DNA of 64,000 bases from Phallusia mammillata (taxonomy: Eukaryota): positions 6,820,001 to 6,884,000 of the forward strand of contig OZ281500.1 in assembly GCA_965637545.1 (NCBI GenBank). The letters are read 5' to 3'. Shown here in pieces: positions 1-64,000 of the stretch (positions are counted from its first letter, which is position 1; every line of letters begins with the position of its first letter). Below the pieces are notes generated by a model. The model saw nothing but the letters and a program-made list of their open reading frames with translations, was not told the DNA's origin and searched no databases. Both the position numbers and the translations under genes were made by a program.

Positions 1-1409
1 ATAAAGTTAAACACGCAATGATTAACCAACCAGTCAACAAATCCGATCAATTGTGCAATGTTACAACAAATCCGTGTCACATTGTCTATGCATTATAAAC
101 ATAGTCTATGGCATTATAAACAAACCCACGTCTTAATTGAAGACGTATTGACCTCCAAAATTAAAATCCGAGTCTGGTTGCTTGACGACTCGATCCATCG
201 AGTCAAGCCGATGAGCCTAATTGGCAAAGAAACGAATCAGTTATCTTTAAACAACCGTACGTGGCATTGACACAAAACCAACAACAGTCCCAACAAACTG
301 CAAACACAGGTAAAATTCACTGTGTTTAACGTTTTCGACAAATTCGCTCCTTTTGTCCCGAGAAAATCTCTATGACGGCTTTGTTTTACGGTTTGCAAAT
401 AAATTGAGCAAAACAACACAAAAGCGACTTTCATATCAGCAATATAACTCTTGCGTGACATAATTGTGAAACGACATTGCCGCAAAAATCGATAGACAAA
501 AACGTACCTGTACTCCTGTGGTCGCATATTGACTACGTTAAATTTAGTGTTTGTTTACCCATTTCTCACAGTGGCACAAAAGCAATTAAACAGTGAAAAT
601 CAAGGCACTTTTTGGTCTCAAAACGGCTTGTAGGTTACATTTACGATTTTGACAAGGCAGTGCCGATAAAACGCATTGCTCGTTTTCCACACAACGTGAC
701 TGGGCTATAGACAGAACCTCGACCATCAGCCCCCACCCCTAAGCTTATCCATATATGTAAGAAAAAACAACATAGGCCTATCCCGAAACGTGTAAAAAAC
801 ATATCCCTTTCGCCAGAGGTCTCGTAAACCGCCTCTTAATTGAACAACCGTAGTTAGGTAACCCCTGTACCGTATTAAGACTTTCTTGCATGGGCAGTAT
901 TTGTATTAAATAGGCAGTATTTTGTATTAAATAATTTGTATGTATAAATATATAGGCTTAAATTATATACAGTAACTTGCGTTGGCTAAAACGGGGCTCT
1001 TGCCCTTCGTACCTGCGCCCATGCCATCTTATATATTTGGAGGATAGATGACACAGCATGACTGCAAAATTTGTGTAGTATCAATTTATTGCAAATGCCT
1101 AAAGGTACATGAATTGTATGAAGTATTAAGAACCGCTTAAATCACCCAGTCGCTTAGGTATAAATGCATAATCACTGGTCTGAAACTGGTGTGTCTCCAC
1201 ATTTGTGATTTTTGCAGAGAACATTGATAAAATACAAAAAATATAAATCTAGCAAAACAGTGTAGAGAATTCTGAGCAAACATTTGAAGAATAGCACTGC
1301 ACAAAATGGGGCAAGAAATAGGTGAAAAATTTTAAGGTGAAAAGGGGAAAAACATTTTGTAGAGATTAATTTGTGAGAAATGACAAAAGTTGCATATGCA
1401 AGAAATGTT

Positions 1410-4029
1410 TCAAACAAAACCTATCAAACGAAAGACATAAACCCATTTTGCTTTGGTCAAGGCTGGATTTAGAACTGGCAATGTAATTTTAACACCACCA
1501 GGACTTATGGATTGCCATGTAAGCAGGGATGCACCTCCGACTAAATCAACAGAGGCAGAAGAAGTTGAAATTGGGGAACCCAACTCAAGAATGTTGGAAT
1601 CAGGCCATGAAAAACTGAAAGCATATACATGTTTTCCGTTCATGGTGTACCTGCAAACCAAAATGTATTTTAGGTTTGCACAAAGCTGGTTTTTATGCAG
1701 TTAGGTAAGTTAAATAAGTACCATAAAAGCCCCTCAAAAAAACAGCAGACATGTGGGGAATTACTTCAACCAAACCTGGTTGTATCCAATGGGTTAAGCC
1801 AGTGTTTCTTAACCCTTTTTTCTGTATTATTTTTCTGTTTTTCTGTATAAGACTTCATTTTTTAGCAAAATTGTATCGCTTTTTAAGTTCAAATAAAAAT
1901 ACATCAGTTTTAGTTATAGCTATAAGATATATAAGACATTTTTTTCCTAAAAAAACAAATGTCTCCAGGAAAAGAAAAACTTACCAAACATCCTTATTTG
2001 TTTGATCATTCTGATGTTTCCAGGGCTTACTGCTGTAAACTGCTTCCCCATTTACATTAAGCCATTCACCCATTTGTCGAAGTCGCTCTTCAAATATTGG
2101 TGTGATTGTTCCTTCTTTTGTTGGACCAACATTCATTAGCATGTTGCCATTGCAGCTGATGGTTGTCACAAGTTGCTGATCAGAGAAAAAACGAAAGTTA
2201 ACAGCCACTTTTAGTGTAAGTGTAACCACAGAATAAGAGTGCAAACAAATTTGGTTGATACCAAAGCTTTTCTAAAAATTAACCAGAATGTTTTCTACAG
2301 GCCAAAATTTGGAAATAAGTTTGTAATAAAACATAATCCATAATTAAGCAGATTACAATAAACTGGAAACAGTAATGGCTGCAACATCAATTTAAAACCA
2401 TATGTTTGAGTATATTTAGTTGGGACATGGTCAGGCTAAATTTGTCTACAATATAAGTTTTATCAGACAAACCTTCCTTACTGAAAATACAGGGGCAGGA
2501 GTAATGTAGTTTTGAACAACAAAAAATATATAAAACCTGGCTTTTATAAAATATTAATAATTAACTCACACATATTTATATGAGCATCAAGTAAGAAAAA
2601 CAAATGCTTAACCAACAAAACCCTTAACCAGTCATCACATCTGTATCACTCATGTGACAGCTTGTTATAAATATGGTTACTATTTTACAAATAAAATAAT
2701 TCCTTTTTTTACCTGCAGCAGTTCATTGATTGACATAAAGTCATTGAAGTTTGCATTCCTTCTATATCCCCAGGAATGTTTATCAATAGTTAAAGCATTT
2801 TCCCACTTTCTTGTTTGCAGAGTATGGGGATTGTATCTGTCATCACATGTCAAAAACCCTCCATGCTTGCATAAAACATCCCGACCCCATCTATCATTGG
2901 TGACAACAATATCCTGGAGAGACAAAAATTATTTAACAAAACTCGATGTTCAACGAAGAAGAGCAGCCAAATTTTTTCTTTACCTTCACAGGAGATTCAT
3001 TGTAAAGCCAAGCAACAAATTCTGCACTGTTCCAATAGCTTGAGTTAGTTCCCTGATCACCATCTGACCAAACAATGTCAGGTTTGTATCTACTGACTAT
3101 GTCATACAGTTCAGGCATCGACTTCATTCTGTGTGCAAGTTTGTTGTGTGTGTTTTTTTGCGAAATATCGTTATTTGTAAAAAAAACTCTGCAAATATGT
3201 TTAGCAGCTGGATAACTTACCTTGGAAATTCGTTAGTTGTAAAGTTATTTTGTTTGTCATTGAGGTAAAGCGGGTTTAGAAAGTCATGTAGATTATGGTA
3301 AAGTCCAAAGCGGAGAGACGTCCTGTTTTTTATTGCATTTGCTAAGTCTCCAACAATATCACGTTTTGGCCCAACATCCATTGAGTTCCAGTTGACAGAA
3401 GTTGCAGAAGGCCAGTTTGTGTAACCCTCACCATGTTTGCTTGTGAAGACAACATATTTGGCTCCAGATGCCTAGCAACATAACATAGCAAACCATTTTA
3501 ACGCTAGTTGTCTTCATTTTGTATTGAAACTTAAAAAGTACCTCAAACATGTCAGCCCATTTGTTAGGATCAAAAAACTCAGCTGTAAACTGGGGAGCAA
3601 AGTCAGGATATGTGAAACCTGGAGGGTAATTCTTTTCCATGAAATCTATAGCATGTGGATTTGCCAATGCCTTCCAGTAGTACCAGAATAGTTCAGCCAA
3701 AAATCCATCTCCAAAACTTGGTACTGAGAAAACTCCCCAGTGAATAAAAATACCAAGTTTTGCTTCATCGTACCTTTCAAAAATTAATGGAAATTTTCAT
3801 GATATTTTTTGAATACTAATGGAAGCAGAATATTACACTTAAATGACTACACACTTTTTGTTTACAGCTGAACAAAACTAATGTGGCATGTATGCCAATA
3901 TTTTGAGCATTAATAATCTTACCATGAAGGCAGGGGTCGTGTGTCCAGTGATTCCCAGTTCGGTTTGTATTCTCCATATCCCCTTGTTGCACAAACAGCC
4001 AAAATTACCAAAACAGCAATCAACCTCAT
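1410..4029 (-). CDS. FUCA: alpha-L-fucosidase (GH29) paralogue 1, 7 exons, 455 aa, divergent active site
   Basis: Exons traced by hand with GT-AG borders and continuous frame: 4029-3923, 3773-3542, 3471-3221, 3128-2984, 2913-2713, 2175-1985, 1650-1410 (1368 nt). Signal peptide [15 protein letters not shown], then [58 protein letters not shown]. Confidence 0.95.
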
Positions 4030-4320
4030 TTTACCAACTTTAGTTTTAGTTCAAACACTATTATCTCTCCAGCTCCTTTGGACAAACAGAAAAAAATGTG
4101 CATGTCAACATTTCAAGCCGTACAGTGACGTTTGACTTCGGTTTCCTGGCTTGCTAAGCCTAATATTATCTAATGTTCTGTCGCATTTATAACAAGCTGC
4201 GCCCAACCTTGTGAATACAATTATGACAGCTTTTGCGTGGCGAGGAAACAAAACAGTTTCCGTACGTTCCGATTCAGACGGACCAACAAAACAAGTTAGG
4301 TTGAGTTAAAGTAGTTTTAT

Positions 4321-4703
4321 GGTAGATACTTTAACACCAAAAACTAGCGGCACTGGAGTCCGGTTTACTTTAGGTCAAGAAGGTAACGTCAGGTCAAATG
4401 TTTGGAAATGCTTGTTTTTAACGTTATTTATGATTTTAAACCTTCACCTGGCCCTAATAGCCCTAACCGCCGGCATTTCTACAAGTCTGCAAAAAAAAGA
4501 TAAAAAAATGATGAAAATTAAACGGGATTCGAACCCAAAAATTATGCGCATGAGGCATTGTCTCTTCCACTACACTACAGCAACAGTTGCATTCTGGCGG
4601 TTTAAACAGAAGTTATAAACTATCATAAATTATTTGTCATTTGACCTAAAGTAAACCTAGTTTTTCTCCAGTGCCGCTAGTTTTTGGTGTTAAAGTATCT
4701 ACC
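4321..4703. mobile_element. Mutator-type MITE (383 bp)
   Basis: Perfect 38-bp TIR GGTAGATACTTTAACACCAAAAACTAGCGGCACTGGAG, further inner inverted match GGTTTACTTTAGGTCAA; 9-bp TSD TAGTTTTAT at 4312-4320 and 4704-4712. Confidence 0.92.
4518..4585 (-). pseudogene. tRNA-Met(CAU)-like fragment or SINE head inside the MITE
   Basis: Minus strand: A-box-like TAGTGTAGTGG, stem-loop ATGC-CTCATGC-GCAT (CAT at the anticodon position), B-box/T-arm GGGTTCGAATCCC; acceptor stem does not pair. Confidence 0.5.
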
Positions 4704-5169
4704 TAGTTTTATGCTTGATAAGGAAAGTTATGCACATATATTTTATACTTAGACATCGCCATTGTAACATTTGTTATGTTTTTTTTTCTAAGTTTCTTGA
4801 AATTCGATTTGAGGTTTTGTCTAGTATTTGTCTGTGTTAAGAATGTAAACTACGATTAAAAAACAAAATTGTTTTTCTGATTGCATAACAGGGGGTTTCC
4901 CTATTAGGTTGCTTTTTTTCTTTTGTTTTCACACAAATGTCATTTCGCCGAAATAGAACTCAAAATGGTTTTAGACGAAATTTTTTTTCTAACGCAGTTT
5001 ACCACATAACGGTTGAATTCTGCCATTCTCAGCAAATCATCGATTATGAGAAAGCAAATCACAAATTCGTTTCATTTTCGGTAACAAACATTATTTCAAA
5101 CAAAATTCATTCAAAAACTATTGATTTACGACAAAAATGTTTACAAATGAGCAAGGTCAATTATATCGC

Positions 5170-8100
5170 AAGTTAACGTTATTAGACAAGTTCAAGAACA
5201 ACGAAACTATATTCCGGCCCCGAAGGCACGATTTTGACAATTGTTTACAAAAGGTCTACTTGTATACTATCAATTTCTTCAATAAAAATCGGACGAATAT
5301 GTCTACAACGCACCACCCCTGGCACTTCAATGTGCTCCATTTGCTTAAGGGGGTCTATCAAAGTGGACGTTTTTCGAAAGTTTGACGAACAACGAAATTA
5401 TGTTCCGGCCCCGAGGGAAAGATACTGACGAATGTTTTAAGAACATATAGTAGGGTACTATCCATTTCTGCAATAAAAATCGGACGAATATGTCTACAAC
5501 GTACCACCCCTGGCACTTCAATGTGCTCCATTTGCTTAAGGGGGTCTATCAAAGTGGACGTTTTTCGAAAGTTTGACGAACAACGAAATTATGTTCCGGC
5601 CCCGAGGGAAAGATACTGACGAGTGTTTTAAGAACATATAGTAGGGTACTATCCATTTCTGCAATAAAAATCGGACGAATATGTCTACAACGTACCACCC
5701 CTAGCACTTCAATGTGCTCCATTTGCTTAAGGGGGTCTATCAAAGTGGACGTTTTTCGAAAGTTTGACGAACAACAAAATTATGTTCCGGCCCCGAGGGA
5801 AAAAAATTGACAAGTGTTTTAAGAACATATAGAAGAGTACTATCAATTTCTGCAATAAAAATCGGACGAATATGTCTACAACGTACCACCCCTAGCACTT
5901 CAATGTGCTCCATTTGCTTAAGGGGGTCTATCAAAGTGGACGTTTTTCGAAAGTTTGACGAACAACGAAATTATGTTCCGGCCCCGAGGGAAAAACTTTG
6001 ACAAGTGTTTTAAGAACATATAGTAGGGTACTATCCATTTCTGCAATAAAAATCGGACGAATATGTCTACAACGTACCACCCCTAGCACTTCAATGTGCT
6101 CCATTTGCTTAAGGGGGTCTATCAAAGTGGACGTTTTTCGAAAGTTTGACGAACAACGAAATTATGTTCCGGCCCCGAGGGAAAGATACTGACGAGTGTT
6201 TTAAGAACATATAGTAGGGTACTATCCATTTCTGCAATAAAAATCGGACGAATATGTCTACAACGTACCACCCCTAGCACTTCAATGTGCTCCATTTGCT
6301 TAAGGGGGTCTATCAAAGTGGACGTTTTTCGAAAGTTTGACGAACAACAAAATTATGTTCCGGCCCCGAGGGAAAGATACTGACGAGTGTTTTAAGAACA
6401 TGTAGAAGGGTACTATCCATTTCTGCAATAAAAATCGGACGAATATGTCTACAACGTACCACCCCTGGCACTTCAATGTGCTCCATTTGCTTAAGGGGGT
6501 CTATCAAAGTGGACGTTTTTCGAAAGTTTGACGAACAACGAAATTATGTTCCGGCCCCGAGGGAAAAACTTTGACAAGTGTTTTAAGAACATATAGTAGG
6601 GTACTATCCATTTCTGCAATAAAAATCGGACGAATATGTCTACAACGTACCACCCCTGGCACTTCAATGTGCTCCATTTGCTTAAGGGGGTCTATCAAAA
6701 TGGACGTTTTTCGAAAGTTTGACGAACAACGAAATTATGTTCCGGCCCCGAGGGAAAGATACTGACGAGTGTTTTAAGAACATATAGTAGGGTACTATCC
6801 ATTTCTGCAATAAAAATCGGACGAATATGTCTACAACGTACCACCCCTAGCACTTCAATGTGCTCCATTTGCTTAAGGGGGTCTATCAAAGTGGACGTTT
6901 TTCGAAAGTTTGACGAACAACAAAATTATGTTCCGGCCCCGAGGGAAAGATACTGACGAGTGTTTTAAGAACATGTAGAAGGGTACTATCCATTTCTGCA
7001 ATAAAAATCGGACGAATATGTCTACAACGTACCACCCCTAGCACTTCAATGTGCTCCATTTGCTTAAGGGGGTCTATCAAAGTGGACGTTTTTCGAAAGT
7101 TTGACGAACAACAAAATTATGTTCCGGCCCCGAGGGAAAAAAATTGACAAGTGTTTTAAGAACATATAGAAGAGTACTATCAATTTCTGCAATAAAAATC
7201 GGACGAATATGTCTACAACGTACCACCCCTAGCACTTCAATGTGCTCCATTTGCTTAAGGGGGTCTATCAAAGTGGACGTTTTTCGAAAGTTTGACGAAC
7301 AACGAAATTATGTTCCGGCCCCGAGGGAAAAACTTTGACAAGTGTTTTAAGAACATATAGTAGGGTACTATCCATTTCTGCAATAAAAATCGGACGAATA
7401 TGTCTACAACGCACCACCCCTGGCACTTCAATGTGCTCCATTTGCTTAAGGGGGTCTATCAAAGTGGACGTTTTTCGAAAGTTTGACGAACAACAAAATT
7501 ATGTTCCGGCCCCGAGGGGAAAAAATTGACAAGTGTTTTAAGAACATATAGAAGGGTACTATCCATTTCTGCAATAAAAATCGGACGAATATGTCTACAA
7601 CGTACCACCCCTAGCACTTCAATGTGCTCCATTTGCTTAAGGGGGTCTATCAAAGTGGACGTTTTTCGAAAGTTTGACGAACAACGAAATTATGTTCCGG
7701 CCCCGAGGGAAAGATACTGACGAATGTTTTAAGAACATATAGTAGGGTACTATCCATTTCTGCAATAAAAATCGGACGAATATGTCTACAACGTACCACC
7801 CCTGGCACTTCAATGTGCTCCATTTGCTTAAGGGGGTCTATCAAAGTGGACGTTTTTCGAAAGTTTGACGAACAACAAAATTATGTTCCGGCCCCGAGGG
7901 AAAGATACTGACGAGTGTTTTAAGAACATGTAGAAGGGTACTATCCATTTCTGCAATAAAAATCGGACGAATATGTCTACAACGTACCACCCCTGGCACT
8001 TCAATGTGCTCCATTTGCTTAAGGGGGTCTATCAAAGTGGACGTTTTTCGAAAGTTTGACGAACAACGAAATTATGTTCCGGCCCCGAGGGAAAGATACT

Positions 8101-9908
8101 GACGAATGTTTTAAGAACATATAGTAGGGTACTATCCATTTCTGCAATAAAAATCGGACGAATATGTCTACAACGTACCACCCCTGGCACTTCAATGTGC
8201 TCCATTTGCTTAAGGGGGTCTATCAAAGTGGACGTTTTTCGAAAGTTTGACGAACAACAAAATTATGTTCCGGCCCCGAGGGAAAAACTTTGACAAGTGT
8301 TTTAAGAACATATAGTAGGGTACTATCCATTTCTGCAATAAAAATCGGACGAATATGTCTACAACGTACCACCCCTGGCACTTCAATGTGCTCCATTTGC
8401 TTAAGGGGGTCTATCAAAGTGGACGTTTTTCGAAAGTGTGACGAACAACGAAATTATGTTCCGGCCCCGAGGGAAAGATACTGACAAGTGTTTTAAGAAC
8501 ATATAGTAGGGTACTATCCATTTCTGCAATAAAAATCGGACGAATATGTCTACAACGTACCACCCCTGGCACTTCAATGTGCTCCATTTGCTTAAGGGGG
8601 TCTATCAAAGTGGACGTTTTTCGAAAGTTTGACGAACAACGAAATTATGTTCCGGCCCCGAGGGAAAGATACTGACGAATGTTTTAAGAACATATAGTAG
8701 GGTACTATCCATTTCTGCAATAAAAATCGGACGAATATGTCTACAACGTACCACCCCTGGCACTTCAATGTGCTCCATTTGCTTAAGGGGGTCTATCAAA
8801 GTGGACGTTTTTCGAAAGTTTGACGAACAACAAAATTATGTTCCGGCCCCGAGGGAAAAACTTTGTCAAGTGTTTTAAGAACATATAGTAGGGTACTATC
8901 CATTTCTGCAATAAAAATCGGACGAATATGTCTACAACGTACCACCCCTGGCACTTCAATGTGCTCCATTTGCTTAAGGGGGTCTATCAAAGTGGACGTT
9001 TTTCGAAAGTGTGACGAACAACGAAATTATGTTCCGGCCCCGAGGGAAAGATACTGACAAGTGTTTTAAGAACATATAGTAGGGTACTATCCATTTCTGC
9101 AATAAAAATCGGACGAATATGTCTACAACGTACCACCCCTGGCACTTCAATGTGCTCCATTTGCTTAAGGGGGTCTATCAAAGTGGACGTTTTTCGAAAG
9201 TTTGACGAACAACGAAATTATGTTCCGGCCCCGAGGGAAAGATACTGACGAATGTTTTAAGAACATATAGTAGGGTACTATCCATTTCTGCAATAAAAAT
9301 CGGACTAATATGTCTACAACGTACCACCCCTGGCACTTCGATGTGCTCCATTTGCTTAAGGGGGTCTATCAAAGTGGACGTTTTTCGAAAGTTTGACGAA
9401 CAACAAAATTATGTTCCGGCCCCGAGGGAAAAACTTTGACAAGTGTTTTAAGAACATATAGTAGGGTACTATCCATTTCTGCAATAAAAATCGGACGAAT
9501 ATGTCTACAACGTACCACCCCTGGCACTTCAATGTGCTCCATTTGCTTAAGGGGGTCTATCAAAGTGGACGTTTTTCGAAAGTTTGACGAACAACGAAAT
9601 TATGTTCCGGCCCCGAGGGAAAGATACTGACGAGTGTTTTAAGAACATATAGTAGGGTACTATCCATTTCTGCAATAAAAATCGGACGAATATGTCTACA
9701 ACGTACCACCCCTAGCACTTCAATGTGCTCCATTTGCTTAAGGGGGTCTATCAAAGTGGACGTTTTTCGAAAGTTTGTCGAACAACGAAATTATGTTCCG
9801 GCCCCGAGGGAAAGATACTGACGAGTGTTTTAACAACATATAGTAGGGTACTATCCATTTCTGCAATAAAAATCGGACGAATATGTCTACAACGTACCAC
9901 CCCTAGCG
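5170..9908. repeat. 191-bp tandem satellite, ~25 copies, inside the transposon
   Basis: Unit AAAGTGGACGTTTTTCGAAAG...CCGGCCCCGAGGG...CTTAAGGGGGTCTATC; 23 full units from 5360 at exact 191-nt spacing, a partial unit to ~9908 and a degenerate unit at ~5170-5359. Confidence 0.98.
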
Positions 9909-10708
9909 CTTGAATATTTAACAATGCCAGAATTTTCCGACAGCATTTTATTCTTCATAGAGATCATAACGTTAATGTTTTTGAAGTTATTTTTTTGTTT
10001 TTTTGACATGCAGAAAATTAAAAGTTAAATCTGTTATATGGCTGAGTGAGAATTGATTGTTTGTATACGTATGCGTTTTTTTGCAATATCTTTTTCAAAA
10101 CATGTATTTTGAAATATATATTGCTCATAAGGTTGTACGCTCCAGGATATTTTTGTCGTCTACAAAGGTTTTGTCTCGTGGTCAGGACTCAACTCTTGAT
10201 ATTTTATAGCTAGATCTAAGAAGTTTTGGTTGAGCCTAAATGTAAAAATTTCGGACCTGATGATGGATATAAAATCTAGATAGATTTTTTTAACGTTTGT
10301 AAACAGCATAGGAGCTGTACAAGCCTACGAATGCTGCACCCAGATAACCACAAAAGCCTCAACGTTATAATGTTATGACTGAAACAGAAAAAATATTGTG
10401 ATGAAAAGGAAGAAGTAAGCTTCTTTAGCGTCAAATATAGATTAATAGTTAGTCCTGACTAAACTTTACATAAAACGTGTTTTGTATGGACTGCATGCCA
10501 GACTTGCTTTTTAATAAAAGATTTTTTTATCTGATCTTAATTGTTAATAAGACAAACGTTTGTGGTTATTGATTGTCCTAATTGTTAATATTGTTTTTTC
10601 ATAAAGTAATCAAAGTAATTGGTTATAAAAAATGTAATTGAAGTTTGTTTGTTCAGTGATACAATACAGTATTTCATAACATTAAACTGATTGAAAGAAA
10701 GAAGTAAT

Positions 10709-11539
10709 ATGGCTCATCGACGAGGAAAGAGAACACGTCCTGTGGATTATGCATTTGGTGTCAGCGAGAAGCAGACATGTTATCTCCGTGCTGCGAAGTC
10801 GCCACTTCCTTCTGTGTTGCTGGTGACGGACAGCAACGGCAGAAACATCGTCCACCCTCGCGTGGTGAGTAATCAGAGTGAATCCTTCACTCTATCTGCG
10901 GTTTCTCTTCCAGGTGGAAAAATGAAGCACGGTTGTTTGGAGCTAGCTGGAGGAAGCCGCTTTATTGGTGTGGACCTAATAATTCTAGCACTGGGAACAA
11001 ACGACATTGCATCTGGGCAGTGTCGTTTTACCCACCACATCGATATAGAAGGAAAGATGGTGGCTTCGTCGTTTAAAGCGACGGCTCCGACGAAGGCTTC
11101 GCCGGTCAAAGGGACGGCCCCGATGAAGGTGGTGGCTTCGTCGGTCAAAGGGACGGCTCCAACGAAGGCTTCGTCGGCCAAAGGGACGGCTCCGACGAAG
11201 GCTTCGTCGGTCAAAGGGACGGCTCCGACGAAGGTGGTGGCTTCGTCGGTTAAAGTGACGGCTCCGACGAAGGTGGTGGCTTCGTCGGTCAAAGGGACGG
11301 CTCCGACGAAGGTGGTGGCTTCGTCGGTTAAAGTGACGGCTCCGACGAAGGCTTCGTCGGTTAAAGTGACGGCTCCGACGAAGGCTTCGTTGGCCAAACG
11401 GACGGCTCCGACGACGGCTTCGTCGGTTAAAGTTACGGCTCCGACGAAGGCTTCGTCGGTCAAAGGGACGGCTCCGACGGAGGTGGTGCGAGGCATACAG
11501 ACGAGAGGAAAGAATACTAGCCGTGGGTTTTCAGTATAA
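10709..11539 (+). CDS. Transposon ORF1: SGNH/GDSL-hydrolase-like N-terminal half plus repetitive S/T/P/K/A/V linker
   Basis: LLVTDSNGR (block I-like), SLPGG (block II), IILALGTNDIA (block III GxND); block V DxxH not found in this frame. Confidence 0.55.
   Translation: MAHRRGKRTRPVDYAFGVSEKQTCYLRAAKSPLPSVLLVTDSNGRNIVHPRVVSNQSESFTLSAVSLPGGKMKHGCLELAGGSRFIGVDLIILALGTNDIASGQCRFTHHIDIEGKMVASSFKATAPTKASPVKGTAPMKVVASSVKGTAPTKASSAKGTAPTKASSVKGTAPTKVVASSVKVTAPTKVVASSVKGTAPTKVVASSVKVTAPTKASSVKVTAPTKASLAKRTAPTTASSVKVTAPTKASSVKGTAPTEVVRGIQTRGKNTSRGFSV
11057..11488. repeat. Coding 33/39-bp palindromic minisatellite, 12 units
   Basis: Units encode (VV)ASSVKGTAPTK; unit junctions form CCGACGAAG-(G or GTGGTGG)-CTTCGTCGG inverted repeats; GC-rich relative to flanks. 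Confidence 0.95.
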
Positions 11540-11571
11540 TCCACAGGACTCAGCTGTTCCTCCCTTTCTTC

Positions 11572-13059
11572 ATGTGTGTCTTCACAATCTACCTAGGCTT
11601 CTTGTGCGTGTTCTTCCCAGAAGTCGCCGACGGTTTGTGTATGAGTTTGTTTTTGGATTTTTTTCTCACGGACTGTTTTCTTACACGCGAAACATGGTCG
11701 TGGGTGAAATCACCATTTGTATTCTCCCCTCAAAAAAAAGAACGGCTTCAAATAAACAATTTTATGCAAAATGTTAAAGCTTTGCATTGTGCGTGTGTAG
11801 TTTACAACAAATCTGTCATTAAAATTGGCGGGGCACACAAAAACGTAATAGATCGTTTGGCAAAAGCGATTGCCCTATTCTTTGGAAAAAATGATATCTC
11901 GGAGTTTGACGATAGATCTGCTCAAGACTTTTTAAAAGCAAACTTATTTTGGAGAAATCAATCTCATTCTGACCGTGTAAACAAGCTTTTTGCGTTTGAA
12001 AGGGAAAATATTAGAATCATTAAAACGTTCTGTAAAAATGAAAATACTAATGGCATTCAAAGAAACGAAGATTATAACAAACAGTGTATTGATGCTTTGG
12101 CAAAGCAACTAACTAGATACCCTAATCACTCTTCTTTACCTAAAAATGCGATAACTGCTTATCTACAAAAATGCCATTTTCCAATTACCAAGCAAACGTT
12201 AAAAATGATTCGATATAAATGGGTTACAAACCTGGCATTTAGAAAATGCGTTCAAGGGTCATATTTAAAATTAAACCCAGGTGATATACGGTCAAATTCC
12301 GAGGTTTCACACGATAAAGGGACGCCACGCCAAAAAACATATTGTGTTTGCAAAACTGTTTGGTGCGGAGAACAAATGGTAGAATGTGAATCATGTTTAC
12401 AATGGTTTCATCCACGGTGTGTGTTTAAAAATGTCACCCCCCAAAAATTTAGCAACGAGCAATGGAACAAGCTTCATTTTGTTTGTAATAGTTCGATTGT
12501 AAATGCCGACCCAAAACACGTGTACCGTCATGCCCCCACTGGCGCAGAAATCGGTAACAGCAACTCAGCATCCCCTAATTTAAAACTTCCCGTTGTCACA
12601 AATATTGTTAAAACTCATCCGCCATGTTCTAACTATTCTTCCGAGGATAACATTAGCCTCTCACCTGATACGAACGCCGAGTCAGCTCACCCGAACGTTT
12701 GTGATGTTTCGGATAATATAAGCGACTCTAGTATAGATCGACAAATGGAAAAAAAAACTCAAAATAGTTCGTCTGATGAGCAATGGATTTCGACAAATGT
12801 TTTGAACGAGCTTGGTAAAGTAAAAAAGCAAACTACTGCTGTAATGCACAATGTTTACGTAAACCTGAAAGAAAAAATTCACATCGGCCTTGACATTTGG
12901 AAAAGCATTACGAAAAATCGCACTTCAAATAAATTTGGAAGCAATGCGTATAAAGACATTATCTTTGCGTACCGAATATTGAAAGTCATTATTTGCGAGA
13001 TCCCCAAAATGTCAACACTATCAAGCCAAATTCCGGCAGCTACCTCGAAGGAGCAATAA
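11572..13059 (+). CDS. Transposon ORF2: PHD-finger protein (frame open from 11521)
   Basis: YCVC-x9-VECESC-x4-HPRC...FVCNSS is a C4HC3 PHD pattern with the last Cys replaced by Ser. Confidence 0.7.
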   Translation: MCVFTIYLGFLCVFFPEVADGLCMSLFLDFFLTDCFLTRETWSWVKSPFVFSPQKKERLQINNFMQNVKALHCACVVYNKSVIKIGGAHKNVIDRLAKAIALFFGKNDISEFDDRSAQDFLKANLFWRNQSHSDRVNKLFAFERENIRIIKTFCKNENTNGIQRNEDYNKQCIDALAKQLTRYPNHSSLPKNAITAYLQKCHFPITKQTLKMIRYKWVTNLAFRKCVQGSYLKLNPGDIRSNSEVSHDKGTPRQKTYCVCKTVWCGEQMVECESCLQWFHPRCVFKNVTPQKFSNEQWNKLHFVCNSSIVNADPKHVYRHAPTGAEIGNSNSASPNLKLPVVTNIVKTHPPCSNYSSEDNISLSPDTNAESAHPNVCDVSDNISDSSIDRQMEKKTQNSSSDEQWISTNVLNELGKVKKQTTAVMHNVYVNLKEKIHIGLDIWKSITKNRTSNKFGSNAYKDIIFAYRILKVIICEIPKMSTLSSQIPAATSKEQ

Positions 13060-15959
13060 AACTGTATTGTGCCCACGGGAGATGCTGCAACTGTGAAATA
13101 AAAATATGTGTGGATTTGATTTCGTTCGTGGATCGAGTTGAAGGCCAAGTAACGGTAAGAGGCATGCGAAACCACCAAAAGGGTTGTAAACGGAGACGGC
13201 GGGTATCTGGTAAAAGGCGGGACAAACTTAAACGCCGACTTCAATTTCAGTCTGCAAATAAATTACAAAGAAAATTATTTGACGATTTAACAGAAGCGGA
13301 ACGTTGGTTAGGTGCACATACTTATCTACCCTCCCAATCCGTGCTTCGCAACATAAAAAGCGAAGGTAAATCTATGTTCCACTATTCCAAACTATGGTTT
13401 GTAAATTTGTTGCACTTTCTCCAGTTAAAAAAACGAGCTTTTGTTCGCCTAATATGCATTCACCCCCCATCTGTAACATTGTATTCAAATCCACAAGTAA
13501 AACTCTATTTCGATCTTTGTTTGAAAGATATCGTGTACTTTGATGCTACCGGAAGTTGCCTCCGTAGTCAAAATGGATACTCCGATTTTCAGGTGTATAC
13601 ACTTTTAGTAAGAAACCCTACTAAAGGGGAAGTGGCACTTCCGGTGGCAACAAACGTTACCACTTGTCATGACAGCAACAGCATCAGTCATTTTCTCGAG
13701 TCGTTTTTAATAAACGTTGTAAAAATTTGTAAAGTATCTAGAAAACCGGCTTTTATAATTATTGATGGATCCATGGCCATGTGGAATGGGGTTCTTAAAG
13801 CCCTATGTAGAGAATCGCGCCTTGAATATTATAATCGATGTTATCGCATATTAGTTGGGTTGCCACTTAAAGATGATTTAAAACTAACAATAGTGCATAA
13901 TTGTTACAGTCATGCCATGAAAGCAGCCAAAATCCTTTGCCTGAAACACTGGTCCGATAAGAAATTAGCTCAGTCGGCACTATACTGGATAAACTTACTT
14001 TTTACTTGCAAAACCATTAGGGAATTAGATGATGCTGTTGCTAGTTTAATCATTTTAACCCACTGTGAAAAAAACTCTCCCCTTGTAGAAAAACATTTCA
14101 ATAATTTGAAACATAAACTCGACAACTCTCTAAGTGTAAACGTTGACAATGACACCTTTGAATTGGACGCGGGTGATGATGCAGATTATTTTTTTACTGG
14201 AAAAAGTGATGATGCTTTGCAAGAAAAAAAATCCCCATTTTTTCATCGTTACGACAAAATGTTAAAAAAAATCATTGTTTCGGACGAGTACAACATACAA
14301 CTGTCAGCAAATCTGGAACAAAATTTGTACCACAATCAAACTTTTTTCAAAATATTACTTGAACGGGTAATAAGCAGAATTTGTTGTACATCTCATTTAT
14401 TGCTAGGGGATTTATCTCGCCATGTTACCGACGACACGTCACCTGAGCAGCATGAACTGTACCAAAATTATTCCAAAAAATGTGACAAATTAGGTGATGT
14501 AAAATTTCAGACCATTTTGACAAACAATAACACACAAGGAATTATAGAACAGCATTTCGGGGACATGAAACAAAATTATATCGACGGAAAAAGGGTGGCA
14601 CGAATAGACGACTTTGTCCATTTATACCACAAAGCGATAAAAGTCCAGGAAAAACAATTTGCTGACAGTTTGATGCATTTAAATATAAACGCGTCAAAAA
14701 CTAAAACAGACGAAAAATCCACACCTCTTGTTTTGGCGCAGTTTAAAAAACGTAAACGAAACTCGAAAAGCTTTTATTCCTCCCCACAATTGGCAAAACG
14801 AATTCGATTTCAGAATATTAGAAATAAAGGTAACAATACTCTAACCAGGACCCCAACACTGGCACATTTTTCATTTGTTACGTCAACGCCATCTGTCGTA
14901 AATATGGTGAAATCCTTGGCAAATTATATTTGGCACCATGTCACATTTACTGACGCATCAATTTTAAATCAGGCTTTAATAACGCCCAACCGCAGTTCAT
15001 TAACTTGGTTAGATTTGTGTTCACTGTGCACCGAACCAAAAAACTCCACACGCGACGCACTTCTGTCACATGTTCACACTAAGGATACTTTTGGATGGCT
15101 TACTAGTAATGTCGTAGATTCGTATATTCGCCGATCGGTTAATATTGGTAACACTTTTTTGGAATCTGAGTTCGGGATGCTGGATTGCGGCGTTACTGAA
15201 CAAATTTTAAAAAACAAGCCATTTAAAAACTTACATGGAGTTATGCAGCCCATATCTCGGTCAACAGACGGTCAAATTAAAAATAATTTATTTATGCCTG
15301 TCTTATGGAAAAATCATTTCATGTTCATATGGTTTTGTAAAGATAAAAAGGAACTAAAATTATTCGATTCTGGTAAAGATACCCAAAACGAGCTCGTTAA
15401 GATAATACAGTCCTATCTTGTGCCATTTTTAAATAAAATTACTGACCCAGGCTCCAAGATAAAGTTTTTCCCGGACGCTTTAATACAACAAACCGACCAG
15501 CTAAGTTGCGGAGTTTGCGTCTGTTATGGAGTAGACCATATTATTTCGACCGTATCAAAACAACCCCTTGGGAAATTTGACCCTAAGTTTTTCCGTCAGT
15601 GGATTGCATACGCCCTAGTCGAAAATTCACCACAGTGTAATTTTGCAATAAAACGACATTTAGAGGAACAAAATGACCAACCTGTCGGTTTGCAAAACTT
15701 TGGTAACACATGCTGGTCAAACGCTGTTTTCCAATCACTAAAATTCCTCATGGGGCAAAAAACTGTTAAATCACCTCGTACGGCTGTTTCTGACCCCGTT
15801 GCTAAATTTTTACATTCATTGAGTAACAAATCGTACGACGTTGAGGTTCATCGCCATTTGATTAAAGATATCTGCAATAATCTTAAATGGAACTTTAATA
15901 ATCAACATGATGCTGGCGAATTTTTAATGTTAGCCTATATCAAAATGGTAGTCTGCTAG
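12993..15959 (+). CDS. Transposon ORF3: MULE-type DDE transposase + Ulp1/C48 protease + N-terminal half of USP/C19 deubiquitinase
   Basis: VYFDATG (D1), IIIDGSMAMWNGVLKAL (D2), CYSH (CxxH), GIIEQHFGDMKQ (E); Ulp1 triad WKNHF / LFDS / QQTDQLSCGVCVC; USP Cys box GLQNFGNTCWSNAVFQSL and QHDAGEFL. Frame open from 12954. Confidence 0.8.
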   Translation: MRDPQNVNTIKPNSGSYLEGAIKLYCAHGRCCNCEIKICVDLISFVDRVEGQVTVRGMRNHQKGCKRRRRVSGKRRDKLKRRLQFQSANKLQRKLFDDLTEAERWLGAHTYLPSQSVLRNIKSEGKSMFHYSKLWFVNLLHFLQLKKRAFVRLICIHPPSVTLYSNPQVKLYFDLCLKDIVYFDATGSCLRSQNGYSDFQVYTLLVRNPTKGEVALPVATNVTTCHDSNSISHFLESFLINVVKICKVSRKPAFIIIDGSMAMWNGVLKALCRESRLEYYNRCYRILVGLPLKDDLKLTIVHNCYSHAMKAAKILCLKHWSDKKLAQSALYWINLLFTCKTIRELDDAVASLIILTHCEKNSPLVEKHFNNLKHKLDNSLSVNVDNDTFELDAGDDADYFFTGKSDDALQEKKSPFFHRYDKMLKKIIVSDEYNIQLSANLEQNLYHNQTFFKILLERVISRICCTSHLLLGDLSRHVTDDTSPEQHELYQNYSKKCDKLGDVKFQTILTNNNTQGIIEQHFGDMKQNYIDGKRVARIDDFVHLYHKAIKVQEKQFADSLMHLNINASKTKTDEKSTPLVLAQFKKRKRNSKSFYSSPQLAKRIRFQNIRNKGNNTLTRTPTLAHFSFVTSTPSVVNMVKSLANYIWHHVTFTDASILNQALITPNRSSLTWLDLCSLCTEPKNSTRDALLSHVHTKDTFGWLTSNVVDSYIRRSVNIGNTFLESEFGMLDCGVTEQILKNKPFKNLHGVMQPISRSTDGQIKNNLFMPVLWKNHFMFIWFCKDKKELKLFDSGKDTQNELVKIIQSYLVPFLNKITDPGSKIKFFPDALIQQTDQLSCGVCVCYGVDHIISTVSKQPLGKFDPKFFRQWIAYALVENSPQCNFAIKRHLEEQNDQPVGLQNFGNTCWSNAVFQSLKFLMGQKTVKSPRTAVSDPVAKFLHSLSNKSYDVEVHRHLIKDICNNLKWNFNNQHDAGEFLMLAYIKMVVC

Positions 15960-17185
15960 AAAACTGTGGCCTTAATCCAAGACATCAATTTCGGTCAACC
16001 ATCACCTGCAAAACTTGCAAAAGCGTTCAGTCCTGTATGGAACCGGAGCAAAACTTTTGGTTTGTTCCTATATACCAAAACTTAGCTGCTGGCAGTAAAT
16101 TAAGCAAGTATTTCGATAAATGTTGCAATGAAATCGTTTTGGCAAACTGCTCCACTTGCGGCAGCAAAAAACAGTTTGATAAAAGTTTGAAACTCGATTC
16201 AACTTCCGACGTTTTGCCGATCGTATTGCCACGATCCAGTATTAACGGAAAATGCACTAAAACGATTTTACCGGATTTGCGATTAACTCTAGGAGATGCT
16301 GTGTTTGTTTTAAAATGTGCAATTGTTCACGTTGGAGCGCAATCCAGTTCCGGGCATTACATGGCCTACTCATTTGCGGAACAAGGAATTTTAGAATACA
16401 ATGACAAAAAATTCAAACATGTTAATTGGGACAATGTTGAACATCGAATACAGAGTGGTGCATACATTTTGTTTTACACTAAATTATCTCAATTTCCCCA
16501 GAATATGCTAAGTACAAGCCAAATCCCTATCACAATAAAAAGAAAAAAAAGAAAACTTAACTTACAACACGCTAACGCTCAAATTTCTGAAAAAAATGTT
16601 TTTGAAAATTATCCGTTGTACCACGCTACTTCAGATAATGTAATTGATAAAATAACTGAACTGGATTTAAACAACAAGGACAGAGAAATTTATCATACTG
16701 TAACAGAACACTTGCTACGTGATATGAGTATGAACTGGACCAACGCCCAATGTGTAACTGCTGGGTATAGATACTGCCTTTATTTGACCTTATTAAAATG
16801 CGACCTAAAAAAGTATTATCAAAATTTTTCATTTGAGAAAAGCAATATTTTGACAATTGAAACCTTTAATTTGTGGCAATACGTAAAACATTTCCTGTGC
16901 CGAGAAAAAATTAGGAACCGCCAATTTTCAGACGGCCAAATTGTTAGTTCTTCAAGAGTGGGATTAGAATTAAAACCAAATTTTATTTTGAAACAAAGCT
17001 TGTTGAATTCCGTTGTTAACAAAACAAATTACAATTTGCTCGAATTTTTGGATATAGTTGTAAACCGTGAGGCTATAATTTACTACCAGGCTACCCGCGA
17101 TGAAACGTCGTACGACGTTGCTACTCCTAATTTCTCCTTATCCTGTAATACTTTTGAAAAAAAACAACAGTCAACTACGAAATAA
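15911..17185 (+). CDS. Transposon ORF4: C-terminal half of USP/C19 deubiquitinase plus unknown tail
   Basis: Frame open upstream of the listed ATG (16037): TITCKTC...EPEQ, NCSTC, His box AIVHVGAQSSSGHYMAY, YNDKKF, GAYILFY. Confidence 0.8.
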   Translation, partial: CWRIFNVSLYQNGSLLENCGLNPRHQFRSTITCKTCKSVQSCMEPEQNFWFVPIYQNLAAGSKLSKYFDKCCNEIVLANCSTCGSKKQFDKSLKLDSTSDVLPIVLPRSSINGKCTKTILPDLRLTLGDAVFVLKCAIVHVGAQSSSGHYMAYSFAEQGILEYNDKKFKHVNWDNVEHRIQSGAYILFYTKLSQFPQNMLSTSQIPITIKRKKRKLNLQHANAQISEKNVFENYPLYHATSDNVIDKITELDLNNKDREIYHTVTEHLLRDMSMNWTNAQCVTAGYRYCLYLTLLKCDLKKYYQNFSFEKSNILTIETFNLWQYVKHFLCREKIRNRQFSDGQIVSSSRVGLELKPNFILKQSLLNSVVNKTNYNLLEFLDIVVNREAIIYYQATRDETSYDVATPNFSLSCNTFEKKQQSTTK

Positions 17186-17654
17186 AAAACTGCAGATCTC
17201 CATACAAAACTTAATAAACTCTAGGCCCAGGTAAAATACGGCTATTGGCAAAGGTCCTGGGTTAACAAAAAACCGAACGACCACCGCAAGGACTGCCTCC
17301 TGGGCGTGGTTGGAAAGTCCTAGTTAAAGTTGCAAACTTTAAGGTAGAATTCGTAATACAAATAAGTTTTACTTTAGTGTTCCTGATTAGCAACTTAAAA
17401 GTTAAAGATAAAACAAATTCAGCTAAAAAGCATGGCCATAAGGTTTTAAACTTAAATAAATTTGTCCCGAACAAAAAAAAAACGCTTTTTTCCAAATAAA
17501 CATTTTGTTAAATTTTCAGTTATCGGACTGCCGCCTGATTGTCGAAAAAAACAAAAAAAAACTTTTTGAAACATGTATATGGTAAACGGATAAATCACAT
17601 ACATTTCCACAAAAAAACTCGAATTCTCATTTCGGCGAAATGACGGTGGTGTTT

Positions 17655-17662
17655 TCACGTGA
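17655..17662. promoter_or_regulatory. TCACGTGA palindromic E-box (CLEAR/TFEB-MITF-like) upstream of PPT1, overlapping the transposon TSD
   Basis: Exact motif at 17655-17662; its first 4 nt are the last 4 nt of the TSD. Confidence 0.5.
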
Positions 17663-18369
17663 TGTTATTCATGCACGGTTCACTGACTTTCGGTCTTGCT
17701 TTGTTTTTGTGCTAGCTAAAAGAAAAAGGGTGACAGATATAATATATTATCACATTGTTTTTTCTGTGACAGTTACTTTGACAGTTTGATCTTGGTACAA
17801 TTGAAAAATAGTTTCAAGTAGAAGCACTGCTGCAAAACTTACAATAGTATGTTTTTTTTCTGCTCTGCATATGTTTATAACAAAGTTTAAATTACATGTA
17901 CAAAGAAATAAGTAGTGTTTTAGAATTGTAAGAGCAAAAAATAAACGACTTGTTGGTCAGGTTTATCTGTAAAAATTATTTGCAAAATTCAATGAAGTTT
18001 GTTCAAAGGATAATTTTAACATGACTTGGCAGAACTATGACATATTCCATGAAAAATGATGTCATGTATTCTATGTGTGCTTTGGAAGATAAGATCAGTT
18101 TTAAGAATCTAGTCAAGCTAAACTATTGCGAAGATATGTTTTAGCGTAAAACTTATCTAGGCTGTGTTTTTGCAAAAGTTATGCTGGACCAGGTCTTTAA
18201 AAACGATGCTTATCTAATCTTGAGTTGAGTTGAGATCTTTAAAGGCAACCATAGAATATTCAAAAAAAAAAGTTAAAAAAAAAACATCTGCCCTAAACTA
18301 TGACATTGACACCATTTTTTGCTTATTTTTAGGTGACCCAGAAATTTAGAAGTAGCATATTCTGTTTTC

Positions 18370-20521
18370 ATGATGTCAAGGCTGTCAACAGCATTTGTCT
18401 TCATTCAAGCAATTGTGCTTTGCACAGGAGCTGACCCAACACCTCTTGTTATTTGGCATGGAATGGGTAATTTTAGTTGATTTTAACCTTGATGTTTCTT
18501 TTTTTTTAACCTTGATGTTTTTAGTATTTGTAATTTTTAAAACCATAGTACGTGCATAGTTCATGTACATTGGCAATAATTAGCTGTGTATTTTTTATTG
18601 TGACAATTCAATTTTTTAAGTTCTGTATGTTACATGGCATAATGTATATTTATTTGTTTTTTAATTAGAATGTCAGCAACATCGGCATCGCTTAGGTAGT
18701 TTTGTAAACAACAAGCCAACATTATACTGATACGTGATAAAACATCATTATGCCAACTGTGCAAAATTTCATTTTTGTTTGAACTGTGTATGATCATTGG
18801 GCGTGGGAATTATAACAGACATAGGATGACTAAAATAGTCTCTTCAAACAGGTTTTGCAATTTTAAAGTACACTCACTTCTCACTATGTTGACACAGTGA
18901 AAGAAATGTCTACATCCCAAAGTCTATTTAGGGATTGTAAAACCACAAGGCATTTGACCTGCACCTTCTGAAAAATTGCAGAAATATTAAAAGTTACAAA
19001 TAAAATATGCTTCACAAAACTTGCAACATTTTTAATTCTTTAAAGGTGACAGCTGCTGCAATCCCTTTAGCATGGGCTCAATCATGCGCATGGTTGAAAA
19101 TGAAATTCCAGGCATATACATCAATTCACTCAAAATCGGTGACACAACCACTGCTGATATTATGAATGGATTTTTAAAGCCAATCAGCGACCAGGTAACT
19201 AAATCAGTGTCTGCAAGGCATTTTAACCATGAGTTGATTTCTTATTGTCTTTTTAGATTACTATGGCCTGTGAAATAGTCAAAGCTGATGCAAATCTTGC
19301 AAATGGTTTTAATGCAATGGGATTTTCACAAGGTGGACAGTTTCTGTGAGTTACTATGTCTACACAAGTGTACTCCCTGTAACAGTTTTAACAATGTAAT
19401 TTACTTGTTTTCAGGAGAGCTTTGGCACAGCAATGTGATGGAATTCAAATGCACAACCTAATAACTTTTGGAGGCCAGCACCAAGGAGTCTATGGATTTC
19501 CAAAATGCCCAAGTAGTGTCACTTTCTGTGATAGCTTAAGACAGATTCTGAATACTGCTGCATACCGACCAGTTGTACAAGACCAGTATGTACAGTATCC
19601 TAAATTATAACAAACTGTATCGATCTTTGACTTTTTGTAAATTTACCAAATGTTGCACATATGTACACAATAATAGGAAAAACATAACAAAAAGCCAGGA
19701 CTTGATTTTTTGATTGCTTTTTTGACTGAATTAAGACAGTTACTTTGTCCCCAACCAAATTTACCCCAGGGGTAAATTGATTGCAGGTTGAGATTGTTTG
19801 CAAATAAAATAAAACCAAAAAAAAGATCCTCATGCTTGCATAGCTACATAGTAAAACAGTCACAGGAAAGTTAAGCTTTGTTTTGGCAAAAAAAATGTGA
19901 CTCAACTTCACATGACATAGCAGATATTTCCTGGTTGGTAACCTGCATCTTTTCCCAAGCCAATGTCTCTTGTGTTTTATTTTTAGTTTGGTTCAAGCTG
20001 AGTATTGGCATGATCCACTGCATGTTAATGAGTATTTGAGCAAGAACATTTTCTTGCCTGACATCAATAATGAAAATAAAGTCAATGAAGAGTACAAGCA
20101 AAGGCTCCAAGCACTTAACAAGTTTGTCATGGTCAGATTCAACAATGACACCATGGTGGAACCAGTTGCTTCTGAGGTTTATTATTATATTATCTCCAAG
20201 TGAAATATGCATCTCATATTAATGTGACTGAGTTTACCATTATTGATTTTTTCAGTGGTTTGGATTTTACACTCCTGGCCAGGATGAAGAGGTCCAAAGC
20301 TTGCAGGAGTCTGACCTCTACCAAACAGTACATGCTAATATCTAGCATCAAAAGTGAATGTTTAAATTAGTAAATTTATATTCAATTGATTTTTGCAGGA
20401 CCAACTTGGACTTAAAGCTATGGACGAAGCAGGAAAGCTGGTGTTTCTGGCTACTGATGGTGATCATCTCCAGTTTACTGATGAATGGTTTAATGCCAAC
20501 ATCCTGCAATACTTGAAGTAA
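18370..20521 (+). CDS. PPT1: Palmitoyl-protein thioesterase 1, 7 exons, 296 aa
   Basis: Exons 18370-18466, 19046-19194, 19257-19345, 19415-19585, 19987-20176, 20256-20327, 20399-20521 (891 nt). [23 protein letters not shown] (Ser), FNNDTMV (Asp), GDHLQF (His); signal peptide. Confidence 0.96.
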
Positions 20522-21220
20522 CATAAGTGTACCATGGGTTCCATAAGCTATTTTAATGTGGGTGGTGTAATTTGATGTTCAAGTGTCTGTTATATCAGAA
20601 AACATTTTTAATTAATACTGTATTGTTGCCCTTCAGCTCAGTAGCCACCATGTGAAATCACAAATGTACATCTACTATTATCACCTTTTACCAGATTAAA
20701 ATCGTTCTGTTTGTTTTGTTTCATGTCAAAAAAATGGTCTTTGCAGTGTGTATGTTGGTGATAATCGCGGTCACTGTGAGTAAATACAATCAATCAAAAA
20801 ATGTTTCTATCCATAAGGTCTTAAAGAAACACCAGTTAGGTGTGTGTACAAGTGTTGATCCATTATATTTGACGTAAACAAACACAAATGCAGTGAGTAG
20901 CATGTTGGGCGGAATGAGATAAACAACAACGCAAATGTGATTTGACACTATTAAAAAAATGCAACCAGTTATACAACAGTAAAGGTACACAGAAAAAAAA
21001 CTTATTACATAATTTGATCTATTGAACAAAATCTTTTGGCAACAACACTGTTTTCATTTTGCAGGTAAACTACATTTTAATCTCTAAGCAATCGAGTTAC
21101 AGGAAAACAAATAATTAAAAAAATTGGCAAAAACAGATCTTATATGGTATGCATTTTAAACAAAGGAAACTTATGTTTGTCAGTGTTGACAAAAAAGTAA
21201 ATGAAGGCTATATGAATTTA

Positions 21221-24200
21221 TTAATTAAAACCTATGAGACGAAACACATAAACCCATTTTGCTTTGGATGATGCTGGATTTACAATTGGCATAACAATTC
21301 CCACACCAGTTGGACTTAATGGTTCCCAAGTCAATGAACTGCCACCCCCAATTAACTCGATAGAGGCAGATTTGGAAGTGACAATTGGGGATCCGATCTC
21401 AAGAATGCCAGAGTCAGGCCATGAAAAGCTGAAGGCATATACTTTATTTCCATTCATAGTATACCTATAAAAAAGTATGTTAAACAGTTGCAAGGTACAT
21501 AGATTGTTTAAACCAGAAAAAAATTGATGTGTCCAGCAGAACCACAAGTACCAAAAGCCATCAATGTGTCCTTCAAATGTATAAATGGTCTAGCACAGTG
21601 GTTCCCGACCAGGAATTTTTAAAAAAGAGGGCAGGAATTTACTTTAATTTTGTGATTTGTAAATAGACACATAAGCTCTGGGAATACAGCCTGTGAAGTT
21701 CATAAAAGACCTAATTTTAAATGATCTTTTTGTAGTTTGGATCTATTATGTAGTATATGAGTAAGGAATAAAAATGTTGTGAATTGTTAAGGGAGGAATT
21801 CATCAAAACAGGTTTGGTACCACTGATCTAGCAGCTGGATTCAATATGTCTACGCAGCCCAGACTAGACCCTAAAATGATCTTCAAGATGAATTTTAGAA
21901 ATAAGTTTAAAATGCCTATTCAGTGCTTGGTCATTTTTTCTTACCAAACATTAGAATTCATGGAGTCATTCTGATGCTTCCATGGCTTACTGCTGTACAC
22001 TGCTTCCCCATTTAATTTGAGCCATTCACCCATCTGTCGAAGTCGCTCTTCAAAAATTGGAATAATTGTTCCTTCTTTGGTAGGACCAACATTCATTAGC
22101 ATGTTACCATTGCAACTGATAGTAACCACAAATTTCTGGAAAAAAGATTATCTTCCTAATACAAGTTTTTACTTTTAAACAAAGGAATTTAAATTGAACT
22201 GTGATGTACAAATCTCATTCAATCTAGACGTTGTTTAAAGTTAGACCCATTTTAGGAGACAAGGTTAAAGCAACAGCTAATGCATCACAATGGCTTGTTC
22301 TACAAACTCCACAAACTTTTTTCCAACAGAAAAATTTGACTTATTTAGTGAGTTATTGAAACAGCATACAAAATAGTGCTATGTTGTATATACTGTGTAA
22401 ATTATACTTTTTGGACTTACCATAATAGGCCAGCAAGTTACGTAGTGGTGTCAAACAAAACAATCAACACCCAACAATTCCAAACCTCTATTTACTATCC
22501 AACCTTGACATGTCTGTACAGTAGCTTTTTGCTTTACGTAACCACAGCAAGAATAGCATGTGATAAACATTTAGATTCTTGGTGGCTAACAGAACTAGTG
22601 GAAATCTGTATTAGATTTACCTGCAGTAACTCGTTGATTGACATGTATGCTTTGAAGTCAACATTTCTTCTGTATCCCCATGATCCTTTGTCAATAGTCA
22701 TGGCATTCTCCCATTTTCTCTTCTGCAAAGTTCCAGGATTGTACCTGTCTTGGCATGTCAGAAAGCCACCATGCTTGCATAAAGCCTCTTTGCCCCATCT
22801 GTCATTGGTTACAACAACATCCTGCAAGAAAAATTAGAAAGCTTTTTAAAGGCACAAAAGAGTTGCTGCTACATCAATATATAGTCATTATGTGGGAAGG
22901 GTGTTTTACCTTCACTGGGCTTTTGTTGTACAGCCAGGCCAGGAACTCCTTACTTTTCCAGTAGTTTTCACTTGCTTCCCAATCACCATCAGACCAAACA
23001 ATATCAGGCTTGAAATGATTGACAAGGTAATACAACTCAGGCATTGTCTTTGACCTGTGTCAAACAAAAATGATGAAATGGGCTTAATTACAAAGTTGGC
23101 CATATCCAGAAAAAAATTGATTTACAGCTGTTCAAATTTTGAAAAATACATACATGTTAAATATGTACGTTTTGGATTCAAAACTAATCTTAAGATTTCC
23201 TGGAACGAATTACAAATATTTTTGTGTAATTTAAGTGTTCTTACGTCACAAATGTATCAGTTGTAAAATTTTTCTTTTTGTCCTCAAGATATTTGGGGTT
23301 AAACCACTCAAACAGTGAGTGGTACAAACCAAGCCGAAGAGCTCCTTTCTTATTGATTGCATTTGCAAACTCTCCCACTATGTTCCGTTTTGGTCCAACA
23401 GCCATTGAGTTCCAGTTAAAAGAGCTATCAGATGGCCAGTTTGTGTAACCCTCGTGATGTTTGCTGGTTAGGACAACATATTTGGCCCCAGATGCCTATA
23501 AAAAAAACAATAATATTATATAATACAAATTCAGGCAAATGTTAAAGACATATTATTTTGGTGTGCAGCCTAAACTTACAGGTCCTCTTTTTGTGTTCTA
23601 GAAAATCTTTTGTGTTCGGACATTAAATAGATTAAAAGATTTTACTTGCTCTTTTATTGGTTAATGGATCTTAACCTAAACCAATAACAAAAGAGAAAAC
23701 CTATACTGCCTTTTACCTCAAAAAGATCAGCCCACTTGTCTGCATCAAAGAACTCAGCAGTAAACTGGGGTGCAAAGTCAGCATAGGTGAAACCTGGTGC
23801 ATAGTTTTTGTGCATGAAATATTTGGCATCAGGGTTTCCATTCTTCCAATAATACCAGAACCATTCAGCCAGAAACCCATCACCAAAACTTGGCACTGAA
23901 AACACACCCCAATGAATAAAGATGCCAAGTTTTGCTTCATCATACCTAAAAAAATCAAATGTGCAAGTAAAAAACTTGTAAAAGCTTTTGTATTGCTGAG
24001 CTTAACAGCTCACACCAATGGATGGTGACATTTCCCTGAGGAAGTGTTGTATGAGTTCTTGCACTTGTTTAAAAAAAACTCATCATGCCTTCTTGACCTG
24101 AGTGTATTTACAAAAAAATCATTGTGGCACAGCTATAGTAGAATACTGGTTACCAAACACAAACAGTATAGTGGCCCATATGAGCATTTTAATTGGGCCA

Positions 24201-24545
24201 TAGAGCGTATGGACATGTACCCGCCCCCATGGAACAAATAAACAATGTTGCAGCTACATCGTTCAATGCAGATCAGTGTTGAGTGCTATTCTTTGCAGAA
24301 AAATGCGAACTTAGCTCCTATTGTAGCCTACATTTAGTTTTTCTATACCTCGCGAGTTGCAATCGTTAATGTAATTGGTTTATTTTTAAACTGTAATGTA
24401 CTTGGCACAATATATTAGATTTTTGAACTTTTGTTATTGCTTACCATGATGGTAATGGTCGCTTGTCCAGTGAATCCCATGTCGGCTTATACTCCGCTGA
24501 ACAGCCAGAAATGACTAAAACGGCGAGTACACAAGCGAACTTCAT
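21221..24545 (-). CDS. FUCA: alpha-L-fucosidase (GH29) paralogue 2, 7 exons, 453 aa
   Basis: Exons 24545-24445, 23945-23717, 23495-23245, 23054-22910, 22821-22621, 22135-21945, 21464-21221; canonical [31 protein letters not shown]. Confidence 0.95.
21596..21825. mobile_element. hAT-type MITE in last intron of FUCA copy 2
   Basis: Ends CAGTGGTTCC / GGTACCACTG; flanking 8-mers GTCTAGCA / ATCTAGCA (7/8 match). Confidence 0.7.
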
Positions 24546-25371
24546 GTCAACACAACTTCGCTTACACCAAAACAAACAACGGAATTCGGCTTTGTGCAGG
24601 CGAAATCCAACCCAAAAACTTGTGACCGGAATTTAAATGTAACGTTTGCAGCAAATCGACGTCACGTTTTGTGACGTTGTATTTTCAGGAAACGCATGTC
24701 TGATTTGTCCGCAAATCGTTCGCAACGTTTTCGTATTATATAATCACTAATTAAAGTCATCATATGTGTCATTTTTTGAAGGCACTTATTTCAAATTGTA
24801 TCAATTTAGGGTCAACATAGACATTGGAAAATAAAACCTACCCAAAGAAACTGTCTTTGTCGGTTCATCATTTCCGTTGCTTAACAAGCTTTAATGGGCA
24901 AGTTCTAATTTCTGATTCAAAAAGATTATTGTATATGTGGACAAAAACCGATAATCCTTTTATTGTGAGAAAGTGCAGTTTATTGCATGAGACTTTAAAT
25001 CGAGTACATTTTTAAGAAACTACTGTGGTTCAAAATAATGCAAATGAAGAATATAAATGCAATGGAAGTCATTCATATGGTATTAGGATTTAAATGCCCT
25101 AATATCACACTAATTTTGCAGATATACGAATAAATCATCAAGACAAAGAAACTGCTATATGACAAATAAATGAGCAGGAAACCAAGCATAGTTTTTCGCA
25201 AAACAAAGTCATCAAAGCTAATTTTTCAAATAAAAACCATTTGACTGCATAGATTAAACATTTTGGGTACAGATTAGTAAGTGAACTGATTATATGCAAA
25301 AATAAAAAAATCAGTTTAATGAAACAAAGGCACAGTTTATCATTTTATTATGAAACTTTAAATGGCACAAA

Positions 25372-28300
25372 TTAGGCTGATTCAAATCCTGTCAATCTGA
25401 AGACATAAACCCATTTTGCCTTGATAGTTGCAGGGTTTACAACTGGCAACAAAATTCCAACACCTCTAGGTTGTAATGGTTCCCATTTGAGTGCTGAATC
25501 ACCTCCCAACAAATCAATGGTTGCACCTGGTTTTGGATTTGCTGCTCCCAGAATTAACACACCTGAATCTGGCCATGAAAAGCTGAAGGCATATATCTTG
25601 TCTTCATTCTTGGTGTACCTGAAAATGAACATCAAATGTTTACAACAGGGGTCGGCAGCTCCCGGCTCGCATGCCAAGGTTGGCACACAAGGTGGTTTTT
25701 CATGGCATGCCAACCGATTTGCGTGTTTATATTGAAGTAACAATTTAACCTGTCACACTGCTTGTTTTCAGTTTTTATCATGTCATTGTCTTAAAATACA
25801 ACCTTACATGTACAAAACACTCTGCTTTCTCTTTATTATCGATATCAGCTGGCACGAACCACCATTAGTTAGAAAAACGTTGGCATGTGAGGTCATTAAC
25901 ACATGGAAATAACAAGTAAAATGACACCGGTCGCCTGAAAGGTTGCCGACCCCTGGTTTACAACATATGGTTTATCACATCAAAAGGGAAGATATTAAAT
26001 TATAATGCAAATGCCACTTTGCTGTCATTCAATGCTTGCAACATGCACAGGGTATAATGGTAAATGATTACAATGTAGTCATAAATATTTAGCTAAAATT
26101 TTATGGTTTGACAACAGTCGCAAACTTTGCTGCAAACCTTCTTGCAACAAGTTGTTAACCGTCTGATAACCGTTACAATAAAACAAAGCTCTGAAGTAAC
26201 AATTAAATTTATTGTCGGATGAATGTTTTCTGTTACATTTGTTGGAGATTAAGTTCTGTAATTTAACTTACCAAACACCTTTAGTCATGGTGTCATTCTG
26301 GTGTGTCCATGGCTTACTACTGTACACTCCTTCACCATTTACTCCGAGCCATTCACCCATCTGTCTTAATCGTTCCTCAAACACAGGGGTAATTGTTCCT
26401 TCTTTAGTCGGCCCCACATTTACAAGAATATTGCCATTGCAACTGATTGTGGTAACTAGCTCCTATACAATATAAGATCCAAAAGAAACAGTTCAAACCT
26501 TTGAATATTTTTTAAGTGAAGCACAAAAATTTGTTTTAAAAATTTGTTTTAACCTAGTGCATTTACCTGCAACAACTCTTCAATTGTCATGTACTGATCA
26601 AATTGGATATTTCTTCTGTAACCCCAGGAGCCCTTGTCAATAGTCATAGCATTTTCCCACTTTCTTGTTTGAAGGGTGCCTGGGTTGTATCTATCAGAGC
26701 ATGTAAGGTAGCCACCATGCTTACATAGTGTGTCACTGCCCCATCGATCATTTGTGACAACAGTATTCTGTGATTTTTATACAGTACAAAGAAAAGCTGT
26801 TTAATGACGATGGACAAGTGTACCCACAAAGTTTTTATTATCATAAAACACAAATAATGTGGAAATGACCTGATATATTGGATCAAATTTTAGGTTTCAG
26901 CCCTTTTAAAAGCAAACAGTAAAAGGCAAGTGATGGATTTATATTTAGAATATGTACCTTTACTGGACTTTCATTGTAAAGCCAAGCCAAAAAGTCTGGG
27001 CTTGACCAATATGAGGAGTTTGCTTCCCATTGGCCATCTGACCAGATTACATCTGGTTTGTAACGGTTCACAATATCATAGAGTTCAGGCATTGTTTTTT
27101 CCCTAACAGATAAAAAATATTAGCACATTGATTAGAAATAGTAATGCTAGTAACATGGTATTGGCATAACTTAAGAATGCTTCTGTTTATTTATGTGTTT
27201 TAAACCAATATGCCTGTCAGTTTTAATTTACTTACTTGACAAATTTATCTGTTTTAAAACCACTTTCTTTATCTTGAAGATAGGATGGGTTAAACCATTC
27301 AAAAAGTGAATGGTAAAGTCCGAAGTGTATTGATGTTTTGTTTCGGATTTCATTTGCCAATTCACCAACTATATCCCGTTTAGGACCAATATCCATAGAG
27401 TTCCAGTTCCAGGAAGTAGCAGAAGGCCAATTTGTGTAACCTTCATGGTGCTTACTTGTCAGCACAATGTACTTGGCTCCAGATGCCTAAACAAAGCGTT
27501 TATCATTCTGCCAATTTTATTAGTGTAAATTATGAGAATAAAACTTTTAATGTTCGGCCTGAAACTGTTGTACAACAATGATGTATATTCCTCTAATATC
27601 TATCCAATTGTACTCAACCACAAAACATCAAACTCACTTGTGTTCTTATAGAGTGTTCTCATAATTCTCTAACATCAGTGAAATTAGTCACTTTAAAAAC
27701 ATTATGTTTGCATTTAGCAGGCAACAAGTTAAGAAACAGTACACAAACAAACAGACTTTTCTTTAGGGAAAGATTTGTATTTGTCCCAAAATTTACAATT
27801 CTTAATCTACCTGAAAGATTTCTGCCCATTTGTCAGCATCATAAAACTCTGCAGTGAATTGTTTGGCAAAGTCACCATAGGTAAAATCTGGTGGGTAGTT
27901 CTGTTGCATAAAGTACACTTCAGCTGGACTGGACACCCCTTGCCAATTCCACCAAAACCATTCAGAGGCAGCACCTTGCCCATAACTTGGAACTGCAAAG
28001 ACTCCCCAGTGAATAAAGATGCCAAATTTAGCTTCATCATACCTGTCAATACAAATAACACCAAATGTCAATTTAGTTGAGGTGTTTGTGGCATTTCAGA
28101 GTTTGCAAGGTTTTTGATTAGGTAACATGAAGTATTTTGCTTGGTTTGCACCATTCCCCCAAGCAAAGATACACAAAAACAAACCTGCACCAAACATAGC
28201 CTAGAAATAACTCATTTGTACACAAACATACTCCATTTGTATACACAAACCAATGCTTATTGCAATCAAAAACTTTGGTGTCGTAATTTGAAACTCACAG

Positions 28301-28553
28301 AAAATCACATAAAACAGCCTAAATTTGTGTGGGAAGTTGCTTAACTTCATAAAAGTTCATAAAAGTACGCATTAACATTCTACGAAACAAAGATGCTTCA
28401 GTTTTTTCGCCAAAGACCGATTCGGCAATGAACTTATTCAACTTACCACGTTGGCAACGGTCTGGAGTCCAAAGAATCCCAGTTTGGTTCATAATTGGCG
28501 TTGCAGAATGCAATGCACATTGATAACAATGACAAAGAAATCACACTCTTCAT
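25372..28553 (-). CDS. FUCA: alpha-L-fucosidase (GH29) paralogue 3, 7 exons, 457 aa
   Basis: Exons 28553-28447, 28042-27811, 27486-27236, 27102-26958, 26767-26567, 26462-26272, 25618-25372; canonical [27 protein letters not shown]. Confidence 0.95.
25646..25955. mobile_element. hAT-type MITE in last intron of FUCA copy 3
   Basis: TIR CAGGGGTCGGCA / TGCCGACCCCTG; perfect 8-bp TSD GTTTACAA. Confidence 0.9.
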
Positions 28554-28635
28554 GATTAATTTTCTGTTCTAAATAATAGCAAAAACAAATATTTTCGCAC
28601 AACGACGAAGTCAAAAGCCACTACAAATACAAACA

Positions 28636-28643
28636 TCACGTGA
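28636..28643. promoter_or_regulatory. TCACGTGA E-box (CLEAR-like) ~85 bp upstream of FUCA copy 3 ATG
   Basis: Exact palindrome in the CpG-rich proximal upstream region of a lysosomal hydrolase gene. Confidence 0.5.
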
Positions 28644-28663
28644 GTGACGAGTGACGACTGACG

Positions 28664-28883
28664 GGTAGAGCTACTAACACTGAGCTTCACCTTTGGCCCG
28701 ACCTGGAAACTTCTGGTAGGTGGCGCAAAAGAGCATAGGCGTTTATGGTGCTGACTCAGCAATTATTCTTACCGGAAACCCAAATTGCTATAACAGCACC
28801 ATAAACGCCTATGCTCTTTTGCGCCACCTACCAGAAGTTCCCAGGTCGAGCCAAAGGTGAAGCTCAGTGTTAGTAGCTCTACC
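28664..28883. mobile_element. Mutator-type foldback MITE (220 bp)
   Basis: ~88-bp near-perfect TIRs starting GGTAGAGCTACTAACACTGAGC; 9-bp TSD CGACTGACG at 28655-28663 and 28884-28892. Confidence 0.92.
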
Positions 28884-31800
28884 CGACTGACGAGGCAACG
28901 ACACACAAAAATACCCTGAAAGTGAAAGCAAGCACTTGTATCGCTAACTGCTTATTTTTTTCATTCCAGCAGGGGCCAAATTGCACTCATAGTCGTTTGT
29001 TTTCTTGCGGCATATTTCACCTGCAAAACAATCGTATTTCGTTCTTAAACAACGCTGTAATTAGAACATAATTTAAAATATTTTAAAAGACAGCATGAGA
29101 AGTTTTTATCCATAATAAATCCAGATGTTTAAACAGAGCAACGATATCAATTCAAAAGTAGCACGTACGTACCGTAACATTTTTTTTTTGAATTAAAAGT
29201 TGCCAATTTAGGGTGATTTGCGACCTTTTAGTTAGGTAAACGATTATGTGACGTACAAAACTGAACAAAATGGCAAATGTTGCCGTCAAATAGCACTGGG
29301 TGGCACACACGCCTATCAGGAGAAAAAAAAGACGATTCAAAACTATTAGCTCAAATAAAGTTTATTTACAAGAGCCTACTACATTAAGCACCACTTTGTT
29401 TGTGAAATGTATAAAGTTTAGTCCAATTTCTTAACATCTTCTGGGACTTAAAATAACTTGTATAGCCTACTATATTAACGCTTTTAAGTCTGTTTTGGCA
29501 TGAAAAAATAATCCAATTTTTTGTTATGGATGCGGTGATATAAAAATTAGAAAAACGCGTAGTGGAAGAAAGCAACATGACTTCCTTATATCGCCTCGGT
29601 TTTGATAAGGTTATTTCTTTAGGAAGCTTGTCAGGCATAAGCGGACTTTAGAAAACTATGTAGATTCGATCTTCCGTCAGACGAGATTAATTGCTGATTC
29701 GATTTTTCCGCGTTAGCATAGTTTAGAAGTCCATGGCTAGCACAAGAGTTTTAGCCAATGTTGTTTAAGATGTACCGTCGGCCCAAAAGCTACGATATCC
29801 AATCGCACAAACACAGAATGCGCTATTGTTTGTTCACTATACGGTATTGTTTAACCGAATTGTGACGTACGTGATTTGTCCGCGGTTTTGTTTTGTAGTT
29901 CCACTGTCAGTGACGACATAAAGCAAACCTGAAGTATTATCGAATGGCAAGCAGTATACTTATCGTTTCCGTTGCCTACGAGTAACTATGATTAATGAGA
30001 TGGAAGGCCAGGTGACAGCCAGAGCTGGATTGGTTAAGGCACACGTCCGGCTAATGTGTACGGCGTTGAATTCTAAGAGTCAGCATATTTTCTATAGCCA
30101 GGGGTAGGTAGCAATTGTATTTAAAGTCTGTAGTTTCCTAGCTATGTTTCAGTGTAAAGTTTGAGTCTGAACATCTGAGCTTAGGCTACATGTTATGATG
30201 AAATGCGAGAAACAATTAATCAGTGTGTTAAAATGGACTGTGATTTATATTATACTCTTAACACTTAAAAGGAAACTTTTTTGCCGAAACTGCCCAATTT
30301 GTGTGAACAAAAATTTTGGCAAGTCATGCACTATGAAATATTGTTCAGGTTTTTTGCTTGTTCGATAAAGAAGCAGTTATCGAAAAAAAAGTTGGATATA
30401 CTCTGTGCCAAAAATATTGCTGGATTTAGTCTCGAGAGCTGTTTTTTTGAAGATTTTACAAAAATCGAAAAAGTGTTGAATTTGTTGCGATCACGTTTTC
30501 CCTAGCACGAACACATGTGGCATTCTGCGCTCGTTGTTTGCAGATCGTAAATCCGTGATTCAAAATCATTTTTTTTGGTTTATAGTTCTCGTTTGTGTCC
30601 TCGTCAATCGAAAGGGTCACCACGCCTCCTACGAACTCAGTCAAAAATTTTAGGTGCTTGCGTTTTTGGCTGCTTTTTGTTTCTTGGTATATTTATGACA
30701 AAGCTAAGTTTTACATGAGTTCAACTAACAAGAGATGTGCTATTATTGCCACCAGTCTAATTTTAGTCTAAATCGGGGCAATAAAAAGTTTATCACAAGT
30801 AAGTTTACTTAGGCTAAGTTTCAGGGGCTATAATTGAGAAAAAGTGGTTTGACAGTATAAGAATAAAACCTAATAGTAAAAGAATTACACACAACCAACT
30901 GAAGGGCGTTCATATTTGCAATCAAGAGCCACACGCGGCGTGCACGTATTGTTTTGGTTGATTATTATGAACCTTGAGAGTAAAGCAGCAGCATATACTA
31001 ATGACAACTTGCAACATGGCTGACAATAATTAGGCAAATATATTGACTTTGCAAGGTTTTGGGTGATCGATGTCCATAGAGATACGGCCAGAAGGCCACA
31101 CCGTCACTTGATGCATGGCTTCTGAATTGTTTGACGCAGAAGGCGCACGAATTGACAAGCATTCTGCTGCACAAACTGGTCACTGGTAAGGCGTATTTCG
31201 TCATAACTTCGCAATGATGACCTGGCCTAAATTTGCGCGCGTAGAAAGTTGTATTAATATTGCGTAGAAATAAAAAAAAATATTGTAGTGTAAAATGAAC
31301 ACTTATTGGCGACGAGTAAACTTGAACAATAGTATTTTTGCGAAATGTTTCAACAATCACTGTTGTTGCCAACACAGGTTTGTACTGTTGTTGCCAACAC
31401 TGCACTGTTCACCAATTTCAATTGTTAAGCTTGTTTATCCTACAATTTTGCATGTTTAAGTTTGAGCAGAACTTTATTGGAATAATAAAACCAAGCTGAG
31501 GAGATGGCCATGGAATTTAACACCACGGAAATTATGCACAATGTTCTGTCATTTTCTCGTTTGTCTCATCAGAGCCCGTTAGAGCATAAATATTAATGAG
31601 TGGGCTCGTGTCCAAGAAATGCAAGCAGGGGCCATAGTAGCTCGAATCCGTTTTATTATTGATGACAACAAAAGCAGGGAGCATAGATAGACAGATCGCG
31701 TGGTGGATATTTAATGGATGTTAGGAAGGAGTACGACTGAACGCCATGACGTCATATAGCAGTTTCGTCATCGCTGTATGAGAATGGCTGTCAGCTGCCT

Positions 31801-33623
31801 GCGTCAAAGCGTTTGCCTTAATGACGTTGGGAATGATAAATGATGACATGCAGAAGATTGGATTCACTTTCGGTGGGTTTCAGGTCACAGAAAGGGCAGT
31901 GGTGAGGTTTTGTGTTTTAGATTCTGCGAGTTGAAAATTACGAGACATATTTTACAAGTTTACAAGACGGTCCATTTATTTAACGTTAGCGGAATTTGTT
32001 TTAAGCATGTTGATTGGAATGTGTAGTAAATTATCGTGTAAGTTTAATGTTTACATTTACTATTGAGAAAGTGCCCAAGCGGTAACCGAACTCTTTATAC
32101 GCAACAATTAGACCTATATACTTTAAATTCATGTTCTCTATAGTCATTTTACGCATTGTTTTTCTCCGCGTTTCAAAAGACAGGCCTGTCTAAAACAACG
32201 TAACCAACCCGACGAATGAAATTTGACCATCCGTGCTAAAAACATTTTGAACGGGTTTCACGGGCGAAACAGCTACAATGGCTTTGTTCGTAATCGAGAG
32301 GATAGGCAAAAGTCATTTGCGTCTTTGATTGACTGTCAATACATAATACTCTGGTGCGACACTGATCCGTGCCTTTCTCCAACCACATACTGCATTTCGT
32401 CGTTAGTAGGACAAAGCATTTTATCCGCCCGTTTTGTTAGCAGTAAATGGAATGACGCATTTCCATTTAAAAGGCTATTCTATACCGCCTTTTCGGCCTT
32501 TCAAAATAGCTTTTATAAAATCAAGCAATGACACAAAATTTGGTACAAGCTGCTACGTTTTAAGTTTCTTCAATAAGAAAAAGTAGGACCTAGCCCAGTC
32601 TCCCATCTAATTTAACTTTACAAAGGTTGTGATGGATTTTTTTGTCGCCTTTCACTACGTCAGTTAACGATCTTCGTCATTGAGGGATCTATTACTTTGT
32701 TGTACGTCATACTTCGGTGTGATGCATTTTTATTGTCTACAAAAGCAATTTGCTACCGACACATGTCCAGACTGTATGAAAATTTCTTGTAGTTTGTGGT
32801 TGTCACATAAGAGATGTCGCAGTTAGTCAAAGTTTCGTGGTCTTCAGTTAACATCAGAAGCAAATCCCAAGGGATCACTTTTCTTTGAACAGTATTTTAC
32901 TACTTGAACAAGGCGTACTTGTCGTCCTACTTGGCTCCGAATAAAACGCCAAGTTGACTTAAATTCGCTTTGCTTTGAATCGAGGTGATTTCAAATTGCT
33001 CGCCGATTGATGTATACAGCAGCGTGGGAAGGCGACCCGGAAGTAGTTGCGGTTAAAAGAGCGGAAGTCAACGTGAACTTGCATTGGGTCAGTTGGTTAT
33101 TTTCCCAAAAACAAAGTGAAGTTGTAACTCTCTGGTCCCAGATATTGAAATGTATGTTAGGGTGCAAGTTGAACAGATAGAAAAATATGTAAAGAATGTT
33201 TGTTTTGTCTGCTGTGTAGCTATTTTATGGTTTAATAAACAGACTTTCATGTTTTTTACCCGTTTTCAGTGGCGATTGGTTGCTAAAAAACAATGTGCAA
33301 ACACTACAACAAGCGTTTGATATTCGATGATTTTGCGCTACGTCTGCTTCAGTACATGTTGTGTGGTCGTTTATATCTTTCCTGAAATACGTTGGCCCGT
33401 GAGTCGTATCATCACTGATGCCTGTGTGTGCGTTAGCAATTTGTAACCATAAAACCGACGCTCGACAAGCAATCCAATTAAACGGGAACAGAACGAGACC
33501 TGACTCACAGTCATTTTTTTCTAGCAGATCTGTTCAAAATAGCGAACGAAGCCATGCGAGCACAAGCAAAGTGGCTATTTTGTGATTATAACCTACCGTT
33601 AATCATGTGAAAAAAATTTATCG

Positions 33624-36600
33624 ATGCTAATGCATTACTCGGACGACGACATGACGCTTCACCGACACCGCGGCGATAAGGCAGATCCTGCTCGAACCCC
33701 GGCAATATGTCGAGGTGGATCGGCAGCCACGCTCAACACCATCGATGTTAACAGCAACGACGCGGAATTTTATGGGATTACAAATGAAGATGAAGGAATA
33801 GAAGTCATAGAACTTCCAGGTATGCTTAATGCTAAGTTGATTAAGGGTAGAGAAAGTTGGGACCATTTGCTGTTTGTTTTTGTGTTGTTACCTAATTTTA
33901 CTCGGTGTAGACCAGGCTGACGAGGTGACTGTTCATGAAACGCCAAACGAGTTGTGTGTTTACATTAAAGTAATCATTTATACTGTAACTTTACTTATTT
34001 CTGTTTTTATTATGCAATAGTCCTAAAATCCAGCCAATATGCACAATAACTCTGCTTTCTTCTAACTATTGAAATCAGCTGCCACGAACCACTATTACCC
34101 ACTAAAATGTTCATGGAAATAACAAGATAATTAGCAAGCGACGCTTGGAAGGGTAGCCAACCAGACTGACCTTTGGCGCATGCTATACGGGCAAATTGAA
34201 TAGGCCAATATCTGTTAAAATCCCAAAACAAAACCAATTAAGAAAAGTTACCATCAGCAAAAGCTAAACAAACTCATCGTGTTATGAAACAAGTTGTCGG
34301 CTTAACATATAGTATCTGCTAAACGATTTGTTAAACTTTTCTATAAAATATGCTCGAAGTGACTAATTGTTATTGCAACCGGTTCGAATTTTGTTACATG
34401 GTTGGTTTTGTTACAGGCAGATTTATGACATATATTGAGTCATTTTTTTCAGATATATACACAAATTGAGTCATTTTCTGATAAAACATAAAAACGTATT
34501 CGAGTTTATCAGAACAGTCATGGAAATTACCCAGCATTGTGTAGTTAACGTAGTCATAGATCATAGCGTGTTAGTTGTAGACTGCATTACGTAATTGTTA
34601 CAGTAAAATAATGTTTGTCGATGTTTTTAACAAGCTGTAATGTTGGTAACGTTCAGTTGTGTTGCGTTTTCAAATAAGGCAAAAATATAAAGTTGGTGTT
34701 GGTTTATGGTTGTTCGAAATAAGGTCCCCTAATATTTTTCCAGGATTGCAGACGCGCGTGTCACAAGCAAATTAAAGTGTTGTTTCTGAGAGCAGAGAAG
34801 TGCGCGGGTATTTGTAGAACTTGTTAACTGTAATAAAAAAGACCTAACGCACTCGAAGAGGGGTCAAACCGAAGGTGGTAAATTAACTTTGCATCAGCAC
34901 TTATGCATTTAAGATCGACCAGACGCTTACGCCACGCGGCACCTCAGGTTAAAAAGTGATCTAAAATATTTTCTGGTATTTGAACATTAAAAATCTCAAG
35001 CTGTAGGCACATTATTTTACGTCATGAGACATTAAAGTCTAATTTTTTCTTAGTTATGATTGGCAAATAAGCCAACTTCCACTTCAGCGAAAATCATGTT
35101 AGATCTGTGTTTGACCAACCTCAGACAGCGGTGCACTTTAAATAGGAACTGAGATTGCATCTTAGCTGCGGCATTTCCATTAGACGACCGACCTACTCGA
35201 AAATGTCACGCCTATTACTAAACTAATAATAATGGTTAGACATTGTTTTATACCGCCTCCTCAACCTTTACCAAAGTGTGACCTCTTGGAAAACCGCTTT
35301 TGACACATTCAGCAAATATATCTTGCAAACGCAAAGCGGATTAGCAACGCCCTTAGCGCTTTTCATTAGCTCCACAAAGGCTATTGAAACTTTAGGTCGG
35401 TGTTTAGTCAAGGAAATTGAATTTGCATAAAATGAGAAATCTTACGAATGCAATTTCCTTAACTGAACTGCAGAAATTTGCAAGGCTTTGGGACATAGGA
35501 GATTTTTCGTGGCAGCTTCATTTCACATCATCACAATAAAGTTCCTGGGTATGGTGTTGCAATTGACAGATTCATCATGAGAATTGCGGTTAATAGTTCT
35601 TTGAACATGAACATGCTCGCAGCTGTCAGATAGTTATCCTCATTAAAACTTTAGTGCTCATCAACTGCATTGAGGTTATACCAGGTCAGTGAAAACGGAT
35701 ATATCCTGTATTGATTGGTTAATGTCTGCCAGTGCCAGCGATCAAACGGACCGACATGTGTGTAATTACTAGGGCAAATATTGTTTGACTTGTCAAAAAA
35801 AGTCAAAATTTTGTCAAAATTTTTAGAATAGGTCAAAAATTGTCAAAATTGTTTACAAAGTCAAAATTTTTGCAAAGTTAAAATTGTTTACAAACTGCAT
35901 TGTCGTGGTGTTGTAGAGGTTGCACTGCCAGCAAACTATTCGTTTTACACCTTGTAGCCTACTTTATACTGTTGTAATTGGCCCATTGCCCCAATTATTG
36001 CAAATCATAGTTGTGTTTGTCTTAGCTGCAGTTTTTTGGCAATGATTTTTAATTAGCTCATTCCCTTTTCAGAATGGGTTAGGTCTATGTTCAGATTTTT
36101 GCCCTTCTCTTAGACTTTTGCACATTCTTTCGCTCTAGTTAGATTAGCCTAGTCATATTTTAACTTTTTGAACGATAATGCGTAATTTAACTACTTGAAT
36201 TCTTCATAGGTCAAAATTTTGTCAAAAAAAAGTTCTTTAAGGTCAAAATTTGTCAAATTTTTCAATTTGTAGGTCAAATTTTTTCGTTTTTTAGGTCAAA
36301 AAATAATTGCCCTAGTAATTACCAAAGGAATTGGTTGCTCATTGCAAAAAAGTCAGTTGGATTTGATGATTAAGACGGTTTTTTTCCTAATAAGACATGC
36401 GAACACGCAATTACCAAAACAAAAGGTTATTGGACCACGTTTAAGGGCGCATTTTTGTTTTATTTGTGCGCATGTGAGATATGCTCAGGGGCAGCAAATC
36501 GATTTGTAGTGATACCAATCGATCCTAAACAGCGCTGTTATCTATAAAGCACCACTAATTTACGACCCTTCTAACGGAAAGGGACCGACAAGAAATTAGC

Positions 36601-39600
36601 CCATGGTCATTGTAGAGGGGGGGTCGACCCTTATAAGACCCCAGCATCGACAATTGCAACACCACTTCTACGTCTATTTGGGTATTCTTACAAAGAAACA
36701 GATTTGTATAGCTGGAATTACTACAGGAACCAAATTTAAAACTGCTAATTTTCAAACAAAGACATTGAGGCCAAAAATACAGCATTGGTATGGCATTCAC
36801 ACTGCTGGTTTGTGTTTTAATGAGCCTGGGCTAAATTTAAAGAACCGCCATTGCACGTTTTAAATTTTATGCATGCAGGCTATTTTTTGGGCCGTGAGGA
36901 AGGTTGCGAGGGCGCATTACCGTTACACAAAGGTTCACATGTCGTAGCAATCACATTTTCATGGTGCCTACGTGAAATTAGACCCGTGCATAAAACGCGA
37001 CCGATCGTTTGATGGTCATTTGCCTTGCGAAAAAAGCCATAAATGTGAAATAATTTACCCATTACACGGGCAAGGGAAATTTAACATATGGCCGTTTCGC
37101 ACAGTTGAACCACATCCAATTAAAACTGTCAAAACGTGTCCACAGATATGGACAAACGATTCGTGCATATGACGTTCAGAAACGTCACACCAGGTTCACG
37201 CCATTCTTATGCAAGGGTATGTACGTGACAGCATAACAAAGTGTAACGCAACATCTGCTTTTGTCAGCGCTGTTGCTGCTGACGTCATTTAATATTTGGT
37301 GGCCTGGTGGCGTGACTGTCTTTTCTTGCATTGTATGATTTGCGCCCAATAGTGCAGCTAAGCCGTCCCCAATTTTCTGTAGCAAATTAAAACAAAAAAT
37401 AGGGACCACAAATGTAAATAGATGTAAATAAACTGGGATTGTCAAATAGTTGAACTGCAGCTGATTTGCAGGCGATTTACTTTGTCATTTGCTGCACATA
37501 TCGTGGGGTAGAAGCTCATTAGTTCAAAAAAGCTTTAGACATCGTCAAATCTTTTTGTGCCTTGGCTACTGTTGGTTATTTGTTTCGTAAGTTCGCAATG
37601 TAATTTGGTTTTAAGTCGTATGTGTAGGAAAATAGACAAATATATTCAAACCAGTGTTTTAAAGTTAAGACAGAAAAAGATCTTGTAAGTCTGTGTTTTA
37701 AACAATGGCGGTTTGCAGGCTAATACCGTGGTATTGTCAACACGACGATCATGTTAAAGATAAGTGCCCCCGTCTTAATTTGTAACGCATATCCACATTT
37801 TTGCCAGATCGTTTTAGGGCGTTTAGTGCATGTTGGAGGTACGATTTGTATAACCGGCCCGCGGGTCAAAACTGTTTGGCCCTCGAGTCTGAAAAACGTT
37901 TTGTTATAAGACCCAAAACGTTACGGGATTTTTAATGCAATTTTAGACTTTAGTTTTGAGAATGGCAGAAAAAGGCTACCACACAATACATACGTAAACC
38001 TTGCGTTTATATTTTAGACGTCCCCCTGTCGACAATACGCACCCTTAAGCTCCCATGTGATGACACTGATACGGAAAATCTCACATTCGAGAAGTGTCCG
38101 AACGTCGTGAACACCGACCGTGCGCTAACCAACAGTGTGACATCATTCGACATGACGTCATACGACCAACAGAGCGATGAAACAAGCGTAAACGAGTCTT
38201 ACGTGTCTTCGACGTTGGTCGCTGAATCTGAAAGTGAAAGTAACGAAAATGAGGTAGACTCTGCTGCTTTGAAAGGTGCTGCTGTTTTGGCAAAGATATG
38301 GAAACAAAAGTCCTCCGAAAGCATAGTTGACAGATTGCAAAGCTCCAACCCAGGTGGAAATAACCGATGGAAAAACGCCGTAAGTTTTGTTAGGTTTGGT
38401 GATGATGCGTGCTGAATTATACCTTGCATGGGCTTATCCTAGACCTATATTTTCATCACCAAAAGGGAGGACACGTTCCCGACAAAGAATATTAACACTT
38501 ACTTTTGTTCCCAAGAAAATAAAAGCACAAGATATCTGACGCATTTCACGCATTCAATTATTATAGTCCGATTTGAGTGAAGTTTAACTTACCATAAATC
38601 GTGAATTTCAATTAAAAATGAACACAACTTACACTCTTTGGTCGGTTATAGGGAACAACTGTAGTTTAGATATTTGCCAAATACAGAAAATCCAAAAAGG
38701 AGGACATTCGGGCATTTTTTATTGTCCCTGGAGGACAACTTACTTTTTGTTAAAAAAGACAAGTCCTCCAAAAAGAGGACGCATGGTAGGCCCAGCTTAT
38801 CCATATAACTGAATATGTAAAGTTGACTATACTGCACATCGTTTCATAGGAAGCGATTTTTATAGTTTCTTGTCGGGTATTTACGTAAGCCTGGCTTAAG
38901 CATTCAAGAATTGAAAAAGTGAAGGTTTATTGTAGGCAATGCCCATGATTTGTCGGTTTATCCTGTGTATGTAATTACAGGTCCGTATGCTGGCAACAAA
39001 TCAACAAAAATCTTATTCCGACCAAGAAAAAATTACTGCCAACCCCGAAACGATAAAAAATATCAACAGGTACAAAAATATCAAAAAGGTTATAAATATT
39101 CAGGTTATATTTACTTTTAGTACATTCAATTCACTCAAGCCATATTGCACATTTGGCTAACACCTGTAATATCGTACATCAGGGATATACAAAAAGGTGC
39201 GGACCGGGCCAAGCGGAAGATAACACCACGACGAGATTTGTTATCAGTGGACAGAAACCGGGTTGTTCCGCAACAAACTGCAGCGAGTGAAGTAACACTT
39301 GACAATGTCGGGCCGAATTCATTTGAATCGACCCCGGTTTTCAGCAGTGGGGCCAACGATAACCTACGCTACCGCAGTGCAGGTCGCACGGTCCGTGGGA
39401 TAATTATTCCTTCCTTCGTGAGTCAGTTTTCACCACCAGAGCTCGAGGATTTATACAATCGATATTTTCTGGGTGAAAAGCGTGTGCTGCAGATTGCCAT
39501 CAACCTTATAGCAAGCGCAGTAATGGTGAGATATCGGACCCAAGGGTGTTGCTTAACAGCTATACATGCTTCATGTTCGTTTAGGCGTTGCATTCTCTTC

Positions 39601-42600
39601 TTATAGCTAATGTTCCCGTATGCACAAGCGTCTAAACTGAAAACATATGTTTGTACGGTCTTTAAGAATAAAAAACCAACACCATATTTGTCACAACATT
39701 TTTGTTTGTTCTGTCTTGTGAGTAAGAAAATGCAGAGAAAAAAACACCCTCATTTATATATTTAAACGCTTTAGCCTTGATCTAAGGAATTTATGTTGTC
39801 TTACTCCAGGCCATTTTCCTATCATATAATATTACTAACCTACGAACCTTTTTTTGCAGATCATTATAATTATTTTGTACTCTGTTTTTGATCTGCTTAC
39901 CTTATACAAAGGCTTCATGTACGGCATTCCAGCCATTTTTTACCTTCTTGTCATAATCATCGCCGTTTGTTTCACTTCAAGCCAACGCAAGCGTTCCCAC
40001 TTGTATTTAAGGTAAACTGTTTTATATGAGTGTGTAAACGAGATTGATAAGTACCCGTAGAACTAGACCTACCATACGTCCTCTTTTTGGAGGACATGTC
40101 CTCCTTTTTAACAAAACCAAGTTGTCCTCCGAGGACTAGAAAAAGTACCCAAATGTCCTCCTGTTCAAAGAATTCTGATTTACCAACTACATAAGTGACA
40201 ATTATGCCTTTGAAAACAGCCAAATATTAATATCAGCTTAGTTTTTGAAGAATCCAGGTGGATTTACATTTTTTTGTGAAAAAAACAAAGGCTCAAGTAT
40301 TTTTCATTTTTTTAGCTTAATGTTTTTACATCAACAATTTTGAAAATGACCGTTGTAGTTTCATTTGTAGTCGTGCCCTTCCATTGACTTATTGTGCTGA
40401 TGTTTATTTGACTGGTACGAAACTGGCACTGATCAAACTTGCCAGGTACAAACCTTTTTGGACAAGCAAATATGTCACCTGTCCCCAAACTTGACACATT
40501 GCCTAATATATGGCCTCAAACAATACCGCACCATTGAAGACTGATGCTTGGGCATGTTTGCTTATGGCGGAGAATTCGCAAGTGACACTTGAAATCTTTC
40601 TTCAGGTTATGTGGCTTGCTCACGTGGTTCAGCATAACGGCATTCGACCAAGCCCTCATCTACTTACAGTCCAGTGAAAATAACACAAGTTTAAACGCCA
40701 TTTCGGACGGCTTCTCCCATTTACTGTTCCTTGTATTTGTCACATACACCATGCTGCCCATTCCCCTGTACTGGGTAAGTGACCTTTATATCGAGTTGGC
40801 AAACGCAAACAAGCGACAAGTTACCAAACATGTAGTAGTTTTTACGATGTTGATCCTGAGTAGTTAATGAGTCCGTATTTTTGTTTAAGATGCGCAAACA
40901 GAAATAATCTTAATTAAAAGCATCCCTGCGTGGTTTTTTATTTCGCCTAAAATACATTTGCCTTTTTTAAATTGTATTTCATAGGCTATGATTTGTACCA
41001 CCATATCGACGATAGCAAATATTCTGGGCCGAACGATTACATTCAGCACAGCCGGCGTTACCTCGGAAACGGAAGAGTCAATTCCCACCACGTTAAGCGT
41101 CAACGAAAACCCGGAATCACCTGGACCGGGACGCTTCTTTGCAACACATGAACAAGCGTTGCTTCATATTCGAGACCGAACTGCTTTCACCACCGACTTT
41201 GGTTCCACACCCGTCGGTGTAAGGACTTACCCGCAAAGCGATTTTATTGCAAAAACTTCGGAAAATATGTCTGCGATTGCAACGCCTACGCAGAGTCCAG
41301 CTGACGTCAGCACTTTGGGATATCACGTGGCAGCATTGGTGGTCACGGTTCTATGCGTTCACATTGTTGGAATCTGCACGAGTTTTTTGATAGACCGGGC
41401 AAGGCGCGGAGCTTTCTTGGAGACTCGGCAATGCATCGGAACTCGCATTAGACTTGAAAGGGAAAACCACAACCAGGTAGGCAGTGCCGAGAAAATACTG
41501 TTATTGCCTGTAGGCTAATTGTATCATTAGGCTACAAAGATAGCTGCTATAACGTTATATACCGTAGAAGGCACCATGGTCAAGTTAAAACCGTACACGT
41601 TTAGTACAAGTTTTGTTGCCCGTGTATGTTGTTATGTCTGTGGGGGCTTGCTACAGTATGTTTTAGTTGCTGTGTTATACTTTCGTTTGGCTAAACTGGT
41701 ATTGTTGTGGTGCCCTAAATCCTAGCTGCGTTGCTAAGCAACATTGTTTGCATTTGCCCTTGACCCAACCCTTCAATGGCGCGATGAGCTATTGATCATA
41801 AAAGGCCTCTGTTTACCACCTGATTATTCATAACCTACGCAAACATCGTTAGGTAATTTTTGAGACGGATTAAACGTTTTCGCTGCGCTTGGCCGAATGG
41901 GATCAATATTTCGTGGAAGAAGCGGCATTGATTTGACCATTGTGAGACGCACGTCTCCGATTTGATTCGAGAAAAACAGTCATAAATTATTAATTCAAAT
42001 TAGAGTTTGCGACCAAGTACAAAGCCCTTTGAGAATATGCCTACGGTTTTAGTTATTCTATTTTTGTTTGAAAAAAATTAAACAAAACACCAAAGGCGTT
42101 ATATGACTGTTAAGATGTGTAGAACGTCCAGAATTCTTTCAACTTTTTGCGTTTCATCGAACAGGAGCGGCTTATACTTTCGGTGATTCCCCGATTTATA
42201 GCGCTTCAAATGATCAACGATATTTCCAGCGATCCTCAAGATGTCGCCACAGTGCGTGGAAGTTTTGCTGCAAAGTGGAATCCCCGTAATAATCGGATTT
42301 ACATCCAGAAATACGACAATGTCAGGTAGGAGACATACTGCCCATTCAAAGTTATTCCTGATAAAGGCGACTTGTATAGGACGTCGAAACGTTGGTACAA
42401 AAATGCAATTGCCAGAAGAGCACTATAAAGTTGATATTATGCCTGACAGCAACAACTAATATATAGTACTTAAAAGTAAGGCCCCGTCTGATTACAAAAC
42501 GTGTGCTTTATGTTGAAAAACTGGAAATACTAACAATAGCAAACAAGTATTGGTTTTAGGGCAGTGGTGGCCAAACTACGGGCCGCGGGCCGCATCCGGC

Positions 42601-45600
42601 CCCCAGTCCTGTTTCATCCGGCCCGCCAAACACCTTGCCTGGTTTTTTTCCAAGCACCATATTTACCACTGTGAACATATATAAACCTTTTATTAAATAC
42701 AAGTGTAAACAAGATGGTGTTATTTATTGTTATTCTTCTACAATAATATATATTTTAATAAAGATGGCAACCAGTTACGACAAATTTTACGTAAATCTCA
42801 TTTAATCCGGCCCTCCAGTGGCAAGACAGTTGCAAATTTGGCCCTCTGGTAAAAAAGTTTGGCCACCCCTGTTTTAGGGTAAAAACAAACAAAGAAAAGT
42901 TTGGCTCATATGGCATTTGTTTGTGGCAGTATCCTGTACGCGGACGTGAAGGGATTCACTGAACTTTCCACACATCTCACAGCACAAGAACTGGTCGCAA
43001 CTTTAAACGAACTCTTCGCGCGATTTGACGGGTATGTGAAGTCCAGAAAGGAAGTTCAATGTTTACGTTACATAATTTTGAAATTCAAATTCAAAAAACC
43101 TCGAGGAAAGCAAAAACTTCGAGTAATGCAAATTCCGATTTTTCCGTGCTTATGAAGCTGCAAATTATCCGTTTACCGTTAGTAAAATATTTGTTGACAA
43201 TCCCACAGACTTGCTCAAAGACACAACTGCTTGCGAATCAAAATACTCGGTGACTGTTACTACTGTGTGTCCGGCCTTCCGGAACCAAGCCTCGACCATG
43301 CGCACTCATGCGTGGAAATGGCGCTCGATATGATTTCTGCTATCAAGAAAGTCGGTTCAGCTTTCAGCAGGGAGCTGGACATGAGAATAGGTAAAAAACA
43401 GATCCGTTTTATGTGTTAGCAACGCTGTTAAGTCCCAGTCTGGTTTTAATGTTCTGTTATGTACAGGAATTCACACAGGGTCGGTGTTGTGCGGGGTTAT
43501 TGGTCATCACAAGTGGCAGTTTGACGTCTGGTCCACCGACGTAGACATTGCAAACAAGATGGAGGCAGGGGGGATACCTGGACGCGTGCACATCTCTGAG
43601 TCAACTTACAACTGCCTTGGCAATCATTACGAGGTTTATGTTTATTGTGGGCAGAAATCCCATAGTTTTAATTTTGGATAACAATGGCTGAACACCAAGT
43701 AATGACTTTCACAATACATTTTGGCCACTTTTACACCGATTTTGCAGCTTTTTGACCCAAACAAAACTGATTCTCGCAGGTTGAAGATGGCAACGGTGGT
43801 TCACGAAACGATTATCTTCGAGAACATGACATTAAAACTTATTTGATCGTGGATCGTCGAAAAGCGAATCGAGTCAACTTCAGTTCCCAGCCAATCAAAC
43901 CCGTCCCTAGCACCACTACCACGGTAATAAAGGAAAATGGGACTTCACAGTTGGAACGTGGGACGGAAACCGAAAGCAGCTTACAAGATAAGGTAAATTT
44001 CGTAAAACAAGCAACAATTTATGTTTAAACGCGTTGTTTGGGTGACATAAATCGCCGATCAAAATGAAAATACACTGAGCAGAAATTGGGTTATTAGTGT
44101 TTGTATCCCAATTTTCCTAGTAGTAAATAAAAAAATGGTTATTTGTAACACTATACACGGATCTGTTCATAAGTTTAATGACGAATATAACGGCCTGAAT
44201 AGACGTACAAAGCGACATGCAAAAAGATAGAACGTTTAATATTCAAACGTTTTTTGGCAAATGCTCATGTCACCCCAGTTACACCCGTTTATAACCACTT
44301 GAGTCACATAAAAGATTAATTAGAAGGTGTGAGACCAGCTTTGTTGTTTGTATTTTCAGAAGTTATCCTTAGCGAACGGCATCCATGTACCTTCGCTTTC
44401 ACAAACATCTGAGAGCGGCGGTAACACACTTATCGCCAATGGCAACGGTTGGTTATTGATTTACCGCAGAACAACACAGTTTTTAGCTGCAACTATTTCA
44501 ATCTGCAGGAAACGCAGTGATTGTGACGAAAGGGGGACCAACATTAACTCCACCACCACGCCAACGTAGCAGTGGAAAGTTAACGAGGTTTTTGTCCAGT
44601 TTGAGGAGGGGAAGCAGCGCATCTGTGAAGGAACTTGATGGTATTCATCAAGGCGTAGTTATCTATTAGATCCGAAATACATTCAGCTAATAGGCAAACG
44701 ATTAAATGTGTAAAGGGCCTGAAATTGGGTGAACCCAAAAGTACAAACCCTAAACCCGGTCCGACCTCATTTGAAAATAACAAATTGGGTCCGAAGTTTG
44801 ATCAAATTGTCCAAATGAAGTAAAGTATAATGTCCGTTTTATTTAAGGCAAAACAAGTCCGTTTGACTCAAACGTATAAGTCCTAACCCGGCCTATACCA
44901 AAACCGGATCCGAAACGGCCTGACTTACACTTCTGTAAACGATAAACACTGATACCGTGTACAAACATGTGTCTTTATCAAGATTTCTTTACTTATGTTT
45001 GTAATTTCAAGGTGTTTATTCTGCGGAAACAATCAACAACTCCGAGATGACTGGCAACAACGACGTTTTCAACTCGGAAACGAACACTCCCCTTTCGAGC
45101 GGGTTTCTTCCCCGTAGATTTGTGTGGGGCGAAAGCGACAACGTGCGTCGTTCGGCTAAAAAGCGACACTTGGCCGAGGTGTCATGGAAACCTGAAATTC
45201 CTTTTGCAAACATTTTACGGACGCCACATATTAAGCCAAAGAAAAGAGCGGTATGATACTGGTTTTATACGCTTTATTTTTGGCCCACATGTTGTTATGT
45301 TCCGTATCGATCGATGTATACTATGTTATACAACGTGGATTGATGGTAGATAACGACACTAAATGTTACAACACAGCATATCGATTCTTTAATGAACTCT
45401 CCCGAAAATAGAGTTTCACTTAACTTTTAAACTTGACTGATGAATATAATAAAAAACGAGGGGTGTGTACACGAAACTGACACGTACATCCGCAGGTTCA
45501 ATCAACCCAAAATAGTATCCGAAGCTTTCTCGTGTGGGTTTAACAATCTCCCCTATAGGACATGCCCATTAATGGTGCCATACTTACTGCAACCGAATCT

Positions 45601-48600
45601 GTAGTGTGCTTTACCAAGCCTTTCATTTGCAGCACGCCATTGCGGCGCTCAAGGAAGCAGCTTCAGCCACTCTGCTCCCGAAAAGTTTGGCTCCTTCGCT
45701 CCCACGCCGCTCCGACTACGATGAGATTAACAGCCGACTGGAGAGAGATATTCTGGGGCACAAGGGAAACGCGCTAGGAGAACGTCACATTACTGGCAAG
45801 TGAAAAATAAAGTTTACGAGGCGCAACCTAAAAGTCAAAATGAACAGTTGTGTTTATTCACACAATACAGAATCGTTATGAGAAAAAAGCTTGTACTACC
45901 GAAATAGCAGCAAAGCATTTCAGAAATATGTTCACTTGTGACACACAAACTACATGTAGGCCTTCCTTACAACGGCTTAGTGACACTTTACATCAGGGGT
46001 GGGCAACCTGCGGCCCTCCATTAAAGCTTGTGCGGGCCACAGAGACGCTTGGATTTCAAAAGTGCTGGCAAACGAGTCCAATTTTTGAGCTGATTAAAGC
46101 GCCTGATGCTAGTTTTCTGCGATCTGGCAAAATGTGGCTAGAATCAAATACGAAATATACTACGTAGCTAAGCATATTTGGTAAGAAACAAAACAAAATC
46201 ACTTTGTGTGATGCACATGTGCGGCCCTCGATCCGATTTTGACATTTATAATTGGCCCTACAGTAACAAAGGTTGCCCACCCTTGCTTTACATGCATATT
46301 GCCAAAGCACGTTAATTTCCCGAGAGTTGCATTGTTTGGCGTAGGTGGATTTGCATGTCCTGTGTCGACTATTATCAATTTGATTCATATGCTTTAATTA
46401 CAGCGATAACGGGATTGTTTCGAGACAAGCATCTCGGCATGAAGTACTCGATGCTCAGAGATGAACTTTTCAAGTCCAACATTCTTCTTTCATTCATTAT
46501 TATGTTGTTTATGACCATAACCGGATTTTTAATTACGCCCGTTTCGTAAGTACACATCTTTTGTCTATCAGTTTCAAACAGTAGATGTTTTGTATTTACC
46601 ATTCTGTAGACCCAGAGTGGCAATAATTTTTTTTGCACTTGTCGTTCGATATAAAGCAGAAGGAGAATTAAACAACATCGTTGGAACAAAAATTATATTG
46701 CCTTATCGGCACACCTTTATTGCTGTTAAAGCTTAGTCTTCTGTGTTGTAGGTTTAATCAGTCCTACATCATGATTGGAGTCTTCTTTCCTTTGTTATTT
46801 TTTCTCCTTCTCTTCACGTTCGCGGAGGAGTATCCATCTCTTCCTCGTTGCCTGCGATCCCTAAGCTGCTTCATCCAGGAAACGCAATACATCCGCTACA
46901 TGGTGATGACAGTCGTTATTATCATAAACCTTGCTTATGCGGTCTCTGGATTGGTAAGTATTGCTGTCTTGTTTCGCGTTATATGTATACAGGCTGTGTT
47001 GTGTTATTTCCGCCACTAATGGTCAGCCTTTCGCCTTGTATACGTGTAACAACCTTCTGTTAGCTCGATACAGTAATCTTATTTATAGGGTCAATTATAC
47101 AGTAAATATTACTCAGAGAGCTAAATAACTATAGAATTTGGGCTACAATGTTGCAACGTGACAGGTTACGTTTTTACAAAAAAAAATTCAAAATAAGTTT
47201 AGAAGATGGGAATCTACTTTTTTTACCTTTTCCCCTCAGCTCACGTGCTCGTACGATACACTGAACCCGTACACAATCAATGCAACGTGCACTGACGCCA
47301 ACAATGCAAGTAGGATTGTGCAGATCACGTACTACAACGTGCCCGACAACACTGTCTGTAACTACCCCACGGTAAGGCTGTTACAAAACAAAAAATATTG
47401 ATCTATTATAATCACAAATTAAAATCATGAAGTCTTGCAATAATTTAAAACTATGTCAATCCAAATTGCTGGATCCTTATCAATCCAAGCACGTGGTTAA
47501 ACATTTGAATGTTCTCGACAAGTATTTTTGTATTGATTGATTGTTACTTGCTAAAAATAACCTCGATGCATGTGTCTTTCTCAGTATTTCTTTATGAATG
47601 GAATGCTGGCGTTGATCACGTGCGCCTGCTTTCTACGTGTACACAGCTTCATACGGATGGCGGGTCTCGCTGTGGTCTGCCTCGCATATTATGTCATCCT
47701 CCTTGCCACACATAAGAATATCATTACTGATGCAATAACACGAGTTACCTTAGAGGACGACCCTTGCGCGTAAGTTCACTGTGGTTTTCATAGGTTGATA
47801 AATCCTCGGGTAATTCTATTAGAATAATCTACTGATGATAACTACTACTGAGGTGAAATATATATCTCATAAATAAACGCTGGGTGACTTTATAAGCTTA
47901 TTAAAGATGTACATGTAATAAAAACTAATTTACAAGTGGTTGACTTGTATTTAGACCGCCGAAGAGTGAGTGGGTGGATATTGGAGAAAAACTAACGCTC
48001 CTGAGTCTGTTTGCTGGAGTCCTGTACTACCAAGGTCGGCGCATGGAATACGCCAGTAAACAGGACTTTCTGAGAAAACTGCAGGTAGGTACTCTACAAA
48101 TTCAACTGGGTATAGCCTCATGCAAAAGAGTGTGCTACAAAACTTTAGAAACAAAATAATACAAACTAGTGACCTGCCTAAGCATGCGTTTTATCTTCCA
48201 GGCGAAGGAAGAGGTAAACGGTATGCAGAGTTTACAGGGTCACAACTACCAGCTCTTGCGCAATATACTTCCTGAACACGTAGCGCGTCACTTTCTCGGC
48301 CAAAACAAGAACCACGAAGTCAGTACCATAAAGCTTTTAATACCCTGATGTAACCACAGAATGCCACAATGACTATTTTTTACAGGAGCTTTACTCACAG
48401 GCGCACTCTTGTGTCGGAATTATGTTTGCGTCCATCGTCAACTTTTCGACTTACTACTCGCAGATGGAGGAAAATGAGCAAGGCATAAAGTGTATGAAGC
48501 TGCTGAACGAAATCATATTCGACTTGGACAACGTGAGTACATGGTTTAATTAATCGGTGGCAAATAGCAAGTCTGAATAATTGTCAACTCCGTCTCCTTA

Positions 48601-50033
48601 CGGTGCTTGCTGGAAACCAAAATTTTCACTTTTGAAATACAAAACTTGATTTGTAACTATTTTGATAGTTTAGTTTGGTGATCGTTAAACATTAGCCTTG
48701 ACTTAAGGGTAGCCATTGTGAAATAATTGCATTACATACCCAAATATTAATCTGTACACAATTACAGCTCATCAGTCAAGAACGGTTTCGTTGTCTGGAA
48801 AAGATCAAGACGATAGGGGGGACGTACATGGCGGCTTCGGGTCTTACCCCCCACAATGTGGCTCACGCCAACTCATACGACGAGGATTCAGGTGCACAAA
48901 CAACGAATGACAGCACGAAAGGAAACACTGGAGAGGGGACATCGACCTCAAGCAGGTTAATAACAGTAAGCTTTTCACGAAGTACGTTTTGATGCATTTC
49001 TTCTATCTCTTTTGTAGTCAATCGGCGTCTGACGAACATGAGTCGCCCGACAAGCTATCAGCACATGACGTAAGCCATCTTTGCATGCTGGCTCATTTGG
49101 CTTTACTTCTGCGACGAGTTATCACTGACGTCAACGTTCATTCGGGAAACAACTTTAATCTTCGAATTGGTATGTTCTCTGATTACTATGTGATAAAATC
49201 ATGTTTGACGGCAATGACATCAAAATGTAATGTAGAAATTTCTGTATTAGCCACGATGTTCTCCACGAAATAAATGTGTATTATTAGTGATGTTGTAAAG
49301 ATTTCTTTGCAGGGATGGCGTATGGTCCTGTAGTGGCTGGTGTGATCGGTGCCCAAAAGCCACAGTATGATATCTGGGGAAAAGCTGTTAACCTTGCCAG
49401 CCGAATGGACAGCACTGGTTTACCTAACCACATTCAAGTGAGTATTCGTTTTTAGTCGTAATTGCTAATGAAATAGCTAAAGGTATTAATGCCCGCTGTA
49501 TATTTTTTTGATACATGAGAAAAATAATTTGTGTTCCATCCGATTTGTTATTTGTAGGCTACTCACAGCGGTTTACAAAGTTTGCGATCTGTTTGTTATG
49601 TATGCCACTAATACTTTTTTTTAGTTGTACGGAAGAGTTTATAGAAGTGCTTTTAATACCCAGTAGCCTACATATACCTATGTATGGTAGATAACAAAAT
49701 ATTTTACTTTGTCAGGTTCCAGAGGATCTGTACTTGGTCCTAAAAGACAAGGGCTTTCAATTCGAGTACCGCGACGAAACGTGGGTTAAAGGTATTGGGA
49801 AAGTACGAACATACTTTCTTACAGGGTGCACAGAAAAGACTGCCCGAATTGCCGGCATTGATCGTGCAATGTCAGCTCTTGGAACGGTGGTCGGGGCCGA
49901 TGGACAACTGGTTCTTGGCGATGTTTCACGAAAAGGAGGCCATCACTCTCTAGCGCATGTAGTGTTCAGCATGGTGCAAGCAGCGCAACGGCACAAGCGT
50001 TATGGTGAAAACACAAACAACGCTACGGCGTAA
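33624..50033 (+). CDS. ADCY8: Transmembrane adenylyl cyclase, ADCY8-like, multi-exon (N-terminal exons tentative)
   Basis: Traced exons include 39121-39525 (LEDLYNRYF), 40986-41476 ([11 protein letters not shown]), 42165-42325 ([11 protein letters not shown]), 42930-43031 ([14 protein letters not shown]...ELFARFD), 43209-43390 ([14 protein letters not shown]), 43467-43633 ([17 protein letters not shown]); C2 [15 protein letters not shown] and [18 protein letters not shown]; last exon 49716-50033. Probable first exons 33624-33819 and 38018-~38398. Confidence 0.9.
34070..34168. mobile_element. Degenerate relative of the 25646-25955 hAT MITE (3' portion)
   Basis: Shares CAGCTG(G/C)CACGAACCAC and CATGGAAATAACAAG with 25846-25915. 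Confidence 0.55.
35770..36314. mobile_element. hAT-like MITE with TAGGGC ends
   Basis: TAGGGCAA...TTGCCCTA ends, flanked by GTAATTAC on both sides (8-bp TSD, or outer TIR because it is palindromic); subterminal GTCAAAA(A)TTT repeats. Confidence 0.75.
38438..40160. repeat. Two related TE-end remnants (CCTACCAT(A/G)CGTCCTCTTTTTGGAGGAC) in ADCY introns
   Basis: 38763-38792 is the reverse complement of 40067-40095; they face away from each other, so they belong to separate degenerate elements. Confidence 0.5.
42562..42871. mobile_element. hAT-type MITE in ADCY intron
   Basis: CAGTGGTGGCCAAACT / AGTTTGGCCACCCCTG ends; perfect 8-bp TSD TTTTAGGG. Confidence 0.9.
44705..44935. repeat. Copy of a CCCG-rich MITE-like family (second copy at 59084-59348)
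   Basis: Shares CCGGTCCGAC and a GACTTACA(C/A)(T/C)TCTG end with 59084-59348. Confidence 0.45.
45994..46285. mobile_element. hAT-type MITE in ADCY intron
   Basis: CAGGGGTGGGCAACC / GGTTGCCCACCCTTG ends; perfect 8-bp TSD CTTTACAT. Confidence 0.9.
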
Positions 50034-51403
50034 AGTTGCCAAAGATATTGTCATTGCGATTTTCAGAAACTTAGACATTCACAGAAAGGTCTGGGTCTTC
50101 AATTCCACCCAAACGTGTTTTCTTACGTTTTATTGCCTCCTGCAAGTTTATGGACTTTTTCACAATTTAAATTAGGCCTACTCTTTGCATAGTCTTCCAA
50201 ACATGCATAGTTTCGATTTTATCATAAAGTTCTTTGCGATTTCGTTTGATTTCTTAGCATTAGATTATTTTTTCTCCGTTTTACGCTACGGTTATATTGT
50301 GCTATTGCCAATTATGGTTGGGGCGTCTGATTTGTTTGCTGTATTGTTGCCTAGTTGTTTTTATTTCGTTTGTTTTAGTCCGGGTACTCACCGTCTCAGC
50401 ACTGTGATTTTAAGCTCGTATACTGCCACTGTTGTGTAATATTTGCTATGAAATAAACCAAAAATGACGAAACTTGTTGAAATTGCCTTCAAAAAATGTT
50501 TCATAGATTTGACTTTCCATAGCAGTTGATTATTATCAAGTCTAGCAATACAGTTTGACTGAACTTTTATATTAGGGACAAGAAAGCTATAATTGCAACT
50601 AGATATCGGTTTGAACCATCGTCGCCGCATAGAAATGAGTTTTATAGCAAAAAACAACCATCGCATAGTGCCATAGCCTACCATTGCTACTTCAAAGAGT
50701 AGGAACACTTCTGGTCTGGCCAAGTGGTTATTTAACAAACGAAATAGCATCCACTACTGGTCGCTTACGAGCAATATGTTACGGGAAGTAGAGTTAACAA
50801 CATCCCGCAGTCTCGGCGAGTCTCGCAGCTGCAAGCTTAAATTCGTGACAAAGCGAGCAAGAAAAATTAAAGCAGCGAAGCGTAAAAAAAGAAAAAAATG
50901 CCTTTTTGTAAACGACGGCTTTGTCGGCTTACCAGTTAAGCAGTTACCACGTTGGAAAGTACGCTTAGGGCTTTGAGTTTCACATATTCATTGTTTATTT
51001 TTTATGTTTAGCAGTTTTAATAGTGTTTTGTGAAGTGAAGTTGTATAGGCAGAAGGCACATACGAACCGTTGTTTACTTTAACGGTTTGTCATGCAAGTA
51101 ATAGGTTGTTAGGCGAAGCTAAAGCCCGGTTGTGCTCTGTGCTTTTGAAGATTTATGTCAAGTAAAATGTCTGTTACAGTCTTACCCAAGTGAATTAAAA
51201 CATAACTTTTTGCCCAAGACAACCAAATCAAATAAATGTTTGATTCATGTAAAAAAAAGTTTTGATATAATTGACTTCATCAAGTTATGTTATTAAACTT
51301 ATAGTATGATGTTACATTTCCACCATTGAGTATCGTGTTTCTGTTTTGACAGGCGTAAAGTATAACACAGGATTCTGGTAGTTGGTGAAAGTCTATTTTT
51401 AGC

Positions 51404-52501
51404 ATGAGCTTCTTGAAGCCACTGGTTATGACAAAGAAGCGATTCAAGTTCCAAGTATCTCTGTATATTGATGAGTTAAACTCGATTCCAACCATAAACG
51501 GATTCCTTTACTGCAAGACAAGCCTTAAAAATGGAGGCACATACACACAGAACACAAGTCGTCTAAATGTCAGTGAGCACTGTGTTGCATGGAGATCAAA
51601 ATTTGAATTCTCATGTAAAATGTCAGCAAGCCCAAACACAGGAATTTTGGACCCTTGTATTGTAAGACTTTCTGTAAGGAGAGAGGTCAAGGGTGGAAGA
51701 AGTGCTATGAAAGTTGGCTATGTGGATTTAAATCTTGCAGAATTTGCAGGCTCAGGCCAAACATCACGTCACTGTCTGTTAGAGGGCTATGATGACAAAA
51801 TACGATTGGACAATTCAATCTTGAAAATTGTTGTTGGAATGCAGCTTCTATCTGGTGATGTGTTGTTCAAGACTCCTGCAGTCCGGGATGTAGCATTTCA
51901 ACTTCCAGAGGAAACCAATGGAATGGAGCCTCAAAAGATGGATGGTGAAAGCAGTGGCTTTGGGAGCTTGCCTAGAAAGACTCAAAAGCATAGAAGTCAA
52001 ACTGATCCATTTGCACCCTCTCACAGTCGCAATGTCAGTTCTGTGAGCCAGCAATCAAAGAAATCAGATTACAGTTCACAACATTCGAGGACACCTAGCA
52101 ACATAAGCCAGGAGAACTCAGTTGACTCTTTAGGTGAACAAGAGTTGGGCATCAGTGGAAGTGGTTCTATTAAATCACCTCAAAAAGTTCCCTCAACGCC
52201 TGGTCGCAACCCACCGCCTAGGCCTCCTCCACCACACAGTGCCACCATTGTTGCCAATCGAATCGATGACACAAGGGTAAATGCCAATGATGTAGTGAGC
52301 AGGCTCATTGCCAGTCAGGACTTCACTCATAACACAAGCAGTGGGGAAGGGGACAATCTCCAGCTGTTTGTTACCAGTGATGGAAGTACGGCTCTAAGTG
52401 GGCAGACACTTCACAATCGTGTTGGCTCTGGTGTTTATCATCCTGTTGTGTTCGATACAAGGCCAAGGACAAGCTCAAACATCGTAAACAGCCATTCATA
52501 G
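51404..52501 (+). CDS. EEIG1: EEIG1/FAM102A-like NT-C2 domain protein, single coding exon, 365 aa
   Basis: KKRFKFQVSL...W...F...CKMSASPNTGILDPC...SVRREVKGGRS..KVGYVDLNLAEFAGSG...CLLEGYD...DNSILKI; C-terminal RIDDTRVNANDVV. Confidence 0.9.
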   Translation: MSFLKPLVMTKKRFKFQVSLYIDELNSIPTINGFLYCKTSLKNGGTYTQNTSRLNVSEHCVAWRSKFEFSCKMSASPNTGILDPCIVRLSVRREVKGGRSAMKVGYVDLNLAEFAGSGQTSRHCLLEGYDDKIRLDNSILKIVVGMQLLSGDVLFKTPAVRDVAFQLPEETNGMEPQKMDGESSGFGSLPRKTQKHRSQTDPFAPSHSRNVSSVSQQSKKSDYSSQHSRTPSNISQENSVDSLGEQELGISGSGSIKSPQKVPSTPGRNPPPRPPPPHSATIVANRIDDTRVNANDVVSRLIASQDFTHNTSSGEGDNLQLFVTSDGSTALSGQTLHNRVGSGVYHPVVFDTRPRTSSNIVNSHS

Positions 52502-53482
52502 GTAGTGTTTTTATCTTTCTTTGTTTCACTTTTTGCATCACCCAACACCATACTAAGCCCTGAAATGCTGTGCATTGATGGGAGCATTCTTATGTTAATT
52601 GAGCACCATGTGTAGGAATCTTTGTAAGATAAACATTGTGTTGAAAACAATGTTAAATTGGTCTGGTTGTTCCATCAGGAGTACCACATGTTTTTTCTTG
52701 CACACGGAATATATTTTTATCTTTGTGTGTGTGTCTGTTTGTTCCTTTATCTGTAAAACTTCCTGTTTTTGAGTGTTAATGCTCGGTGGTTTTGTTTACT
52801 ATGATCCATCCAAATATCAAAATCATGAATCCATGTTGTTTCTCATTTTGAGCCAAATTTTGTGTAAATTGGAATGTATGGTGCCTGACCGTTGTCATGA
52901 GTAAACAGTCAAGTATGCATTTGCTAGCTGGCTTAGCATTTGTTCTTTGTTAGTTTCCAAAGTTTATATTTATTGCATGTTTTCTCCACCAAAGTTTTGT
53001 CCCGGCCTTCTTAAGTAAGTTGGTTGACATAAACAGTAAAATTGTGTAACAGCAATAATGGAATTTGTTATAAAACCAATCTTCAATGCAAATCAACCTT
53101 TAATGCAATCTTGTTCAGATGACAGCCCATTTACTAGGCTTGATTGAACTTTCTTCTTGCTTACATTTATCTGTTGTCAATTTTACATCTTAGTCGCTTA
53201 TTATCTTCCTTTTTACCTTCAGTGATTGTAAAAAGCAAAATAAGAAGCAGCTTTATTTTTCTCTATATGCTGTGTGCCTAATTTTATCTGTTTTGCCCAA
53301 TTTGTCTTGGACTCACATTCACATTGGTAAGCCAAAGTAATTGAAGCTAATGTTTGTAGTAATTGTTGTCACACAAACTTCCAAAGACTTTTTGATCTTT
53401 ATTTGCAACTTCAATAATGTCAAGTGAAAAATATTTTTTCATTTTATACTTCACTGGTAAAACGAACCGTTGCAAGGATAAG

Positions 53483-53533
53483 AATAAACCAAAAAGATGA
53501 TACATTTTTGTTTTTGTGCTTTTTTATGCTTAG
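53483..53533 (+). promoter_or_regulatory. AATAAA followed by pyrimidine tract and AG acceptor just upstream of ASTE1 ATG
   Basis: AATAAA 53483-53488; TTTTTGTTTTTGTGCTTTTTTATGCTTAG ending at 53533; ATG at 53558. Confidence 0.5.
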
Positions 53534-53557
53534 TCTAGTGCTGTTTCTGAACTCTGA

Positions 53558-56500
53558 ATGGGTATCAGGGGCTTAACAGGGTTTGTTAACGATCGGCAAA
53601 GGTTTCTTCTCAAAAGGAGTAAAGTGGTTGATCAGTATTTGATTGTGGATGGTAAAGCACTGCTTCACTTTCTTTACCATGAAAACAGCTTGGATGTCAG
53701 GTATGAAAAATTTCTCATATCAATAACCGATATTGGTTGAACTGTCGAAAGTTGATCAATATCTTTTAAATCATATTTTTGTACAATGTGAAATAGAAGA
53801 TTAAAAATAAGTTTTTCCAAATCCTTTTGTGACTTTGAGTGTAATAGGATTTTAGAAGATTATGGCCTTTATGTTTCTATTATTGATTTTTGGCCAAATG
53901 AACTGCTTTCAACCTGTTCCCAAATGTATTGTTAAGTACCAATGTCAACCAAGGACATGCTTTGGCAAACAGCCAATTTGTCCCTTGGCTGTTTTCAGGG
54001 GAAAATCTAGTTCAAGATTCTTTTTGATTAAATTATGCATGAAACCCTTGTCTGGAGTCATCTATTATTAACTAGTACTCTTCTCTAGTATAGTATTTCA
54101 TTCACTCTATATGAGTTATTGTTGTTTAATGCATAATTTAAATATTGTTTTGATCTTGTGTGTTAAGGTTTGGTGGCAGTTATATGCAGTTCCGTCAAAT
54201 AGTGGAGGAATTTTTGAAAAGACTTCAAACCTGCAAAATTAAACCTATAGTTGTGTTTGATGGGTAAGCTCATTTGTCATACATGCTCATGTTACATGAT
54301 ATTGCTACACAAATAGAGTGTTAAATAAGCATACCTGTGTGTTGGGGAATAAAATCAACAATTAACAGTGTAGTCAAACTGGAATTATAGATGTGCATTT
54401 GTGTTTCTGTTTTTTAAATAATATTTTTTTAAATTTTACCACAGTGGCTGTTCCAAACATAAACAGAATACCAAACTATCAAGACAGCAAGACAATGTGC
54501 AACTAGCTTGCAATATCATTCAGTCTCACTCAAAAGAAGAAGCTCAATGCAATAGACTGCTTCCACCAATGACTGGTAAACATTGTCTATATTTTGTAAT
54601 TTTACATTTACAAATTTAACAATCCTTTTTAGCCAGATGCAAAACATCAAAACAAAAAAGACAATCAAACCAAAAATATATTTTTAAAAAGTTTTCAACT
54701 TAATGTAGCTTTCACCACTTACTTACTTAAATGTAATAAACTACTACTACATTTTAAATATATGCACAATATATTTTGTAATGGAGTGGTACTTAGCATT
54801 TAAGAAAAAACTTTTTTAGATACTTTTAAAGGTTTCTTTCACCCATTTGAGTGTATTTTGGCATTGATTACATTACATCAATCATAGTCCTTATTTATTG
54901 CCAAAATATTAATTGTTATTACATCTTTCTGTTGAATTTAAAGTGTATTTAACATTTAATTATTTTCCAGGTTTGGTTTTGTGTCAAACCCTCAGTGATC
55001 TGAAAATTCCATTTGTTTATTCTGACACTGATGCTGACCGTGACATTGTGGCCTTGGCAAACTTGCTAGGTGCATCTGTTTTGTCCAATGACAGTGACTT
55101 TTATGTCCTGGATGTCATCCATGGTTACTTGCCTTTATCTCATTTTAACTGGAAGGAGGTATGTTAAATATGGTGTTTGGCTATAAAACTGTATATTGTG
55201 TTGTTTAACAGACAATACACCTCAGTATTTTAAACACATAGAAGGACAATGGATATTGGTCTGCCGCATGGGCAGTGGACACATATTTGTTTGTTTATTT
55301 TGTCATAGTCATTTGCATTCTCTCAGTTAAACCTATGTTGTTAGTTGCTTGAAAGTGCAAGCTGCCAATTAATGAAGTTGGGTATTAACAGCTTGCTTAG
55401 GTGTTATTCATGTACCTGATTGGGTAAAGGCATCAACATAAACATATGTACATGTAGTCATGTTACCTATGATTCAGCTGAACGTTGCGTGTGGTGGGTT
55501 AACTGTTTCTCCAACTGAAAAGGCATTTGAACACATTAACCTTACATGCGCGGACATTCCAGGCCTTTGACCAATGATAAGATAATACCCGATGACGAAA
55601 TACCCTCGTCGTTTGGTGCCTTTGTTTTAAAACAATGCCACACACTTTTGGACAAAAACATAAGGGGGCATAAGTTACTGTTGTGGTCGAACTGGTTACC
55701 AGGACACCGCAAAGCCTGTCCTTTAACACCATTTCATAGATTTACGAGCTGTGCAACGTTGCTGAACTGGCAGACGGAGCGACCCAAATGCATGCTATAA
55801 ATCACAATTTCGTGGGAACTGTTAATCTCAGCTACGCAGGCCAAGACTTATCACCGCGCGGAATGCGTGCTATGCCTGTCCTGTTGTTAAGCTTATCGAA
55901 GCTGGGCAATCGAAACTGCAGGCCAAGTTATCGTGACGATGCCTGGTTAAGTTAACAGTGACGTAGCACTTACGGTGCGGTCTTCGACGACTTACCGATT
56001 TAAAACCTTTTTTAAACCGGTAAAAAATGTTAAAAAACTTAAGTTCTTTGATAAAACAGTCTGGTAAAACAATTGTTTTAATCAGTTACAGTTCTCGATA
56101 CAAAAGACATTTTATTTCATTTGTGTGTAGCACTTTATCGTGTATTAAAAAATATATTCAGTGGTTGGTGGTAAAAACATTTTTTACAAACTCCTATTTA
56201 TAATTTTGATTGTGTGCAAGGTTTTCCATGATGAAACACAAGGACAATACATGCATGGCTTGCGTTACCACAGGAAAGCGTTGTTATCGACATACAAGCT
56301 TGATCGAGCGATGCCAGCTTTCCTTTCTATCCTGCTGGGTTCTGACTGGTTGCCCCGGGACACGTTTTCGGTCTTCCTCAGCCAAATTACACAGGTAGGC
56401 TACCTGATATCGTGGGAATCCGAATTGCTGTCAAAGTGTTTCAAGGCAGCCTGTTTGTCCATATTACAATGTTTACTGTCAGTTTTTGTCACCAAGCCTG

Positions 56501-56898
56501 ACCATGCTGACCGCAAGTTAATTTTCCGCTGTATTGTGGGCTACAATTTACAATTTCTTTGTTCTTTTCAACAAGTAGGCCTAGTTGTTTGATATTTGCA
56601 ACATTTTATTGTTGATGATTGTGCTTAATTAAACACAAATTAACTGGATTCTAACTTAGACAGTTGTTGATTTTAGGCTAAATATACCTGATTTTTTACC
56701 AGAGTGGTCCCTCCAGCAAAAAGTGTGGTGAGCTACTTAGCTGGTTGTCCAAGCAAAAAGACACAGAAGTAGTGGTCGAAAAAATAATGCGACGAATTGC
56801 AAACAGCCAGCGCGAAGCGGGGTTGGAAAGAGTAAGGTGGTGTTTATCGTTCTACAACACCCTTCCGAAAAATGAGAAACTTCTCCAACGCGTAAAAG
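53558..56898 (+). CDS. ASTE1: Asteroid homolog 1 (XPG/FEN-like PIN nuclease), 5' six exons; 3' part not traced
   Basis: In-frame exons 53558-53700, 54168-54263, 54444-54575, 54972-55158, 56221-56394, 56703-56898: MGIRGLTGFV, IVDG, FGGSY, VVFDG, DADRDIVALAN..ASVLSNDSDFY, LLSWLS. Confidence 0.85.
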
Positions 56899-59083
56899 GT
56901 ATAGCTGACCTTAGGTGTTTGTGTGAAGTAGTGTCACGTCTTTGTGGTAAAGTGTTTGATATATCAATTGTAGTGTCGTGGCCTTAAGTATTTTATTGTG
57001 CGCTATTCACAAACCCTTTGTCGTGAAAAACAAATTAAAATGTGCTTTGGGCTGTAGTCATTTCATGGCACATAGACAACTCCATTTGCGAGATGTAGGC
57101 TATATAGGTTGTATACAATAGTATGCAAAAAATAGACATTAACAAAATTGCCAGCGATGTAGAATAAAACGTATTCATCGAATATATCTCTGGCAATTTG
57201 GTTATTATTAAAGCTACTATTTAAGTCCGTGTCTTGTGTACCTAAAACATAAACGAAATAAACCAAAAATGTTTTCAATATAAAAGGTTTTAGTTGATAA
57301 AAAACAAAAAACAAGAATTAAGGCTGCGCAATGAACCGTAAATTGTGTTTTTTCATGCTAAAAACTTTACACAACAAAGTAGTTCGTCAGGTCACCTATG
57401 CGTCATCCAAGCAACAAAAAAAACATCCTAAGCGGAGATAATCTAATAACCATGATTTGCGGCTAGGTACGTTGGCGTCGAATTATTGATTAGACGTGCC
57501 TAGCCGATCTACCCAGCCCAAGGCTATGGCTTTGAAGTCCCAAAGAACGTGCCAGGTGTGTCTTACCGTGCTCGTTACGATGATATGATTTGCCTTGCAA
57601 CCAGACTAGAGGTTGCATTAGCAAGTCAAAGTGTTTACGAGTCATACTGACTGTTATTTATAAGTTAACGCTACGGCTGAATGCGAATATGACTAAATTT
57701 TTACCACAGCAGTGTGTTGGGCCATACAGGCCTACAGCCTAGTCGATTTACTAACAAAGGTCAAAAGGTCACACATTTATCCAAAATCATTTCATGTCGT
57801 ACGTAAAATCGTTTCAAACCAGACGTTATCTAAAAGGTCCAGCCTGTTTTTATTCCAACACAATGAACGTTGTTGGAAATTCAGAACTGCTGGTACCAGA
57901 GCCTTTGAATGGGTTTCGACTTTTAACTGGGTTTCGACTGAAATGGGTTTCGACTTTAATGTACCCTGCGCGTTAACCGGCATTTGTTGTTGATGTGTTC
58001 AAATAGCATATTTCAAAACCGCCGTGCACAGCAGTTTAAATATTAACTATGTACTGGGCAACAGTTCCAAATTCATTATTTGTTTCTGTGTGGGGCGAAA
58101 AGGTCATGTAACGCATTGTTTCGATTTATGAGACATACCTCATAACAAAACCACTAAGAACCACACAACAGGCTCCATAAACCTCTGGCTGTCAAGGCTG
58201 ATGCCTATTCGATTCAAATTAATTTGTTTGGCGCGGCCTACATACATTTTTGTGCTATTTATTGGTCAAAAAAATCTAAAGTTCACAGCAAATCAAAAAC
58301 ATTTAGAAAGAAATTAGCTTCAACGAACAGAACGACTAAATGGCAAGGCTGGTTTGCAATATAGTTCCGGTTAAACTAAAGGTTATGGTGCGTCGTGACG
58401 GTTATGAACCTAGTTTGACCTTTCTTAGTGTGTTCAGTTGCCTGTAATAACCACACGCTGCACTGTATAGCAGATACCCTCACAGTGGTTTGGGTGGTTA
58501 TACGGCCACAAAAAGAGCGAGTACAGTACTCGACTTCACATCAAACGTTTAATGGCAAATAATTGCAAGAGATTTGGCGCAAGGACATTTGTGTCAGCGA
58601 CAGTCAATTTTCTTACAGTGTTTACCGTGGTGTGGATTGAGGATTGATTACCAGTCCGTTCTTCACAGCTTTCGGCCCTTCCTTAACATAAAGTGTGTTA
58701 TAACGGGATATACAATAATTTCCTGAACAACATCACGTGAAACCCGACGTTGCAAGTCATAAAATGAGACACGTGTACAATCCTAAAACTTACTAGTTAG
58801 AAAACTGTGAAATGTGTCGTAATGCATTATAGCGATGCAGTTTGCCTGGAGGTCGTATTAGGCGTTTGGCGGTGTCCATAATTAATGATTGGTCGTATGT
58901 TAGAGCTGTCTATTTACCAGCCTCCGCACACCGCAAGGTTATGAATGTACCGGCGCTGCGTTCTTGCGTCTTCGTTGTTTACATGTTGCGCCCTGTGGCT
59001 TGATAATCTGTAGATATGTACTTTAGCTGTTAAACCAGTTATTTGACTTGAGTCGATTTTTTCCTTTTCGCGTGTAGCCAATA

Positions 59084-59348
59084 CAGAGTGTAAACGGTGG
59101 TGCCCGAACCCGGCCCGAACCCGATTCGTTTTTGAGAAGCCCGTTTAGCCATGAAGGTTTGATTGTCAGACATTATAAAGCACCAGAAAAGACCAAGGCA
59201 ACAAACATAATAGACAATTGGTTTAAAACAAGCCGTTTTAGGGCTGTTTGACATTAGGTCAGGTCCAGCCACTATAACCCGTTATTTCGAGAAACCTGAG
59301 CCCGAGCCCGAGCCCGAGCCCGAAAGCCCGGTCCGACTTACAACTCTG
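59084..59348. mobile_element. MITE-like element with (CCCGAA/CCCGAG)n subterminal repeats
   Basis: CAGAGTGTAA ... TTACAACTCTG inverted ends, internal CCCGAACCCG and (GAGCCC)4; no clean TSD. Confidence 0.55.
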
Positions 59349-62300
59349 ACCCAAATGGTCTAATCAAAAGTCATGATTAAAAAAAAAAAACAAAAAAAAA
59401 ACGATTAACAAAACCATTGCCGTTTAAACTACAAAATCCGCAACAAGACTGTAAAAATGCCACAAATACATACGTTTGGGTTCAAGGGGCATTTTCGCAA
59501 TGCAATTACTTGCATTCACTTGTCACGCGGTCGTTGCGTGATACGGACCTTTCCAATAAGAAAAGTCATGATGATTTGTTCACGCTGTAGCCGGCAGTTG
59601 TGTTAAATTTCAGATCCCCTTTTCACATTGTGTTGCTCACATATCCGAACCAATGGAAATCACTCGCACATTCGTATTGTTCTGTTGAACAAGCAGTTTA
59701 AAGGCTCTTTGAGTGGGTAAGGTAAACAACGCTACCCCGACCCCGCTCTTTGTACATTGATCGGTCCAACAGAGTGTTGTTATTAACTGTTCCGTTTGTA
59801 GTTCGCCGCTTTATGTACTGGCACAAAATGGTAATAAGACTGGGTCAACCAACATGTCCAATTTATATTGTTTGTTTTTTTATTAATTTTAAACACCTCA
59901 TTTGTCAACAAAAATGTTTTTAACGCAGAACTAGTTGCTTGTTCGCTAAACACACAAACACGTTGCGATTTTCATATCTTAACTTAATTCCAGTCGCTAA
60001 CATATTTAAATGACATCGCCTATGGATTTTTTAACCAGTAATGAGAAACGTACCCGTTTTGTCACTAATGTACAAATTATTATTTAATTGCGCAAAAATA
60101 GGCGGATTTTAGGCCAAAATGTCGCGTCGATTTTTCATCGGGCATCACGCGCACATTCGATCATTTGCTGTTGGACCATGTCCAGGCCTGATGCATTGCA
60201 AGTGTCTGGTGACCAACCTGCATGACGACTTCGGTCTTGGTTGGATTCCTGGCATATCTCATAAACAGAGTTAGTTGCGCAATGTGACACGCATGAAATA
60301 TTGATTGTTTCAAATGGTTAGAAACACGTGTAGTTGAATTCCGAAGAGGGTTTTGCTGTATACTGCTTTATGACGCGTTGAGCGTTTTTCAGGCATATTT
60401 TATAAACGTTAAAAACCGCTGCTGTAACAAAACAGTAGATTTGTTTTGGCGGGCCAGCTTTTCGTGGTTGCAAATAACCCTGCGATACCAATCAACCTTT
60501 ACGACCTGTTGCATCATCTTACCGTTGACACGCGTTTTGCGGAAATATTACCACGCGTAACAACAGCCTGTAAGGCAAAAAGAGTTTTTAGGCAGAATCA
60601 AGTGGCAAACGGGTACGCCAGCAACATGCGTGTATGTCGCCTACTATTACATCCGGGACCAAAGCTGAGAGTAATGCTTCAAACAAGATAAATCCTAAAA
60701 AAGAAGAACAAAATTCGTACCCGTTTGGCAGATAGTTCTGCGTAAAAACTCCTTTCGCCTTGCATCCTACGTGGTATTAAATCAACCTATTTTATTGAAG
60801 AATCGTTTTGAGGAAATAATATTACCCAGGCGGCTTTCAATCCACGCATTTTGTGTTATGTTATGCCACATATTCAACAACGCCCTTTGTGTTCTGTTCA
60901 CAGAGCAATGCGACACACCAATGCACCTGAATACGGCGTTCAAGGTTAGTAACACATCACGATTCATTTGTCCAGCGTCAGAGCGCGGCGTCGTCGTAGC
61001 CGGCCGGTTTTATTTATAGTTAGCTACAATTCAAGACACTGTTGGTTTTAAAGGAGGGGACGACGGACGCCGGATGGCACAACAACGAACAATGCGACGG
61101 AAAGGGGCACACCCGGTCTTCGGAACTGAACGAATTGATCGCGTAAGTGGGGTTGAATAGAATAGACCGCGCTTGGGTGTGTAAGAGAATGGCCCTTGCC
61201 ACGGGGTCTGCAATGTTGCCCTAGATTTGCCATATTCCAGGTCATCGCTTTAACATATATTGAGCTTTTAGGGGGCAACTGAACATAGTTGACCGGTGTT
61301 TCAACTGTTAAAGGTTTCGACCGTGTGCATTTATCTGCACGTTTTTTCGCGTGGATCAATTTGGCAACTGGTCTACTTATCTGTCACGTGTAAGGTTCAG
61401 GATATCCAATAAGCATTAGCACGGCGCGTTTTATAACTGACATTTTCCCTATCACCGTTAGTACGAACAACACCATCACACCAAAACTCGCAGATTTTCA
61501 AATGAACTTTGATCTATTGGGAATGCGTATTGCATTGAGCCACAATTATACGAATTGTTTTATGACGTTAAAATTGCAACACTCTTAAAACGTCAGTGAA
61601 TCGGTTTGAACGAGCAAAAAGTTACGTGCTCATGTAAACGCGTGGTTGACCGAGTACTAAGTACGCAATTGCGACTGAACGGTTACATGGAACACCAGTT
61701 ACCTTGCAAGCTGCCACATGATTTAAGTTAATCATGATTGGCGCTTAACGTAAGTTGACGCAATGTTCAACAATGAACGGAAATATTGTTACGTTGCTTT
61801 GAATCTATACAAAAGTATTGGCCTCAAATTGCCGGAAAGATTACTTTTCTCATAACCCCAAACCTCGGACATACGCTACCAGCAGTTGCGAAAATGGAAC
61901 AATTAAGATTTGGTTGATTCAATAACTTCCTATCACGACGTTGTTGTATGCTATGTGCAGGAAGTTACCAGTGATAACCCTGCAACTCCGCTACAGACAT
62001 GTATGCGTGTGTGACTAATTAACCGGCGTTTAAGGCGTGGCTTGTTTTGATTATTATCTACCAGCGAGTCACATACAGATTTTGTTGCATTGGCTCGAAC
62101 ATGTAGTTTTCTGCGAATAAACGAATAAGTATAAACAGTTTGTGGTGTTTTTTTAACACGCAAAGTTGCTAGAATTGTAAAAAGGGCATTTTGACACAGC
62201 GTACTCGAAATAACCAAGTTTTTTTTACAAATACGTACAAACTTTGAATTAATTGACAAGTGATATCTACAATATTATATGTCCAAATTTTAATTGGTAT

Positions 62301-64000
62301 TACGCTTGCTTCCGTTTCGTGCTTCGAACAACGAGATTTTGGACTGAAGCAACTTTTGACCATAGCTTTTTTGCTATACAACTCAAGTCCCAGCCGTAAG
62401 GTTTCATATTTCACTACAAGCTTTGAAGTTGTACGTTTCCCCCCTGTGGGAAGCTATGAGCTTTAACATTGCAATTAAATCCAACTAAAATCACCATTAC
62501 ACAGAAGTGATTGTCGACCGCATCGTAATTTTTTCCGCTTCTGTGGGTTTGTTTTCTCCAGCGCGAATCGCGTGGTATATAGTCTTGAGTTTAATGACGT
62601 TTTTCGTTTTGTTTACGACAAATTGTGGTCGCCGCGCTTTAACATCTCTAGTTTATGGTTGAAAAACCGTCACGTGTGTATAAAGTCGCGCGTCATCGTA
62701 ATCTGCCGTCACGAGTTAAAATCACGTGAGCAGCTAAAAAAACACGATTTTACACAATAAATTCCAATGCAGTTTTTAAAGATACAAGTCAACATTTGGG
62801 CGTAAAACATCACAGCGTTTCGACAGTTTATTTTGTCAGCGTCAGGTGAAATAAAACCGTGCAGTGCGTTCCCCAAATTTGTGGTGTTTCTTTAATCTAG
62901 TATTCCTAATCCGCTTTGTATACACTGATCCAAGGAGTAAAATTCCAGCTGATGTAACTTAAACGTTGAAGTAGTGAGGCAAGCTGATTTGAATATAGCC
63001 CAGCCGTCATATGTTTACCAGACCAGTCAGCCAATAATCTGCCGCAGAAGGTTATTTTTGACTGTCTGTGAACGTGTACGGTTTGTGGATATCCGCGACG
63101 ACGATTTGTGGGAATTTTTCGGAATTGCGATTAAATATTGCGGGGCCATGATGTGCTAGACTTTACTTTATAAATTAAAGTGGTTCCCAACCTTTTTCGA
63201 CGAATTCCTCCCTTTACAATTCAATGCATTTTCATTCCTCCCTGATATACTACATGGTAGGCCTAAACCATTAAAATATATGTTTTTCTGTTCCTATGTT
63301 CAACGGTTGGTGAAACCCTCTGCCATAAATATCAGCCAGTAAAAAGTTTTGATGCATGTGACGTGTTCGCTAAGTTTGTGAAGAGTCAACAAGGGAAATC
63401 CCCGTTTTAACTTCGCCGAAATAATCAGGCGGACTTAACCAAGCAGAATAATTCGATGGAAAATCCAGTTTCCCACAGATCGAAAATTTGTTGCAAGTGG
63501 GGAAATTTGGTGACTCGCGCGGCATGTATGCGTGGCACGTGATTGACGTCACTAATTCGCGAACTTTTGTAGTTACCGAATTCGAAAGCATTGTTTTGGT
63601 TGTCACAATGGTCGTTTGGGCTTTCGGCTAATTGTCTTCTTGCCTCGTGAATAATTAACGCACTGTTGTAAACATCGTGACCGGCAAATTTCTAAATACA
63701 TTTATCACTTAAAAGGTTTACAAACGACCACAAGCAATCAGTTTCTCCTAATGTCGACTTCATAATTTAAGGTCTTACCGCCTCTTTAGTTCGTATTAGA
63801 CAGGAATTTTAAACTCTTTCAAGTAAACATTTAACTGAGGTTTGCCCACGTACATCGTTGTCGCAACGTCGAAGACAATTACGGTTGTATTTGCACCCAT
63901 CACACCTCACAGTTGACAGGGAAACAACTGGCTGTCAAAATTGCCAGGAACTTTACATCATTAAACATAAAAACACGCCTAGGGTGGTCGAACCCATTTT

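What the first reader, a model, noticed from the sequence alone, without database searches (positions are those of the whole stretch)
1410..4029. Fucosidase paralogue 1 has a re-engineered sugar-binding pocket: candidate new GH29 specificity
The ORF is intact with signal peptide, FIHWG His, nucleophile WSDG, NDRW Arg and KWE Glu retained. However AEWFW->AELFW (TGG->CTA), KHHEG->KHGEG (CAC->GGT), HSLFEWF->HNLHDFL and DG(D/Q)WE->DGDQG, while copies 2 and 3 are canonical. In the Thermotoga GH29 structure the equivalent Trp67 and His129 hydrogen-bond the fucose O2/O3 side. Paired multi-nucleotide changes to smaller residues suggest room for a C2 substituent such as 2-O-sulfate, O-methyl or N-acetyl. 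Sulfated L-fucans and L-galactans occur in marine invertebrates, including ascidian tunic. Substrate is inference.
Basis: partly seen in the sequence, partly recalled or inferred. Interest (0 to 1): 0.75.

Follow-up and report, generated by a model that had tools for sequence, protein, structure and literature searches.

The report
Sea-squirt fucosidase copy with altered sugar pocket
One of three neighbouring sea-squirt (Phallusia mammillata) genes for the sugar-trimming enzyme alpha-L-fucosidase is intact and kept by selection, yet has lost both residues that normally grip the sugar's 2-hydroxyl, so it probably acts on a modified fucose or binds sugar differently; no assay has tested this.

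Summary
Window 1410-4029 (minus strand) holds an intact 7-exon, GT-AG-spliced GH29A alpha-L-fucosidase gene of 455 aa. Its product is identical to Phallusia mammillata UniProt A0A6F9DDQ2.

It has Leu for human Trp71 and Gly for His134. In solved GH29 structures these are the only two side chains that hydrogen-bond fucose O2. Neither replacement occurs in 246 other animal GH29A proteins. Nucleophile, acid/base, O3 and O4 ligands and the C6-methyl pocket are all kept.

The gene is not decaying. The copy-1 branch has omega 0.16 and neutrality is rejected (p 7e-6). Copy 1 evolves no faster than its canonical sister copy 2 (38 vs 30 unique replacements). The AlphaFold model has pLDDT 94 and TM 0.93-0.98 to human FucA1.

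Copy-1-specific replacements concentrate in the catalytic-face loops (12 of 38), and many need two or more steps. A formal test for raised omega there is not significant.

The sulfated-fucan link to ascidians is weak. Similar O2/O3-side variants recur about 17 times among animal GH29A.

Verdict: new variant of a known kind; moderate interest.

The parts
1410..4029 (-). Copy 1 GH29A alpha-L-fucosidase-like gene. It has 7 coding exons (4029-3923, 3773-3542, 3471-3221, 3128-2984, 2913-2713, 2175-1985, 1650-1410) and encodes 455 aa with an N-terminal signal-like hydrophobic stretch.
   Evidence: Exon and intron boundaries and GT-AG sites come. The product is identical to P0226. Pfam PF01120 scores 419 bits and PF16757 78.8 bits. 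The AF2 model has pLDDT 94.2, and Foldseek gives 7PLS at TM 0.93/0.98.
3689..3691 (-). Codon CTA = Leu64, in place of Trp71 of human FucA1 (Trp67 of Thermotoga). That Trp is the O2 and O3 hydrogen-bond donor.
   Evidence: residue role from PMC11796335.
3430..3432 (-). Codon GGT = Gly127, in place of His134 of FucA1 (His129 of Thermotoga). That His is the O2 hydrogen-bond partner. The neighbouring His126 (=His133, O4 ligand) is kept.
   Evidence: residue role from PMC11796335.
3277..3294 (-). Loop after barrel strand 4: N173, H175, D176, F177 and L178 replace S, F, E, W and F. The family is 98% Ser, 98% Glu and 95% Trp at three of these positions. It lies directly after the kept pocket-floor Tyr171.
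3047..3064 (-). Nucleophile Asp219 (WSDG, kept), followed by Q222, G223 and T224 in place of W, E and A.
   Evidence: This Trp is variable in the other Phallusia paralogues.
2824..2841 (-). Acid/base loop: Asp270 (= FucA1 Asp276) is kept. His275 replaces a Gly that is 94% conserved.
   Evidence: acid/base assignment from PMC9548408.
2770..2802 (-). Glu283 (= Glu289) and Trp293 (= Trp299, C6 pocket) are kept. His291 replaces the Gly that copies 2 and 3 have.
21221..24545 (-). Copy 2: the canonical sister paralogue (453 aa, = P0258), with the same 7-exon structure.
25372..28553 (-). Copy 3: a canonical paralogue (457 aa, = P0293 apart from 1 residue), with the same 7-exon structure.

Best explanation
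Copy 1 encodes a folded, secreted or lysosomal-type GH29A retaining glycosidase. It arose by tandem duplication in the Phallusia lineage and has been kept by purifying selection. It keeps the whole catalytic machinery: nucleophile Asp219, acid/base Asp270, and Arg253, Glu283 and Tyr171. It keeps the ligands of O3 and O4 (Glu63, His47, His126). It keeps the hydrophobic pocket for the C6 methyl (Phe45, Trp217, Trp293). Both side chains that hydrogen-bond O2 (Trp->Leu64, His->Gly127) have been replaced by smaller ones. The adjoining loops after strands 4, 5, 6 and 7 have been rebuilt, with three Trp lost in all (positions 64, 177 and 222) and Asn173, His175, Gln222, His275 and His291 gained. The most likely consequence (inferred, not shown) is a minus-1 subsite that still takes a 6-deoxy-L-galacto-type sugar but is widened and re-wired on the C2 side. 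The enzyme would then be poor on plain fucosides and prefer a fucose carrying something at C2 (O-methyl, O-sulfate, N-acetyl or a branch sugar) or a C2 variant. Shown here: gene integrity, identity to a database protein, the residue replacements and their structural roles by homology, and selective constraint. Inferred: pocket enlargement, retained catalysis and the substrate class.
For: The gene is intact, with six GT-AG introns. The product is identical to P0226, which is listed from UniRef and nr only, without a genome contig. This fits the de novo embryonic transcriptome of P. mammillata that its authors said they were depositing at ENA (PMC7237864). The link between that deposit and this record is my inference.

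Both O2 ligands are replaced and the other 11 canonical minus-1 residues are kept.

Selection: dN/dS between copies 1 and 2 is 0.145 at dS 1.2. Unique replacements are 38 vs 30 (not significant), and terminal branch lengths are 0.29 vs 0.24. The ML branch model gives omega 0.16 for copy 1, and omega = 1 is rejected (2dl 20.3, p 7e-6). Within the 88 catalytic-face codons omega is 0.12 and omega = 1 is rejected (p 0.004), so the remodelled face is itself conserved.

Replacements are enriched in catalytic-face loops: 12 of 38 for copy 1, against 3 of 30 for copy 2 and 7 of 58 for copy 3. Of those 12, 7 need at least 2 nonsynonymous steps, against 4 of 26 elsewhere (p 0.011).

TGG->CTA needs one replacement plus two later synonymous changes, so Leu64 is old. 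The fold is predicted with confidence and superposes on FucA1 at 1.2 A. GH29 already contains enzymes whose minus-1 specificity has shifted: L-galactosidase 7LJJ and the ClAgl29 structures 7XSF/7XSH, one solved with bound L-glucose.
Against: The raised omega in the catalytic face of copy 1 is not significant (p 0.15). The catalytic-face segments were chosen after I had seen the changes. No model coordinates were available, so the cavity and the position of the new polar residues rest on barrel topology and homology, not on measurement. No orthologue from another Ascidiidae species was found, so conservation of Leu and Gly across species is untested. No C2-modified fucose is documented for ascidians in the papers read. 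Losing two transition-state contacts could simply give a weak enzyme.
Confidence: 0.45

Rival explanations
1. Copy 1 is a weakened or non-hydrolytic sugar-binding paralogue (lectin-like). Ascidian sperm alpha-L-fucosidase is reported to mediate binding to fucosyl glycoproteins of the egg coat at seawater pH, where it hardly hydrolyses. Copy 1 could be a binding-specialised or recognition-specialised copy whose pocket changes alter which fucosylated glycan it holds, for example fucose extended at O3 as on EGF O-fucose glycans.
For: (PMC9265791): sperm fucosidase acts as a coat-binding protein in Ciona and Halocynthia, and HrVC70 carries Gal-GlcNAc-beta1-3Fuc-O-Ser/Thr. The family has expanded to about 7 genes in this genome. 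Trp71 also contacts O3 and the +1 site in AlfC. Purifying selection fits any retained function.
Against: Both catalytic carboxylates and their supporting residues are kept after dS above 1, which a pure binder does not need. Another genomic copy (C5, L002) appears to carry Asn at the acid/base position, so it is a more obvious candidate for a non-hydrolytic binder. Losing the O2 contacts should weaken binding of plain fucose. The likely embryonic-transcriptome origin of P0226 does not point to sperm, but this is weak evidence.
Confidence: 0.25
2. Copy 1 is an ordinary alpha-L-fucosidase after all. The new polar residues (Asn173, His175, Gln222, His275) take over the O2 contacts, so specificity is unchanged. 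The changes would then be compensated drift.
For: Eleven of 13 canonical residues are kept. Several new H-bonding residues lie in the neighbouring loops. Other animals tolerate Cys, Val, Ala or Tyr at His134 and Phe, Tyr or Gly at Trp71.
Against: Trp71 and His134 are 97% and 93% conserved in animals and conserved from Thermotoga to human. Simultaneous loss of both O2 partners is very rare: besides copy 1, only P0376 among the 247 near-full-length proteins and the shorter, degenerate P0100. The changes are radical in size.
Confidence: 0.12
3. Copy 1 is a decaying duplicate (incipient pseudogene) whose pocket mutations are the first loss-of-function hits.
For: It is a redundant tandem family.
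Against: The 455-codon frame is open and all splice sites are intact at dS about 0.6 per lineage. The chance of no stop under neutrality is below 1e-6 already at 0.2 substitutions per site. Omega = 1 is rejected for the copy-1 branch (p 7e-6). The rate equals that of copy 2. The product matches a database protein that is probably transcript-derived.
Confidence: 0.04

Closest known systems
Human tissue alpha-L-fucosidase FucA1 (PDB 7PLS/7PM4), GH29 subfamily A
   Same: 52% identity. The model superposes at TM 0.93/0.98 and rmsd 1.2 A. The domain pair is the same (PF01120 + PF16757). The nucleophile (D225), the animal-type Asp acid/base (D276), and E289, R259, H58, H133, E70, Y177, W223, W299 and F56 are all present.
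   Different: Trp71->Leu and His134->Gly (both O2 ligands), S179N, E182D, W183F and W228Q. There is also a 4-residue insert before Glu70, which all three window copies and Ciona share.
Phallusia mammillata copy 2 (P0258, A0A6F9DCM4), window 21221-24545
   Same: It is the sister paralogue (support 100/97) with 73% identity, the same 7-exon structure and a similar rate.
   Different: Copy 2 has the full canonical pocket. Its own unique changes avoid the catalytic face (3 of 30) and are conservative.
GH29 members with shifted minus-1 specificity: BpGH29 exo-alpha-L-galactosidase (7LJJ/7LK7/7LNP) and the ClAgl29A/B structures (7XSF-7XSH, ClAgl29B solved with bound L-glucose)
   Same: They share the fold and family and appear among the structural matches of the model. 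They show that GH29 pockets can be retuned to another L-sugar.
   Different: They are bacterial, only 24-26% identical, and larger. From my own knowledge, not tested here, their changes concern the C6 or C4 side and not O2.
Lophotrochozoan and nematode GH29A paralogues with altered E70/W71/H134 (for example P0376: Ala/Phe/Val plus His at the 275 position; Mytilus P0383; Aplysia P0367; Liolophura P0392; Toxocara P0112 with His134->Val)
   Same: They are independent departures at the same O2/O3-side residues, with the catalytic residues kept. P0376 even shares the Gly->His change in the acid/base loop.
   Different: The residues differ (none has Leu+Gly). Most change only one of the two O2 ligands, or Glu70 as well. 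None is characterised. The co-variation with a basic residue at 275 rests on only about 3 independent events.
Ascidian sperm alpha-L-fucosidase (Ciona, Halocynthia) acting in sperm-egg coat binding
   Same: It is the same enzyme family in the same animal group, with a documented non-digestive, binding-type role.
   Different: Those proteins were described biochemically. No sequence link to copy 1 was made here, and nothing shows that they have an altered pocket.

Membership tests
Glycoside hydrolase family 29, subfamily A (animal alpha-L-fucosidases) | Sequence match to the Alpha_L_fucos catalytic domain and the fucosidase C-terminal domain, above the curated cut-offs | tested here: met
   PF01120 scores 419 bits (cut-off 25.2) and PF16757 scores 78.8 bits (cut-off 25.6) for P0226.
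Glycoside hydrolase family 29, subfamily A (animal alpha-L-fucosidases) | (beta/alpha)8 barrel plus C-terminal beta-sandwich fold | tested here: met
   The AF2 model has pLDDT 94.2 and pTM 0.92. The top Foldseek match is human FucA1 7PLS at TM 0.93/0.98 and rmsd 1.2 A.
Glycoside hydrolase family 29, subfamily A (animal alpha-L-fucosidases) | Catalytic nucleophile Asp (FucA1 Asp225, Tm Asp224) | tested here: met
   Asp219 in WSDG aligns to Asp225. The column is invariant in 245 of 246 sequences.
Glycoside hydrolase family 29, subfamily A (animal alpha-L-fucosidases) | Animal-type general acid/base Asp (FucA1 Asp276), with supporting Glu289 and Arg259 | tested here: met
   Asp270 (CDDRY), Glu283 and Arg253 are present. 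Roles are from PMC9548408.
Glycoside hydrolase family 29, subfamily A (animal alpha-L-fucosidases) | Complete fucose-binding set of the minus-1 subsite (His58, Glu70, Trp71, His133, His134, Tyr177, and the C6 pocket Phe56/Trp223/Trp299) | tested here: not met
   Trp71->Leu64 and His134->Gly127. All the others are present. Roles are from PMC11796335 and PMC7718225.
Glycoside hydrolase family 29, subfamily A (animal alpha-L-fucosidases) | Phylogenetic placement inside the animal GH29A clade | tested here: met
   It is nested in tunicate clade A, sister to canonical copy 2 (100/97).
EC 3.2.1.51 alpha-L-fucosidase (activity) | Hydrolysis of terminal alpha-L-fucosides, for example pNP-alpha-L-Fuc | not testable with these tools
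   This needs recombinant protein. By sequence it belongs to the family, but the activity label carried by the database entry is untested, and the loss of the O2 ligands puts it in doubt.

The most novel reading that the evidence does not exclude
Copy 1 is a new GH29 specificity: an exo-glycosidase that removes C2-modified L-fucose (2-O-methyl, 2-O-sulfo or 2-acetamido) or a C2-variant 6-deoxy-L-hexose without prior de-modification. The same solution (loss of the O2/O3 hydrogen-bond donors, sometimes with a basic residue recruited from the acid/base loop) would have arisen repeatedly in marine invertebrates and nematodes.
Probability: 0.2. Interest if true: 0.75.

Novelty: new variant of a known kind. 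Interest (0 to 1): 0.5.

Why it matters
The sugar-binding pocket of GH29 fucosidases is regarded as almost invariant, and prediction of specificity from sequence is an open problem in this family (PMC11189522). This is a naturally selected animal GH29A that has dropped both O2 contacts while keeping everything else. That makes it a clean, cheap test case for how the pocket can be retuned. It may also be a source of an enzyme for C2-modified fucosides (methylated or sulfated fucans, FucNAc), for which I know of no GH29 enzyme. It also points to a wider, unexamined set of pocket-variant paralogues in molluscs, annelid-like animals and ascarid nematodes. If the protein turns out to be a binder and not an enzyme, it bears on the old observation that ascidian sperm use a fucosidase as an egg-coat receptor.

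Tried and rejected

2. Orthologue survey for the EL/KHG motifs. An exon-3 search of the 1.84-billion representative library and of the 5.8-billion library gave at best 67-68% identity. The full-length search with P0226 found copy 2 (73%) and copy 3 (68%), then Ciona and Clavelina at 64-65%. No orthologue from another Ascidiidae species is in these collections, so cross-species conservation of Leu64 and Gly127 stays untested.

3. The look-up of encoding contigs for P0226 found nothing on record.

4. The supplement of the P. mammillata transcriptome paper has no mention of fucosidase.

5. Positive selection: the ML branch model shows omega for copy 1 in the catalytic face to be 3-5 times that of copies 2 and 3. 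This is not significant (p 0.15), and omega is well below 1. I therefore do not claim positive selection.

6. Co-variation of triad loss with a basic residue at position 275: the raw Fisher test gives p 4e-5. Only about 3 phylogenetically independent pairs support it (sign test not significant), so I keep it as a lead only.

7. The pseudogene reading is rejected.

8. The L-galactosidase reading (tunic L-galactans) was considered and set aside because the C6-methyl pocket residues are unchanged.

9. The DGDWE->DGDQG motif is downgraded: that Trp is variable in the clade-B paralogues of this genome.

10. No model coordinates are returned by the tools, so pocket volume and distances could not be measured.

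11. The joined spliced model was built only inside my scripts and was never sent to a search tool. Searches went exon by exon by reference. After they went through the identical database protein P0226.
Full report
**What is at the coordinates.**
The window is eukaryotic, and no long ORF spans 1410-4029. Reading the minus strand gives seven coding pieces that join through six GT-AG introns: 4029-3923, 3773-3542, 3471-3221, 3128-2984, 2913-2713, 2175-1985 and 1650-1410. The result is a 1368-nt CDS of 455 codons with no internal stop.

A six-frame Pfam scan of the whole 240-Mb assembly finds GH29 exons at three places in this window. It also finds them at four further places on other contigs, plus one fragment. 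Copies 2 (24545-21221) and 3 (28553-25372) have the same seven-exon structure and phases.

**How the searches were done.**
The spliced model was assembled only inside my own scripts. Searches were made exon by exon by reference or with an alignment whose rows were a database protein plus single exons. That search returned four Phallusia mammillata UniProt proteins.

P0226 (A0A6F9DDQ2) is 455/455 identical to my copy-1 model. P0258 is 453/453 identical to copy 2, and P0293 is 456/457 identical to copy 3. This identifies the genome as P. mammillata or something very close to it. It independently confirms the three gene models, and it gave a referenced id for all later steps.

P0226 is listed from UniRef and nr only, with no genome contig. 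A de novo embryonic transcriptome of this species (15 stages, 14,203 transcript models) was described as being deposited at ENA (PMC7237864). I infer, but could not verify, that P0226 comes from it. If so, copy 1 is transcribed and spliced as modelled.

**The observation.**
The codons are as stated: TGG->CTA at residue 64 and CAC->GGT at residue 127.

HMMER alignments of exons 2-4 to solved structures put Leu64 opposite Trp71 of human FucA1. They put Gly127 opposite His134 (His129 of Thermotoga) and Asp219 opposite the nucleophile Asp225. My human numbering fits the disease-variant positions G60D, S63L and S150F named in PMC9548408.

The active-site table of PMC11796335 assigns His134/His129 to the O2 hydrogen bond and Trp71/Trp67 to O2 and O3. 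PMC7718225 says the same for AlfC (W40 and H88 coordinate O2). So copy 1 has lost exactly the two side chains that hold O2.

Everything else in the canonical set is present. That covers Phe45, His47, Glu63, His126, Tyr171, Trp217, Asp219, Arg253, Glu283 and Trp293. It also covers Asp270, the Asp276 acid/base that Armstrong et al. established for animal enzymes.

**How unusual it is.**
I aligned 247 near-full-length animal GH29A proteins. Copy 1 departs from the consensus at 7 of the 133 columns that are at least 90% conserved: W64L, H127G, S173N, E176D, W177F, G275H and G321N. The last is shared with copies 2 and 3.

The total is not extreme (median 3, 90th percentile 11). Copy 2 has 5 such departures, but they are conservative and lie away from the pocket. 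What is unusual is where copy 1's departures fall. No other sequence has Leu at Trp71 (MAFFT alignment) or Gly at His134. All the other Phallusia genomic copies are canonical at these motifs.

The pocket is not inviolable, however. The E70/W71/H134 triad changes about 17 times on a tree of these proteins. The variants are mostly in molluscs and other lophotrochozoans (E70A with W71F/Y/G; H134C/V/A). Others are in Toxocara and Ascaris (H134V) and in a Plodia gene that has also lost the acid/base.

One environmental sequence, P0376, has Ala/Phe/Val at the triad. Like copy 1, it also has His at the normally Gly position five residues after the acid/base.

**History and selection.**
In a maximum-likelihood tree, tunicate GH29A splits into two clades. 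The three window copies form a Phallusia-only group (96/92) within one of them, with copies 1 and 2 as sisters (100/97). End branches are 0.29, 0.24 and 0.28.

Between copies 1 and 2, dN is 0.176 and dS is 1.215, giving omega 0.145. Replacements unique to copy 1 and to copy 2 number 38 and 30 (chi-square 0.94).

A three-branch codon model that I wrote gives omega 0.16 on the copy-1 branch against 0.11 on the others (difference p 0.22). It rejects neutrality for copy 1 (2dl 20.3, p 7e-6).

About 4.9% of point mutations in this CDS create a stop. An unconstrained copy would therefore almost certainly be broken at a fraction of this divergence. The gene is not a pseudogene.

Leu64 is old, since TGG->CTA needs one replacement and then two synonymous changes.

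**Where the copy-1 changes fall.**
I used the strands of the AlphaFold model to define the catalytic face of the barrel: strand ends plus eight residues, and the acid/base loop. This covers 88 residues, 19% of the protein. Of 38 copy-1-specific replacements, 12 lie there, against 3 of 30 for copy 2 and 7 of 58 for copy 3. Seven of those 12 need at least two nonsynonymous steps, against 4 of 26 elsewhere (p 0.011).

The affected loops follow strands 2, 3, 4, 5, 6 and 7, so they form a continuous sector around the O2 side. In that sector copy 1 loses three Trp in all (positions 64, 177 and 222). It gains Asn173, His175, Gln222, His275 and His291.

Two cautions apply. The segments were drawn after I knew the changes. 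The codon model finds the catalytic-face omega of copy 1 (0.12-0.14) higher than that of copies 2 and 3 (0.03-0.06), but not significantly (p 0.15). The same model rejects omega = 1 for that partition (p 0.004), so the rebuilt face is itself under constraint.

**Structure.**
With a 115-sequence alignment, AlphaFold2 gives mean pLDDT 94.2 and pTM 0.92, with no disordered segment. Foldseek ranks human FucA1 first (E 2e-62, TM 0.93/0.98, rmsd 1.2 A, 52% identity). Thermotoga fucosidase follows, then the L-galactosidase BpGH29 and the ClAgl29 structures, one of which holds L-glucose. Coordinates are not returned, so I could not measure the cavity.

**Interpretation.**
The pattern has three parts. 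Catalytic residues, O3 and O4 ligands and the C6-methyl pocket are kept. Only the O2 pair is lost, with neighbouring loops rebuilt. Selection is maintained throughout. This fits best a protein that still uses its pocket, probably still as a hydrolase of a 6-deoxy-L-galacto-type sugar, with a different requirement at C2.

I rate this at about 0.45. The substrate class (O-methyl, O-sulfate, N-acetyl, branch sugar or C2 epimer) is pure inference.

The main rival (0.25) is a binding-type role. Ascidian sperm fucosidase is reported to bind egg-coat fucosyl glycoproteins while nearly inactive in seawater. One candidate coat protein carries O-fucose extended at O3 (PMC9265791).

A compensated, ordinary fucosidase (0.12) and a decaying copy (0.04) are less likely.

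The tunic polymers documented are sulfated L-galactans, and the C6 pocket of copy 1 shows no adaptation to a 6-hydroxyl.

One suggestive but single parallel concerns Toxocara. Its secreted glycans carry 2-O-methyl-fucose (abstract of PMC6268804), and it has a GH29 paralogue with His134->Val.

**Verdict.**
This is a real and well-described sequence anomaly in a known enzyme family. It is under selection, with a plausible but untested change of function, and it has unstudied parallels in other invertebrates. I classify it as a new variant of a known kind, of moderate interest. It can be decided by a simple recombinant assay.

Noticed in passing
L002 (G000:C5:22135000-22142500), exon-5 match at L002:2956-3156: Another GH29A paralogue of this genome reads CSNRY where the others read C(S/Q/D)D(K/R)Y. 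That puts Asn at the animal acid/base Asp276 position while the rest looks canonical. It may be a catalytically impaired, binding-type copy.
   Followed up: no
L004 (G000:C4:19505000-19512500), 3519-3713: An isolated GH29 fragment covers only parts of exons 2-3. The two matches abut with no intron between them and there is an in-frame stop (DTS*NWNSM). It is most like copy 3 and is probably a pseudogene piece, perhaps retrocopied.
   Followed up: no
window 28636-28643, 17655-17662, 58733-58740, 62722-62729: The CLEAR-like palindrome TCACGTGA occurs 4 times (0.64 expected). One copy lies 83 bp upstream of the copy 3 ATG. Another lies just beyond the far end of the 12.7-kb transposon that now separates it from the copy 1 ATG. 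Copy 3, the most canonical copy, may be the housekeeping lysosomal gene.
   Followed up: partly
proteins P0329, P0330, P0353, P0355, P0358, P0369, P0372, P0376, P0383, P0387, P0364, P0367, P0392, P0395, P0397: Many mollusc and other lophotrochozoan GH29A paralogues have Glu70->Ala with Trp71->Phe/Tyr/Gly, or His134->Cys/Val/Ala. Several also have a basic residue (His/Lys/Arg) at the normally Gly position in the acid/base loop (raw 6 of 24 vs 3 of 213; only about 3 independent events).
   Followed up: partly
proteins P0112, P0164, P0166 (Toxocara canis, Ascaris lumbricoides): An ascarid GH29 paralogue has His134->Val. Toxocara secreted glycans carry 2-O-methyl-fucose (PMC6268804). This may be the same kind of O2-side adaptation.
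   Followed up: no
L001+L005 (C5:534500-548500), L002, L003 versus window copies: The two tunicate GH29A clades differ in gene structure. In the clade-B genes the exon-1/2 and exon-6/7 matches abut, as if those introns were absent. The matches to exon 2, and in some copies exon 5, are split. The window copies all share seven exons.
   Followed up: partly
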